From Octopus vulgaris (taxonomy: Eukaryota): DNA of 64,000 nt. A program made the translations under genes and the position numbers. Location of the stretch: assembly GCA_951406725.2 (NCBI GenBank), contig OX597832.1, positions 18,042,001-18,106,000 of the forward strand, given 5' to 3'. This document shows positions 1 to 64,000 of the stretch, piece after piece. The notes under the pieces were generated by a model, which saw only the letters and a list, made by a program, of their open reading frames with translations, was not told the DNA's origin and did not search any database. Within the stretch, counting starts at the first letter, position 1, and every line of letters starts with the position of its first letter.

Positions 1-472
<472 letters not shown>

Positions 473-1539
473 TTTCCTACTAAATAGGATGTTCCCGATA
501 TATAGGTAGCATTTTACATATTTTTATGTGTGTATGTGTGTGTGTGTTCAGTTTATTTATCATTATTTTTTTATTATTTTAATCTGACATATTTAATGCA
601 CCCGCATCCTAGCAATTTCCGATCGTTTATCGCAATTGTGTCTATTTCGTTAATTCCCAGATATTTGTAAATCCGGTTTTAGTGTAATTCTATCAACAAT
701 TTTACTTGCTCCAATATATTTATTAGTTTTATTAATTTTCTCTTTAAAGGTTACCTTGCATGCATTTTCGAAAAATCGCGTTTCATGCCAATTTCCCTAC
801 AGCATCCCGTTTCACAGGATCTAACAGTGTATATATATTTGGTTGCCATTTGCATCATACAGCTTAAGGTCATTCGTGTACAAGACATGGATGATAATCA
901 CCCCATAGCATTTGTATCTGTAAAGTGTCAGCACCAGATACAACAAGGAGTGGAGTGAGGCCAGTCCTGTCGGAATATGTCTTCTTATAGGGATGGGTTT
1001 TGCTTTTATAAATCTCTTTTGTCTGGATCTATGAAATGTTTTCCATTTACACATAGAATAACTGATGTAGCAGCTCGTTATTAACCTTAATATACTCGTG
1101 GTTAATGTGTCTAGAGTGTACGGTGGGGAAACACTGGAGTAAAGTTCGAGCCGTTATTTAGATGGCTAACCTTTTTCTCTTGAAGTAGTTGAGTCTATTC
1201 TGCATACCCGGCATTTTAAAACAAGCTCTATCTTCTTTTTTTCTAAACGAAATATTGAAGTTAGCCAATCCTATGTTGAAGTAGAATTTACAAAGATGAA
1301 TGGCGAAATCACTGAGGAATGGAACAAATTTTCTATTTAATATTTTGCTACAGCCGATTCGGTTATCATTTGAAATAATTCCAGGAATCAACTGATGTTT
1401 TGTCGAAACGGGTTCAGTAAGATAACCATCATGATTCGCTTGAATTGTTATAAGGTTGTATAGCACTCATGATATTCTAGTGATCTTAATTTGCCACCTG
1501 GTGAATGAATGCCTGACTCAAGCTTCTTGAAAATATTAG

Positions 1540-1670
1540 GGAGGCAGAGACATTGTATTACTTTCAAATTTTTGAACAAGGTTGGTGATGTCGACACATT
1601 TTATCGTCCCCGGTTAAGCAAAGTTGTCTTTGGTGGAATTAGAACTCAGAAATATGCTTATTTGTCGCTA
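1540..1670 (-). mobile_element. SINE family B, degenerate fragment
   Basis: tttatcgtcccc...gcaaagttgtctttggtggaattagaactcagaa matches the reverse complement of the family B body. Confidence 0.55.
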
Positions 1671-1743
1671 CACACCAAATCAAATCCTATATTGTTAAGT
1701 AATGATTGCTGGGCATGACCTCAGTAATTTCAAATAAATGTGT

Positions 1744-1797
1744 TTTCAAGAAGAGATTTCATAAAATCGAAACATGTCTGGAGTTAACTTCTTGAAA
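1744..1797 (+). ncRNA. Hammerhead ribozyme remnant with the CUGANGA half deleted
   Basis: Stem II GATTT-cata-AAATC, then GAAA, palindromic helix III ACATGT and a GUC triplet. Outer arms TTTCAAGAAG (1744-1753) and CTTCTTGAAA (1788-1797) are complementary. Confidence 0.5.
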
Positions 1798-2459
1798 TAT
1801 TTACAAATATTTTTTTTTTTCTTGAGCTAATGTGCTTATCACTGTGTTATTATGCTATTACATCAGAATCAGCAAATCCTTCTATTTCTTGTCTCTTCTG
1901 CTTTAAGATATACCGAGTGTGGAGATTGAAATTCCTTCTTATAATATCATGCTTTAAATACTTCTTAAGTAGCATATTACGAAGAAAATATCTCCATCCA
2001 ATATGTTGGTATCTTTTAACCAAATTGATCGCTGGACTTGCTTAGATAATCCAGCAAAATGTATACCGTATTACTTCCTAAACCCTTTAAAAAGATATGA
2101 GGGTCCCAGCAATATTGCGTTTAAAAATATAGGCAAGATGGTCAGAGATTAAATGACTTTGGTCATGTTTAATTGATTAACGATGGACTAGTGATTATCA
2201 TCAAGTAAATCATCGAAAAGGCGATTCGGTCATAAAGTATTTATCTGATGACTGGGATGATACAAACGTCATATTGGATATAGAACTGTCGGTGTAACCA
2301 TTGGTAGCCATGTTCAAAGTGAAATGAAGTGAGGAAAATTTATGAAGATATTGCTGCTGATTATTTGCTTTCAACTATGTTTGTAGTACATTTCTTTCCT
2401 TTTATTTTGTTATTTTTTCAATATTTATGTATTGTTATATTGTTTAATTGCAAAGAAGG

Positions 2460-2660
2460 TATAGAGAGAAACAAGGAAATAGAGAGAGATAGAGAGAGAG
2501 AGTGAGTGAAAATGATCTACAGATAGAGAGAGAGAGAGAAGTTGAGCGTGAGAGTGTGAGTGAAAATGATCTACAGAGAAAGAGAGAGAGCGTGAGAGAG
2601 AGAGAGTGAGTGAAAATGATCTATAGAGAAAGAGAGAGAGTGAGAGAGAGAGAGAGAAAA
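2460..2660. repeat. (AG)n tract with three copies of agtgagtgaaaatgatcta(c/t)ag
   Basis: Unit seen at ~2501, ~2553 and ~2605, separated by (AG)n. Confidence 0.9.
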
Positions 2661-3637
2661 AGAATCATCTATAGAGTGAAAGAGGGGACGAGAGTAGAGT
2701 GAGACCGAAAGATTATCATTCGATCGGAAGGCGGGAAATCTTGTTTTGCAGAAGCAGAAGAATTGGAAGCAAACGCCATCTTAGATGGCAGCCTGAAAAA
2801 AACAAAAACAAAACAAAAAGAAAAAACCAGAAATAAAATAGAAATGAACGTCTGGGGAATTGAAGGGAATGAAGATCGCACGAAAGAGAGCACAAACGAA
2901 CAGACTGGAGTTGGGGCGTTTTAGGTTTATGCATTGTGGTGACGGGGAGTTGAGGCGTTGGGGCGTAAGCTGTTCATGAAACGAGATGACTTCGTTAGCT
3001 GCTCTTAATGCTGTCTTGATGCAAATGCAGATAAGGGCGGTTCCTTTGCGGCTAGTTGCTGCCGCTGTTTTTCCCGCTGTAATTATTGCTGTTATTATTG
3101 TTATTTTTTTTTCCCACGTCGTTGATATTCCTAACGTTCTTGCTTTTGCGAATGCTGCTGCTTGTCTACTTGTGTTTTGTTTTTTGTTTTTATTCTTGTT
3201 GATATTTTTGCTATTGTTCCTGATAATAGTATGTCATCGATAAGGCATTGATACTGCATTTTATTAGAAATGAATGAGATAGAACACTTCTAGAAAGCAT
3301 CGCTGATATCGATGCCATTGCGCTTCTTACCGTTGTCATCGCTGCTACTTTTATATCAGAAATATTGCAATATTCAACATAAAGTTTCTTTTACTGCTAC
3401 CGTTTTCACTTTCTCATTTTTCCAGTAGTTACTTATACTCACCAATAATTATGTGTGTACTATTGCGACGAATCAAAACGAAATGAATTGGTGTACTAAT
3501 TTTTAATTCTTCCCAGAATCGAACTAGGACATACTCGCCATAGATCTACAACCTTGAAGTCCATAGACAAAACCGTTACCTCGATGATATTTCTGCTACA
3601 ACTAATTAAATTAATATATTGATCTCAATAAAGGCTT

Positions 3638-4192
3638 TAAGCTGGCAGAAACGTTAGCACGCCGGGCGAAATTCTTAGTAGTATTTCGTCTGCCGTTACG
3701 TTCTGAGTTCAAATTCCGCCGAGGTCAACTTTGTTCTTTCATCCTTTCTGGGCCGATAAATTAAGTACTAGTTATGCACTGGGGTCGATGTAATCGACTT
3801 AATCCGTTTGTCTGTCCTTGTTTTTTCCCTTTGTGTTTAGCCCCTTGTGGGTAGTAAAGAAATAGGTATTTTGTCTACCGTTATGTTCTGAGTTCAAATT
3901 CCGCCGGGATCGACTTTGCCTTTCATCCTTTCGGAGTCGATTAAATAAGTACCAGTTACGCACTGGGGTCGATATAATCGACTTAATCCGTCTGACTGTC
4001 CTTGTTTGTCTCTTCTGTGTTTAGCCCCTTGTGGATAGTAAAGAAATAGATATTTCGTCTGCCGTTACGTTCTGAGTTCAAATTCCGGCGAGGTCGACTT
4101 TGCCTTTCATCCTTTCGGGGTCGATTAAATAAGTAATCGACATTTGTTTGTCCCCTCTCTGTGTAGCCCAATGTGGGCAGTAAATAAATAAG
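3638..4192 (+). mobile_element. SINE family B (tRNA-like head, possibly Meta-type central domain), three tandem ~185 bp units
   Basis: Head gctggcagaaacgttagcacgccgggcgaaa, B-box-like gagttcaaattcc, core gcctttcatcctttcggggtcgataaattaagtaccag. Units start at ~3681, 3866 and 4050. Confidence 0.85.
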
Positions 4193-4926
4193 AAAGTGAT
4201 GGACGGTGAAGAAGACAAGAAAGGGGGTCAAAAAAGAAGTTACACTCCTATAGAAGACTAAATTCACCCGACTTTGTATCAATGCTGGAGAATTTGATTC
4301 CATGTACGATTCCAGCAAGTTCCCATATACACTATAACATACCCGCGTTAAAAGTGGTTCGAATACATTGCAATGCAACTTTGTACTGTGTTTGTGTGTA
4401 TAGCTTGGAACCACGACGCTCAATCCAAATTAACAGAACGATTTTTTTCAGTAGGACTTGTAACAGTAGTAATATTGGTAGTAGTAGTAGCAGCAGTAAT
4501 AGTGGTAGTAGTAGTAGAGCACCAGCCATAACTATATAGTAGTGGTGCTAGTGGTTGTGAGATTAGCATTCATAGTAGCAGCAGCAGTGGATGTAGCAGT
4601 AGCAGTAGCAGCAGCAGTAGTAGCAGCAGTAGTTGTAGTAGTAGTAGTAGTAGTAATCATAGCAGCAGCAGTAGTATTACTAGTAGTAGTAGTAGTAGTA
4701 GTAGTTGTAGTAGTAGTATAACAGCAGCCATAACTGTAGTATTACCAGTACTAGTAGTAGTAGTAGTATTAGTAGTAGTAGTAGTATATTTATCATTTTT
4801 GCTTCTAAGGATTTTTCTGCTCCTGTTGTGGGTCAGTAGGTTATTGTCACTAAACTTATTCACCGATCAGGCTCCTCTTTGCCTTAGTTATTAATACGAG
4901 TCTTCTTCTTCTTCTTCTTCTTCTTC

Positions 4927-4979
<53 letters not shown>

Positions 4980-5528
4980 GAGTGAGAGAGCAGTTCATGC
5001 CATCAAAGTGACACTGGGGTAAAATATACGAAGCCCAATATACCCATCATGACTACCCGTCTGATAAAGGTACACCAGGCACATGCATCACAACCATATG
5101 TGCGCGACATGGTGATCTCATATCAAGATAAACAGCACATGACCTTGCAGGTGGGGCCCAGTTAGAATTTTCTTCTGGTTGAGTAGCCCATCCCGCTCAA
5201 ACGGTCCCTGAATAAGGGTTGTTTAAGGATGTTGAAAGAACCACCCATGTTTCCAGGGGTGAACTATTCAAACCCCAAAGAATCCCTCTCAACACATGGC
5301 TATGATGCTCCCCCACTACTTCTGCTCGTGATCAGAGATGCACATATCGTCAGCCACTAAGGGACATGTTCAACTGGTTAAGGTCAAACAACTGACAAGC
5401 AAATCTGTGGTATTGAGCAGAATATTTGCTGTAGCCCATCTTTTATACCAAGACAAAACAATGTACATGATAACACTTCCAATCAGTTAAGATCAGAAGC
5501 CATGAGAGCCACTGCCTGGTACTGCATC

Positions 5529-5529
<1 letters not shown>
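4980..5529 (-). mobile_element. Non-coding ~550 bp retroelement inserted in (TAA)n, copy 1
   Basis: Complex sequence flanked on both sides by (ATT)n; highly similar second copy at 7593-8020 with the same left junction. Confidence 0.8.
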
Positions 5530-5583
<54 letters not shown>

Positions 5584-5593
5584 GTTATTACAA

Positions 5594-5823
5594 TTTGGCA
5601 GAATTGTTAGCACGCCGGTCAAGATGCTGAGCGGTATATATTTCTGAGTTCAAATACTAGGGTGCATTTTGTCCGCTTTTACGTTCTGTGTTCAAATTCC
5701 ATCGAGATCTATTTTGCTTGTCGTCCTCCTGGAGTGCATTAAATAAGTACCAACTGAACATTAGGGTCGATGTAATCAACAGAACCCCTTCTCCGTACAT
5801 GCTCGCATTGTGCCAACATTTGA

Positions 5824-5826
<3 letters not shown>
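5594..5826 (+). mobile_element. SINE family B, degenerate copy
   Basis: ttggcagaattgttagcacgccgg...gttcaaattcc...taagtaccaactg...gggtcgatgtaatc. Confidence 0.75.
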
Positions 5827-5861
<35 letters not shown>

Positions 5862-5863
<2 letters not shown>

Positions 5864-6158
5864 GAAGAGAAAGGTAAGTCAGAAGATATGACAGGTTAGC
5901 TTGGGAAGTTAAGTAGTTGTGGTTGACGTAAAAGGTAGCAGTAGTACCAATAATTATTGGAACCCTTGGAACAGTGAGCAAAAATCTCAAGAAGTACATG
6001 GAACAAATAGGGGATGCAATAAGGGTGGAGTACTTGCAGAAAACAGAGCTGCAAATACTTCGGTGATGCTCGAAATATAAGAAGTGTTATCTTAGTTCAC
6101 TGCTAGTGAACAGGTGACACTGTAGTGCATATCTAACGTTAGAAGCTGTGCAAAGGCA
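5862..6158 (+). mobile_element. 3' end of an R4/Dong-clade non-LTR element (restriction-like endonuclease C-terminus plus 3' UTR) in (TAA)n
   Basis: Frame from 5881 reads RRYDRLAWEVK*LWLT*KVAVVPIIIGTLGTVSKNLKKYMEQIGDAIRVEYLQKTELQILR*, matching the R4/Dong C-terminal pattern KY..L..E...LW...V.VIPIVIGALG...LQK. (TAA)n on both sides. Confidence 0.8.
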
Positions 6159-6196
6159 ATAATAATAGTAATAATAATAGTAGTAATAATAATAAT

Positions 6197-6322
6197 GGGT
6201 TCAAATTCCGCCCTCGTCGATTCTGCCTTTCATTTTTCGGGATCGATAAAGTAAGTACCAGTAAATCATTGGGGTCGATGTAATCCAAAATTTCAGGCCT
6301 TGTGCATATATTAGAAAGGAAT
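6197..6322 (+). mobile_element. SINE family B fragment (second tail type)
   Basis: gggttcaaattccgcc...gcctttcattttt...gtcgatgtaatc...aaaatttcaggccttgtgc. Confidence 0.7.
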
Positions 6323-6353
6323 ATTATTATTATCATTATTATTATCATTATTA

Positions 6354-6423
<70 letters not shown>

Positions 6424-7067
6424 CATTATTATTATTATTATCGTCGTGGTCATCAGTATTGTAGCTACAACAGCTAATGTGTTAACAATATTGTTACAAC
6501 GAGCGTCATTCATCACAGTGACACATCTAACGTCATTAAGTTAGCAACTTTACTAACGAGGCCCATGTGAATGTGTCATGGCTGACACGAACAGCAGTTC
6601 AGCTCATATTCTCTCTGCCATTATGTCTGCTTTCTCTTCGGCCATTTATCAAAATACTAATCATGGCAATCGTTACGACATACGAGCGAACGAACGAACG
6701 AGCGAACGAGCGAACGAGCGATCAACCAATCGAGCGAACGAGCGATTGGTTGATTAAGTGAGTGAGCAAGCGAATAAATAATAATAAAACCCAAAAAAAA
6801 AGAAAAAAAGATGAAAAAAAAATGATGTCGGTGGGTAATCACTTGAGAATTGGATTCATTCCCGTAAAACATAAAACAAAGAACGAAAATAATAATAATA
6901 AAAGAAAGATGCATAAATAAATAAATAAATAAATAAATGAAGAAAGAAGCCATAAAGATGAATATGAAATGGAGGAAAAAGAGTAATATGGGTCAAAATG
7001 ATAAATTCGGATCACAATTTTTTTTTCTTTTACGGTGGCATACGGGAAATGATAACTGCAAAACTGC

Positions 7068-7129
7068 AGTTGCTGCTTCTCCTACGCCTCCTCCTCCTCC
7101 TTCTTCGCCCCCTCCTCCTCCTCCTCCTC

Positions 7130-7163
<34 letters not shown>

Positions 7164-7166
7164 GGC

Positions 7167-7246
<80 letters not shown>

Positions 7247-7345
7247 CTTTTGCTGATGCTACTGCTACTACTACTAATATTAACAACCGCAATAACAACA
7301 ATCATAATAATAATACTACTACTACTACTAATAATAATAATAATC
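7068..7345. repeat. Compound trinucleotide microsatellite (CCT)(ACT)(GCT)(GAT)...(AAT)
   Basis: Consecutive pure blocks visible directly in the sequence. Confidence 0.95.
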
Positions 7346-7450
7346 CCTTGTATTGGAGGCAGAAGGCATAAGATTTGTGGAATGGGGACTGGTTGATTAT
7401 ACTGACCCCACTGTTTCACAGCAGCAGGAGTAAAATGATTATTATTGTTG

Positions 7451-7577
<127 letters not shown>

Positions 7578-7592
7578 ATTATTATTATTATT

Positions 7593-8020
7593 GGGTGAGA
7601 GAGCAGTGCACGTCATCAAAGTGGCACTGGGCAAAATAAACGAAGCCCAATATACCCATCATGACTACCCGTCTGATAAGGGTACACCAGACACATGCAT
7701 TACAACCATATGTGCGCAACATAGTGATCTTATATCAAGATAAACAGCACATGACCTTGCAAGTGTGGCCTAGTTAGAAATTTCTTCTGGTCGAGTAACC
7801 CATCTCGCTCTAAAGGTCCCTGAATAAGGGTTGTTTAAAGATGTTGAACGAAACACCCATGTTTCCAAAGGTGAATTATTCAAACCCCAAAGAATCCCTC
7901 TCAACACATGGCTATGATGCTCCCCCACTACTTCTACTCGTGGTCAGAGATGCACACATTGTCAGCCACATAAGGGACATGCTCAACTTGTTAAGGTCAA
8001 ATAACTGACAAGCAAATCTG
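7593..8020 (-). mobile_element. Non-coding (TAA)n-inserted element, copy 2 (truncated)
   Basis: Aligns to 4980-5407, lacks the last ~120 bp of copy 1, flanked by (ATT)n. Confidence 0.8.
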
Positions 8021-8044
8021 TTATTATAAATTTATTATTATTAA

Positions 8045-8123
<79 letters not shown>

Positions 8124-8481
8124 GTTATTATTATTAGTGAAATAGCATAGAATTTGTGTAGGGGTCTAGTCGACTGTATCGACCCCGGTACACAACTCTT
8201 ACTTAGTTTGAACAATTTCAAATGACGTAATATTATTGTTAATAGCGTTAAAAAATTATTGAAAATGTTATTGTTTTCATACTAATTCATCTTTTAATGT
8301 TGATGAAGTAAGATCTATAACAAAAACAACACATATTTTGTTTATAAATATATTGAGCTAGCCAGAAAAAAAAACAACAAAAACAAATATGGTGATATTT
8401 GTTTTCGCCTTTGTTGTTGATAATTATACTGTTCATTGTTTTTCTTTGACATACATGAAAGCGATATGATATTGAGAAATA

Positions 8482-9561
8482 CGTGGTCTGATTAATAAGT
8501 ATCAGATCTGTTGCCATTGTAACGAAGCAAAAGCACGTAGAGTAAAGCCCTAATTTTCATAATTCTCGACACAATAAAGATCTTGTGTAACTAAAAACTG
8601 AGTGTATTTTTGTTTAACTGAAAGCAGTTTTGGCACAAACTTGGCGGACACGCGACTCATACCCAAATCTTCAGTGACAATGGACTGAACTGAATCATTT
8701 ATTGTGCATTGATTTTCCTTGACATATATGAAAGCGATATGATATTGAGAAATATGTGGTCTGATTAAGTATCAGATCTGTTGCCATTGTAACGAAGCTA
8801 AATCACATAGAGCAAAGCTGCTCAACACAAACTGGTATTCAAATCTGCCGTGCATGTGTACTAAGTTGTAAAGTTGTAGCTCACCTCTGCTGTTTACAGC
8901 AGTGCTGGGAAGGAACATGTGTAGCGTGTGATCATCGCACTGACCATGGCAGAGGAAGTTGAGCAGAGAATCTGCATCAAATTTTGCCAAAACTTTCGTG
9001 ATAGCTGCTCAGAGGCCTACGCAAAGTTTTCAAAGATTTTCATCATTCTACACGCAATCAAGATCTTGTGTAACTTGAAACCTGAGTGTATTTTTGTTTA
9101 GCAGAAAGCAGTTCTGACGCAAACTTGGCGGATACGCGTCTCACACCTAAATCTTCAGTGATAATGGACTGAACTGAATCGTAACTAATCTGCACAATCT
9201 TTGATAACTCACAGATCGTTATTCGACGATTTCGTCAATATCGACATTTTTCGGTCATCTTGGAAACGTCTGGACCATTTGTGCGTTTGTATGCACATTA
9301 TACACTCCTCTCCATACACATTCTGCAAATTTGCGTAGGCCACTGAGCATGTATCGCCATGGTAAGTTTCTCTGCCATGCTGAATGAAACGATCACACGT
9401 TATACGCCTTCCTTCTTAAACAGCGGAAGTGAATTTCAACGTTAAAAATTAGATCGTATGCACAGCAGAGTTCAAGGTCAATTTATGCCCAGCAGCTTTA
9501 CACTGCGTGCTTTAGATTCGTTGCTGTGTCAACATTCCGGATACTTCTTGATCAGACCTCC
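8482..9561. mobile_element. Rearranged non-autonomous mariner element(s) with TIRs and TA flanks
   Basis: TIR-like TA|cgtggtctgattaataagtatc (8482) and TA|tgtggtctg (8755), inverted copy ending 9561|TA. Plus strand from 8946: MAEEVEQRICIKFCQ. Minus strand ~9280-9100: WSRRFQD..NRRITICELSKIVQISYDSVQSIITEDLGVRRVSAKF. Minus strand ~8695-8620: SVQSIVTEDLGMSRVSAKFVPKLL (mariner WVPHEL-equivalent). Confidence 0.85.
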
Positions 9562-10446
9562 TATATCTTTCATAAATATATTGCGCTGTTGAAAAAGATT
9601 TTAGAAACGTTTATTGCAGGGATTATCTTCGCTGTTTATTGCTGGTAAGAAAAATATAGCTGATAAATATCCCATTCATTCTAAACACCCAGAATGAAAG
9701 ACAGACAGACAGATACACTGATAGACACACACATATAGTAGTAAGAAACGCATAATATATACTATATGCTTGTTTCCGTAATCTTTCGTTATTACATAAG
9801 CCGGTTAGATCTATTGTGTAATACGAGGCACTATTTCGTCGGGGCTAGCTGCATAAATTTTGTTGTTGGTGCTACTGCTGGTGACTATGATAATGATGAT
9901 GATGATGCGAATGAGGTTGATGTCAATGACCACGACAAGGACATTGATTACTCCGGTATTGCGATTTGGAATTATCGGTAAAACTAATGATTCTAGCGTT
10001 ACTGAATCAATGAGATGGTGGCAGTAGTGTTAGTGGGGATAACAATGATGATGGTAACGAGAGTGGTGGCAGTAGTTTTTGTCGTTGGCAGAGATTGTGG
10101 TGGTGACCTTGCTGTGGTTATAGTGCTGGTGGTGAAGATGATGCTGACTCTGGGAGTGATGTCGATCGCTGGAGATATCGTTGATGGGGCTGATGGGCAA
10201 GACGACGGCGAAGGTGATGGCGTTGATCGATAAGGCTGCGTTGGCGAATGCCATTAGCGTTGACGTTGTGCTTGTTGGTGATGGTGGTGGTAGCAATGGA
10301 GTTCATAATGCTTAGGGTGGAGATGTTGGCAGTGGTCAAAGCAGTGATACCTATGACGATGAACATAGTAATGGTTATAGTGGTGTTGGCACTGGTGACG
10401 GTGGTGGCTCCGAGTCTGCTAATGTTGGGGATGATTATATTGATGA

Positions 10447-10819
10447 CTAGCAGTATCGCCCGGCGTTGCTCGGGTTTGTAAGGGAAATAACTATAAAGCA
10501 TTTTTAGAGAGTTATAGCCAAAAAATGGAAAAAAAATTATGGTCAATTTTTTTTTTAGTTAAAAAGGTCGAGTTGCGTCCCCTAGACAGTCTGTGGTTTG
10601 TGTTTCTGATTCTCGACCCCCATGTCGAATTTATCGATTTTTTTCAGAACTGGGGGAACTTTTCAAAATTTTCGCTGCGTTAGTTTTGAATTATGACATT
10701 GGGCTATGTGTGTGTCAAGTTTCATCAGAATCGGTTGAAAGCCGTGGTCAGGGTGAAGGTACGAGAAAACAGACACACAGAAACACGCACAGACAAACTG
10801 CCGTTTATATAGAGAGAGA
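10447..10819 (-). mobile_element. Non-autonomous Helitron
   Basis: On the minus strand it begins TC, ends CTAG and has a GC hairpin (cccggcgttgctcggg, 10459-10474) ~12 nt from the 3' end. It sits between A and T with no TSD; removing it restores tgatga|tgaagg. Confidence 0.85.
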
Positions 10820-11479
10820 TGAAGGGTTGGTGTTGGTGTTGTTGTTGTCATTGGTGGTGATGGTTGTGGCAGAGATGATTGATAGCTATATTATTGGTGG
10901 TACTTGAATTCATGCTAATAGTGTTACTGATGATGGAGTTGTATATAATATTTTGAAAGGGAGGGTAACAATGGCCGTTCCTGTGATGGTGGTGGTCGTG
11001 GTGATGCTATTGGTAATGTTGAAGGCGAGAAGGTGATAATGGCCGTGTTGGTGATGAAGAGATTATCGAAGTGGTGGTGGATGTGAAGGTGATAGTGATG
11101 CTAATCGTAGTGGTGGTGGTGGTGGTGGTGGTGGTGGTGGTAGTGAGAGTAGAGGCGTAGATTGTGGTCATTTTAGTGATGTTTATGGTTATGATGATGA
11201 TTTTGCTCCCGAAAGTCATGATGATGGTGGTGGTAAAGATAGCAGTGGTAGAGGTGGGTGGTTACGGTGGTGGCTTCGGTGAGAGTATTGGCAGCGGTGG
11301 TGCATTTGGTGATGGTGGTGGATGTGGTCGTAGTCGTGTCGAAGGAGGAGGGGGAGGGAAAAGAAGGAAGAGGAGGAGAGGAAGGAGGAGAAGGTGGTGG
11401 TGGTGGTATTGGTGGTGATGATGGTGGCTCTAGCGGTTGCGGCATCAATGGCGACGGCGTAAGTGGTGGTAGTAGTGGT

Positions 11480-11557
11480 GGTGGTGTTGGTAGTGGTGGC
11501 GATGGTGGTAGAACTGAAGTTTGTGATAGTGTCGAAAGTGGTGTCGGTTTTGTTTTT

Positions 11558-11591
<34 letters not shown>

Positions 11592-11760
11592 AAGTTCTTG
11601 TTGTTGTTGTTGGCGGTGGTGGTGATAGTGGTGTTGATGGTGGTAGAATTAAAGTTAAGTTTGTGATAGTGTCGAAAGTGGTGTCGGTTTTGTTTTTGTA
11701 GTAGTAGTAGTAGTTGTTGTTTTTGTTGTTGTTGTTGGTGGTGGTGATAATGGTGGATGG
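11480..11760. repeat. ~140 bp tandem duplication in GGT/GTA-rich low-complexity DNA
   Basis: aagtttgtgatagtgtcgaaagtggtgtcggttttgtttttgtagtagtag occurs at ~11517 and ~11657. Confidence 0.9.
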
Positions 11761-12349
11761 GTGATGGCGATGATGGTGACGATTGCGGCCGTATTAGTGA
11801 TAGTAATTGTCACGCTGATGTTGGCTCAGCAACCATTATTGAATAAACGGGTTGAGTGATTCTTTGCGGCGGCGCATGCCCTTATGTTAGAAAAGGAGCA
11901 GGTTAGGAAGATAAGAAGAACATGATAAAGAACGAGAAGCAGAAATGGCGATAGCTTTGGCAATATTCGTTGCAGATTTAATAAGTGGTGGAGGAGGAAG
12001 AAGCATCATGACGACACGGCAGACAAACGTGGAATGGGAGAGAATGTGTCAGAGACGGAGAAACAGATACAGACTTTAAAGAGAGGTAGCAGAGAAACAA
12101 GGAGGGAAAGCAAGAGGATAAGAGTAGAGAGAGAGGGAGTGGGAGTGAAGGAGGGAGACCATTAATGGTAAGAGATGTATTTTTTTTTTTTAATATATAT
12201 CTTTCGTCGTGATGAACATGTGGGGGTAGAGATTTAATTTACTCCGTTGGCCATTTTATCACCGGGCAACTGTCGAATTGACAAGCAAAATCGCAGCCAC
12301 TTGCGCCAAGTACCACCAAGGGACCGAATCATCGACATCTCTTCGTCAC

Positions 12350-12356
12350 TTTCCTT

Positions 12357-12455
<99 letters not shown>

Positions 12456-12493
12456 TATTATTATTATTATTATTATTGTTGTTGTTGTTGTTG

Positions 12494-12527
<34 letters not shown>

Positions 12528-12827
12528 GGTTAGTTCTTTCGTTATTAATCATTATCTCTGCCCATAATCATATGCACCTTCGAAAGTGTAGCCTTCTGCT
12601 TATGAGGAAAACCATATTACTGTTGTTGTTGTTGTTGTTGCTGCTGTTGCAGTGGTGGATATTATTATTATTATTATTAGTGTTATTATTATTATTATTA
12701 TTACTATTTTTGTTATTATTATTATTATTATTTTTATTATTATTATTTTTATTATTATTATCACTATTATTATTATTTTTATTATTTTTATTATTATTAT
12801 TTATTATTATTATTATTATTATTGTTA

Positions 12828-12877
<50 letters not shown>

Positions 12878-12881
12878 GTTA

Positions 12882-12937
<56 letters not shown>

Positions 12938-12960
12938 GTTATTATTATTGTTATTATTAT
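12350..12960. repeat. (TTC)n/(TTA)n/(TTG)n microsatellite block
   Basis: Direct inspection. Confidence 0.95.
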
Positions 12961-13232
12961 CTGCTGTTGGTTATTGATATTCCTTTTTCTCCTTCTCTCT
13001 TCTCTTCTCGTTCCCTTTCTTCACTTAATTTTCTTACAGTTATTTGTATCATTCCTGTATTATTGTTTTTAATACGATTATTATTGGCGACGTATACATG
13101 TGCGCACGTGTGTACAATCGTGCGCATTTATATGTATGTGCGCCCCAACTTGCCCTCGTGTGCGAATGTACAAATGAAAATACGTATGCTTATGTGCGTA
13201 TATGTGTGTGTATATATACATATATATATGTA

Positions 13233-13270
<38 letters not shown>

Positions 13271-14074
13271 GATGTAGGTACGTACATATATGTTTGTATG
13301 TATGCATATCTTTTATTTATTACACTATATATATATATATGCATATATAAAATTGTCCTCTATGTGTTTGAGTATGTGTATATAATTACGTTTGTATCAG
13401 TGTACGTATGTCTGCTTTACTGTATATAATTACGTACCAGTTTGAGTATACGTGCATGATTATGTGTGTATGTATATGTGCACGCCAATAAATCTGAGCA
13501 ATCGGGAGCAATATCTGCCCGCACAATTTGGTTGTATTTCGAGGTTATTTTATTTATTTATTTATTTATTTATTTAAATATTAATTTATTTATTTATTTG
13601 ATTATTTATTTATTTATGTTTTCCTGATGTCTTTTGAGCGGCGACTCTGCGTACGTAATTGTGTGCGCATATGCGTGTTTGCGTGCATTGCCTGTGTATT
13701 TCTCTCTGTGTGCTTATGTGTGTCGTCGTATCTGTCCATCTGATTAATGATGTCTCCCAACAGCGTTGAGGAGAAATGAATGAGTGACGGGTTCGCGACA
13801 GGGTTGGAGCAGCTAATCAAATTAGTGTTATTGTTGATGTCCTTCTTGTAGCTGTTGCTGCTCGTATTGTTGTTGTTGTTCTTGTTGTTGTTAATATATT
13901 TGTTGGTCTTGCTGTTTTTTGTCCTTTTTTATTTTAGGTTGTTGTTCTTTTCTCCTTCTATTGTTTGCCGCACGCACCATTTTTACATCGATATTTTGGA
14001 TATTTTGTGACTTTTTAAATGTTATTCAACATCACCATGATGATCATCATCATCATGTACTGTCGTAATAAAAA

Positions 14075-14212
14075 CGATGATGATGATGATGATGATTATG
14101 ATGACGATGACAACAACCATAATGATGATGATAATGACGACGACGGTGAGGAGGAATTATAGTGATGATGATGACGATGATGATTATGATGATCATGATA
14201 ATGATAATAATG

Positions 14213-14282
<70 letters not shown>

Positions 14283-14497
14283 TATTAATAATAATGATAA
14301 TAGTAATGATGATGATGATGATGATGATGAGAATAATGATGATGATGATAATATTAATGATGATGATGATGATGATGATGAAGATGATAATGATGATGAT
14401 AATGATAATAATAAGGATGATGATGATGACGATGATGATGATGATGATGATGAAGATGAAGATGTTGAAGATGATGATGATGATGATAATAATAATT
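14075..14497. repeat. (GAT)n/(AAT)n microsatellite block
   Basis: Direct inspection. Confidence 0.95.
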
Positions 14498-15211
14498 ACA
14501 GTCACACCCATCGCTTCAATCACCACCTATAAACCACTACAAATTCTACTGTCATCAATCGTTTGGTGGTACTCGTCATCAGTGTCGTTAATATCATCGT
14601 AATCCACCACAACATCACCATCACCACCACTGATATCATCATCCTGCTGCTCCTCCTCCTCCTTGATTGCATTGCTTTCTTCGCATTCGTCGCTGTTCAT
14701 GTGGTCATCATATTCACTTACCTAGTCGTTGTCTTCATCTTGTTTATCGCCATCGTGTTCGTCGGGAAATTATAATCGACACCAACAGCAATGTTAGAAG
14801 CTGTAGTAATACAGCCGTCATCATCTTTGTTGTCATCACCTTCTTTATTAACATCATGACTTTGAGGTTTTATTTGTCGCAATCACCTTCATCAATGATG
14901 CTCTCAATGACTTATATTTCATGTTCACAATGATCAGCATCTCTCACCCTTCTGCCGTTGTTTCATTCGACGCTCCAAATTTTCTTTCTTCTCTTCATTG
15001 TTTTTAGGTTCCCTGCCACGTCTCCTTCATCATCATCATCATCAACTGTGAGAGCATACACTGATGTGCGATATGTTGTAAAGGAATGAATAAATACTGG
15101 GTCACATTTTGTCCGAAGCACGTTACAGCTTATACACATAAACATACACGGCCACACATACACACACGCCCACATATGTTCAAACGCACGCACTCACCCG
15201 CACACATACAT

Positions 15212-15278
<67 letters not shown>

Positions 15279-15287
15279 GAAAACATA

Positions 15288-16141
15288 CAGAGTGAAATGG
15301 GTAAATTGTCGCCGTTGCATACTTTTAATTTCACGCTTGCGCTTAGTTTGTTTTTGATATTGTGGACTACTCAGTATGGGAGGTTTAGTTGGGTTCTGTC
15401 TGTGAGAAAGAGAGCACCCTGACGCAATAAACTGTGCCAGAAATTTGGAAACAACTTATTGTACTGCGCCGGAAGCTCCAATACGAATATTTTAGAGTGT
15501 CAGGGTGCTAATCTAAGGACAGAGCAATCTACAGACATCTTTCGAGAGTGATAAAAATCAAAATCCATCACTAGTGATGGCGATGTTATGCATCCATTCA
15601 TCTTCACTCAAGGGCTCAGACTCAGTACGGAGGCCTACATCAAGTGTCTTCAGAAATTACTGCTGCTCTGGTCAAGAGGGTGGCTGCTGGAAGACCCTAT
15701 GTCTGGCAGCAAGAATTTGCAATATGCCACGCAGGCAGGAGAACCCGGTCATGGTTGTCAGAAAATGTCTGCTTCAACATCACCCATAAAATCTGGTCAC
15801 CTAACTCCCCAGACTGCAACCCTCTTGTTTACTATTTCTGGACAGCAGTTGAGAAACAGACAAACAAATCTCCTTATAATACCAAAGATGAACTGAAGGC
15901 AAGGAGTATGGCAGCATTGACCGAATTAAACAAAAAGACCATACGGAAGAGTTGCAGGAGATTCCGAAGTCGTCTGGAGGGCGTGGTTGAAGCCAAATTG
16001 CGATTTTATTGAATAAACATACTCTTTTAGAATTTCAAGATATTTTTATGTAATTTTGTTAAATACACAATTTAAAATGAGATATCAATGTTATTTTCAC
16101 TGTTGCGTATTTTACGAGGACAGTTTATTAACTGCACCCTT
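15288..16141 (+). mobile_element. Internally deleted DD37D (maT-type) Tc1/mariner transposon
   Basis: ORF 15644..16012 has YVWQQE...IWSPNSPDCNPLVYYFW...RFRSRLEGVVEA, with 37 residues between the second and third catalytic positions (both mutated). Degenerate TIRs TA|cagagtgaaatgggtaaattgtcgccgt and acgaggacagtttattaactgcaccctt|TA. Confidence 0.8.
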
Positions 16142-16148
16142 TATATAT

Positions 16149-16364
16149 ACTCTCTTTTTACTCTTTTACTTGTTTCAGTCATTTGACTGCGGCCATGCTG
16201 GAGCACCGCCTTTAGTCGAGCAACTCGACCCCGAGACTTATTCTTTTTGTAAGCCCAGTACTTATTCTATCGGTCTCTTTTTGCCGAACCGCTAAGTGAC
16301 GGCGACGTAAACACACCAGCATCGGTTGTCAAGCAAGGCTAGGGGGACAAACACAGACACACAA

Positions 16365-16405
<41 letters not shown>

Positions 16406-16559
16406 CGACAGGCTTCTTTCAGTTTCCGTCTACCAAATCTACTCACAAGGCATTGGTCGGCCCGGGCTATAGTAGAAGACACTTGCCCAAGATGCCACGC
16501 AGTGGGACTGAACCCGGAACCATGTGGTTGGTTAGCAAGCTACTTACCACACAGCCACT

Positions 16560-16562
<3 letters not shown>
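16149..16562 (-). mobile_element. SINE family A (tRNA-derived head, internal CA/TA microsatellite), full length
   Basis: Minus-strand head ggagtggctgtgtggtaagtagc...ccgggttcagtccc (A/B-box-like), CORE-like ggcatcttgggcaagtgtctt, tail gactgaaacaagtaaaagag. More than 10 related copies in the window. Confidence 0.9.
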
Positions 16563-16633
<71 letters not shown>

Positions 16634-16634
<1 letters not shown>

Positions 16635-16702
16635 ATGCCACGCAGTGGGACTGAACCCGGAACCATGTGGTTGGTTAGCAAGCTACTTACCACACAGCCA
16701 CT

Positions 16703-16705
<3 letters not shown>
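16634..16705 (-). mobile_element. Exact duplicate of the SINE A head
   Basis: 72 bp identical to 16491-16562. Confidence 0.9.
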
Positions 16706-16759
<54 letters not shown>

Positions 16760-16791
16760 ATACATGTATATACATATATATATATATATGT

Positions 16792-16839
<48 letters not shown>

Positions 16840-17221
16840 TTGTTGGTTAATATTTGTGTCTGTGTTTTAATAGTTTCTGCACTGTTTGCTTCTTTTTCTA
16901 TTTCCTTCAGAATGATTTTGTGAAGCATGGGTCAAATGTGACATGACACGCTAAATAATGCAATTTCAATAATTTGTATTCATACATAGAAAATTAAATA
17001 AATTCTACAACAATAGGTACAAACGTGTGCGCACATACATACACACACATACATTCGCACACGCATACATACATGAGCAGACATGGAGATACGCTTATTT
17101 CTTTCTAAATTAAATGATGGAAAGGAGGGCAGACGGACAGTCTGACATGCACACTTATATAAAGACGAATACGAATTCATACAGCTTCTCCCTTCCTCTC
17201 ACTGTATGTGTTTGTTGTGTG

Positions 17222-17271
<50 letters not shown>

Positions 17272-17306
17272 AATGTATATTTATATACACACATGCACCT
17301 GCACAC

Positions 17307-17353
<47 letters not shown>

Positions 17354-17424
17354 TACATTCATGCATATACACATACCAGACTTTTACACACAGAGCTATA
17401 CACAGACACATACACATATCTGGT

Positions 17425-17745
17425 GAAGTTCTGTAGCTTAATGTTTAAAGTATTTGGCTCACAACTCTAAGGTCAGGAGTTCAAATCTTGTGTCCTTCAG
17501 CAAAGCATTCTCTTTTCACGGTGCTGCATTCCACTCACCTCGCAAATATGAATTATATCTGTATTTTCAATGACCCAGCCTTGTTATATTCGCTGTATCA
17601 GGTTGAGTCTCCCTAGCGACAACTTTAATTATGCACATGTCTGGATTGGTCAAGCACTAACACGTTAATATCTCGAGCAGGTTTTTTCCTTGATCGAATC
17701 ACCGAAAACCTTCATCGTCATAATCCACGGAGTTTCGCCCCAGCA
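17425..17745 (+). mobile_element. SINE family C, degenerate
   Basis: gtagcttaatgtttaaagtatttggctcacaac...gagttcaaatc ttgtgtccttcagcaaag...cacgttaatatctcgagcagg, similar to the reverse complement of 61270-61586. Confidence 0.7.
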
Positions 17746-17773
17746 AGCCATCACATGTATTTATATATACATT

Positions 17774-18178
17774 AGGAGCAAGCATGGCTGTGTGCTAAGA
17801 ACCTTACTTTCCAACCACATGGTCCCGGGTTCAGTTCCACTGTGTGTCATCTTGGACAAGTTTCTTCTACAGTAGCCTCGGGCTGGTCAAAGCCTTGTGA
17901 GTAGCTTTGGTTGGCGGAAACTGAAAGAAGCCTGTCATGTACACATATGTGTGTGTGAGTGCATGTGTGTGCGTGTGTGTATTTTTTGTTCCACCACTAT
18001 CGTTGGACAACCGATGTTAATGTGTTTAGGTCCCTGTAATTTAACGGTTCGGCAAAAGAGTAGGATAGAATAAGTACTAGGCTTACAAAGAATAAGTCAC
18101 GGGCCCGATTTGTTCGATTATATGCAGTGCTCCAGCATGACTGCAGTCATATGATTGAAACAATTAAAAGAACAAGAT
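17774..18178 (+). mobile_element. SINE family A, diverged full-length copy
   Basis: Colinear with the reverse complement of 16149-16562. Confidence 0.85.
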
Positions 18179-18991
18179 GACATACATCATAATTACACTT
18201 ACGCACGCAGATGTACACACAAATGTCACGTACTGGGACATGCAAAAACATACTCACGCAAACATCTCCCAAACCTTTCTATATATTTTTTTATGATTTA
18301 TGCATTAAAACACACACAAAAAAAGTACACAAAAATATACATTTTACACACATTATATTTTTCATATCCCTCACTTTGGCTATTTTCTTCTCCATTCCTA
18401 TTCCTTAATTTAGTTTTCGGCCAATATTCTTCAATTCAGATAATCCATTTTATTTCTCTTTAATCCAATTTACTCATCTATTTAAATCACAGAACAGCGC
18501 ATAACGCACCCATCTTTCTTTCATCGCATCTCCATTTATAATTCTGCCATTTCCACATTCTGCTGCAGTTTCACAACATCTCATTTCGTTTCAGTTTTCA
18601 TTTCTTTTACTCTTTTTCTCATTTCCCTATTTTTTTAACTTTTACTTGTTTGCTTTTTCTAACCTAATATTTTCTCTTTTATTTATTTTGTTCATCCTTG
18701 TTTTAATTTATTTCTCGCATCAGGTCTTTCGCTCCCCACGGTCTGACTTCCCTTCTTCATTCCTTTGTTCCTTTATATTTACTAATACTTTTCCATTGTT
18801 ACGTAAAGGCACCAATTATATACTAATTATAACATTTCTTGTGATTTACGTCTGTTTTTGTATATAAATTCATATATGTTAATTATATTAGACGCATATT
18901 CATAATTTCAACATCAACAGCAGTAGCATTATCAAAAAAATCATAATTGCCATCATCCTCAGTGACATCATAGCCGTCGTCATCATCATCG

Positions 18992-19084
<93 letters not shown>

Positions 19085-19270
19085 GTTTTCTACACACGGC
19101 TACGGTCTAATATTGTCACCCTTAACACCACTGTCACCACCACCACCACCAATATCACTACACCACCAACACCACCACCACCATCACTACAACCACCACT
19201 ACGAATACTACTACTACTGCCGCTGATAATGCTACGGCTACAACTGGTGGTGGTGGCTGTAGTAGTAGAA

Positions 19271-19345
<75 letters not shown>

Positions 19346-19482
19346 GTAGTAGTAGTAGTAGTAGTACTTCACAGTTTTCCATGTTTCACCGTTCCTAGTG
19401 GCGCAGATGTCCAGAATACTTTTAAAGAAAATTTTGGTAGCCATTCACTGAACAATTTTCGATTCCAGAGACTTAACCTTTT

Positions 19483-20210
19483 ATCCTTTTGAGATTCACA
19501 AATTAAGTACCAGTTGCGTACTGGGGTCGATCTAATCGACAGAACCCCTCCCCCAAAATTTAAGGTCTTGCGCCTAGAGTAGAAGAGAATTAAGGTGGTA
19601 AACTGACAGAAACGTTAGCACACCGGGCGAAATGCTTAGCGGTATTTCGTCTGCTGCAACATTCTGAGTTCAAATTCTGCCGAGGTTGACTTTGCCTTTC
19701 ATGCTTTCGGGATCGATAAATTAAGTACCAGTTACGAACTGGGGTCGATGTAATCGACTTAATCCGATTGTCTGTCCTTGTTTGTCCTCTCTGTGTTTAG
19801 CCCCTTGTGGGTAGTAAAGGCATATCTATTTCTTCTGCCGCTACGTTCTGAGTTCAAATTCCGCCGAGGTTGATTTTTGCCTTTCATCGTTTTGGGGTCG
19901 ATAAATTAAGTACCAGTTACGCACTGGGGTCAATGTAATCGACTAACCCGTTTATCTGTCCTTGTTTGTTCACTCTATGTTTAGCCCCTCGTGGGCAATA
20001 AAGAAATCAGAAACATTAGCACGCCGGGCGAAATGCTTAGCTGTACTTCGTCTGCCTTTACGTCCTGAGTTCAAATTCTACCGAGGCCAACTTTGCCTTT
20101 CATCCTTTCGGGGTAGGTAAATTAAGTACCAGTTCCGTTTCTGGGATCCATCTAATCGAATGACCCCCTCCCCGAAAATTTCGGGCCTTGTGCCTAAAGT
20201 AGAAAAGAAT
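19483..20210 (+). mobile_element. Compound tandem array of SINE family B units with two tail types
   Basis: Four occurrences of aaattaagtaccagtt...gg(g/a)tc; heads at ~19592 and ~20008. Confidence 0.85.
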
Positions 20211-21029
20211 ATGTATCTACTCTGCAAACACGCCGACTTCCAACGAACTCAGAGAAACGAAAATTACAAATCACAAAAACAGAAAGAGTGATATGATATT
20301 ATAAGAGATTGAGAGAGAAAGTGACAGAGATATAGAGGGTGAGGGGGAGAGAAGGCGCTTGAAAGAGAGAGTCAATACGAGAGCAAGTGAGAAGGTGAGT
20401 AATTTATCAATAATGCTTTGTTGTGTGCATTTAATGTATTCTTTAGCGCTCCTAATTACATCCTTAAAATTCTAATGGTAGTTATCATTGCCGTCATTAT
20501 TCTTAGCGGAGAGCGGGGTGGACTGGAAACCAGGCATAGGCGTTGACTGAAAATTCCTTGTGGTATTTAATTAGCCCCGTCTGTGTTGCTAGTTCGAATC
20601 CTTCTAAGGTCGACTTCAATATTTATTTCTTTATTTTCTTTTAATATCAGTGTCACTGATATCTGTACGCTCTCTAGTTCTCTCCGCTGATTTTATAAAC
20701 CATAATCTTCCACGGAAAGGTTAACCAATATTCTTCTAATCTTTTATTCCTGTACTGATTTCAGTCATTTTCCCGTGTCCATGCTGCGGCGCAATCTTCA
20801 AAGCTGAATATTTATATTGAAATTATACATCTCGAACTACAACATAAACACGGAGACAGACGTTGGCACAAACAAATTGATTGCCTGATGCTTATGTGAG
20901 TGATACTTTCTGGTAAAGTGTAACCATGAATAGAGGACGGACTCGATAGTGTGACGAAGAAATACACAGACATGCAGGAAGTAAATAGACACCTCTAATT
21001 TTCAAAATCTTATATTTGATATTAATTGG

Positions 21030-21305
21030 TTAAAGGAGAGGTTTTCTTCTAGCTGCTCGTCCATAATACTTAAGCTTATGCAGATATTTAACACACGTTC
21101 TTGGACTAACTTCTAGATCTTTTTCAATGTCAGAAGCCTTCGAACGGAGTTGGTTTTCCACAATTCTCGTCAAACAGCGAAGATTCCTTTCGGAGGGACC
21201 AGGTAGACCGGGACGAGAATCTGTTGATTCTTTTCCGTGGCTCTTGAATTGGTGGTATATACTTCGAACTTTCGGCCTGCTTGCCTTCATCGGTCTGTGG
21301 TACAT
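21030..21305 (-). mobile_element. Tc1-like transposase N-terminal DNA-binding fragment
   Basis: RPG..SERNLRCLTRIVE...ASDIEKDLEVSPRTCVKYLHKLKYYGRAARRKPLL, the Tc1 HTH plus ARRKPLL motif. No catalytic domain follows. Confidence 0.75.
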
Positions 21306-21867
21306 GTGAGTTCATCTTTATTTCTTATCTCATATTCCAGCGACCAGATTTGATTGTTCTACTTTTTTCTTATTGCTGTTGGTATTATAATCTCACTGAA
21401 GAGTTTAAATAATCTGAACACTAAAACATCATTCAGCCTTCACAGAGTCAAATTTTATTTTCGCATGTTTCAAGGAGTTTCATTCTATGTGTGGTCATGA
21501 AGAGAGATACAGCTGTCTGGAAAGCCGCTTTTCTCTAACAGCAGGAAAGACATCTGAAATAAATAAATAACAAAACGTAGGGCGGAATAAACTATCTGAG
21601 CGAAATATCGTAGATACAACACCGGGAATTTGAAAAAAAAAAAAAAGAAACAAGGCAAAAAAACACATTTTAAAAAACCAAAAATATCAGGAGACTAGGA
21701 GACAAGAATTGAGAAATAGCTGGGAAATGTGTGAACGAGATGTTGCCAAGGACATGGGGGAAGGTATAGCAGAAATGTGGAGCAGCAATCGCCATATGAA
21801 GCAAAAACTAGATGTGATGATATTAACAACAACAATAATCATAAACAATAACAACGAAGACAACGGT

Positions 21868-21953
<86 letters not shown>

Positions 21954-21964
21954 TGATGACGATG

Positions 21965-22037
<73 letters not shown>

Positions 22038-22063
22038 TAATAATAATAATAACAATAATAAAA

Positions 22064-22101
<38 letters not shown>

Positions 22102-22144
22102 TAATAATAACAACAATAATAATAATATTAATAATAATAATAAT
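21868..22144. repeat. (AAT)n microsatellite
   Basis: Direct inspection. Confidence 0.97.
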
Positions 22145-22940
22145 ATACAAGAATATATGGTGATATAGAACCCACCTCTATATTGTAAGAAATAAAAATG
22201 GTGGCAAAACAAAGAAGAAAAAGCAGTGCTAAACGAATGATGTGGCATCTGAGGCGCGAAAAGCTAACCAATGTGTTAGTTACTTGACACTTTTTTCCCA
22301 TCCATATTTGCACCTCCGCCATTTTGTTATATTATTACTGGGAAAAAATTTTTTTTTATCTTTTTATGATGTGTGATTTTATGCACAACGTTCAGGGAAT
22401 CAATCTTTGCAAGAAAAGGGAAATAAAATAAAATAAAAATAAAAATAAAACAACATATTGTATTTAAAAATATGAAACAAATGAAACCCCTCACAAGAGA
22501 TCGTCAGCATCAAGCGCATATTATAACACCCGTCCAACACATATTCCATTAAATTTGCCGCCATTGGCAGCAATTCGAATCGCCTCCATGATTACTTGTT
22601 TTTCAATTCATCTTTTCTTTTCATTTCCTTTAATTTTTTTGTTTTATTTACTTATATCTATAGAATATGATCTAAATTTTTCATTTTTACGTCGTTTGAG
22701 ATATACATATATACAAGTGCTTAGATTCACATACGAACATAGTAACAAACACAAACATATATATGTATGTGCGTGCGTGTGTGTGTGCGTGTATAAGAGT
22801 GTGTGTGGGTATTTGTCATTTTTGATTTATTGTACGCATATCGTACGATTCCTTTTCATGTCTATATTTCGATTTTTCAGATTTAAGCCTCGATTTCATA
22901 GATGTATATGTAACTATGCACGGACATATCCATAAATACG

Positions 22941-22981
<41 letters not shown>

Positions 22982-23913
22982 ACATCATATGCACACATCA
23001 TACATACACACAGAAACACACAAACATGTATATGTATATGTATATATTAGTGTGTGTCTGCGTGCATGTATTTATAAATGTATATGTATGTCTATGTATG
23101 CCTATGTGTATATGTGTACTCATATCAATACACACAAACGCACACACACATATACATATACACGAATGTATATGATGTTCATATAACACTATACAAACAC
23201 ATACACACACATAAATACATTCACCACACGCACACACATTCATGTACACTAAGACAAGTCACAAACATATTCACATACATAAGTAGATAGATAGTGCGAG
23301 AAAAGGCGGTGAGAGAGAAAGATAGACAGGAAGAAAATTACATATACAGCGCGTGTGTATGAGTATTCATATATGTATATATTATTTCATTCATCACTCC
23401 GCTATATGCCTCTGCTCTATAATCACCGCCATATTCTCCATTTCATATTTCGCAAATTTTTATGTGATTATTTTGTATTTTTTCCAATCTTCCTTTTTAT
23501 TGTTTTTCACTATTTTCCCTATTATTTTTAAATACGATTTTTTAATACATTTTATACTTCTATTTCTCTTTTTTCTTTCTTTTAATTTTGGTCACACTTA
23601 ATGCATATTCCTTTGTTGTTTTTTGTTGTCTTCATCATTTCTGTTATTATTGATGTTTTCCTTTTTCGTTTTCATTTTGATCGCTGTTGTTTTATGTATA
23701 TATTGCTTGATTGTCGTTGCTGTTCTTGCTGCTGCTGCTGCTGCTGCTGCTGCTGATCATGGTGTTGTTGCTGTTTCAGTCCTTGATTTTTATTTATATT
23801 TTTCTTTTGTTGGTGGTGTTGTTGCTGTTTATATCGCTGTCATCGTAATTATTGTTTTATTCTTTGTTCTTTTGGATATTTTCGTCCTTTTATGATCATT
23901 ATTATTGCCATTA

Positions 23914-23984
<71 letters not shown>

Positions 23985-24444
23985 TGCTGTGATGTTTGTT
24001 TCTTCCATGTTTATTGCTACAACAAAAGCGCCTTCGCAACCACCATCCTCATTATCTTACGTTCCTTCGCAGGCCAATTTTGTCCCCTGCGCCAAACCAA
24101 TCCTGCGGCTTCTCATAATCCTCCTCCACTTACCTTCTATGTTTTCTCTTTATCACCATAATCAAGTCTTTTTTTCTTCCTCTCTCTATATCTCTTCCTA
24201 GTAATCACCAAAAACCACAATTATCATCTACACGAGCATCGAATGCACTATCATTATCATGAGCACCAGCAATAGCTCTTTACTCCAGGTGCACCACAGA
24301 TGCATCAAACGTGCAACACCGCTCCATTACAGATGTATCGTAACTGTCACGAAAATATCATCTTCAACAACGCAAAGAAATATACGGTCATCATTTGCAT
24401 CGACCCATTTATCTAAGAGTACCGTCGGCCACACAATCATGTGG

Positions 24445-24730
24445 CAGTGAGTTAGATTACTGGATCAAATTGTGCCTTGTATTCTTCAGCAAAACATTTT
24501 ATTTCACATTTGCTCCAGTTCACTCTGCTGTAGAAATGACTTACGACATCACTGGTGCTAAGCTGTAGCGGCCTTCATCTTTCCCTTGGATAACATCAGT
24601 GGCATTGAAAGTGGGGCTGGCATGGATGGACGACTGCTGGCTTTCCATAAACAACCTTGCTCCGGACTTGTGCATCGGAGGGTATCATTCTAGGTGCAAC
24701 TCCATGGTCATCCAAGACCGAAGTCGGGTT
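24445..24730 (+). mobile_element. Old SINE with a family C-like core and a different tail
   Basis: ttgtattcttcagcaaaacattttatttcacatttgctccagttcactctgctg resembles the family C core. Confidence 0.5.
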
Positions 24731-24956
24731 ACTCGGTACTCTTTTACCAAATATAGCAGCGTCAAACGAATCAACAGCATCGCAACGAATATTTAACGAA
24801 CATTTGCACAAAACCAGTACACCTAGGTTATCTCCGCCATGACCATCACCATCGTAATTACTACTACTACTACTACTACTACTGCTACTACTACTGCTGC
24901 CGCTGCTGCTGCTACTACTACTACTACTACTACTGCTATTGCTGCTGCTGCTGCTG

Positions 24957-25056
<100 letters not shown>

Positions 25057-25202
25057 AACTACTACTACTACTACTACTTACATTGTCCGTAATACTATAA
25101 AATCTGCCTCATTCATCACCGGTTAACACCTTAACCACTGGAATTATAAGCACTCTTTTTCACCAGCGAATTTCTTATCAAATAAATCTCCACTTGTTTC
25201 TC

Positions 25203-25247
<45 letters not shown>

Positions 25248-25650
25248 TTGGCGACAGTAATCTTCATTATTAGCTTCATTATCATCTCACTCGTCCTCAG
25301 ACTCATCCTCACCGTCATGGTGACCATCATCTTCATCTCCCTCAACCCGTTCCTCTTCTTCCACCTCATGCTCATGTTCATCGCCATCATCATAGTCGCG
25401 GTCGTCGCCATGCTCACCATCATTGGCGTCTCGGTTCGTCGTAATTTTCTTGATGAATGACATGGTTGTCTTCTTAATGGGAATGGTATTATATCATAAA
25501 CTATTACACATCAACAATCTCTGTCTCATCTGACCGTTTCTTGATATCTACAGTGACACTCACACACACACGCGCACATATACATGCGCCTCCTCCTCAC
25601 ATACGCATACATAAATAAATTCATGCATACTTACATACATTCACACACAC

Positions 25651-26070
25651 ATCTTTTTCTTTTAACTTGTTTCTGTCATGTGACTGTGGCCATGCTGCAG
25701 CATCGCCTTTAGTCGAGCAAATCGACCCAATGACTTATTCTTAGTAAGCCTAGTCCTTATTATATCGGTCTCTTTTGCCGACCATTAAGCTACGGGGACA
25801 TAAACACACCAGCATCGGTTGTCTAGCGATGTTGGGTGGACAAACACAGACACACAAACATACACACGCGCGCACACACACACACTTATATATATATATA
25901 TAAGCATATATACGACGGGCTTCTTTCAGTTTCCGTCTACCAAATCCATTCACAAGATTTAGTCAGCCCAAGGATAAAGTAGAAATCACTTGCCCAAGGT
26001 GCCATGCAGTGGGACTGAACCCGAAACTATGTGGTTCGTGAGCAAGCTACTTACCCCACAGCTACTCCTA
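25651..26070 (-). mobile_element. SINE family A
   Basis: Colinear with 16149-16562. Confidence 0.88.
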
Positions 26071-27090
26071 TCCAGATATTATTTTATTAAACATCATTAA
26101 ATATGGATTTCATCTGTAGATAAGGTAACAGTAATTTGTGATCTTTATTCTAACGTCGCAATTTTTAGATTTGGCTTTTACAGGAAGAAAGAAAATTTTC
26201 ACAGTAATACTTCCAAGCGTTCAAAATGCTGACAACGAAATCCAGTGTGGTATAATGAAGAATTTAGCCTAAGCGTAGAATATTTGTTGATGAAGATATC
26301 CGAAAATTAAAAGAACATTTTCAAAATATATCACGAATATCAAGACAACCTTCAGACTAGGGTGTTTTAGATTAGTAAATACAGTTGTTGATATTTTAAA
26401 TGTTACATTAATTATTCCGAGAGGCCTACACAACCAAGATAACAGCTTGATGTCGAAACAGTAGTTTTCATGAATATATAGCTCACAACAAAGGGTTTTG
26501 ATATAGAATTCAGCACAAACCAGAGCAAATTTGTTCCTTTAACAATTAAAAAAGAAAGAAGCGACAGGTGTCATTTAAAATTCAAAGATCGATTCTTGGG
26601 TATGCGATTGCATCTGTACGTAGGATTATAAAACTCGTCTATCGTAGACGCTTTAAGTGAAGCTTTACAGATATTATTTCAAGGCAGCGGTTTAAACGAG
26701 GAGTCATGCAAAGAGGCTTCAAGCTTATTTCTTAAGTAACTTACATGTTGCACATACTCAGCCAATCATGAACAGAAAACAGGTTATATTTATATGCACA
26801 CACACGTGCACAGACACATGCATACATACACGCATATATACATATATATTCACAAATATATATATATTCAAACATATAAACATGGACATACATGCATTAA
26901 TACATACATATATATGTGTGAGATGCGTGTGAGTGCATGTGTTTATGTGTGTGTATATGCGTGGTGGGTGTATGTGTGTAGAAAACCAACTGGAAAGCTA
27001 TTTCCTGTGGTTAAAAGGTTGTAACATCGTCCTCCGCCGGACTGTCACCTTACGTTGGAAAAAAAAACTTTTGTATATATATATATGTTG

Positions 27091-27098
27091 ATAGATAA

Positions 27099-27182
<84 letters not shown>

Positions 27183-27197
27183 GTGGGTAGATAGATA
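27091..27197. repeat. (GATA)n microsatellite
   Basis: Direct inspection. Confidence 0.97.
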
Positions 27198-27720
27198 TAC
27201 ATTTATATATGTAGTTAATATTCAGATGAATAAGTCGATAGGCAGATGGATTGTTAGATTAAGAGATAAACACAGCGCAAATAAATACTTGTATGTTCAA
27301 ACAGATCGATTGGGCATTAAACCGAGAGAGAGAGTGAGAGAGAGAGAGAGAGAAAGAGAATGGGAGAGGAAGAGAAAAGAGAGAGAGAGGATAAATTTAT
27401 AAGGCTTTATCGCACATTATATATAAAAAGACAGGATCGGAGAAAATTGATTTTTGTATGACTCAAAGACATTTCAACATGCAGATTATTGGTTAAAGAT
27501 TTACGAAGATCGTTTGTTTATATGCGTGTATATATATGTATACGTATGAATTTATGTACGTATGTATCTACTTAACTATTTATCTATCTAAGTATGTATC
27601 AATTTATCTATGTCTCGCCCGAATATAAATTTATATAAATGTACATATATGCATCTCTTTGTATGGCGGACTGCGAATACATTTGCCTCTGCATCTCATC
27701 GTCTCTGTCCTTTAGTATTA

Positions 27721-28135
27721 TACTCTTTTACTCTCTTTTACTTGTTTCAGTCATTTGACTGCGGCCATGCTGGAGCACCACCTTTAGTCGAGCAAATCGA
27801 CCCCGGGACTTATTCTTTGTAAGCCAGTACTTATTCTATCAGTCTCTTTTGCCGAACCGCTAAGTGACGGGGACGTAAACACACCAGCATCGGTTGTCAA
27901 GCAATGCTAGGGGGACAAACACAGACACACAAACACACATACATACATATATATATATATATACATATCTACGACAGGCTTCTTTCAGTTTCTGTCTACC
28001 AAATCCACTCACAAGGCATTGGTCGGCCCGGGGCTATAGCAGAAGACACTTGCCCAAGATGCCACGCAGTGGGACTGAATCCGGAACCATGTGGTTGTTT
28101 AGCAAGCTACTGACCACACAGCCACTCCTGCGCCT
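27721..28135 (-). mobile_element. SINE family A, young full-length copy
   Basis: Very similar to 16149-16562. Confidence 0.9.
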
Positions 28136-29659
28136 AAAAATGAAGGAGCGATTATTAGGTTCTCTTTCTCTCTAATAATTTCATCCCTTTCCTCGTATTC
28201 ACATATGATACTTTCGGCTTATTCTCCAATCACACTAACTTATCCTCGGCGTCCATTTATGTATAGATCTGTAGACATTTTTAATATACACACAAACACG
28301 TATACGTACACCTATATCAACTGAGATTGAGATGGTGGGGGAGAGACCGAGGGAGAGATGTAACTCTATGAGTGAAGGAGGCGTGTGAGTGTGGTGAAAG
28401 TGTGACGGGGTGCAATAGAAGCGGCGGATAATATTATGGGAGATTTCAAATGTAGGATGAATGTGAAATTCTCTAATCAACAGCCGCCCCCCCCCCCACT
28501 CGCTCTCTTTCTCGCTCCTCATAAATAACAAGCATGAGATTATAATGTGTGCTTCTTCTAACTGCCATCATAATAGCTAGTTACAGTGATTGAGATTGTG
28601 ACGAGCGACGGCGACGTAAAGGGACAAGACTACAGAGAGAGTGAAAGAGTGAGAGAGTGAGAGCTATAAAAATTTGAAAGAAGTAAAAGTGACAGAGAGG
28701 TAAAGGGGGTAAGTGAAAGAGTGTGAGAGTTTAAAGAGGGTGTTATTAAGAGATAGAAAGGGAGAGAAACACCAAGGGAATGATGTATTGGAGAGAAAGA
28801 GACAGAGTGATGAAGAGAAAAACGGTAACGGAAGCAATGAAGAGAGATTAATGAGGGAGACGTTATGTGAGAAATGGACCTAATAAGAAGCTAGTGAGAA
28901 AGGGGGAAATACAGAACGAAACACAGAGAAAAAGGGACAGAGATTTAGAGGGACAGAGAGAAAAAGAATGGTAGAGGCAGAGGGAGAGAAAGAGAAAGAG
29001 AAAGAGAAAGGGCGAGACAGAGGGAGAGGGAGAAAGAGAAGGTTGAGAGACTGAGTGGTATGTGAAGGAATCAAAGGCTAAAGAAAATAAGGGCAGGGTG
29101 TGGCGGATACAAAACAAAAATATAAAACGACACAAATACGCATATATATATACACATATCCAAATTTGTCCACATAGCATAGATGAGTATTCATATACAT
29201 AAATATACAAAAATAGAGAAAGAAGGAAAGAAGGGTGGGAGAGAAATAAAACCTGGGAGGGGTGATAACTGTTATTTTAATAATAAGGGGAGACGAAAGC
29301 AGAGCAATATGGTGGAAAACGGCGTAAAAATTACCGCCAACAGATGAAAATATTTATGTGAATGAGAATGGCGTGAATTAGTGGTTTCGGAAGTGATGTG
29401 GTTGCTTATTTATTAGGCTACGCTTGTTATTTTCTCTTCCCTTGTTTAGCCACTAATAATATGTTGTTGGCGTTTATGTGGAGCGGGGTTTAGCGAATTC
29501 ACGTCTGATTCAGCGAAAGAACGGATGAAACCAACCCAAATATTCAATCGTCCAGCCTGCCAACAAACCAGCCAAGCAAACAGTATGCTTCTCAGGCAGC
29601 CAACAAGCACGTCAAGTAACGAAGCAAGGAATTGACGTGTTAAGACTCTTCGGGAGTAA

Positions 29660-29876
29660 TGCTCTCCAATTTTGGCAGAAATCCAGCAATTTTAAGGGAA
29701 GCGGGGGCAAATCGACTACATCGACCGCTGCATTTGACGGATGTTTCATGTTATCGATCTGAAAGGATTAAAGGTAAAGTTCACCTCGGTAGGAATTGAA
29801 TTCATAATATAAAGAGCCGGTAAATATACCGTAAAGCATTTTCTCCGAGGAGCTAACGATTTGGCCAGCTCGCCGC
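29660..29876 (-). mobile_element. SINE family B, diverged
   Basis: gaaaggattaaaggtaaagttcacctcgg...gctaacgatttggccagctcgccg matches the reverse complement of the head and core. Confidence 0.7.
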
Positions 29877-29916
29877 TCTACTCTTTAGTAGAGTTCTTTC
29901 AAATTATTATTTTATT

Positions 29917-30118
29917 TAAGGCGTCGAGTAGGCAGAATCGTTAACAGTGTTGGCAAAATGCTTTGTTATATTTCGTACGTCTTATGTTCAGCGTTCAAAT
30001 CCCGACGCGGCCGATTTTACATTTCGGTGTTGATAAACAAAGTACCAGCTAATCACTTGGGTCTATGTAATCGACTTCACTTCTCACGCAAAATTATAAT
30101 CCTTGTGCTAGAATTTAA
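29917..30118 (+). mobile_element. SINE family B, diverged
   Basis: aaggcgtcgagtaggcagaatcgttaac...gttcaaatccc...aagtaccagc. Confidence 0.7.
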
Positions 30119-30299
30119 ATCCAAGGGCAATAATATTAGAAGAAGGGGTCAAATCGACTTTATCGAGCCTTAGAAGTAGTCCTATATCTTATGGACACGA
30201 ATGCATAGCACAATTTGAATTCAAGATGTAAAGGGGCGGAAGAAATGAGGTACCACAATTCTACCAACCCGCTGCTCTACTTTTTGATGTTTGTTGTTG

Positions 30300-30600
30300 T
30301 TGCTTGTTCCTTCGCGAGCCATGCCTGGCTCATAAGGGCCGGTATCTAGGTTTGCTTGGCGTATAGGTTCCCCACATGGACATGACATCGGTCCGTCGCA
30401 GGTGAGATGCAAGATGCAGGAGGAAAGAAAGAGAGAAAGTTGTGGCGAAGGAGTCAGCAGATGCTCGCCGTTACCTTCTGCTGGAGAGTCGTGGAGTTTA
30501 GGTGTTTCGCTCATAAGCACACACATCACTCGGTCTGAGATTCGAAACCACGATCCTTCGACCGCGAGACTGCTGCCCTAACCACTAGGCCATGTGTCCT
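30300..30600 (-). mobile_element. SINE family D (tRNA-like head)
   Basis: Minus-strand head tggcctagtggttagggcag...gtttcgaatc (A/B boxes); related copies at 41440-41778 and 63935-64000. Confidence 0.8.
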
Positions 30601-30736
30601 GGTTTGCTCGGTTCATATGTTTCCGTTGGTTTGCGTTGAGGTGATATTTTTTAAAAGATGTTGAAGGCGCTGTGGCTGTAGTGTTAGCAATAATCTATCT
30701 GAAGGTATATAAGTGTGGAAATGGTGGTGGTGGTGG

Positions 30737-30767
<31 letters not shown>

Positions 30768-31099
30768 AAACATGATCGTGTCATGACCATGATCATGGTC
30801 ATGATGATTATGCTGATGACGATGATGATGGATGATGAAGATGAAGATTCTAATCAGGCTGATGGTTATGATGATGATGATGATCATCATCATCATCAAA
30901 ATGCTGTTAGTTTTGGTAGTGATGATGAGGATGCTACTGACAAAAGACGGCGGCACTGATGAAAGGAAGTACGAAGAATATGGGACGATAATTTATAACG
31001 ATCACGGATGATGGCGACGAGGAGGACGACGAGGAGGAGGAGTGGGCGGGCAATTAGGATTTAGAAACGATGTTGATGTTGGTGACATTGTAGACGATT

Positions 31100-31277
31100 A
31101 TGATGATGAAAATGACGATGATGATGATGATGATGATTATGATGATTATGATGATGATGATAATGATGATGACTAATTACTATGATATTATGGCTGATGT
31201 AATCATCTTTATTGTCATTGCAGACGCTGTTGCTTCTGTCGTTGGTATTGCTGATGGTATCGGGTTTACAGACATAG

Positions 31278-31349
<72 letters not shown>

Positions 31350-31398
31350 ATGCTACTAATATTACTACTACTACTACTAAAACCACAATCACCACCAC

Positions 31399-31431
<33 letters not shown>

Positions 31432-31472
31432 CAGCAGTTGTAGTAGTAGTAGTAGTAGTATTAGTAGTAGTT

Positions 31473-31514
<42 letters not shown>

Positions 31515-31524
31515 ATAGTAGTAA

Positions 31525-31555
<31 letters not shown>
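31100..31555. repeat. (GAT)n, (ACT)n and (AGT)n microsatellite block
   Basis: Direct inspection; the (ACT)n and (AGT)n blocks are mutually complementary. Confidence 0.95.
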
Positions 31556-32121
31556 TGTTTTTGGTGTAGTAGTAGTGGCACTTGTGCTGGTTATGGCGTC
31601 GATGATGATGGCAACGGTGATGTGTTACGATCGATTAGACAATTGTAGAAACGAACTCCGCCCTCAACAACATCAACATCAACAACAATTGCAATAAAAA
31701 AGATGAAAATGACTAGAAATTATTCATACACTTACACACCCACAAACACACACACACACACACACACATACGTGATTGCGTAAGACGCTTCCTAAAGTGG
31801 CCGTGTTGATCTTTATGGCTGCGGTGTTAGTGATATTGGTTATTGATAATGGTAACACTCTATGACATCGGTGCTGTAGTAGTGGATGTGTTCGTATTGA
31901 TCCTGCTCGTCCTAGGTGTGTCAGTTGCGTTGAGAGTGTTGGCGATGATGTTCAGCGGTCATTTACATGATCGCGATGTTCGAGGCGCACTATCGTGCGA
32001 CATTCTACTGAGCGGATGCGTGAATAGGTTTGTATTTATTTATGAGAGGGCAATATTGCTAACAATGGTATATTAGCCCAATGATATTTTTTATTGTGTG
32101 AGTGTGATTACACACGGTTTC

Positions 32122-32489
32122 ATTCACTTGTTTTAGTCATTTGACTGTGTCATGCTGCAGCACCACGTTTAGTTGAACAAATCGACCCTACGACTTATTC
32201 TTTGCAAGCCCAGTACTTATTAAAACGATCCCTTTGGCCGAACCGCTACGTAACTGGGACGTAAACACACCAACATCTGTTGTCTAGCGATTGTGGTGGG
32301 ACAAACACAGACACAAATAACAAATACACACATACATATACATACATATATATATATATATACGAGGGGCTTCTTTCAGTTTCCGTCTACCAAATCCACT
32401 CACAAAGCTTTGGTCGGCCCGAGTGAAACTAAACCCAGGACCGTGTGGTTGGGAAGCAAGCTTCTTACCACACAGCCACTCTTGCGCCT
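32122..32489 (-). mobile_element. SINE family A with an internal deletion
   Basis: Colinear with the other family A copies. Confidence 0.85.
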
Positions 32490-33092
32490 ATGCACATATA
32501 ATACACATATGCACATAGAACAAACTTAATACATTGTTTAAATAGACTCACTTAAAATGGTGTGTATATACATGATAATTCTGCAAAAGTCTAAGAAGAC
32601 AAATACAGGCTGAAAGGAAAAGCATTTAAAAATTTTACACGCCCGACAACGTTACCAGCGCTCCAAGTTCCCCATCGTTAAACTCAGGGACATATACTCG
32701 CTAAACACACACACACACATAGCCGCTGGAGTGACTGTGTGGTAATTAGCTTGCTTGCCAACCACATGTTTCCGGGTCCAGTCCCACTACGTATATGAAC
32801 AGATTTGTAGTGAAAAGTTTCGCAGTCTTAAACATTCGGTTCCCGTGTATCAATAACTAGATTTTCTTAATTTTCCATAAATATTTCATAACACTTTGTC
32901 ACTGGTGGTTCGGACGCTTACACTTAGGGATGAGAAGTTCTAAATTGAGAAACCTACACTCAACCAAGTATAATCTACAATGAAGATATACGCACGCCTG
33001 TGTAAGATATAATTTGAAAACATTCAAGCAAGACTCCCACATTGACGTCTTTCATATTCATGCAAGAGAAATGGAACTGTTTTCGGACGATG

Positions 33093-33119
33093 CATGTATA
33101 TATATATATGGGTGTGTGT

Positions 33120-33181
<62 letters not shown>

Positions 33182-33192
33182 CATATAAGTGT

Positions 33193-33232
<40 letters not shown>

Positions 33233-33242
33233 ATACATGTAT

Positions 33243-33297
<55 letters not shown>

Positions 33298-33335
33298 ACA
33301 TCATATGTATATATACATGTACATCATATGTATAT

Positions 33336-33376
<41 letters not shown>

Positions 33377-33447
33377 AGACAGACAGATATACAGACAGAC
33401 AGAGAAAGAGAGTAAGGGGAGGGTGAGAGAAGTATATGGATACTTTA

Positions 33448-33504
<57 letters not shown>

Positions 33505-33551
33505 TACATACATACATACATACATGCATGCATGCATACACACATACATAC

Positions 33552-33638
<87 letters not shown>

Positions 33639-34377
33639 ATGTGTATGTTTATAGTGGATGCTATACTCAGATATATATAAACACATACACACATGCAACT
33701 ATGGTGGTGTATGTGTTACATAGTGCATATGCATTTATGTTTATTTATGCATGTGTGTGCATATGTATGTCCACGCACCTTCGCTTACGTACACACTAAT
33801 CCCTCACATCTTTACAGGTCGTTTTGTGACATATATCAAAGCTATTGCGCTAGTTACTCTTACGCACGCACACACACGTTCCGACAGGACACTAACACAC
33901 ATACAAAAAAAAAAAAAAAGAACAACAAGAAAAAAAATCCTAGGATATAATGTTAAAAAAAAGACACCGAACGAACATGAAAGGCAAAGAGAGAAAAAAT
34001 ATATCTTTAAGTAACACAAAAACAACAAAAAAACGTGCAAAAAAAACCTAAACTAATACACTCACACACCTTCACAAAAGGGAACGAGCTACGCCAGCAT
34101 TGGCACAAAAACCAAAAATATATATACATATATATACAAACAAGCATGGTAAATAAGTAAACAAAGATATATAAGGAATCAAATCATTTATTAACGAGGC
34201 CTAAGAAATGTGACAAACAGTTAAGACTTAGAATGCATTAGGTAATGTCTATTAGGTATGATATATCTATCCTTTTGAAGTAAGCATTAAGGACATTAAA
34301 GATGGGTTGTATGAACACAGTGGACTGATACAAGTAACAGACACATATATATATACGTATATATACATATATATATA

Positions 34378-34434
<57 letters not shown>

Positions 34435-34705
34435 GTATATATACATATACATATATATATGTATATATGTGTGTATATATATATATATGTATACGTATAT
34501 AAATATATGTGTATATATACGTATATATATATATATATGTGTGTGTATGCATATATATATATATATATATATGTGTATGTGTGTATATATATATGCATAT
34601 ACATAGATAATTATATATATATATATATATATATAGATAGATAGATAGATAGATACATATTTATTTGTGTGTATGTGTTTTGGTGTCTAATGACGATATG
34701 TATGT

Positions 34706-34792
<87 letters not shown>

Positions 34793-34990
34793 TGTGTGTG
34801 TATCTATGTATATACATATATATATATATTTACACACGCACACACACATATACACACACACACACACACATATATATCTATATATGGACATATATGAATG
34901 TATGTACCTATGTATGCATAAACGTATATACACAATGTCGTTTCTTTATTGAGGGCAAAAGCGTGTACACTATAAGTGCTACACTGTGTA
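33093..34990. repeat. Dense (TA)n/(CA)n/(AG)n dinucleotide region with short unique spacers
   Basis: Direct inspection; source of the YI/HT/ER pseudo-ORFs. Confidence 0.9.
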
Positions 34991-36361
34991 TATGTGTATA
35001 AATGTGAGAGTGTGAGCGAGCGATTAAGAGAAAGTGTGACTTAATGAGTGAGTGAATGAGTGAGTGATTGAGAGAGTGAGAGTGTGTGTGAGTGATTGAG
35101 TGAGTGTCCTTCTATGGATATTCGGAAGAGGAAAAGCAAACTACACCTATCCCAGGTGCGCTTATGAAATCCTTGTTTTGTCTTATCTCCACAATATTGC
35201 CTTCCTTTCTCCTCCTCATTCTTCTCAGACCGTGTCACCGCCACCACCACCACCACCACTACCACCATCATCATCATCATCATCACCATCATCATCATCG
35301 TCTTAGACATCATTGTAATCTAAATAATGATCATGAACTTGACCATCATCATCATCGCCGCATTCATTACTATTAATGTTATTATTATTATTAACATTAT
35401 TAATATTGTTGTTGTTGTTGTTGTTATTATTATTATTTTTTTTTTGCCATGATCATGATCATGAAGATGATGATGATGATGATGATGATGATCATCATCA
35501 TCATCATGATCATTATTATTATTATTATTACAATATGTCTTCGTTTTTTGTTACGATTGCTCTTCTCTTTATATTTTCTTGGCATTAGTACTATTATCAT
35601 TTCGTTTTCTTTCTTTCCTTCTCATTTGTCTTATTCTTTAGTCTCGTTCCTTTGATTAATATTTCTGTTTTTGTTTGTTTTTTTTTTGCTTATTTACGTT
35701 TTGATGTATAAGACACATTAAAGGGAGAAGACAGCATAAAATGGTCGTTTGTGTTGTATATTATGTTCTACGTGATTCCAGGACGGTGACTTTGGTCTGT
35801 AGGTGTGGGTTTAACCTGCTTAGACATCTAAGAATATGTTAAAGTAAATGTATATTTGTTTTTTTATTTCATGCAAACATACACGCTCATAAAGAGACAG
35901 CAATATAGATAGATACCCTAGATAGTCTCATTTATATATATACACAAATATATGTATGTTTGTATGTATGTATATATGTATGTATGTATATATATATTTA
36001 TATATATATATATATATGTATATATATGTATATATATATATATAATTGTGTGTGTGTATAGACACATAACGAAAGAGTCAGAGAAAAGCTTACGAGTAAA
36101 TGTATACTACACGAATGAGAGCACTCAACTATATTATGTGTGTGTGTGCATTTTTGTTTCTTTATATTGGTGTACTGTGTATTTCTTGTTTATTTTATAC
36201 CTACGTGAGATGTTTTTATATTGATAGCTTTTTTTTGTGTGTCTGATGGATATAAACTTATATTCGTGTGAGTGTATTGATATGCACACTTACGTACATG
36301 CATATATAACAGCATACTTACATACATGCTTACATATTCATATATACATAAACATCAACAC

Positions 36362-36426
<65 letters not shown>

Positions 36427-36485
36427 ATACATACATAAACAATTATACATACACTCATACATATGCACAATCTCTCTCTCTCTAC

Positions 36486-36550
<65 letters not shown>

Positions 36551-37423
36551 CACACATTTGTATGTGTATTGCATTTATGTATGCATATACGTATTTATAA
36601 GTGGATCTCTGATTTAAACCACGTTGGTCAAAAAGCTCTATGAAGCACGGTTAAGATTTAACATTTTTTTTAATGTCTCAGCCTATCTTTCTAAGTAATA
36701 TCTTTTTGAACAGCTTACATCGTGTGTAAACATAGGTGCTGTGATACGGTGTCAAACTTCTAAATCTTTGAAAATTCTGGAAATCTATATTATATCGGAT
36801 CAATCATAATATATATCGTATCTAAAATTACGTTATGCACAAAATACATGTTTAATATTTAAAGAGATTCATATCACCATTATAGTGAGAAAGAGAAATA
36901 TTTATTTACTATGTCTAGCAGATTGAATAATCCAATGAGGGTACACCCGCAATTGGATCGTTTGATGAGAACTTGCAATAGAGGTGTAAATTGTCAGACG
37001 ATATTTATTAATGAAACGAGATTGAAAAATTTAACATCGACGGTCACAATCCGAACCATGATGCCGATGACAATAATGATGATGAGGAGGAGGAGGCAGC
37101 TGATGAAGACAACAATGACGATGATGGCAAGAACGATGGGTGGATAAAGACGAGCTGAGGAATGAAGACTCCCTCCAATGAACGGTTCTTCTGTCACTAG
37201 CGTAGGATGTGTACATCGTTCTCTTCTAAGAGTGTTTCTCTCGTTTTATTCAATAATATAACAATTTATAAAGGCAGGTATCGAACATTTACATGCACAC
37301 TAATAAGCAATATCTATATTAGTTGTAAAAACATCACTAATATTACTTTCACTCTTACCAAAATCACTTTTATACAATTTATATGATATCTATGAGAGAC
37401 AACATGGATTAAACATACATACG

Positions 37424-37481
<58 letters not shown>

Positions 37482-37602
37482 TAAATTAGAGACAAAACCA
37501 CTATTAGGCAAATCAAACAATGAAAAACTTAAGCCATTACATAAGATTATTTCATTTATATTATTTAAATATATAACAAAATTATTAAAAAAATATAATT
37601 AA

Positions 37603-37680
37603 TATCACACTACGATCGTTTCATGCCTGCTAACTTCTTCAAATTTTTGAGTCGCAGTCATTCATCAGGTGGTTTAAATA
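37603..37680 (-). ncRNA. Type-I hammerhead ribozyme motif within a ~200 bp insert (37483-37680) next to (TA)n
   Basis: Minus strand: ccac CTGATGA atg-a-ctgc...gcag-g-cat GAAA CGATCG TA gtg. Complete core, palindromic helix III ACGATCGT, GUA triplet; helix I is only ~3 bp. Confidence 0.7.
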
Positions 37681-37701
37681 TACATATTTATTGATAGATA
37701 G

Positions 37702-37732
<31 letters not shown>

Positions 37733-38118
37733 CATATATATGTACACACACACGCACAAAGATGTTCATTCAACATACTCAACATATGCAAATTATTAAA
37801 TGTCATATATTCTTTCCAGATTTAAGACATACTACGAACACAACACCCTGCTCGTACCCCCACGGATTTATATAGACATACATACTTCGATAGACACACT
37901 CACACATGCCACCAAACGCAAACTCAAACACATAATCACACACACACACCCCAACAAAAACATACCCATACATAAACACGTATCTACGCAAACACCAACA
38001 CACTTCTAATACGTTTTTACTCAGATGCACTTTAGAAAGAAACAGTGATATGTACAGTTGCACAAGTATATTCATTGGACTCGCTTTTTCCATACACACA
38101 CGTACGTGCAGTGCACAG

Positions 38119-38149
<31 letters not shown>

Positions 38150-38540
38150 TGCACGCTCACACACGCTCACACACATACTTCAAAGTATCTGTGTTCATAC
38201 CACAACCTACGCAGTCATACACCCGTTACTTAAACACACATGCACGCACAACGCCTTAAATCCAAGGATTATATCTCAACGGATATGATTTAAATATCAA
38301 CGCCAGCCAAACTGAAGACGTTTCGATACATCGTAATATTTCACAGGATATAGGAAGAAAAAAAAATGACTGCAAACAAAATAAAATGAATTATGACAAA
38401 TATGAACGAAAAAAATGAAACAAAATGGAAGACGGATAGAAATAGAGGAAACCAGAACGAGGCTGCCGGCTGATAAACAAACATGCCATCACGTGATCGG
38501 CTTCCACAGTGCTTTCTTGATGATGGAAATCAACGGGGGC

Positions 38541-38612
<72 letters not shown>

Positions 38613-38629
38613 TACTACTATTATTATTA

Positions 38630-38684
<55 letters not shown>

Positions 38685-38993
38685 CATTATTATTATTTTT
38701 TTGTTTTCTGTTTTCTAATTAGATTCTTTCTATGGTGATTTCTTTCATGTTTTCATTCGTTTTTGGAATCCTTCCCTCATGTTAATTTAGTCACTAATCT
38801 GCATATTCACTCTCACAATCCGTCAGTCATATTCTTTAGTTAGTCAGTCCGTGATTCACTAAAGGATTGCATCACCAAGTTACTCTCTAGGGTTATGTCT
38901 CTCTCTTTCTTCCCTTCAATTATTCTCTGAATCATGTCACCACACACTCATTCCTATCATATGTATATGCATGCACGCATACGCACACCCACA

Positions 38994-39058
<65 letters not shown>

Positions 39059-39130
39059 GTATATATACACACACACATTTCATTATATCCATAAGATTAT
39101 AGCTATCAGTTTCTCCCTCTCTCTCTCTCT

Positions 39131-39165
<35 letters not shown>

Positions 39166-39241
39166 AAGAAAGAGAGAGAGAGAGAGAAAGACAGATAGAT
39201 ACATATGTACATACATATATCCATATATATGATATATAATG

Positions 39242-39301
<60 letters not shown>

Positions 39302-40141
39302 ATATACATACACATACATATATAGAGATACACATATATGCAATGTTTGATACATTATATACACGCATACACACACACACACACGAACGCATGCGTATAC
39401 TTACACGTCTATACATTTTCTTGCATATCTATGCATCTCTCCTTCTCTCCACCTCTTCCTCTCCATCTCTCTAACTCCCTCACTCACTCCCTCTGTCTCT
39501 ATCTTTCTTGCACACCCGTGATTGCCTCACCTCTTTCTCTGTATTCATTTATCTATCTATACGTGTAGCTGTCACCATCGTAGAGAGACTCGATATGTAG
39601 TCACTCACTGCATTACACTAATGAACGCTTTACAAAGCCATTTCTTTCCTAGAATCTATCAGACATATTTTTATCCTTGTCTCTACCTCCATGGCGTGGC
39701 ACTCCTACATCACTCTCTCTCTTTCCTCTATCTCCCTCTCGCTCTCCTCCACTTCATTTTTCTCTTTTTCTCCTCCACTTTCATCTCGCTCTACCTCTGT
39801 ATTGATCCCTCAGGTTACCACCCAGGCATCTATCTCTTCTTTCTACCCCTTCTCTACCTTTTCGTTCTTCACTGCGTACTTTTTTCTCGTCTTTGTACCC
39901 TTTTCTCAGTTTTGCAGGGCTCTCATTTTCTCTGTCACTAGACATTATGCTTTTGAGCATTCTGTTTCTCACTCTCTTCTTCATTCAGAATATCTTCTCC
40001 GCGTCGCTCTCTCTCCCTCCGATAGATCTAACACCAGCTTTGATCCTTTCCTCACTCCCTTGCTATATGTTTATCTTGCTTTCTTTCGTTTTTATCCGTC
40101 CATATATATATCTTATATATATATATATATCCATATATATA

Positions 40142-40297
<156 letters not shown>

Positions 40298-41091
40298 CAC
40301 ATACACACACACACACTTATATATATATATATATACATTCATATATGTATACATAATGTATATATATATATGTGCGTGGGTATGTGTGTATATATATATA
40401 TACGATGTATGTGTGTGTATGAATGTAAATATGTATATATATTTATGTGTATGTATATCTGTATGTATGTATCTATGAATGTTTATATACGTCTATGTAT
40501 ATATATATACATACATACGTACATACATATGTCTGTATACTTCTGTATATGTATATGAACAGTGGTTTATACATACAAAAACGAATATATATGCATAGTT
40601 AGACATACACACGCTCGCGTACACACACACAAACACTCACACACAGAAACACACACACACACGCACACACTGGCACACACACACACACACACACGCACTC
40701 TATACTACTCAAATAATCCCTCACACAATCCCCTCGCCGCGCTGCCTCCCACAGTGTTGTTCAATGCCCTACAGAACACAGCAGGTGATAAACATGAAGA
40801 AATCCGTAAGAATCTCAAGAAGAGGAAACTAAGACAGGAATTCCACTTCCTTCCAGAAACATCGCTGAGAGATGATGAACAAGGAGTTAAATGATTCGTG
40901 TGTTCTTATTGCTGCTAATACATTACCGACTGAGACCATCTGACAAACGTGGACTCTACACACAGGAATAAACACGTTGCTTGTGGTTTTTACCATTTTC
41001 ATATTCATCTCCGTGGTCGTGGTAGTGTTGGTGGCGATGGTAGCGATTGTAACGATGGTGGTGGTGTTGTTGTTGATGTTATTGTATGCTG

Positions 41092-41330
41092 CTTCTTCTT
41101 CTCCTTCTTCTCCTTCTCCTCCTCCTCCTTCTTCTCCTTCTTTTCCTCCTCTTTTCCCCTTCCACTTCCTCCTCCTATTTCTTCTTCTTCTCCTCCTTCT
41201 TCTTCTTTTCTTCTTCTTCTCCTTCTTCTTCTTCTTCTTCTTCTTCTTCTCCTCCTTCTCCTCCCCTCCTCTTCATCTTCCTTCTCCTCTTTTCTTCTTC
41301 TTCTTCTTCTTCTTCTTCTTCTTCTTCTTC
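41092..41330. repeat. (TTC)n/(TCC)n homopyrimidine tract
   Basis: Direct inspection. Confidence 0.95.
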
Positions 41331-41439
41331 CAATCGGGACTCACGTCATTAGCCACAAAGAATAATCTCTAATTCGAGCCTACTCTAAGCTACCAAAAAT
41401 GCGTGTGGCAACTTGAAGATCCACTCACCACACTCGAGA

Positions 41440-41778
41440 GGCTAGCGGTTGCACGGGCGCGAACCTACGTTGCTATCCTCATTCCGTAAACGGTAACTTT
41501 TACCGGGTGGATAGCTGAACCACCCTGGGGCACAGAGGATTCGCAATCTAAACTAGGGTCTGAAAGTTTACCACACCATGGTTCCTCTGCTTTGTGGCAG
41601 AAGTAAGAGGAAATAGTGAAAGAAATTTGTAGTGAAAGAGTACAGCGCGGTTCACCCCCATTTCAGAGGCACGTGCAACTTAGGTGTTTTTGCTCAATAA
41701 ACACTCACAATGCCTGGTCTGACCGCGTTCTTACGACCATGAGTCCACTGCCCTAACCACTGGGACATTGCGCCTCCA
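41440..41778 (-). mobile_element. SINE family D, diverged
   Basis: ccctaaccactgggacattgcgcct head; gaaatttgtagtgaaagagtacagc body as in 30300-30600. Confidence 0.65.
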
Positions 41779-43133
41779 ATGATGTTGATGTTGATGATGG
41801 TGGCGGTGGTGGCTATGTAACGGCCCTGTTGTCAGTGGCCTTGTTGGATATGGTTATCTTGGAGGTGGTGTTTTGTTTGACGATGGTGATATCTGAATAC
41901 GGAAAATCTAGTAGAGGTGGTGGGGAAAGAGGTGCATTTGGCTGTGGAACGGCCTTTTTCATCAACGAAGAACATATGCGCATCCGCCATTACATCCATT
42001 ATGCATATACTTAGAAATATGATGGTTGTTGTGGAAATATGATGGTTGTTGTGGTCATCATTGTTGTGGACGTAGTGGGAGTGGTGGTATTTGTAGTAGT
42101 AGTTCTTTTGCTATGGCACCCTCTCCATACACAGCACAAATGTCGCGAGCAACATTTGCAGCTTTAGAATCTTGATTAAAAGCAAAAAGGAGGTATCGAA
42201 AATGCTCGTTTTTCTTAACTTGACATTCCATTTTAATGATCTGAAAATAAACAAAGATTAACTAAAATTTGCTAGAAAAATAGGAAAAGCAAAATAGATT
42301 CCAAAATTATTTAAAAATCGAATTCTCGAAGAAAATAGTTTCGAAAATTTAAAAACGCAATAAATTCTAAAATTTAAAAAAGAAACGGCGGGAATTAGTT
42401 GCCACCCTATATATAAAGTTCTACACCAGTTTATTACTACCGCATGACCTCGAAGCCTGAAAGCCTTGGGCCCATAAAGTCGATATCTGGTTATTTGATA
42501 CAAACCGAACGTATTTGTAGACATATATAAAATTTTCAAGACAAATATCGCTCAATAGGTGGGTAATTATAGTTTAACGAGGCTTCTTGGAGTTGATAGA
42601 AAGAAAATCTTTGACAGATAGTTCTATACAAATCTATATGGAACGGTTGCCAAAAATTATATCAAATTGTGTATATTTTTCATTTTTATGCATATACATT
42701 TTTTCTCTATCCAACTGATCGACCCTACCCTTAAAACAGAATCTGCTCTACTGCTATTTCCATAAATATGTGTTTACATTTCCTACGCATTCTCACCACA
42801 TATTAAGAATGTTGATTCCCAACGAGCTTTTATATTCGTAAATCTAATTCTCCGTTTCCACGAATAGTTTGTTAATAACTGCAAACCCTATAAAACGCCA
42901 TGCAGATGACACGATTTTCAATTCCTCTCCTTGCTACATTAAATGCCTCGTTCATTACTTAATGCCAGCAGTGTTTTCTCAATACAGGAACGGCCTTTTT
43001 CATCAACAACGAACATGTGCGCATCCGCCATTACATCTATTATGCATATACTTAGAAATATAGATATACAATCACATACATATTTGCGCGTGTGTACATA
43101 TGTGTGTGCAAAAATACACTTCCACACACAGAC

Positions 43134-43189
<56 letters not shown>

Positions 43190-43212
43190 ACAACAACAAC
43201 AATAATAATGAC

Positions 43213-43281
<69 letters not shown>

Positions 43282-43390
43282 GGGTTCTTCTTATCGTAGA
43301 AGAAATAGCTAAATTCTTTGGCTGCTATTTCTAAAAGTTTGGTATGTGGCAAAGCAAAATTTTTTTTGCTGAACCCTAATTATATAAAAT

Positions 43391-43427
<37 letters not shown>

Positions 43428-43559
43428 GCACACAAATATGCAACTATATATACACTAATACAAAAAAGCACTCGCATGGACACAAAGAGCTACTCCTACA
43501 AAAACAGAAAATGTTACTCAAAATTGTACGTACACTTTATAACGCTGTGCAAGTGTGTT

Positions 43560-43840
43560 ACTAGCTCACCGAAACTTCCGACGACGAATGTTCTAGCTGA
43601 TCCGTTCAACGAAACAGCCTGCTCATTAAATAAAAGTGCAAGTAGCTCAGCACTCAAGACACACGCGGGCACTCACCGTAGTTTTCTGGGAGATTGAGTG
43701 TGAGACAGTATCTAACAGGGATGGTCCTCTGCAATAAGCTACATCTTTTAGCTAGCTGAATGGACTGCGGGAACACACTGCCAGAAATCGCAATCTTACT
43801 ACCGTGAGCTGCATGCCCTAACAACTAAGGCATGCGCCTT
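43560..43840 (-). mobile_element. SINE family C, diverged
   Basis: ctagctgatccgttcaacgaaacagcctgctc matches 61300-61330; head ccctaacaactaaggcatgcgcct. Confidence 0.7.
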
Positions 43841-44047
43841 CAAATATATTTGTTTCTTATATATGTATGTGCGTGTGTGTGTGTGTCTGTGTGTGTATTA
43901 TATATATCACCGTGATCACCGTGACCGGCCAGGATATCAGATGGTGCTACACATCGCTGATCACAATGTGCTTTGCATTGTTATAGCCTTCAAATGATGC
44001 CACCACGCTGGCTAAGTGAGCACGCCCGTATTATATATATATATATT

Positions 44048-44254
44048 ATTCTTTTACTTGTTTCATTCATTTGACTGCGGCCATGCTGGGTACCGTCTTT
44101 ATTGTCGAGCAAATCGACCCTAGGGCTTATTCTTTGGAAGACTGGTATTTATTCTATCGGTCACTTTTGCCGAACGGCTAAGTTACACACCATCATCGGT
44201 TGTCAAGCGATACTGCAGGACAAACAGACACACAAACATATACATAACATATAC

Positions 44255-44301
<47 letters not shown>

Positions 44302-44958
44302 GGTGGTGGTGTTGATGAAGTTGACGATGATGAAGAAGAAAATGATACTGATGAAGCAGAGGAGAAAGAAAAGGAAAAAAGAAAAGATCATAGTATATGC
44401 ATGAGTATGTTTAGTGGAAATACTGTGAACGTAAGCTAATTATTCAGTGCGAGACGATTAACTCATTATGTGGTGAGAGATGTGTGCTTCACATTTTGAC
44501 AATAAAAACAATTCTTGGACTGGACAGTATTTGCTTCATTAGCACTTTATTTAGATATATTTTTCCCTAACTTTCAATTCATATTTTCGCTTCTGTCTTT
44601 TCTCAGAGCATACCCTACTTTCCTTAGACTGTCCAAATTTACACTTACTAAGGCGGCGAGCTGGCAGAAACGTTAGCACGCCGGGCGAAATGCTTTGCGT
44701 TATTTTGTCTGTCTTTACGTTCTGAGTTCAAAATTCGCCGAGGTCGACCTTGCCTTTCATCCTTTCGGGGTCAATAAATTAAGTACACATATACACGGCG
44801 GGCTTCTTTCAGTTTCCGTCTACCAAATCCATTCACTAGGTTTGGTCGGCCCGAGGCTATAGTAGAAGACACTTGCCCAAGGTACCATGCAGTGGGACTG
44901 AACCCGGAACTATGTGGTTGGCAAGCAAGCAACTTAACACTCAGCCATTCATATGCCT
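44048..44958. mobile_element. Composite: SINE A 3' half (44048-44225, -), unique DNA, SINE B 5' part (44650-44786, +), SINE A 5' half (44787-44958, -)
   Basis: Each part aligns to its family copies elsewhere in the window. Confidence 0.8.
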
Positions 44959-47900
44959 ATACACACATATATATATATGTGTGTGTGTGTTTGTGCGCGC
45001 GCGTTTGTGTGTGTGTATGTGTGCGTGCGTGTGTGTATGCTTGCAAACTTGAGTGCATGTGTATGTATATATACATACATATATATATACACACACATAT
45101 ATTTATATATATATATATATATATATTTAAATATACATATACACATACATATAGATATATACATACACACACATATATATACACATGAATATACATACAC
45201 GCATAAATGGACGTAGTTGTATATACGTATCCGCTTGTGCATGAGTATATATCTATTTAAGAAGGAACACGTATACATTATTGGAATATAGTAAGATTGT
45301 AAAAGGTTGTACACCTTTAAACAAATGTGTATATTTAAACAGTCAGAGATATCCCGTTTGATGTGAATAAACAGACAACACCTCATTATTAACCAACTAA
45401 CATCGATACAAAGAAAACTACCGCCATCATTCCAAACACCATCTCCACCAGCTCCACTGCCAGCATTTCCTTCACCACCATCACTACCACCACCACCTCC
45501 ACTTACCAAAAACACCGACGTCACCAACATCAGCAGTTCCGTTTTCTTCAGCTGCAACAACAGCAACAAGAATTAAATTATCACTACGAACATATCCGAT
45601 ATCATCAACGCCGTCAGTGTCAATACTTGTACCAGCTCCTGAGCCATCAGAAAGACCGAATTTCACCACTTCCACTACTTTCTCCGGCACCAGTGACAAT
45701 ACTGACCCTAACCTTTAGCAGCTAACAAATATTTAAACCTTCCATCGCCACCAACGCCCACTGTATCTCTATCACAATTTAAACGAGAGTAACAAACAAA
45801 ATAAGAATTATGTAACAAGCTTGTTGCCGGTGAATTCACTAAGAAACTCAAATAAACGTCCCCCAAATCACCCACAAGATTTTTAAAATAACAGAATTTA
45901 AAACATCATTGAATATAATAACAACCAGTGGTGCTTGTCAACCGGTGAGCAAAAGACGTGAGGCACACAAATACATTAGAATGTATCTGCTTGTGTGTGT
46001 GTGTGCAAGCAGGATTGGCGAAATGCCAAACATAAATATCTCTACGGTTTTTAATAATCGTCAGAGGCTTCAAATCTCAAAACCCGAAACTTTAGATCCT
46101 AAAGCCCATCAGGAACTCCGGCTGTTATGCTTGTATGTATGTATGTATGTATTTATGTATGTATGTATGCATGTATGTATGTAGTGTGTGTATGTATGCA
46201 TGCATGTATTTATGTATGCATGTATGTAGTGTGTGTATGTATGTATACATGTAGGTGTGTATGTGTGTATGTGTGTGCGTGTATTCTGTGTGTGTGTGTG
46301 TGTGTGTGTGTGTTTGGTGTTTGTGTGTGAATATATGGTGGCTTCCGAGTAGTTTCTGCCTAAAAATTGTCTGAATTAGGTATTTGTCTATTCGTAAATA
46401 TCGTAGAAAACCGTAACCGGAAATACAACGCAATCGGGTTAAACGAAAATCTACGTGGTCCCGATGGCAATACCTAGGTCCTTGAGCCTGTACACATCTT
46501 ATATCTTGAAAATACACCGGGATGGTCATAGTTGGAATCACCTTGATTATAATGACGTTCCATCGGGACTCAAATTTTGAAAAAAAACAAAGGCAAACCC
46601 ATAACAGCAGCAAAACCAACATCCTTTGAAAGCACTTTCTCCTCACACGAAACCTATGTAGCCCCTGATACTGTGAACCCTAGTCACCGACGTGGAGGTC
46701 GATTGATCTATTAAAATTAGCAGCTCAATTTCCGTCAAATCACGCGTCCCGTCCCACACCATCGTTTTAGAACAACACACGTTTGTTTATGTGAACATGA
46801 TTATGCTTGATTTAGGAAAGAACTTCATGGTCACGATTGGGACACATCTGACCTAACCTGGGCTTAACCTGGTGTTAAACAACAAAATCAACAGCAACTA
46901 ATACTAGAACAACAACCAAGCATTTCTTTTACTTACCACCGCTATACTAATCAAAGTTCCCTCACTACCTTTTACCTGCGGCCGCCTTGATACTTTGTGA
47001 AGTTCCATTTCCCACTTACTATCTAAGCTTACGGATATTACGTCCATCACATATATATTTATTTTACAAAATCCTCTCATGAATACGAAATTTCTCCCTT
47101 TTTTATTTTTTATCGTTGTTGTTTTGCTCACCGTTCCCAAAGTTTATTTTCCGCTTTAAACATTTGTTTTCCTTCCTTTTTTCTTTTTTTTTTCTTTCCT
47201 GAGTATGTGCTTGTATACGTTTGTATGTATCTATGTGTCTGTATCACGTTTCGCGTATTTATTTAGTTGTTTATTTAGCACCGTTTCGTCGCTTTATCAA
47301 ACGAATTTCTTCATTAGCACAAATTTTATAACATTAACCATATTCCACGACGTCTTTATTTTCATTTTCTTTCTTCACAATAATCTTTCTTAATATTTTC
47401 TTCCATCTTCCTATTCTTTCTTTCTCTCTTTCCTTCTTTCTCTCTTTCTATTTTTCTTCCTTTCTATTTTTCGTTCTATTTTTCAAATTCTTATTCAGTA
47501 TATAAACTTTCTTTAATCGTTTGAATTATTTTATATATTTCTTTATTTCGTTCGTTTCTTCTCTAACTTTCAATATATTTACTTCCAATTAGGATTTCTC
47601 TTTTTTCTTTTATTTATTATTTTTCTTTCCATGATTCAAACTTTCATGTTTTCTAGTGTTGTTCCCTTTAGATTTTGTATTATTTTGTTCTTCTTCCCTT
47701 TCCGTTTTTCTATATATGTATCATCTTTCAGTTCTTCCTTTCGCACGTTTATTTCATGCTTTTCTTTATTTAATTCTTACAAGCCGGAGAACAGCCCTGA
47801 AGAAATATTCGTCATTTGAAACGACCTAGAGTATATTTTCTTCCTTGAAACATCGTACTTATTCTATCGATCTCTTTTGGAGCATATCTAAGTTACGGTG

Positions 47901-47972
47901 TCGTAACTTGTTAATAATTACTAAGTGAAGACTACTGTTTAGGTGAATGAAGTCTATTAGAATTTATTTTAG

Positions 47973-48408
47973 TCTTTTATTCTTTTACTTGTTTCAGTCA
48001 TTTGACTGCGGCTGTGCCGGAGCATCGCCTTGAAGGATTTCAGTCAGACATATCGATCCCAGAACTTATTAATTTTTAAAGACAAGTATTTGTTGTATCG
48101 GCCTATTTGGCCGAACCTCTAAGTTATGAGGACTTAAAAGCATTAACACGAGATGTGAGGCGGTGATGGGCGTGGAGACAAGCAAAGACACAAAGACACA
48201 CACACATATATACACACACACACAAACACGTACATATATATGTGTGTGTGTGTGTGTGTGTATACGACGGGCTTCTTTCAGTTTCTGTCTATCAAGTCCA
48301 CTCGCGAGTTTTTGGTTGGGCCGACGGTAGATGCCGAGGTGTCGCAGAGTAGGACTGAACCCAGAACCATGTGATTGGGAAGCTAGCTTCTAACCACGCA
48401 ACAACGCC
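47973..48408 (-). mobile_element. SINE family A, older diverged copy
   Basis: ttttacttgtttcagtcatttgactgcgg ... cgacgggcttctttcagttt ... ggactgaacccagaaccatgtg. Confidence 0.8.
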
Positions 48409-48944
48409 AGTGATTTTTAAATTCCCATATGCACATACACAAACAGAAAGACACACACACACAAACACAGACACACACACACATACACATATATGCCTTA
48501 TAAATACGTTATACACACGTACATATGTGTGTATTTGAACGAATATACGTATATGTTTATATACACATATATTCATGCAATGTGTGTGTATGTTGTGTGT
48601 GTGTTTCTGTGTGCATGTTCGTGTGTGTGTGTGTGTGTTTGTGTATGCTTAGTTAAAAATCTCGTCATCTTTATACCGCCATGTGGTTAGATAGAGTGCA
48701 GTGCGCCATCTGTCGTGAGAATGATGGAACCACTCGCTCATAACTTATGGTTCGTTTGCAGCAGCTGCCCTCCAAGGTACAATTTCATTGCACCAATGTT
48801 AACAGTGTTAAGTATTACCTCAATGCATTTCTCTTCTTCACCTTCTTATTCCTTCTCCTCCACCATCAACTCTCCTTTTCCAAGATCAACTCTGCCTTCG
48901 ACCTCTCCTTTTTATTCTTCTTTCATCTTCCCTGTCTACCTCCC

Positions 48945-49342
48945 TTTCTTCTTCTTCTTCTTCTTCTTCTTCTTCTTCTTCTTCTTCTTCTTCTTCTTCT
49001 TCTTCTTCTTCTTCTTCTTCTTCTTCTTCTTCTCCTCCTTCTTCTTCTTCTTCTTCTTCTTCTTCTTCTTCTTCTCCTCTTTCTTCTTTTTCTTCCTTTC
49101 TTCATCATCATCATCATCATGACCATCTTCACCATGATCATCATCATCCCCTTCTTTTTTTTCTTCTTCTTCTTCTTCTTCTTCTTCTTCTTCTACTACT
49201 ACTACTACTACTACCACCACTACTACTCCTACTACTTCTACTTCTACTACCGCTACTGCCACTACTTTATTCTTCTTTTTCTTCTTCTTCGTCTTCTTCC
49301 TCAAACTCTCCTTCCCCTTCGTCTTCTCTTTTTTAACGTTGC

Positions 49343-49380
<38 letters not shown>
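48945..49380. repeat. (TTC)n, (TAC)n and (ATC)n microsatellites
   Basis: Direct inspection. Confidence 0.95.
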
Positions 49381-49969
49381 CCAATATCATCTTACACCCA
49401 CATCTTCCTTTTCCCCGTCATCCCCTTCCCCTTCGTCTCCACTCCCACTCACCTCTCTCCAATCTGCATCCATCCCCCACCCATCATTTACTTTTCATCG
49501 ACGCCGTATCCTTAAATACTCTTCCTGATCTGAATTACTCTGTCCACTGACGGGTCAACACCAGTTTTATATGATAAACCAATTTACAACCCGTCTCCCT
49601 GTCCCTTCATCACCATCTTCGCATACATGCATACACATATAGAAATATATAGAGAGAGAGGCGCAGCGCAAGTACACACACAAATATACGCATGGACAGA
49701 CACACGCACACACGCTCACACACACAGGCAAACACTCAGCCCCACAGAAACACACTCTCACGCACATGAGTGCGTCTGTATATTTGTGAGTATTTGTGTG
49801 TGTTTTTCTGTGTGTACACATAAGACGAGTCAAACAATTTATACACACATGCTCAGTACCTTGTTATTCAAATTCTAGCAACGATGACTATTTGTAAGAA
49901 ACCAATGTATTCTTTATAGTATGGATAAATGCCACGGCTGTGACATAAGAAATACATACATACATATAC

Positions 49970-50021
<52 letters not shown>

Positions 50022-50022
<1 letters not shown>

Positions 50023-50213
50023 AATCAAAATAAGCAACAAGGATATCCAGAGGTAATGCAGTACAATCGTTTGATGCAACTTCATTTAATTTAACAATGC
50101 AATCATTACATCAATTTAAATTCATGTAATGATTGCATTGTTAAATTAACTAGAGTTGCATGAAACGATCGTACTGCATTACCTCTAGATATCCTTGTTG
50201 CTTACTTTGATTT
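50022..50213. repeat. 192 bp near-perfect palindrome (96 bp arms, no spacer)
   Basis: Manual ungapped comparison gives 8 mismatches in 96 bp; centre aattt|aaatt at 50117/50118. The right arm carries GAAA-CGATCG-TA. Confidence 0.92.
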
Positions 50214-50253
50214 TAACCACCCTACTTTGAAATTGTACGGATGATTTTCCTAC

Positions 50254-50319
<66 letters not shown>

Positions 50320-50416
50320 GGAGTAAACACATAAATGTGAAACAAGGTGGAAAAAAGAGTACTCAAATACCAGTGGTAGAGTAATATGCTTTATTTTAAG
50401 CTGCAGAAAATTCAAC

Positions 50417-50485
50417 AAAATTCTAGCAAAAACTGTCTGATGAACGGCAACGAGAAACTCAGAGTAACAGATTTTGCTGAATTTT
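50417..50485 (+). ncRNA. Type-I minimal hammerhead ribozyme (Penelope-like pLTR or retrozyme type) within a 50318-50505 insert in (TA)n
   Basis: Helix I 5' aaaattc-t-agcaaaa-a-ctgt; CTGATGA 50437-50443; stem II CG-GCAA-CG; GAAA 50454-50457; helix III ACTC-A-GAGT; GUA with predicted cleavage after 50466; helix I 3' acag-a-ttttgct-gaatttt. Confidence 0.8.
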
Positions 50486-50688
50486 CTGCTGCTTAAAATA
50501 AAGTATATATATATATATATATATATATTGGGTATGAAAATTACAGAAATAAAAATGTATGTGCCATATATTTTGAATTACTGCCGACTATAACTGCCCT
50601 TGCAGGCTGGATTTGAAAAATTATTACGTGTAAAGATGAGTCGTGTGCTGTCCGTTTTCCCCATAATTATACGTTAATTTTTAGCGCC

Positions 50689-50757
50689 CTTGCTGATGAA
50701 GAACGCGGACAAGAAATTATTTTATTTGTTCAATAATGTTCGAAATGTAGGTACAAG
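50689..50757 (+). ncRNA. Degenerate hammerhead ribozyme motif
   Basis: CTTG CTGATGA a GAAC...GTTC GAAA tgtag GTA CAAG. Helix I CTTG/CAAG and stem II GAAC/GTTC pair, but there is an extra A after the core and helix III is damaged. Confidence 0.5.
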
Positions 50758-51165
50758 TTATGGAGCGGTGATGGGGTGGAAACAAGCACAGACACAAAGA
50801 CACACACACACACATAGATACACACACACAAATGCACACACATCAGCAAATCATCAGCCGGTATCAGTTTGTTAACAGCCGATAATTTGGCGTTTCAGCA
50901 AAAGTGGACGACGCATTAGAGCGTTAGACTCAGAATTCAGAACATTTACTGGGGTCACAGACGGGCCCAAATCATGCTTGCAGACCAGTGACTGAAACAT
51001 GTGGACGAAAAGGAGAAAGAAAAAACATTTAAACATATACACACTCTTTCTCTACACAAAAAGACATACATTTACTCATTTACTTACGAGTAAAATATAC
51101 GCATAGCCGAAGGGACGTGGATTTACATATCACATGATGGTCTACCATAAAGACATAACTGGAGT

Positions 51166-51263
<98 letters not shown>

Positions 51264-51271
51264 CATGCAAG

Positions 51272-51331
<60 letters not shown>

Positions 51332-52270
51332 TATACCTACATGCATATATATACATGCATGTATGTATTATATATATATATACATGTATGTATTATATGT
51401 ATATATTATATGTATATACATATGTGTATATATATATTATATGTATGTATTATATGTATATATATATATATACACAGACGCATATACATATATATACACA
51501 CACATACATACATTCATACATACACAAGTACACACACACATGTCGATATGTATGCCACAAAGCACAGAATGCAGCGCATCCCACGCAAAACATTGGCGAA
51601 CGTAGATGCACACATATATGCAAATCGTACATATATATCCGCACACAATACAAACACAAACCGAAGCACAAGCACAACACAACTCGGGGAGACAACACGA
51701 AACAGCAAAAGAGAACAGATATCAAACAATAGACGCGTAATTCAATTGGATACATGCTGAAAAATAAAGAAAAGAAAACGATGCGACGGGGTGGCGTGTA
51801 ACGGGTTGGCTAGAAGGCAGATTGTAACGTGGTTATGTGCATCTTATCTACACTTAGTTAATGTTTCGTTGTGACACTCTTAAATCAATTTTCAGCCGAG
51901 CCATTCCGGGTTAACAACATTTTAACCAACGCAACGATATTGAACATGTAAACGCAATTATATACTTATTTGAGGGAGCCTGATTCTATCAACGTTGCCA
52001 ACGACGTCGTCGCCATTTTATTTATTTATTTCGCCACCACCATAACGTTTCTTTGCTGTCGTCGTTATATTCGCCATCTTTATAAAACAAGCAGGCTTCA
52101 TTTTACTGTCACTACGGCCATGACTAATGCCATTGTCGTCAGCTTCACCGCCGCTTTCTTTAGTATCTTTACCTTGTCCGTATATATGCAGCATCTATCA
52201 ACATCGTTATCGCCAGCATCATAAACACCCATGATATCGTCACTATCGGTATCATATTTACCAAAATTTT

Positions 52271-52507
52271 GAAGGCGGTGAGCTGGCAGAAACGTTAGCA
52301 CGCCGGACGAAATGCTTAGCAGTATTTCGTCAACCGCTACGTTCTGAGTTCAAATTCGGCCGAGGTCGATTTTGCCTTTCATCCTTTCGTGGTCGATTAA
52401 GTAAGTACCAGTTACGCACTGGGGTCGATATAGACGACTTAATCCGTTTTTTCTCTCCTTGTTTGTTCTCTCTGTGTTTAGCCCCTTGTAGGTAGAGAAG
52501 AAATAGG
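52271..52507 (+). mobile_element. SINE family B, full-length monomer
   Basis: aaggcggtgagctggcagaaacgttagcacgccgg ... gccccttgtaggtagagaagaaata. Confidence 0.88.
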
Positions 52508-52941
52508 TATCATATTCACCAACATTGCCGTTGCTATCATTCTAACCGTTACCATTAAGAAAGAACCACGAGGACAACAACAACAAGAACAATGATTCCC
52601 CATGCATCTCAAATCGTTTGATACAACAGTAAAGCATCTAACTCCTACCCTATCAAATTCTACAATGTTAATACGTTAAGCAGCTTAGGGAGAATGTACG
52701 TTGAGCAATGAAGTCTTATATATATATAATTATTAATATTTGAAGGAATTAAATCCAAATAGGCTGACATTTTGAATTGATAAAAGTTGGATTTTTTCTA
52801 ATTTTATATATATATCCACTTGTATTTCAACTACGCAATGGTCATCTGATTCATACTTCCACCTGGTCGATATAATTACACTCTGTGAAATTACGATGCG
52901 AAATTCTATAGACGTCTGATACTCGTTGTACACACACACGC

Positions 52942-53002
<61 letters not shown>

Positions 53003-53071
53003 AACACACACACAAGCACAAACACGCACACACAAACACAGATGCACACACATAAGTATGTACACTCTACA

Positions 53072-53449
53072 GTCTTTTTACTCTTTTTATTTGTTTCAGT
53101 CATTTGACTGTGGCCATGCTGGAGTACCACCTTTAGTCGAGCATATCGACCCCAAGATTTATTCTTTGTAAGCCTTGTACTTATCCTGTTGAATTATTTT
53201 GCCGAACAGCTAACTTACGGGGACGTAAACACACCAGCATCTGTTATCAAGCGATATTGGGGCGACAAACTCTGACACACAAAAAAACACATATATATAT
53301 ACATATATACCATATATACACCGGGCTTCTTTCAGCTTCCGTCAAGCAAATCCATTCACAGGGCTTTGATCGGCCCGAGGCTATAGGTGCCACGCAGTGA
53401 GACTGAACCCAAACCCATATGGTTTGTAAGCAAGCTACTTACCACACAG
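53072..53449 (-). mobile_element. SINE family A
   Basis: Colinear with the other family A copies. Confidence 0.85.
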
Positions 53450-54227
53450 ACACACGTGAAATATTGTTGATTAACTAATAGAAATTGCATTTTGTTTGGG
53501 CTTGTAAATACATATATCTTATATATATTTGTGTGTGTATGAGTGAGTGTGTGTGTATGAATGTCGTTAGACGGCACTCTCCTGTCGTTAGACGGCGTAT
53601 GAGAGTTCGGCATCTTCTTGCCGAACTACCACAAGCATGATTTGTTTATAGCGACCAAAATTTGTGTTGTTCAAATAATCTCACTCCATCCCTCGAATCG
53701 ATATTACGTCTACAGGTGCACAATGTGCAAATGTCAGATGACGAAATAATCGAAGAACTACGTCGCCCAGTCTGGGAATCGAACCCATGATCTTGCAAAC
53801 GTGTGTGCAACACCCTAACCGCTAATTGATGCAGCTACAAACGCACACATATTATTGACAAAAGCAGCATTAAACCTATCTTTATCTCCGTGTTAGCTTC
53901 GTTGTTGTGCCATAACTCAGAATATTGCAAACCAATATTAAGTTAAGTGTACTTACTTATTATTAAGCAATATAGTAAACGATACGACACAGAAAAAGGA
54001 AATTGTTGCTAAATGTGTCACAATCATAGCATACATTTTTACAGTCATATGGTAAATTTATTACTAATTAGATGCGGAATGCAGCGGAAAGTGATAGTAA
54101 TATCTAGCTGTACAGTGGAAACTCCAGATACATTTCGAAGCTGATTAAAACTCCTTTGCAGCGCTTATTCCAACAGATTAAAATTCTACCAGCGCTCTTT
54201 CATGTTTAATATATATATAGGATACCA

Positions 54228-54425
54228 AGGCGGTGAGCGAGCAAAACGCTAGCACGCCAGGTGAAATGCTTAGCGTTTTATCGTTTTGAGTTCAAATTCT
54301 GGCGAGGTCGACTTTGCCTTTCATCATTTCGAATCGAAAATTTAAGTGCCCGTTCCGTATTGGGATCGATCTAATTGAATGCCCACTCTAAAATTTCGGG
54401 CCTTGCGCCAAGAGCAGATAAGAAT
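54228..54425 (+). mobile_element. SINE family B (second tail type)
   Basis: aaggcggtgagcgagcaaaacgctagcacgcc...aaaatttcgggccttgcgcc. Confidence 0.8.
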
Positions 54426-54754
54426 ATACATAGGGATGTTTTAAATGAAAAATATGCACATATATTTGGATATGTGAAATCCACCTAAGAAAATATGAAA
54501 TATGTCTTGCCTAAACTTTATTCCTATCAGTGTATTATCATAAGCAGGCGCCGTAATCCATTCTAAATCTTAAACAATAGATCCAAAGGGAAGGCTACAA
54601 CACACGCACTGATTCAACTGGGATTAAAAAGATTGTATTAACTATGGGCTACAGTCGTAGAAGAGAAGTAGGGCATTACTCACTGTTTCTTCGATTAGCT
54701 GAGGAAATCCTCATATTTTCTATATTTTCTACCACCAGGTTTCACTAATACGTG

Positions 54755-54805
<51 letters not shown>

Positions 54806-56120
54806 CATATATATATATATATATATATATATTCACACGCTCACATACAGGCACACATGTATACATACATACATACAAACTCATTTATATATACAGACGT
54901 ATATGCTTACACGCGCATAGACATAAATAGATAGATAGGAAGAGAGCGAGATGGAGAGAGACTGATAGATAGATAGAGAGAGAGAGAGAGTGAGAGAGAG
55001 AGAGAGACAGTTGGGTAGATAGATGACCGAGCATTAACTTCTCTTTGTCAACAACGGGAGATAGTTAATCTAATATTATTAAAAATTGAAGTAATAATGA
55101 GATGTGTTCGGTACATGATTAGAGAAATTAAAAACGAACTCTCTTTTGATCAATAAAGAAATAATGAACGAGTGCGAGTGGAAGGAGTTGTCGCCCTTCA
55201 CGCATCCTGAACGTGTCCTTTTCTAGAGGTTCCCACATGGTCAATCTAGAAGAGTTTATCCGAACAGACGACAGTGCCTCTGTAGAATAGCAAAGAGAAA
55301 TATTTATGAGATTATTCATAGTAGACGTTCTGAGAATTTTCGAGAACAATCTGCTTACACTGTTCTCGTCGTTACTCAGAACACCTCTGAAATGAACGGC
55401 AGCCAAGGTTTACACAAAACTTTTGCACTATGTTAGCGTTAAAGCTCTACTCAGTGTATTTGAACGTTGAGGTACAGTAATCGTGGGCCAAAAAACGTTT
55501 TATCAACACGTTCAAGACTAAAGACAGGAACATAGTAACGATTAATATTAACATCAACAGAAAGTCTAGTAATTTGAAGAAACTGAGGCAACCGATGGAA
55601 TCAATATGCATACACGATTTATGCTCGTCCGTTCAAAAACTATTGGAACTCATACCACGTATTTAACAATAAATTGTAAAACGAATATCGGTAATAGAAA
55701 TAATAAACATAGCAATTATAAAGGCATATTCATATAGGTCGCTTATACACATAAATAAGCGTACATACACATAATTAAACGTTGAACCACATCGCATATA
55801 ACAACGAAGTCAGAGTTAGACTTTGAGTTACTACGATAGACAGACATCTTCACTGGAACACTCACATTTGTACACACTACTATGGACGTAACCGTATATA
55901 TATATATATATATATATGTGTAAATATGACTAAGTTACGCACATACATACAGATGCATGTAGAAAAAAACCCAAACATACGCTCAATATAGAAACGATAT
56001 AGAGATACACAGACACACAAATTATATGTGCACATATCTCTGTAATGATAGATGTGTGTGAGTGTGCTTGTACTGTGTCTATATATGTATACATACACAC
56101 ACAAATACGTTTATCAGAGC

Positions 56121-56164
<44 letters not shown>

Positions 56165-56235
56165 ATTCATATGTATATATGCATGTATGTATGCCCATAT
56201 GCATACACATATATATACATATAAATATATATATG

Positions 56236-56266
<31 letters not shown>

Positions 56267-56278
56267 CGTAATATAGTA

Positions 56279-56343
<65 letters not shown>

Positions 56344-57526
56344 AATATAGAGCGTAATATAGTATGATATATATATATATATACATGCACTCGCTCACTC
56401 ACTCACAGGATTTTTGTAAACATGAAATGCCTGCGAGTGGATTTCGGCGGAGGAAAACGATCCTTATTCTTCTTTGTGCGAAAGCAGATAGGAATTCCGC
56501 CTCATATGTTTCAAGAGCTTTTGAAACAAAGCAGATAATGGAAAGGGCGACGATTCGAAAACAAGCCAACACATTAGCTGCGAGGCAAACATCTTAGACT
56601 ATACATAGAAATTTACTGTGAGCTATTTTCTAGTTTTAATTAAGGATTGCCCGCTTAATTGATTGGATCATGAGAAGTGAATGATAAGAGGAGCGTTAAT
56701 AAGCTGCGAGGCAAGTGTTATTCTGTATTTATTAAGGACATGTAAAATAGCCAGTCATAGCAAAGAAGAGAGGAAGGACGTAGAAGGAGATGAAAACGTA
56801 AAAGTAGATGAAGGAGAAGAGGAAAGAGGAGGAGAAGAAGAAGAGGAGAAAGAAGAAGAAAAAGAAGTGTGTTTGTGAAGAGTGGGGGGCACAACAAGAT
56901 GTAGTAGAAATGTAATAGAAGGACCAATAAGAAGATGGTGCTCGTGAAAAATATGAAGAATTTAAGAAAAGTCATTTAACCTCCGCCTGTCAGCAAAAAT
57001 TACAAATAAAAAAATGAATAAATAATGATAAGGTGTGAATTTGCTTATGTATTATTTTATGTAGTAATTTATTTATTTAATGCATTGTTGATATATTTCT
57101 TTTCTTATATAATTTTATTTTATTTTATTTTATTTTATTTTTTATGCTTCAGATTTTATTGCTGGGCCAAATCTCGAGCAAGCAGGCATGCATGCAGAGA
57201 ACCGTGGCTAATTATTCACTATAAATAAAAAAAGAAATATAAAAAGCCTATCAACCCAAAACAAAAATAGTCATAAAATGGATAGATAACAAAATGAAGA
57301 ATTTAAGAATTATAAAACCATACGGAATTACAGATGAAATAAAACGAAAAACGTTACAGCAGAAAATGAGGAAATTCGTCAATAAATTGTTTCTATGAGT
57401 TCTAATAAATTATTTCCTTACAAATGGTAATTTTCTACTAAGTTGTCAACAGATTTATTACGGAATTCGATGTTGGGCACTGCAGAATTTCGTTTGTCTC
57501 TATACATATATATGTAAGCATACATT

Positions 57527-57712
57527 CGTAAACCCTCGCCACATTGCAGTTCACCTGTCGTGGTTTATTATTTAAGCTTACGTCAATTCCTCTATGGAGT
57601 TGTTTTGCATTTATAATAAAATATATATATACACTAATGTTTCTACTTCGCGGATGTTCACCTATTGCGGAAGGTTTAGAGTGTAACACACGTGATAGTC
57701 TAGGAATTACTG
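57527..57712. mobile_element. Possible Tigger/pogo-type MITE
   Basis: The right end reverse-complements to cagtaattcctagactatcacg and is followed by TA; the left end cgtaaaccctcgccacattgc is a degenerate match. Confidence 0.4.
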
Positions 57713-58326
57713 TAATATATATATACATCTTTATTCGAGAAAATCGACTCCATGACTTATTCTTTGTAAGCCTAGTACTTATTTGATCGTTCTCTTTTGT
57801 CGAGACGTCCAGCGATGGTGGGGGCAACGACTAACACACAAATACATAGGTATGCATGTATGTATATATATATATATACATATATAGCGAGAGAGAGAGA
57901 GAGAGAGAAGGCATACAGTGATATCAAATATAAGAAATAGTTTTTTTATTCAAAAAAATTATCTCTTTGGAGAACTGGTCATGATTTACTAAATGGCGGT
58001 TGAAATATTTCTTGACGTATTACTTCTCTAATAGTACACATGTATGTGTGTGTGTTAATTTATAAGGAAAAAAGGAACTAAGGGAAATAATTCAGAGCAT
58101 TTAGTTGGATGTATTTGAGGAAAAGTTACAAAAAATTTCATTCAAGCGGGAAATCCCTGACAATATCGATTACATACAAATGTGATTAGGAAGGGAACAT
58201 AATCTCTAGAATTGGTAGAATTGTTTTGATCTGACATTTCCTTAAAAGAAAACGTCTGTAAATTTCTAGATTGATGATCATCAACACAGCAGGTGCTTTC
58301 TTGTCTCTCTCACCTCTTTCATACCT

Positions 58327-58405
<79 letters not shown>

Positions 58406-58454
58406 TTATTTATCTGTCTCTCTATATCTCTATCTATGTAACGCTCTTTCACTT

Positions 58455-58498
<44 letters not shown>

Positions 58499-59721
58499 AA
58501 TAAAATATATGCATATATATAAACATATATGTACGTACCTACCTCTACATGTACATATACACGCATATATGTGTACAGGACACCAAAAGGACGTCGAACA
58601 CATAGAGAGACGAAAAACATAGACACAAACCAAGGAACAAGACAAGCAAAAAAAGGAGATACAGGACAATAAGCACAACGAAAAATCCCCTTCTTCAGTC
58701 GCTAAAGTTTCATCTACTAAACGTTTCAAAGGATAAAAGCGAGACGTATACTTCGAATGAAAAATTCCTTCCTGCGAAAAGCAAATCAATTAAAATTCTG
58801 AGATCTTGTCGCAGAGGGGTAAAAAAAGCAAGACGGTAACGACAGTACAAACATATAAACAGTAAACAATATATATATAAACAGTGGAAAAATAAATATA
58901 TAACAGTGAGAGACAGGACAAGGAGAACAAGATAAGAAGGGCTGTTAACGCCAGACGAAAAAAGTATTGCAAACGCTGGATTATAGTGGACGACGAGAGA
59001 GGAAGATGTCGACCAGTGGCCTTAGAAGGCAGGTGAGAAAAGACGGGATAGCAGTTACGACGGAAGTACGTCGCAGATGGACGACGGGAATGGGGGAGGA
59101 GGAGCAAGAGGAAGAGAGAGAAGAAGGGGAATGGTGCGAGGAGACCATGAAGAACAGTGAGGGGGAGAGAGAGAGGAAGAGACAAGTTAAGTGAGGGAAA
59201 AAAGACGAAAAAGGGAATGGGAGAGAAAGAAAGAAAGATATATTATATATATAAATAAGAGAAGAGGATCGAGATCCTTTAAATGGCTGTCAAACAACCA
59301 AGTCCGCCGGTACAGTCTGGGCTACGAATGGTCTTTGTATATTTGTGTTGCCGTAATCATTCATACTAATACGAGGAATCTAATTTCTAAGAGTTTTCGT
59401 TTTTGTCTTTGGAATTAATTGGACTCCGAAACAATTCGTAGGATATATATATATTGATTCTATACCATATTCTGTAATTTTGTATAACTCATTCACGTTT
59501 CTGTGCTACTACGTAAAAATATTCAAACCTAATCATATTTATTACGACAGGCTTCAGCGTTTTTCTGGTTCTTGGCTGCTTGTAAATAAAGATGATGTTT
59601 ACAATTTCGAATGAAAATTAAATTTGTGAGTTAAATAGAAATTTCTTAAAAACATTGCCTGTGCTTACATTTCAAAGACCAAAATAAGTCACTAATACAC
59701 ACAGAAACACACACGCACACG

Positions 59722-59760
<39 letters not shown>

Positions 59761-60844
59761 ACATGCACATACATACATGCACACACACAGATATATACGT
59801 GTGTCTGTGTTATGTATGTATGTATTTGTAAACTCTTCAACGAAATTCTATTTTGCTATGTGTATGTATGTGTGTTGTGTGTGTATGTATAAATGCGTGT
59901 ATATATGTATGCATATCAGGTGTATATTCCTTATGGCAGAAATATTCCTGCTTTTATTCAGGGGTTCTGCCCAAATGTGCCTGCTCAGCAGTGGGGCTTC
60001 CTATTTCAAAAAGAAACATGCAGTTTCAATCTTTCTAAAACATTAGACGACTGTCTTAAATTATCGCCGCGAAACATTTTTACACTTTCTTAACAAAAAA
60101 GGTGTTTCTCAGTTCGAGTAGGAAAGTTCGTTATTTTTGCGAGAACGCAACATTCTACTTCGCTTACAATGGAAATCAGATATTTTTTCTAACATTCGGA
60201 ATCAGATATTTTTTCCTAATATTTCTTCCTATTTTGAAGCTTATGCACAAACAAAGAATATCGGTCTTAATGTTAAAACATCTACATTCTTACATTCTTA
60301 CGTTCTGTCGCTAAACAAACGACTAGAGCAAAGTGACCTGGAAGTTAGGAATTCATGTTTGCGAATGCATGTATGTTATCAAATAAGTTGGTCACCGTCT
60401 TAACTGATTGTTTTTTTTTTAACATATTTCGAAAATAAATAATTCTGTAAAAATCAGGCACGTTTGTATGTGCTCCTTTCAGATTTTAAGTGCGAAGGAC
60501 CATGCGATATTTAAGAATCGCTGTGTTTGGCGGGTTAGGTCACAGAAACGGCATATCTTTTTCATCGTATATCCGAAGCTTTGATGGTGATTCCATACTT
60601 GTTTATAACTCTTTATTCCATTTCAACTGCTTTTCAACAGAGATCAGCGTCCACATAGTAACAAGGCATGATATAATATAAGTAATCCTATTTAAATGAG
60701 GTAGAAATATGGCAAACTTAACCACGTCATCGCAGATTACACACACACATACACACACATACACACACACGCACGTAAACACACACGCATGTAAACACAC
60801 ATATATATATATATGTATATACTTATATATATATATTTCATTAC

Positions 60845-61247
60845 TATTCACAAGGAGTTAAACATAGACGGGACAAACAAGGACAGACAAAGGGATTAAG
60901 TCGATTACATCGACGCCAGTGCGAAACTGGTACTTTATTTATCGACCCCGAAAGAATGAAAGCTAAAGTCGACCTCGGCGGCATTTGAACTCAGAACGTA
61001 ACGACAGACGAAATACCTATTTCTTTACTACCCACAAAGGGCTAAAAATAGTGGGGAGAAACAAGGACAGACAAAAGGATTAAGTCGATTACATCGGCCC
61101 CAGTGTGTAACTGGTACTTATTTAATCGACCCCGAAAGGATGAAAGGCAAAGTCGACCTCGGCGGAATTTGAACTCAGAACGTAACGGCAAACGAAATTA
61201 CGCTGAACATTTCACCCTGCGCGCTAACGTTTCAGCCATGTCACCGC
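60845..61247 (-). mobile_element. SINE family B, two tandem units
   Basis: acaaggacagacaaa...atcgaccccgaaa...aaagtcgacctcggcgg...gaactcagaacgtaacg repeated with a ~184 bp period. Confidence 0.88.
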
Positions 61248-61269
61248 ACTATATATACTTATATATTAA

Positions 61270-61586
61270 AGACTCCGCCGCTTACGACGACGAGGGTCCC
61301 AGCTGATACGATCAACGGAACAGCTTGCTCGTGAAATTAACGTGCAAATGGCTGAGCATTCCACAGACACGTGTACCCTTAACGTAGTTCTCGGGGATGA
61401 TCAGCGTGACACAGAGAGTGACAAGGCTGAACCTTTGAAATACAAGTACAACTCATTTTTGCCAGCTGAGGGTACTGGAGCAACGTGAAATAAAGTATCT
61501 TGCTCAAGGACACAACGCGTCGCCGGGAATCGAACTCACAACCTTACGATCATGAGCCGAATGCCCTAACCACTAAGCCACGCGCT
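61270..61586 (-). mobile_element. SINE family C, well-preserved tRNA-derived copy
   Basis: Minus-strand head gcgtggcttagtggttagggcattcggc...gagttcgattccc (A and B boxes), then ttgtgtccttgagcaagatactt. Confidence 0.88.
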
Positions 61587-61914
61587 CTCACATACTTATA
61601 TATAGCGAAGAAAGTATGGGGGTGATTACACGTGCCTGAATATGTACGGAAAGAAACAAGAAGGAAAAACACAGATTTGTTTTAGAACACTAAAGAATAT
61701 ATTAGAAATATAATAGTAAATGTATCATACAATATTGTATAAAATATGATTTTTTTCTTCCAACTTTTTAACCGGTTTGCTATCGCTTTTCAATTTTTCA
61801 GCTTTGGATGAAATTCTGAATTAGACACTTTGCTAGGGCAGATAAAGTGTAAACAAGGTATTTTTCAGTAAAGGGGGTGGGTAAATCTGTAATCTTTTCA
61901 ATATTGGTCTGCAT

Positions 61915-62018
61915 TTAAGGCTATAGCAGAAGACACTTGCGGTGAAATTGAACGCAGTGAGACTGAACCCTGAACTGTGTGGCTAGGACGCAGGTTTCGT
62001 ATTACACAGCCACGCCTG
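61915..62018 (-). mobile_element. SINE family A head fragment
   Basis: ggctatagcagaagacacttgc...gactgaaccc...acacagccacgcct. Confidence 0.7.
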
Positions 62019-62021
62019 TAA

Positions 62022-62167
<146 letters not shown>

Positions 62168-62242
62168 ATGTATATATGTATATAAATATATATGCATATA
62201 CATACAAATATATATATATATATACACATGCATATATATATA

Positions 62243-62284
<42 letters not shown>

Positions 62285-63084
62285 TATACATCTATATATA
62301 TATGTTAACATATATATGTATATATATTATGTATATATACAGGCACATTTGTCTATATATGTATCTATAAAGAGATAGACATACACATATATATGCATAC
62401 ATACCTATATACGCACATACGTACGTACATACATATATACACACAGACAGAACAGATAGACATACGTACATGTAGATAGGTATATATATCCAATGCAGTG
62501 AGATATTAAGTGAGAGGCAGCCAGATAGGTTTGATTGACAAGCAAATAACTAGATTAAAATATACTCAAATAAAGCAAAATAAGGTGACCATAGAATTAA
62601 AAAATAAAGGGAAAAAACAACTGCATCACTTCTTCTCACCCAACTAATACACATGTACTAAACTACACATATACACACCTCTGTATAGTACAATGTTATA
62701 TACAACGGCACATCGTACTACCGTTCTCTATCTCTTAACAAGAATAAAGTCACCACCACCAACAGCAGCATAGGCACAAAAAAGAAAAAAATGGTAGAAA
62801 AAATATGGAAAAAAATACAGAACTATAAAATTGTCTGCCGATCTGAATCTATTGTTCCGAGGATGTGGCGTGCGTGGGTGTTGAAATGGGTGTAAGAAAG
62901 TGCGTACGTCATGTGACACAGTCACATGAACTGTTGGGTGTTTAGTTCAAGTCGAGACTCACTCTGCACTTGGTTGATGTAGTGGCTTGTCATACGCAGC
63001 TGATGCCCTTTTGCTCTTCACTGCGGTGTGACGGTGTCTGAGAAAGAGCGAGATATCGGAAGCGACGCCGTGTGTGTGATAAAC

Positions 63085-63098
63085 AGATAGATAGATTA

Positions 63099-63147
<49 letters not shown>

Positions 63148-63148
63148 C

Positions 63149-63233
<85 letters not shown>

Positions 63234-63345
63234 TGTTTCTTTATTAGCGACACACGGCTGAACACAGAGAGAACAAATTACAAAGTAGAGCTTTGCTTTT
63301 TGGGGAGAAAAAAAAGATAATTTGATAGATAGATAGTTAGATAAT
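63085..63345. repeat. (GATA)n microsatellite containing a short retroelement-like 3' tail (63233-63310)
   Basis: Direct inspection; the insert resembles the SINE B tail. Confidence 0.85.
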
Positions 63346-63934
63346 TCCATAGATAGCTAACGAGAGAGAGAGAGAGAGAGAGCGAGAGATAGATAGAGGG
63401 AGGAGGGAGGGAAGGAGATGAAGAAACAGTAAAAAGAAGATGGGCAGGAATTATTGGATAATGAGAAACGGGAACTGCATTCTAGAAAGACATTAAAATA
63501 GAAAGACGATGATCGAAGAAATAAAGCCAAGTGAACGCAGTGTGATAGATGAAAGGAGAAAGATAAAGACTGTGTGCAATGTTAGAGAGAAGAGCAAATA
63601 ACAAGGGAGAATATAAGAAATTCAGGCAGATAGGGGAGGGCAGAATGAAAAACATGGTGTTCGTTTTCTCCGAGTTTCAATTCTGAGGTGATATAGGCTG
63701 TACAAAGGTAATGATGCAGTTGTAGTGAATGAGTTGATGGTAGAAATGCATGCGTGTGTATGTGTGCCTAGTAAATGTGTATGTGTGTGTATGTGTTTGT
63801 GTATTCCTGGTGGAGTTTTACACTCTTGTTTACTCTTCGGTCAGGCCTAGTTCACACAGAGATGGGCTAAAAGGCATTCCTTACCATATCCAACCTGTTT
63901 TTTGGTTTGTAGGAGTTCCTTGTTTCTTTCTTCT

Positions 63935-64000
63935 CGAGGCACACCTGGCTCATAAGGGCCGATTTCCCGGTTTCCTTTGTGTATAGGTTCCCCACGTGGA
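63935..64000 (-). mobile_element. SINE family D 3' part (runs off the window)
   Basis: cctggctcataagggccg...gtataggttccccac as at 30324-30376. Confidence 0.75.

Follow-up and report, generated by a model that had tools for sequence, protein, structure and literature searches.

The hammerhead motif

A stretch of 64,000 nucleotides of the Octopus vulgaris genome (assembly GCA_951406725.2, contig OX597832.1, positions 18,042,001 to 18,106,000 of the forward strand; referred to here as the window) carries at 50417-50485 a motif that was described, from the sequence alone, as a near-complete minimal hammerhead ribozyme. The locus raises the question whether this motif is a real RNA module, what kind of element brought it there, and how a copy of this form came to be inserted. 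The motif consists of the following parts (positions are those of the window):

50420..50436, + strand: helix I, 5' strand, native part; its edge at -47 is the main 5' truncation edge of the family
50437..50443, + strand: core CUGAUGA; other subfamilies have C as its fourth letter (position 4)
50444..50453, + strand: stem II with A.A pair, 2 bp and GCAA loop; 50453 is A, G, U or C across subfamilies
50454..50466, + strand: GAAA, palindromic helix III (ACUC-A-GAGU) and triplet GUA; predicted cut after 50466
50467..50482, + strand: helix I, 3' strand, as placed by folding

A check of the sequence confirmed the position of the conserved core given in the preliminary description (CUGAUGA at 50437-50443, GAAA at 50454-50457 and GUA ending at 50466). 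Stem II, in which two pairs (CG/CG) lie between a basal A.A pair (50444/50453) and a GCAA loop, and the palindromic helix III (50457-50465) are likewise as described. For helix I the 18 possible pairs, interrupted by a mismatch (50432/50471) and a bulge (50423), could be reproduced, but three of them (50417-50419) are supplied by an inverted arm and the native upstream sequence differs there, so that the native helix I counts 15 pairs. Variants with a very short stem II may, reportedly, already be described by Lunse et al. (2017).

The bare core pattern is not significant by itself, with 5 matches against 8.2 expected in the 64-kb window. When the pairing of helices I and III is added, a single match is left in the same 64 kb, and Markov controls (n=40) gave a mean of 0.15 matches to this paired descriptor, or 0.0 at equal compactness. 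The hammerhead fold of the window has a z of -3.35. A degenerate 34-nt core pattern had 5,590 exact matches in the genome (2.8 Gb, 227 contigs) and its reversed control had 0; together with the paired-descriptor controls this rules out a chance match. The Rfam hammerhead models, put forward earlier as a check, did not match the window motif at E<=10, which we attribute to the limited coverage of the models; the match to the descriptor is complete. CUGANGA, GAAA and NUH follow each other in the order of a type I hammerhead with helices I-III, of which helix III is predicted to form only between two molecules. The earlier assignment to the type I minimal hammerheads with palindromic helix III, originating from a Penelope-like element (PLE), is supported by the identity of the pLTR with full-length copies (see below). 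Judged by its sequence, the window motif is a real hammerhead-type RNA motif, for which self-cutting is predicted.

Folding calculations agree with the dependence on a dimer that had been anticipated. The predicted probability of the active fold in the monomer is negligible (p=1.5e-6), the core pairing with helix III instead, and the two-strand MFE structure has the topology of a double hammerhead (-32.8 versus 2 x -15.3 kcal/mol, i.e. 2.2 kcal/mol lower). Both results fit the published dimer dependence and low activity (PMC4209133, PMC6765202; here and below, statements on published work refer to the accessible parts of the sources cited). The window hammerhead is thus predicted to reach its cutting shape only as a dimer.

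It had been suggested that the A.A mismatch at the base of stem II weakens the window copy. The exact window core, A.A included, makes up 3,490 of the 5,590 genomic matches and is found in 20 of the 22 ORF-start loci with a 5' hammerhead; it is therefore the majority form and not a defect specific to this copy. An unpaired N.N at this place is common among the published Hydra hammerheads (PMC8557442, File S2). Among 163 sampled arms that span the core, 112 have CUGAUGA with A.A and 39 carry a different combination of letters at positions 4, 7 and 11.1, while the pattern is unmatched in 12. The core is kept in 151 of the 163 arms, and helices I and III are complementary also in a second family. 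Copies of the family diverge too little from each other for covariation; against family 2 a compensatory change in helix I is seen.

Anatomy of the insert

The insert is embedded in (TA)n, as first noted. A natural full-length copy of the element (L241) was used as the reference for both arms:

50257..50317, no strand: (TA)n target, left, from the sequence; such flanks occur in 29/30 best copies
50318..50421, - strand: tailed arm, PLE 3' end from +4 to +107 relative to the cut; about 102/104 identical to L241, by eye
50420..50503, + strand: short arm, PLE 3' end from -47 to +37 with the whole hammerhead; 83/84 identical to the L241 pLTR
50504..50528, no strand: (TA)n target, right, from the sequence

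Comparison with such copies shows that 50318-50503 consists of two 3' ends of an autonomous Hydra-type PLE, both truncated at the 5' side and joined head to head; stubs of this kind number thousands in the genome. The two arms overlap by a 2-nt microhomology (50420-50421). The 70-nt tail (50318-50387) runs on, in full-length copies, into the 5' UTR and the ATG. The tail contains a small stem-loop (50362-50383, - strand) that looks similar, by eye, to the 3' terminus of Hydra-2_Amil as published; lying between the two start sites discussed below, it is a candidate signal for protein binding. Being a single stub that has no partner hammerhead in cis, the window copy is most likely inert.

The 3' strand of helix I can also pair with the upstream inverted arm, and this had been read as a possible on/off fold. 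The arm corresponds to +4 to +107 of the PLE end on the opposite strand; the supposed switch arm is therefore a second, inverted element end, and lies outside the element RNA. In the modelled read-through fold it would lengthen the outer helix, with a probability of 0.39 for the terminal pair of helix I and of 0.85-0.93 for the inner pairs. An insertion by-product that leaves the inner helix I closed is no switch, and this reading can be dismissed. The AG before helix I was also considered as a splice acceptor and rejected, as the arms contain the AG and there is no common upstream exon.

A second head-to-head insertion, of another repeat family, is found at 50022-50256 and shares the (TA)n tract with the hammerhead insert. 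Its 96-nt arms are 92% complementary, and one side is extended. This family has 737 candidates and displays a short-end/long-end pattern too. A hammerhead scan of 20 of its loci found none; one locus (L197) contains a Hydra-like nuclease fragment, the relation of which to the family is putative.

The parent element

Opposite-strand pairs 3-4 kb apart enclose an RT with a C-terminal nuclease, and the hammerhead is found ~1.05 kb behind the stop of the ORF. This ORF encodes ~710 aa, with the RT followed by a C-terminal GIY-YIG domain. In 22 of 30 ORF-start loci a hammerhead lies 174-176 nt before the ATG, 20 of them with the exact window core, and the tandem unit measures 3,430 bp. The pLTR-ORF-pLTR layout is that of a PLE. 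In a search with the N-terminus of a homologue, about 60 of the 150 matches listed (counted by eye) have open frames of at least 716 aa. One homologue that carries a species name comes from Argonauta hians. No remnant of the PLE ORF was found in the 64-kb window by tblastn, no Pfam family matched two partial ORFs, and a metagenome scan with the protein (P0001) yielded no related locus.

The element has the characteristics of the EN+ PLEs: a single ORF with RT and C-terminal GIY-YIG-type nuclease, the motifs of which match the published Hydra rows by eye, a pLTR arising from a partial tandem, an inverted 5'-truncated copy and a one-sided tail. The protein marks of Hydra (PMC8557442, section 11) are found as well, with RWK, DKT and the nuclease motifs CxxC and CxH present and CCHH absent. 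Insertion into (TA)n, again a Hydra characteristic, is seen in the best copies, 29 of 30 of which have (TA)n or TA-rich sequence on both sides. The Hydra linker CxCX5C is absent: it reads CxFX5C in the parent PLE, whereas CxCX5C is found in 109 of 120 homologues and in family 2. We therefore file the element as Hydra-type and not as a formal member of the Hydra clade. The second linker cysteine is a phenylalanine in every copy read, including the ORF of L241 (P0122). The CxFX5C family is young and still targets (TA)n, a point relevant to the idea of a linker-driven targeting of microsatellites. The unit exceeds the size of <3 kb that is given as a tendency for the Hydra clade (PMC8557442), because its 3' UTR is long.

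Insertion footprints in two families

In the window family (family 1) 236 arms were mapped, from the surroundings of almost every one of the 100 + 100 listed places on contig 1 (first ~100 Mb), the long arms against three natural references. The sample was anchored on near-exact 3' motifs and favours young copies, and the ends have an ambiguity of 1-6 nt from microhomology. Relative to the cut the 3' ends are fixed, at +107 for tailed and +37 for short arms, one per side; genome-wide there are 3,992 tailed and 4,085 short ends. The diverging pairs (n=87) comprise 82 tail+short, 2 tail+tail and 3 with an unclassified end, and none is short+short (52, 2 and 0 for the three defined types when the exact lists alone are used). 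Both arms share the subfamily letter in 87/87 pairs. A further 62 arms are unpaired.

The 5' ends pile up at -42 to -49, where 67 of the 140 arms at risk end (0.060/nt), as compared to 20 of 73 over -50 to -199 (0.002/nt). Only 11 of 225 arms end within 4 nt of the cut; this exceeds the far-upstream baseline of 3.7 (p=0.001) and is level with the neighbouring bins. The place where the stubs stop suggests that the RNA was likely copied uncut, and some use of cleaved RNA is compatible with the 11 ends near the cut. The two arms of a pair agree in length: in 64 pairs neither arm reaches beyond -49, in 19 both do, and 4 are mixed (p=4e-15). Of the long copies that cross the 5' hammerhead, 1/22 stops there. 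The junctions of the short pairs are diverse (52 distinct among 70), with an overlap in 45 of the 70 and seven pairs at -44/-44. In the directly joined pairs (n=54) the longer arm is the tailed one in 13 cases and the short one in 19, and the two are equal in 22.

The protein of family 2 is 44% identical to that of the window family, and its hammerhead combines an identical helix III with a long stem II, a C at position 4 of the core and a different but complementary helix I. From 2,510 anchor matches in the genome 98 arms were mapped. The diverging clusters are tail+short in 31 of 33 cases, with the tail end at +104 to +108 in 46/47 and the short end at about +34 to +40. At -59 to -66 there are 13/83 of the 5' ends and at -59 to -81 there are 21/83, compared to 2/86 at -42 to -49 and 1/95 at the cut; the peak is weaker (0.020/nt) and trails to -81. 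Family 2 repeats the footprint, and the pile-up shifts with the length of the ribozyme. Pyrimidine-A sites that we take to be initiator-like, a motif low in information, match the arm ends at -47 in family 1 and at -65 and -76 in family 2, but are given no weight as evidence here.

Head-to-tail arrays of family 2, with 4-5 units of about 2.58 kb, are present at one locus (L242, G000:C1:57209500-57219499), where the RT motif reads YKDD. Other hammerhead-like motifs, with a palindromic helix III (4-6 nt), a longer stem II and in some cases a U3-A8-type core, occur in the flanks of seven loci (L022, L030, L068, L142, L169, L170 and L175), pointing to several more PLE families in the genome.

Origin of the insert

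We consider it likely that the insert is a stub made of paired truncated 3' ends of a young autonomous PLE, formed by TPRT on both (TA)n strands, in which a hammerhead predicted to work only as a dimer was copied uncut. The nuclease of the element would cut both strands within (TA)n, after which one RT would start at +107 and the other at +37, one per target strand, on templates from one source copy. The template would be uncut (or re-ligated) RNA, and the two cDNA ends would be joined through microhomology. For another PLE it was found in vitro that both strands are nicked and extended, that two internal start sites define the tail and that uncleaved RNA is the main substrate (PMC11167929). 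An inverted truncated copy, a one-sided tail and a bias towards (TA)n are known from Hydra (PMC8557442).

The position of the pile-up calls for a further assumption. Short stubs may arise when the RT initiates in the 5' pLTR on transcripts starting near -47, at a pLTR-internal promoter, and long or tandem copies may come from read-through or re-ligated circular RNA; we regard this as about evenly balanced between right and wrong. PLE pLTRs hold an internal promoter (PMC2377424). With a transcript 5' end near -47 both cDNAs would run off the end of the RNA, and such an end agrees with the sharp edge at -47, with the matched arm lengths and with the absence of stops in long copies. A single promoter does not account for the full-length copies, only 1/22 of which ends near -47, so that another class of template has to be assumed. 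The paired arm lengths could also derive from joint termination of the two RTs.

The pile-up might instead be a structural stop: after both strands of helix I have been copied, RNA and cDNA would refold, or the partner RNA of the dimer would hold the 5' strand, and the RT would be released. In line with this, the peak follows the 5' edge of helix I in both families (-47, and about -62 in the extended helix of family 2), the cDNA is predicted to form a hairpin of -9.9 kcal/mol, and helix I is intermolecular in the modelled double hammerhead. The long cDNAs, however, pass the 5' hammerhead in 21/22 cases, the stop rate drops about tenfold just beyond -49 and mixed short/long pairs are restricted to 4/87, which makes this explanation possible but doubtful. 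Somewhat similar doubts apply to the idea that catalysis has been lost in the window family and that the hammerhead has been retained solely for a structural or promoter role. With 2 bp, stem II is shorter than in any Hydra-type motif of PMC8557442, File S2 (3-7 bp); subfamilies differ at positions 4 and 11.1, and a footprint of cut RNA is lacking. Nevertheless, the two families have retained the remaining core letters and the palindrome of helix III in spite of their protein divergence, helix I having changed on both strands, and another PLE is published in which hammerhead cleavage is assisted by the protein of the element and occurs only with it (PMC11167929). We thus judge a loss of catalysis unlikely.

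Two further explanations concern the mirror arm. It could have been produced by fold-back self-priming of one cDNA or antisense template (model in PMC3846280) instead of two priming events, as palindromic junctions do exist (the -44/-44 pairs and the overlaps mentioned above), the arms always belong to the same subfamily, and the junction in the window falls inside helix I. Fold-back from a short end cannot create a tail, however, and pairs in which the short arm is the longer one, the window copy included, are common among the 54 joined pairs; we therefore consider this origin rather improbable. Even less credible, in our view, is a non-autonomous, retrozyme-like element of 186 nt that spreads as a unit with the inverted arm as its switch, close to the non-coding PLE-derived element proposed in the preliminary description. 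Two junction types do recur among the 30 best matches, but these were chosen for their likeness to the window copy. The junctions differ between insertions (52 distinct in 70 short pairs), so the 186-bp unit has not spread as such; furthermore, there is a continuous gradation from the arms into the ORF, the insert lacks a tandem-repeat structure, and the inverted arm leaves the inner helix I in place. Paired truncated ends of an autonomous coding element, as set out above, remain the preferred origin of the insert.

Comparison with known systems

Hammerheads in PLEs have been published before, as have truncated copies in inverted orientation, tails on one side and the targeting of (TA)n. Reports of the truncation pile-up and the conserved start-site spacing were not found in a literature in which subscription journals were sparsely covered. 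The accessible main text of the Octopus vulgaris repeat annotation (PMC13282606) is without the words 'hammerhead', 'ribozyme' and 'Hydra'; its supplements, Repbase or Dfam may hold the family. The flagged motif is an expected feature of a known retrotransposon class, and its value is that of a test system, with thousands of young insertions, intact ORFs (dozens of them open) and a very small stem II. The footprints can be counted (strict tail+short pairing, fixed spacing in two families, truncation at the edge of helix I and not at the cut) and constrain the mechanism.

According to PMC8557442 and PMC11167929 it is unclear what PLE hammerheads do. We tentatively suggest that the Hydra-type PLE hammerhead might serve in integration, uncut, as a positioning and pairing module, by which two unrelated pLTRs would place their two RT start sites, one per target strand, some 37 and 105-107 nt past the cut, and that the thousands of solo hammerheads might be run-off copies of transcripts that start at the foot of helix I. 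If true, this would provide evidence, at the scale of a genome, on the function of PLE hammerheads and on why they litter animal genomes, and it would come from a young family whose dozens of open ORFs lend themselves to reconstitution.

The closest resemblance is to Hydra-2_aMil (Craig et al. 2021, PMC8557442, File S2), which shares the inner helix I CUGU/ACAG, CUGAUGA, ACUC-N-GAGU and the cut after A. The helix III ACUC-N-GAGU is found in five published Hydra families (same file), and the location near the 3' end, the (TA)n target and, in many members, the unpaired base of stem II are common to Hydra-clade hammerheads (PMC8557442). The window motif differs from the published Hydra motifs in a stem II of only 2 bp with a GNRA loop and a helix I of 15 pairs. 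A motif search of the accessible supplement of PMC8557442 gave no match to the window family, and identity with Hydra-1_Obim was rejected, since protein and hammerhead differ by eye.

The minimal hammerheads of metazoan PLEs (Cervera and De la Pena 2014, PMC4209133; review PMC6765202) are also of type I, with a palindromic helix III and dimer dependence, and occur in thousands of solo or opposite-strand copies from truncated elements. They usually have a long helix II, a short helix I and G10.1-C11.1, whereas the window motif is the reverse. The non-LTR retrozymes (bioRxiv 10.64898/2026.07.22.740005) share a short non-coding PLE-derived sequence and a type I hammerhead, yet they are head-to-tail tandem arrays. 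The window insert is no head-to-tail tandem of short hammerhead units but a head-to-head stub that is rebuilt at each insertion.

Finally, the Poseidon element PAc of the green anole (Frangieh et al. 2024, PMC11167929) shares the two internal RT start sites downstream of the hammerhead that define the tail, the extension of both target strands and the uncut RNA substrate. The tail is about 70 nt here and lies in the 5' UTR, whereas published tails measure 30-40 bp and that of PAc lies inside the ORF. Moreover, PAc in vitro makes no difference between the strands in its choice of start site, whereas the octopus insertions almost always have one site per side.
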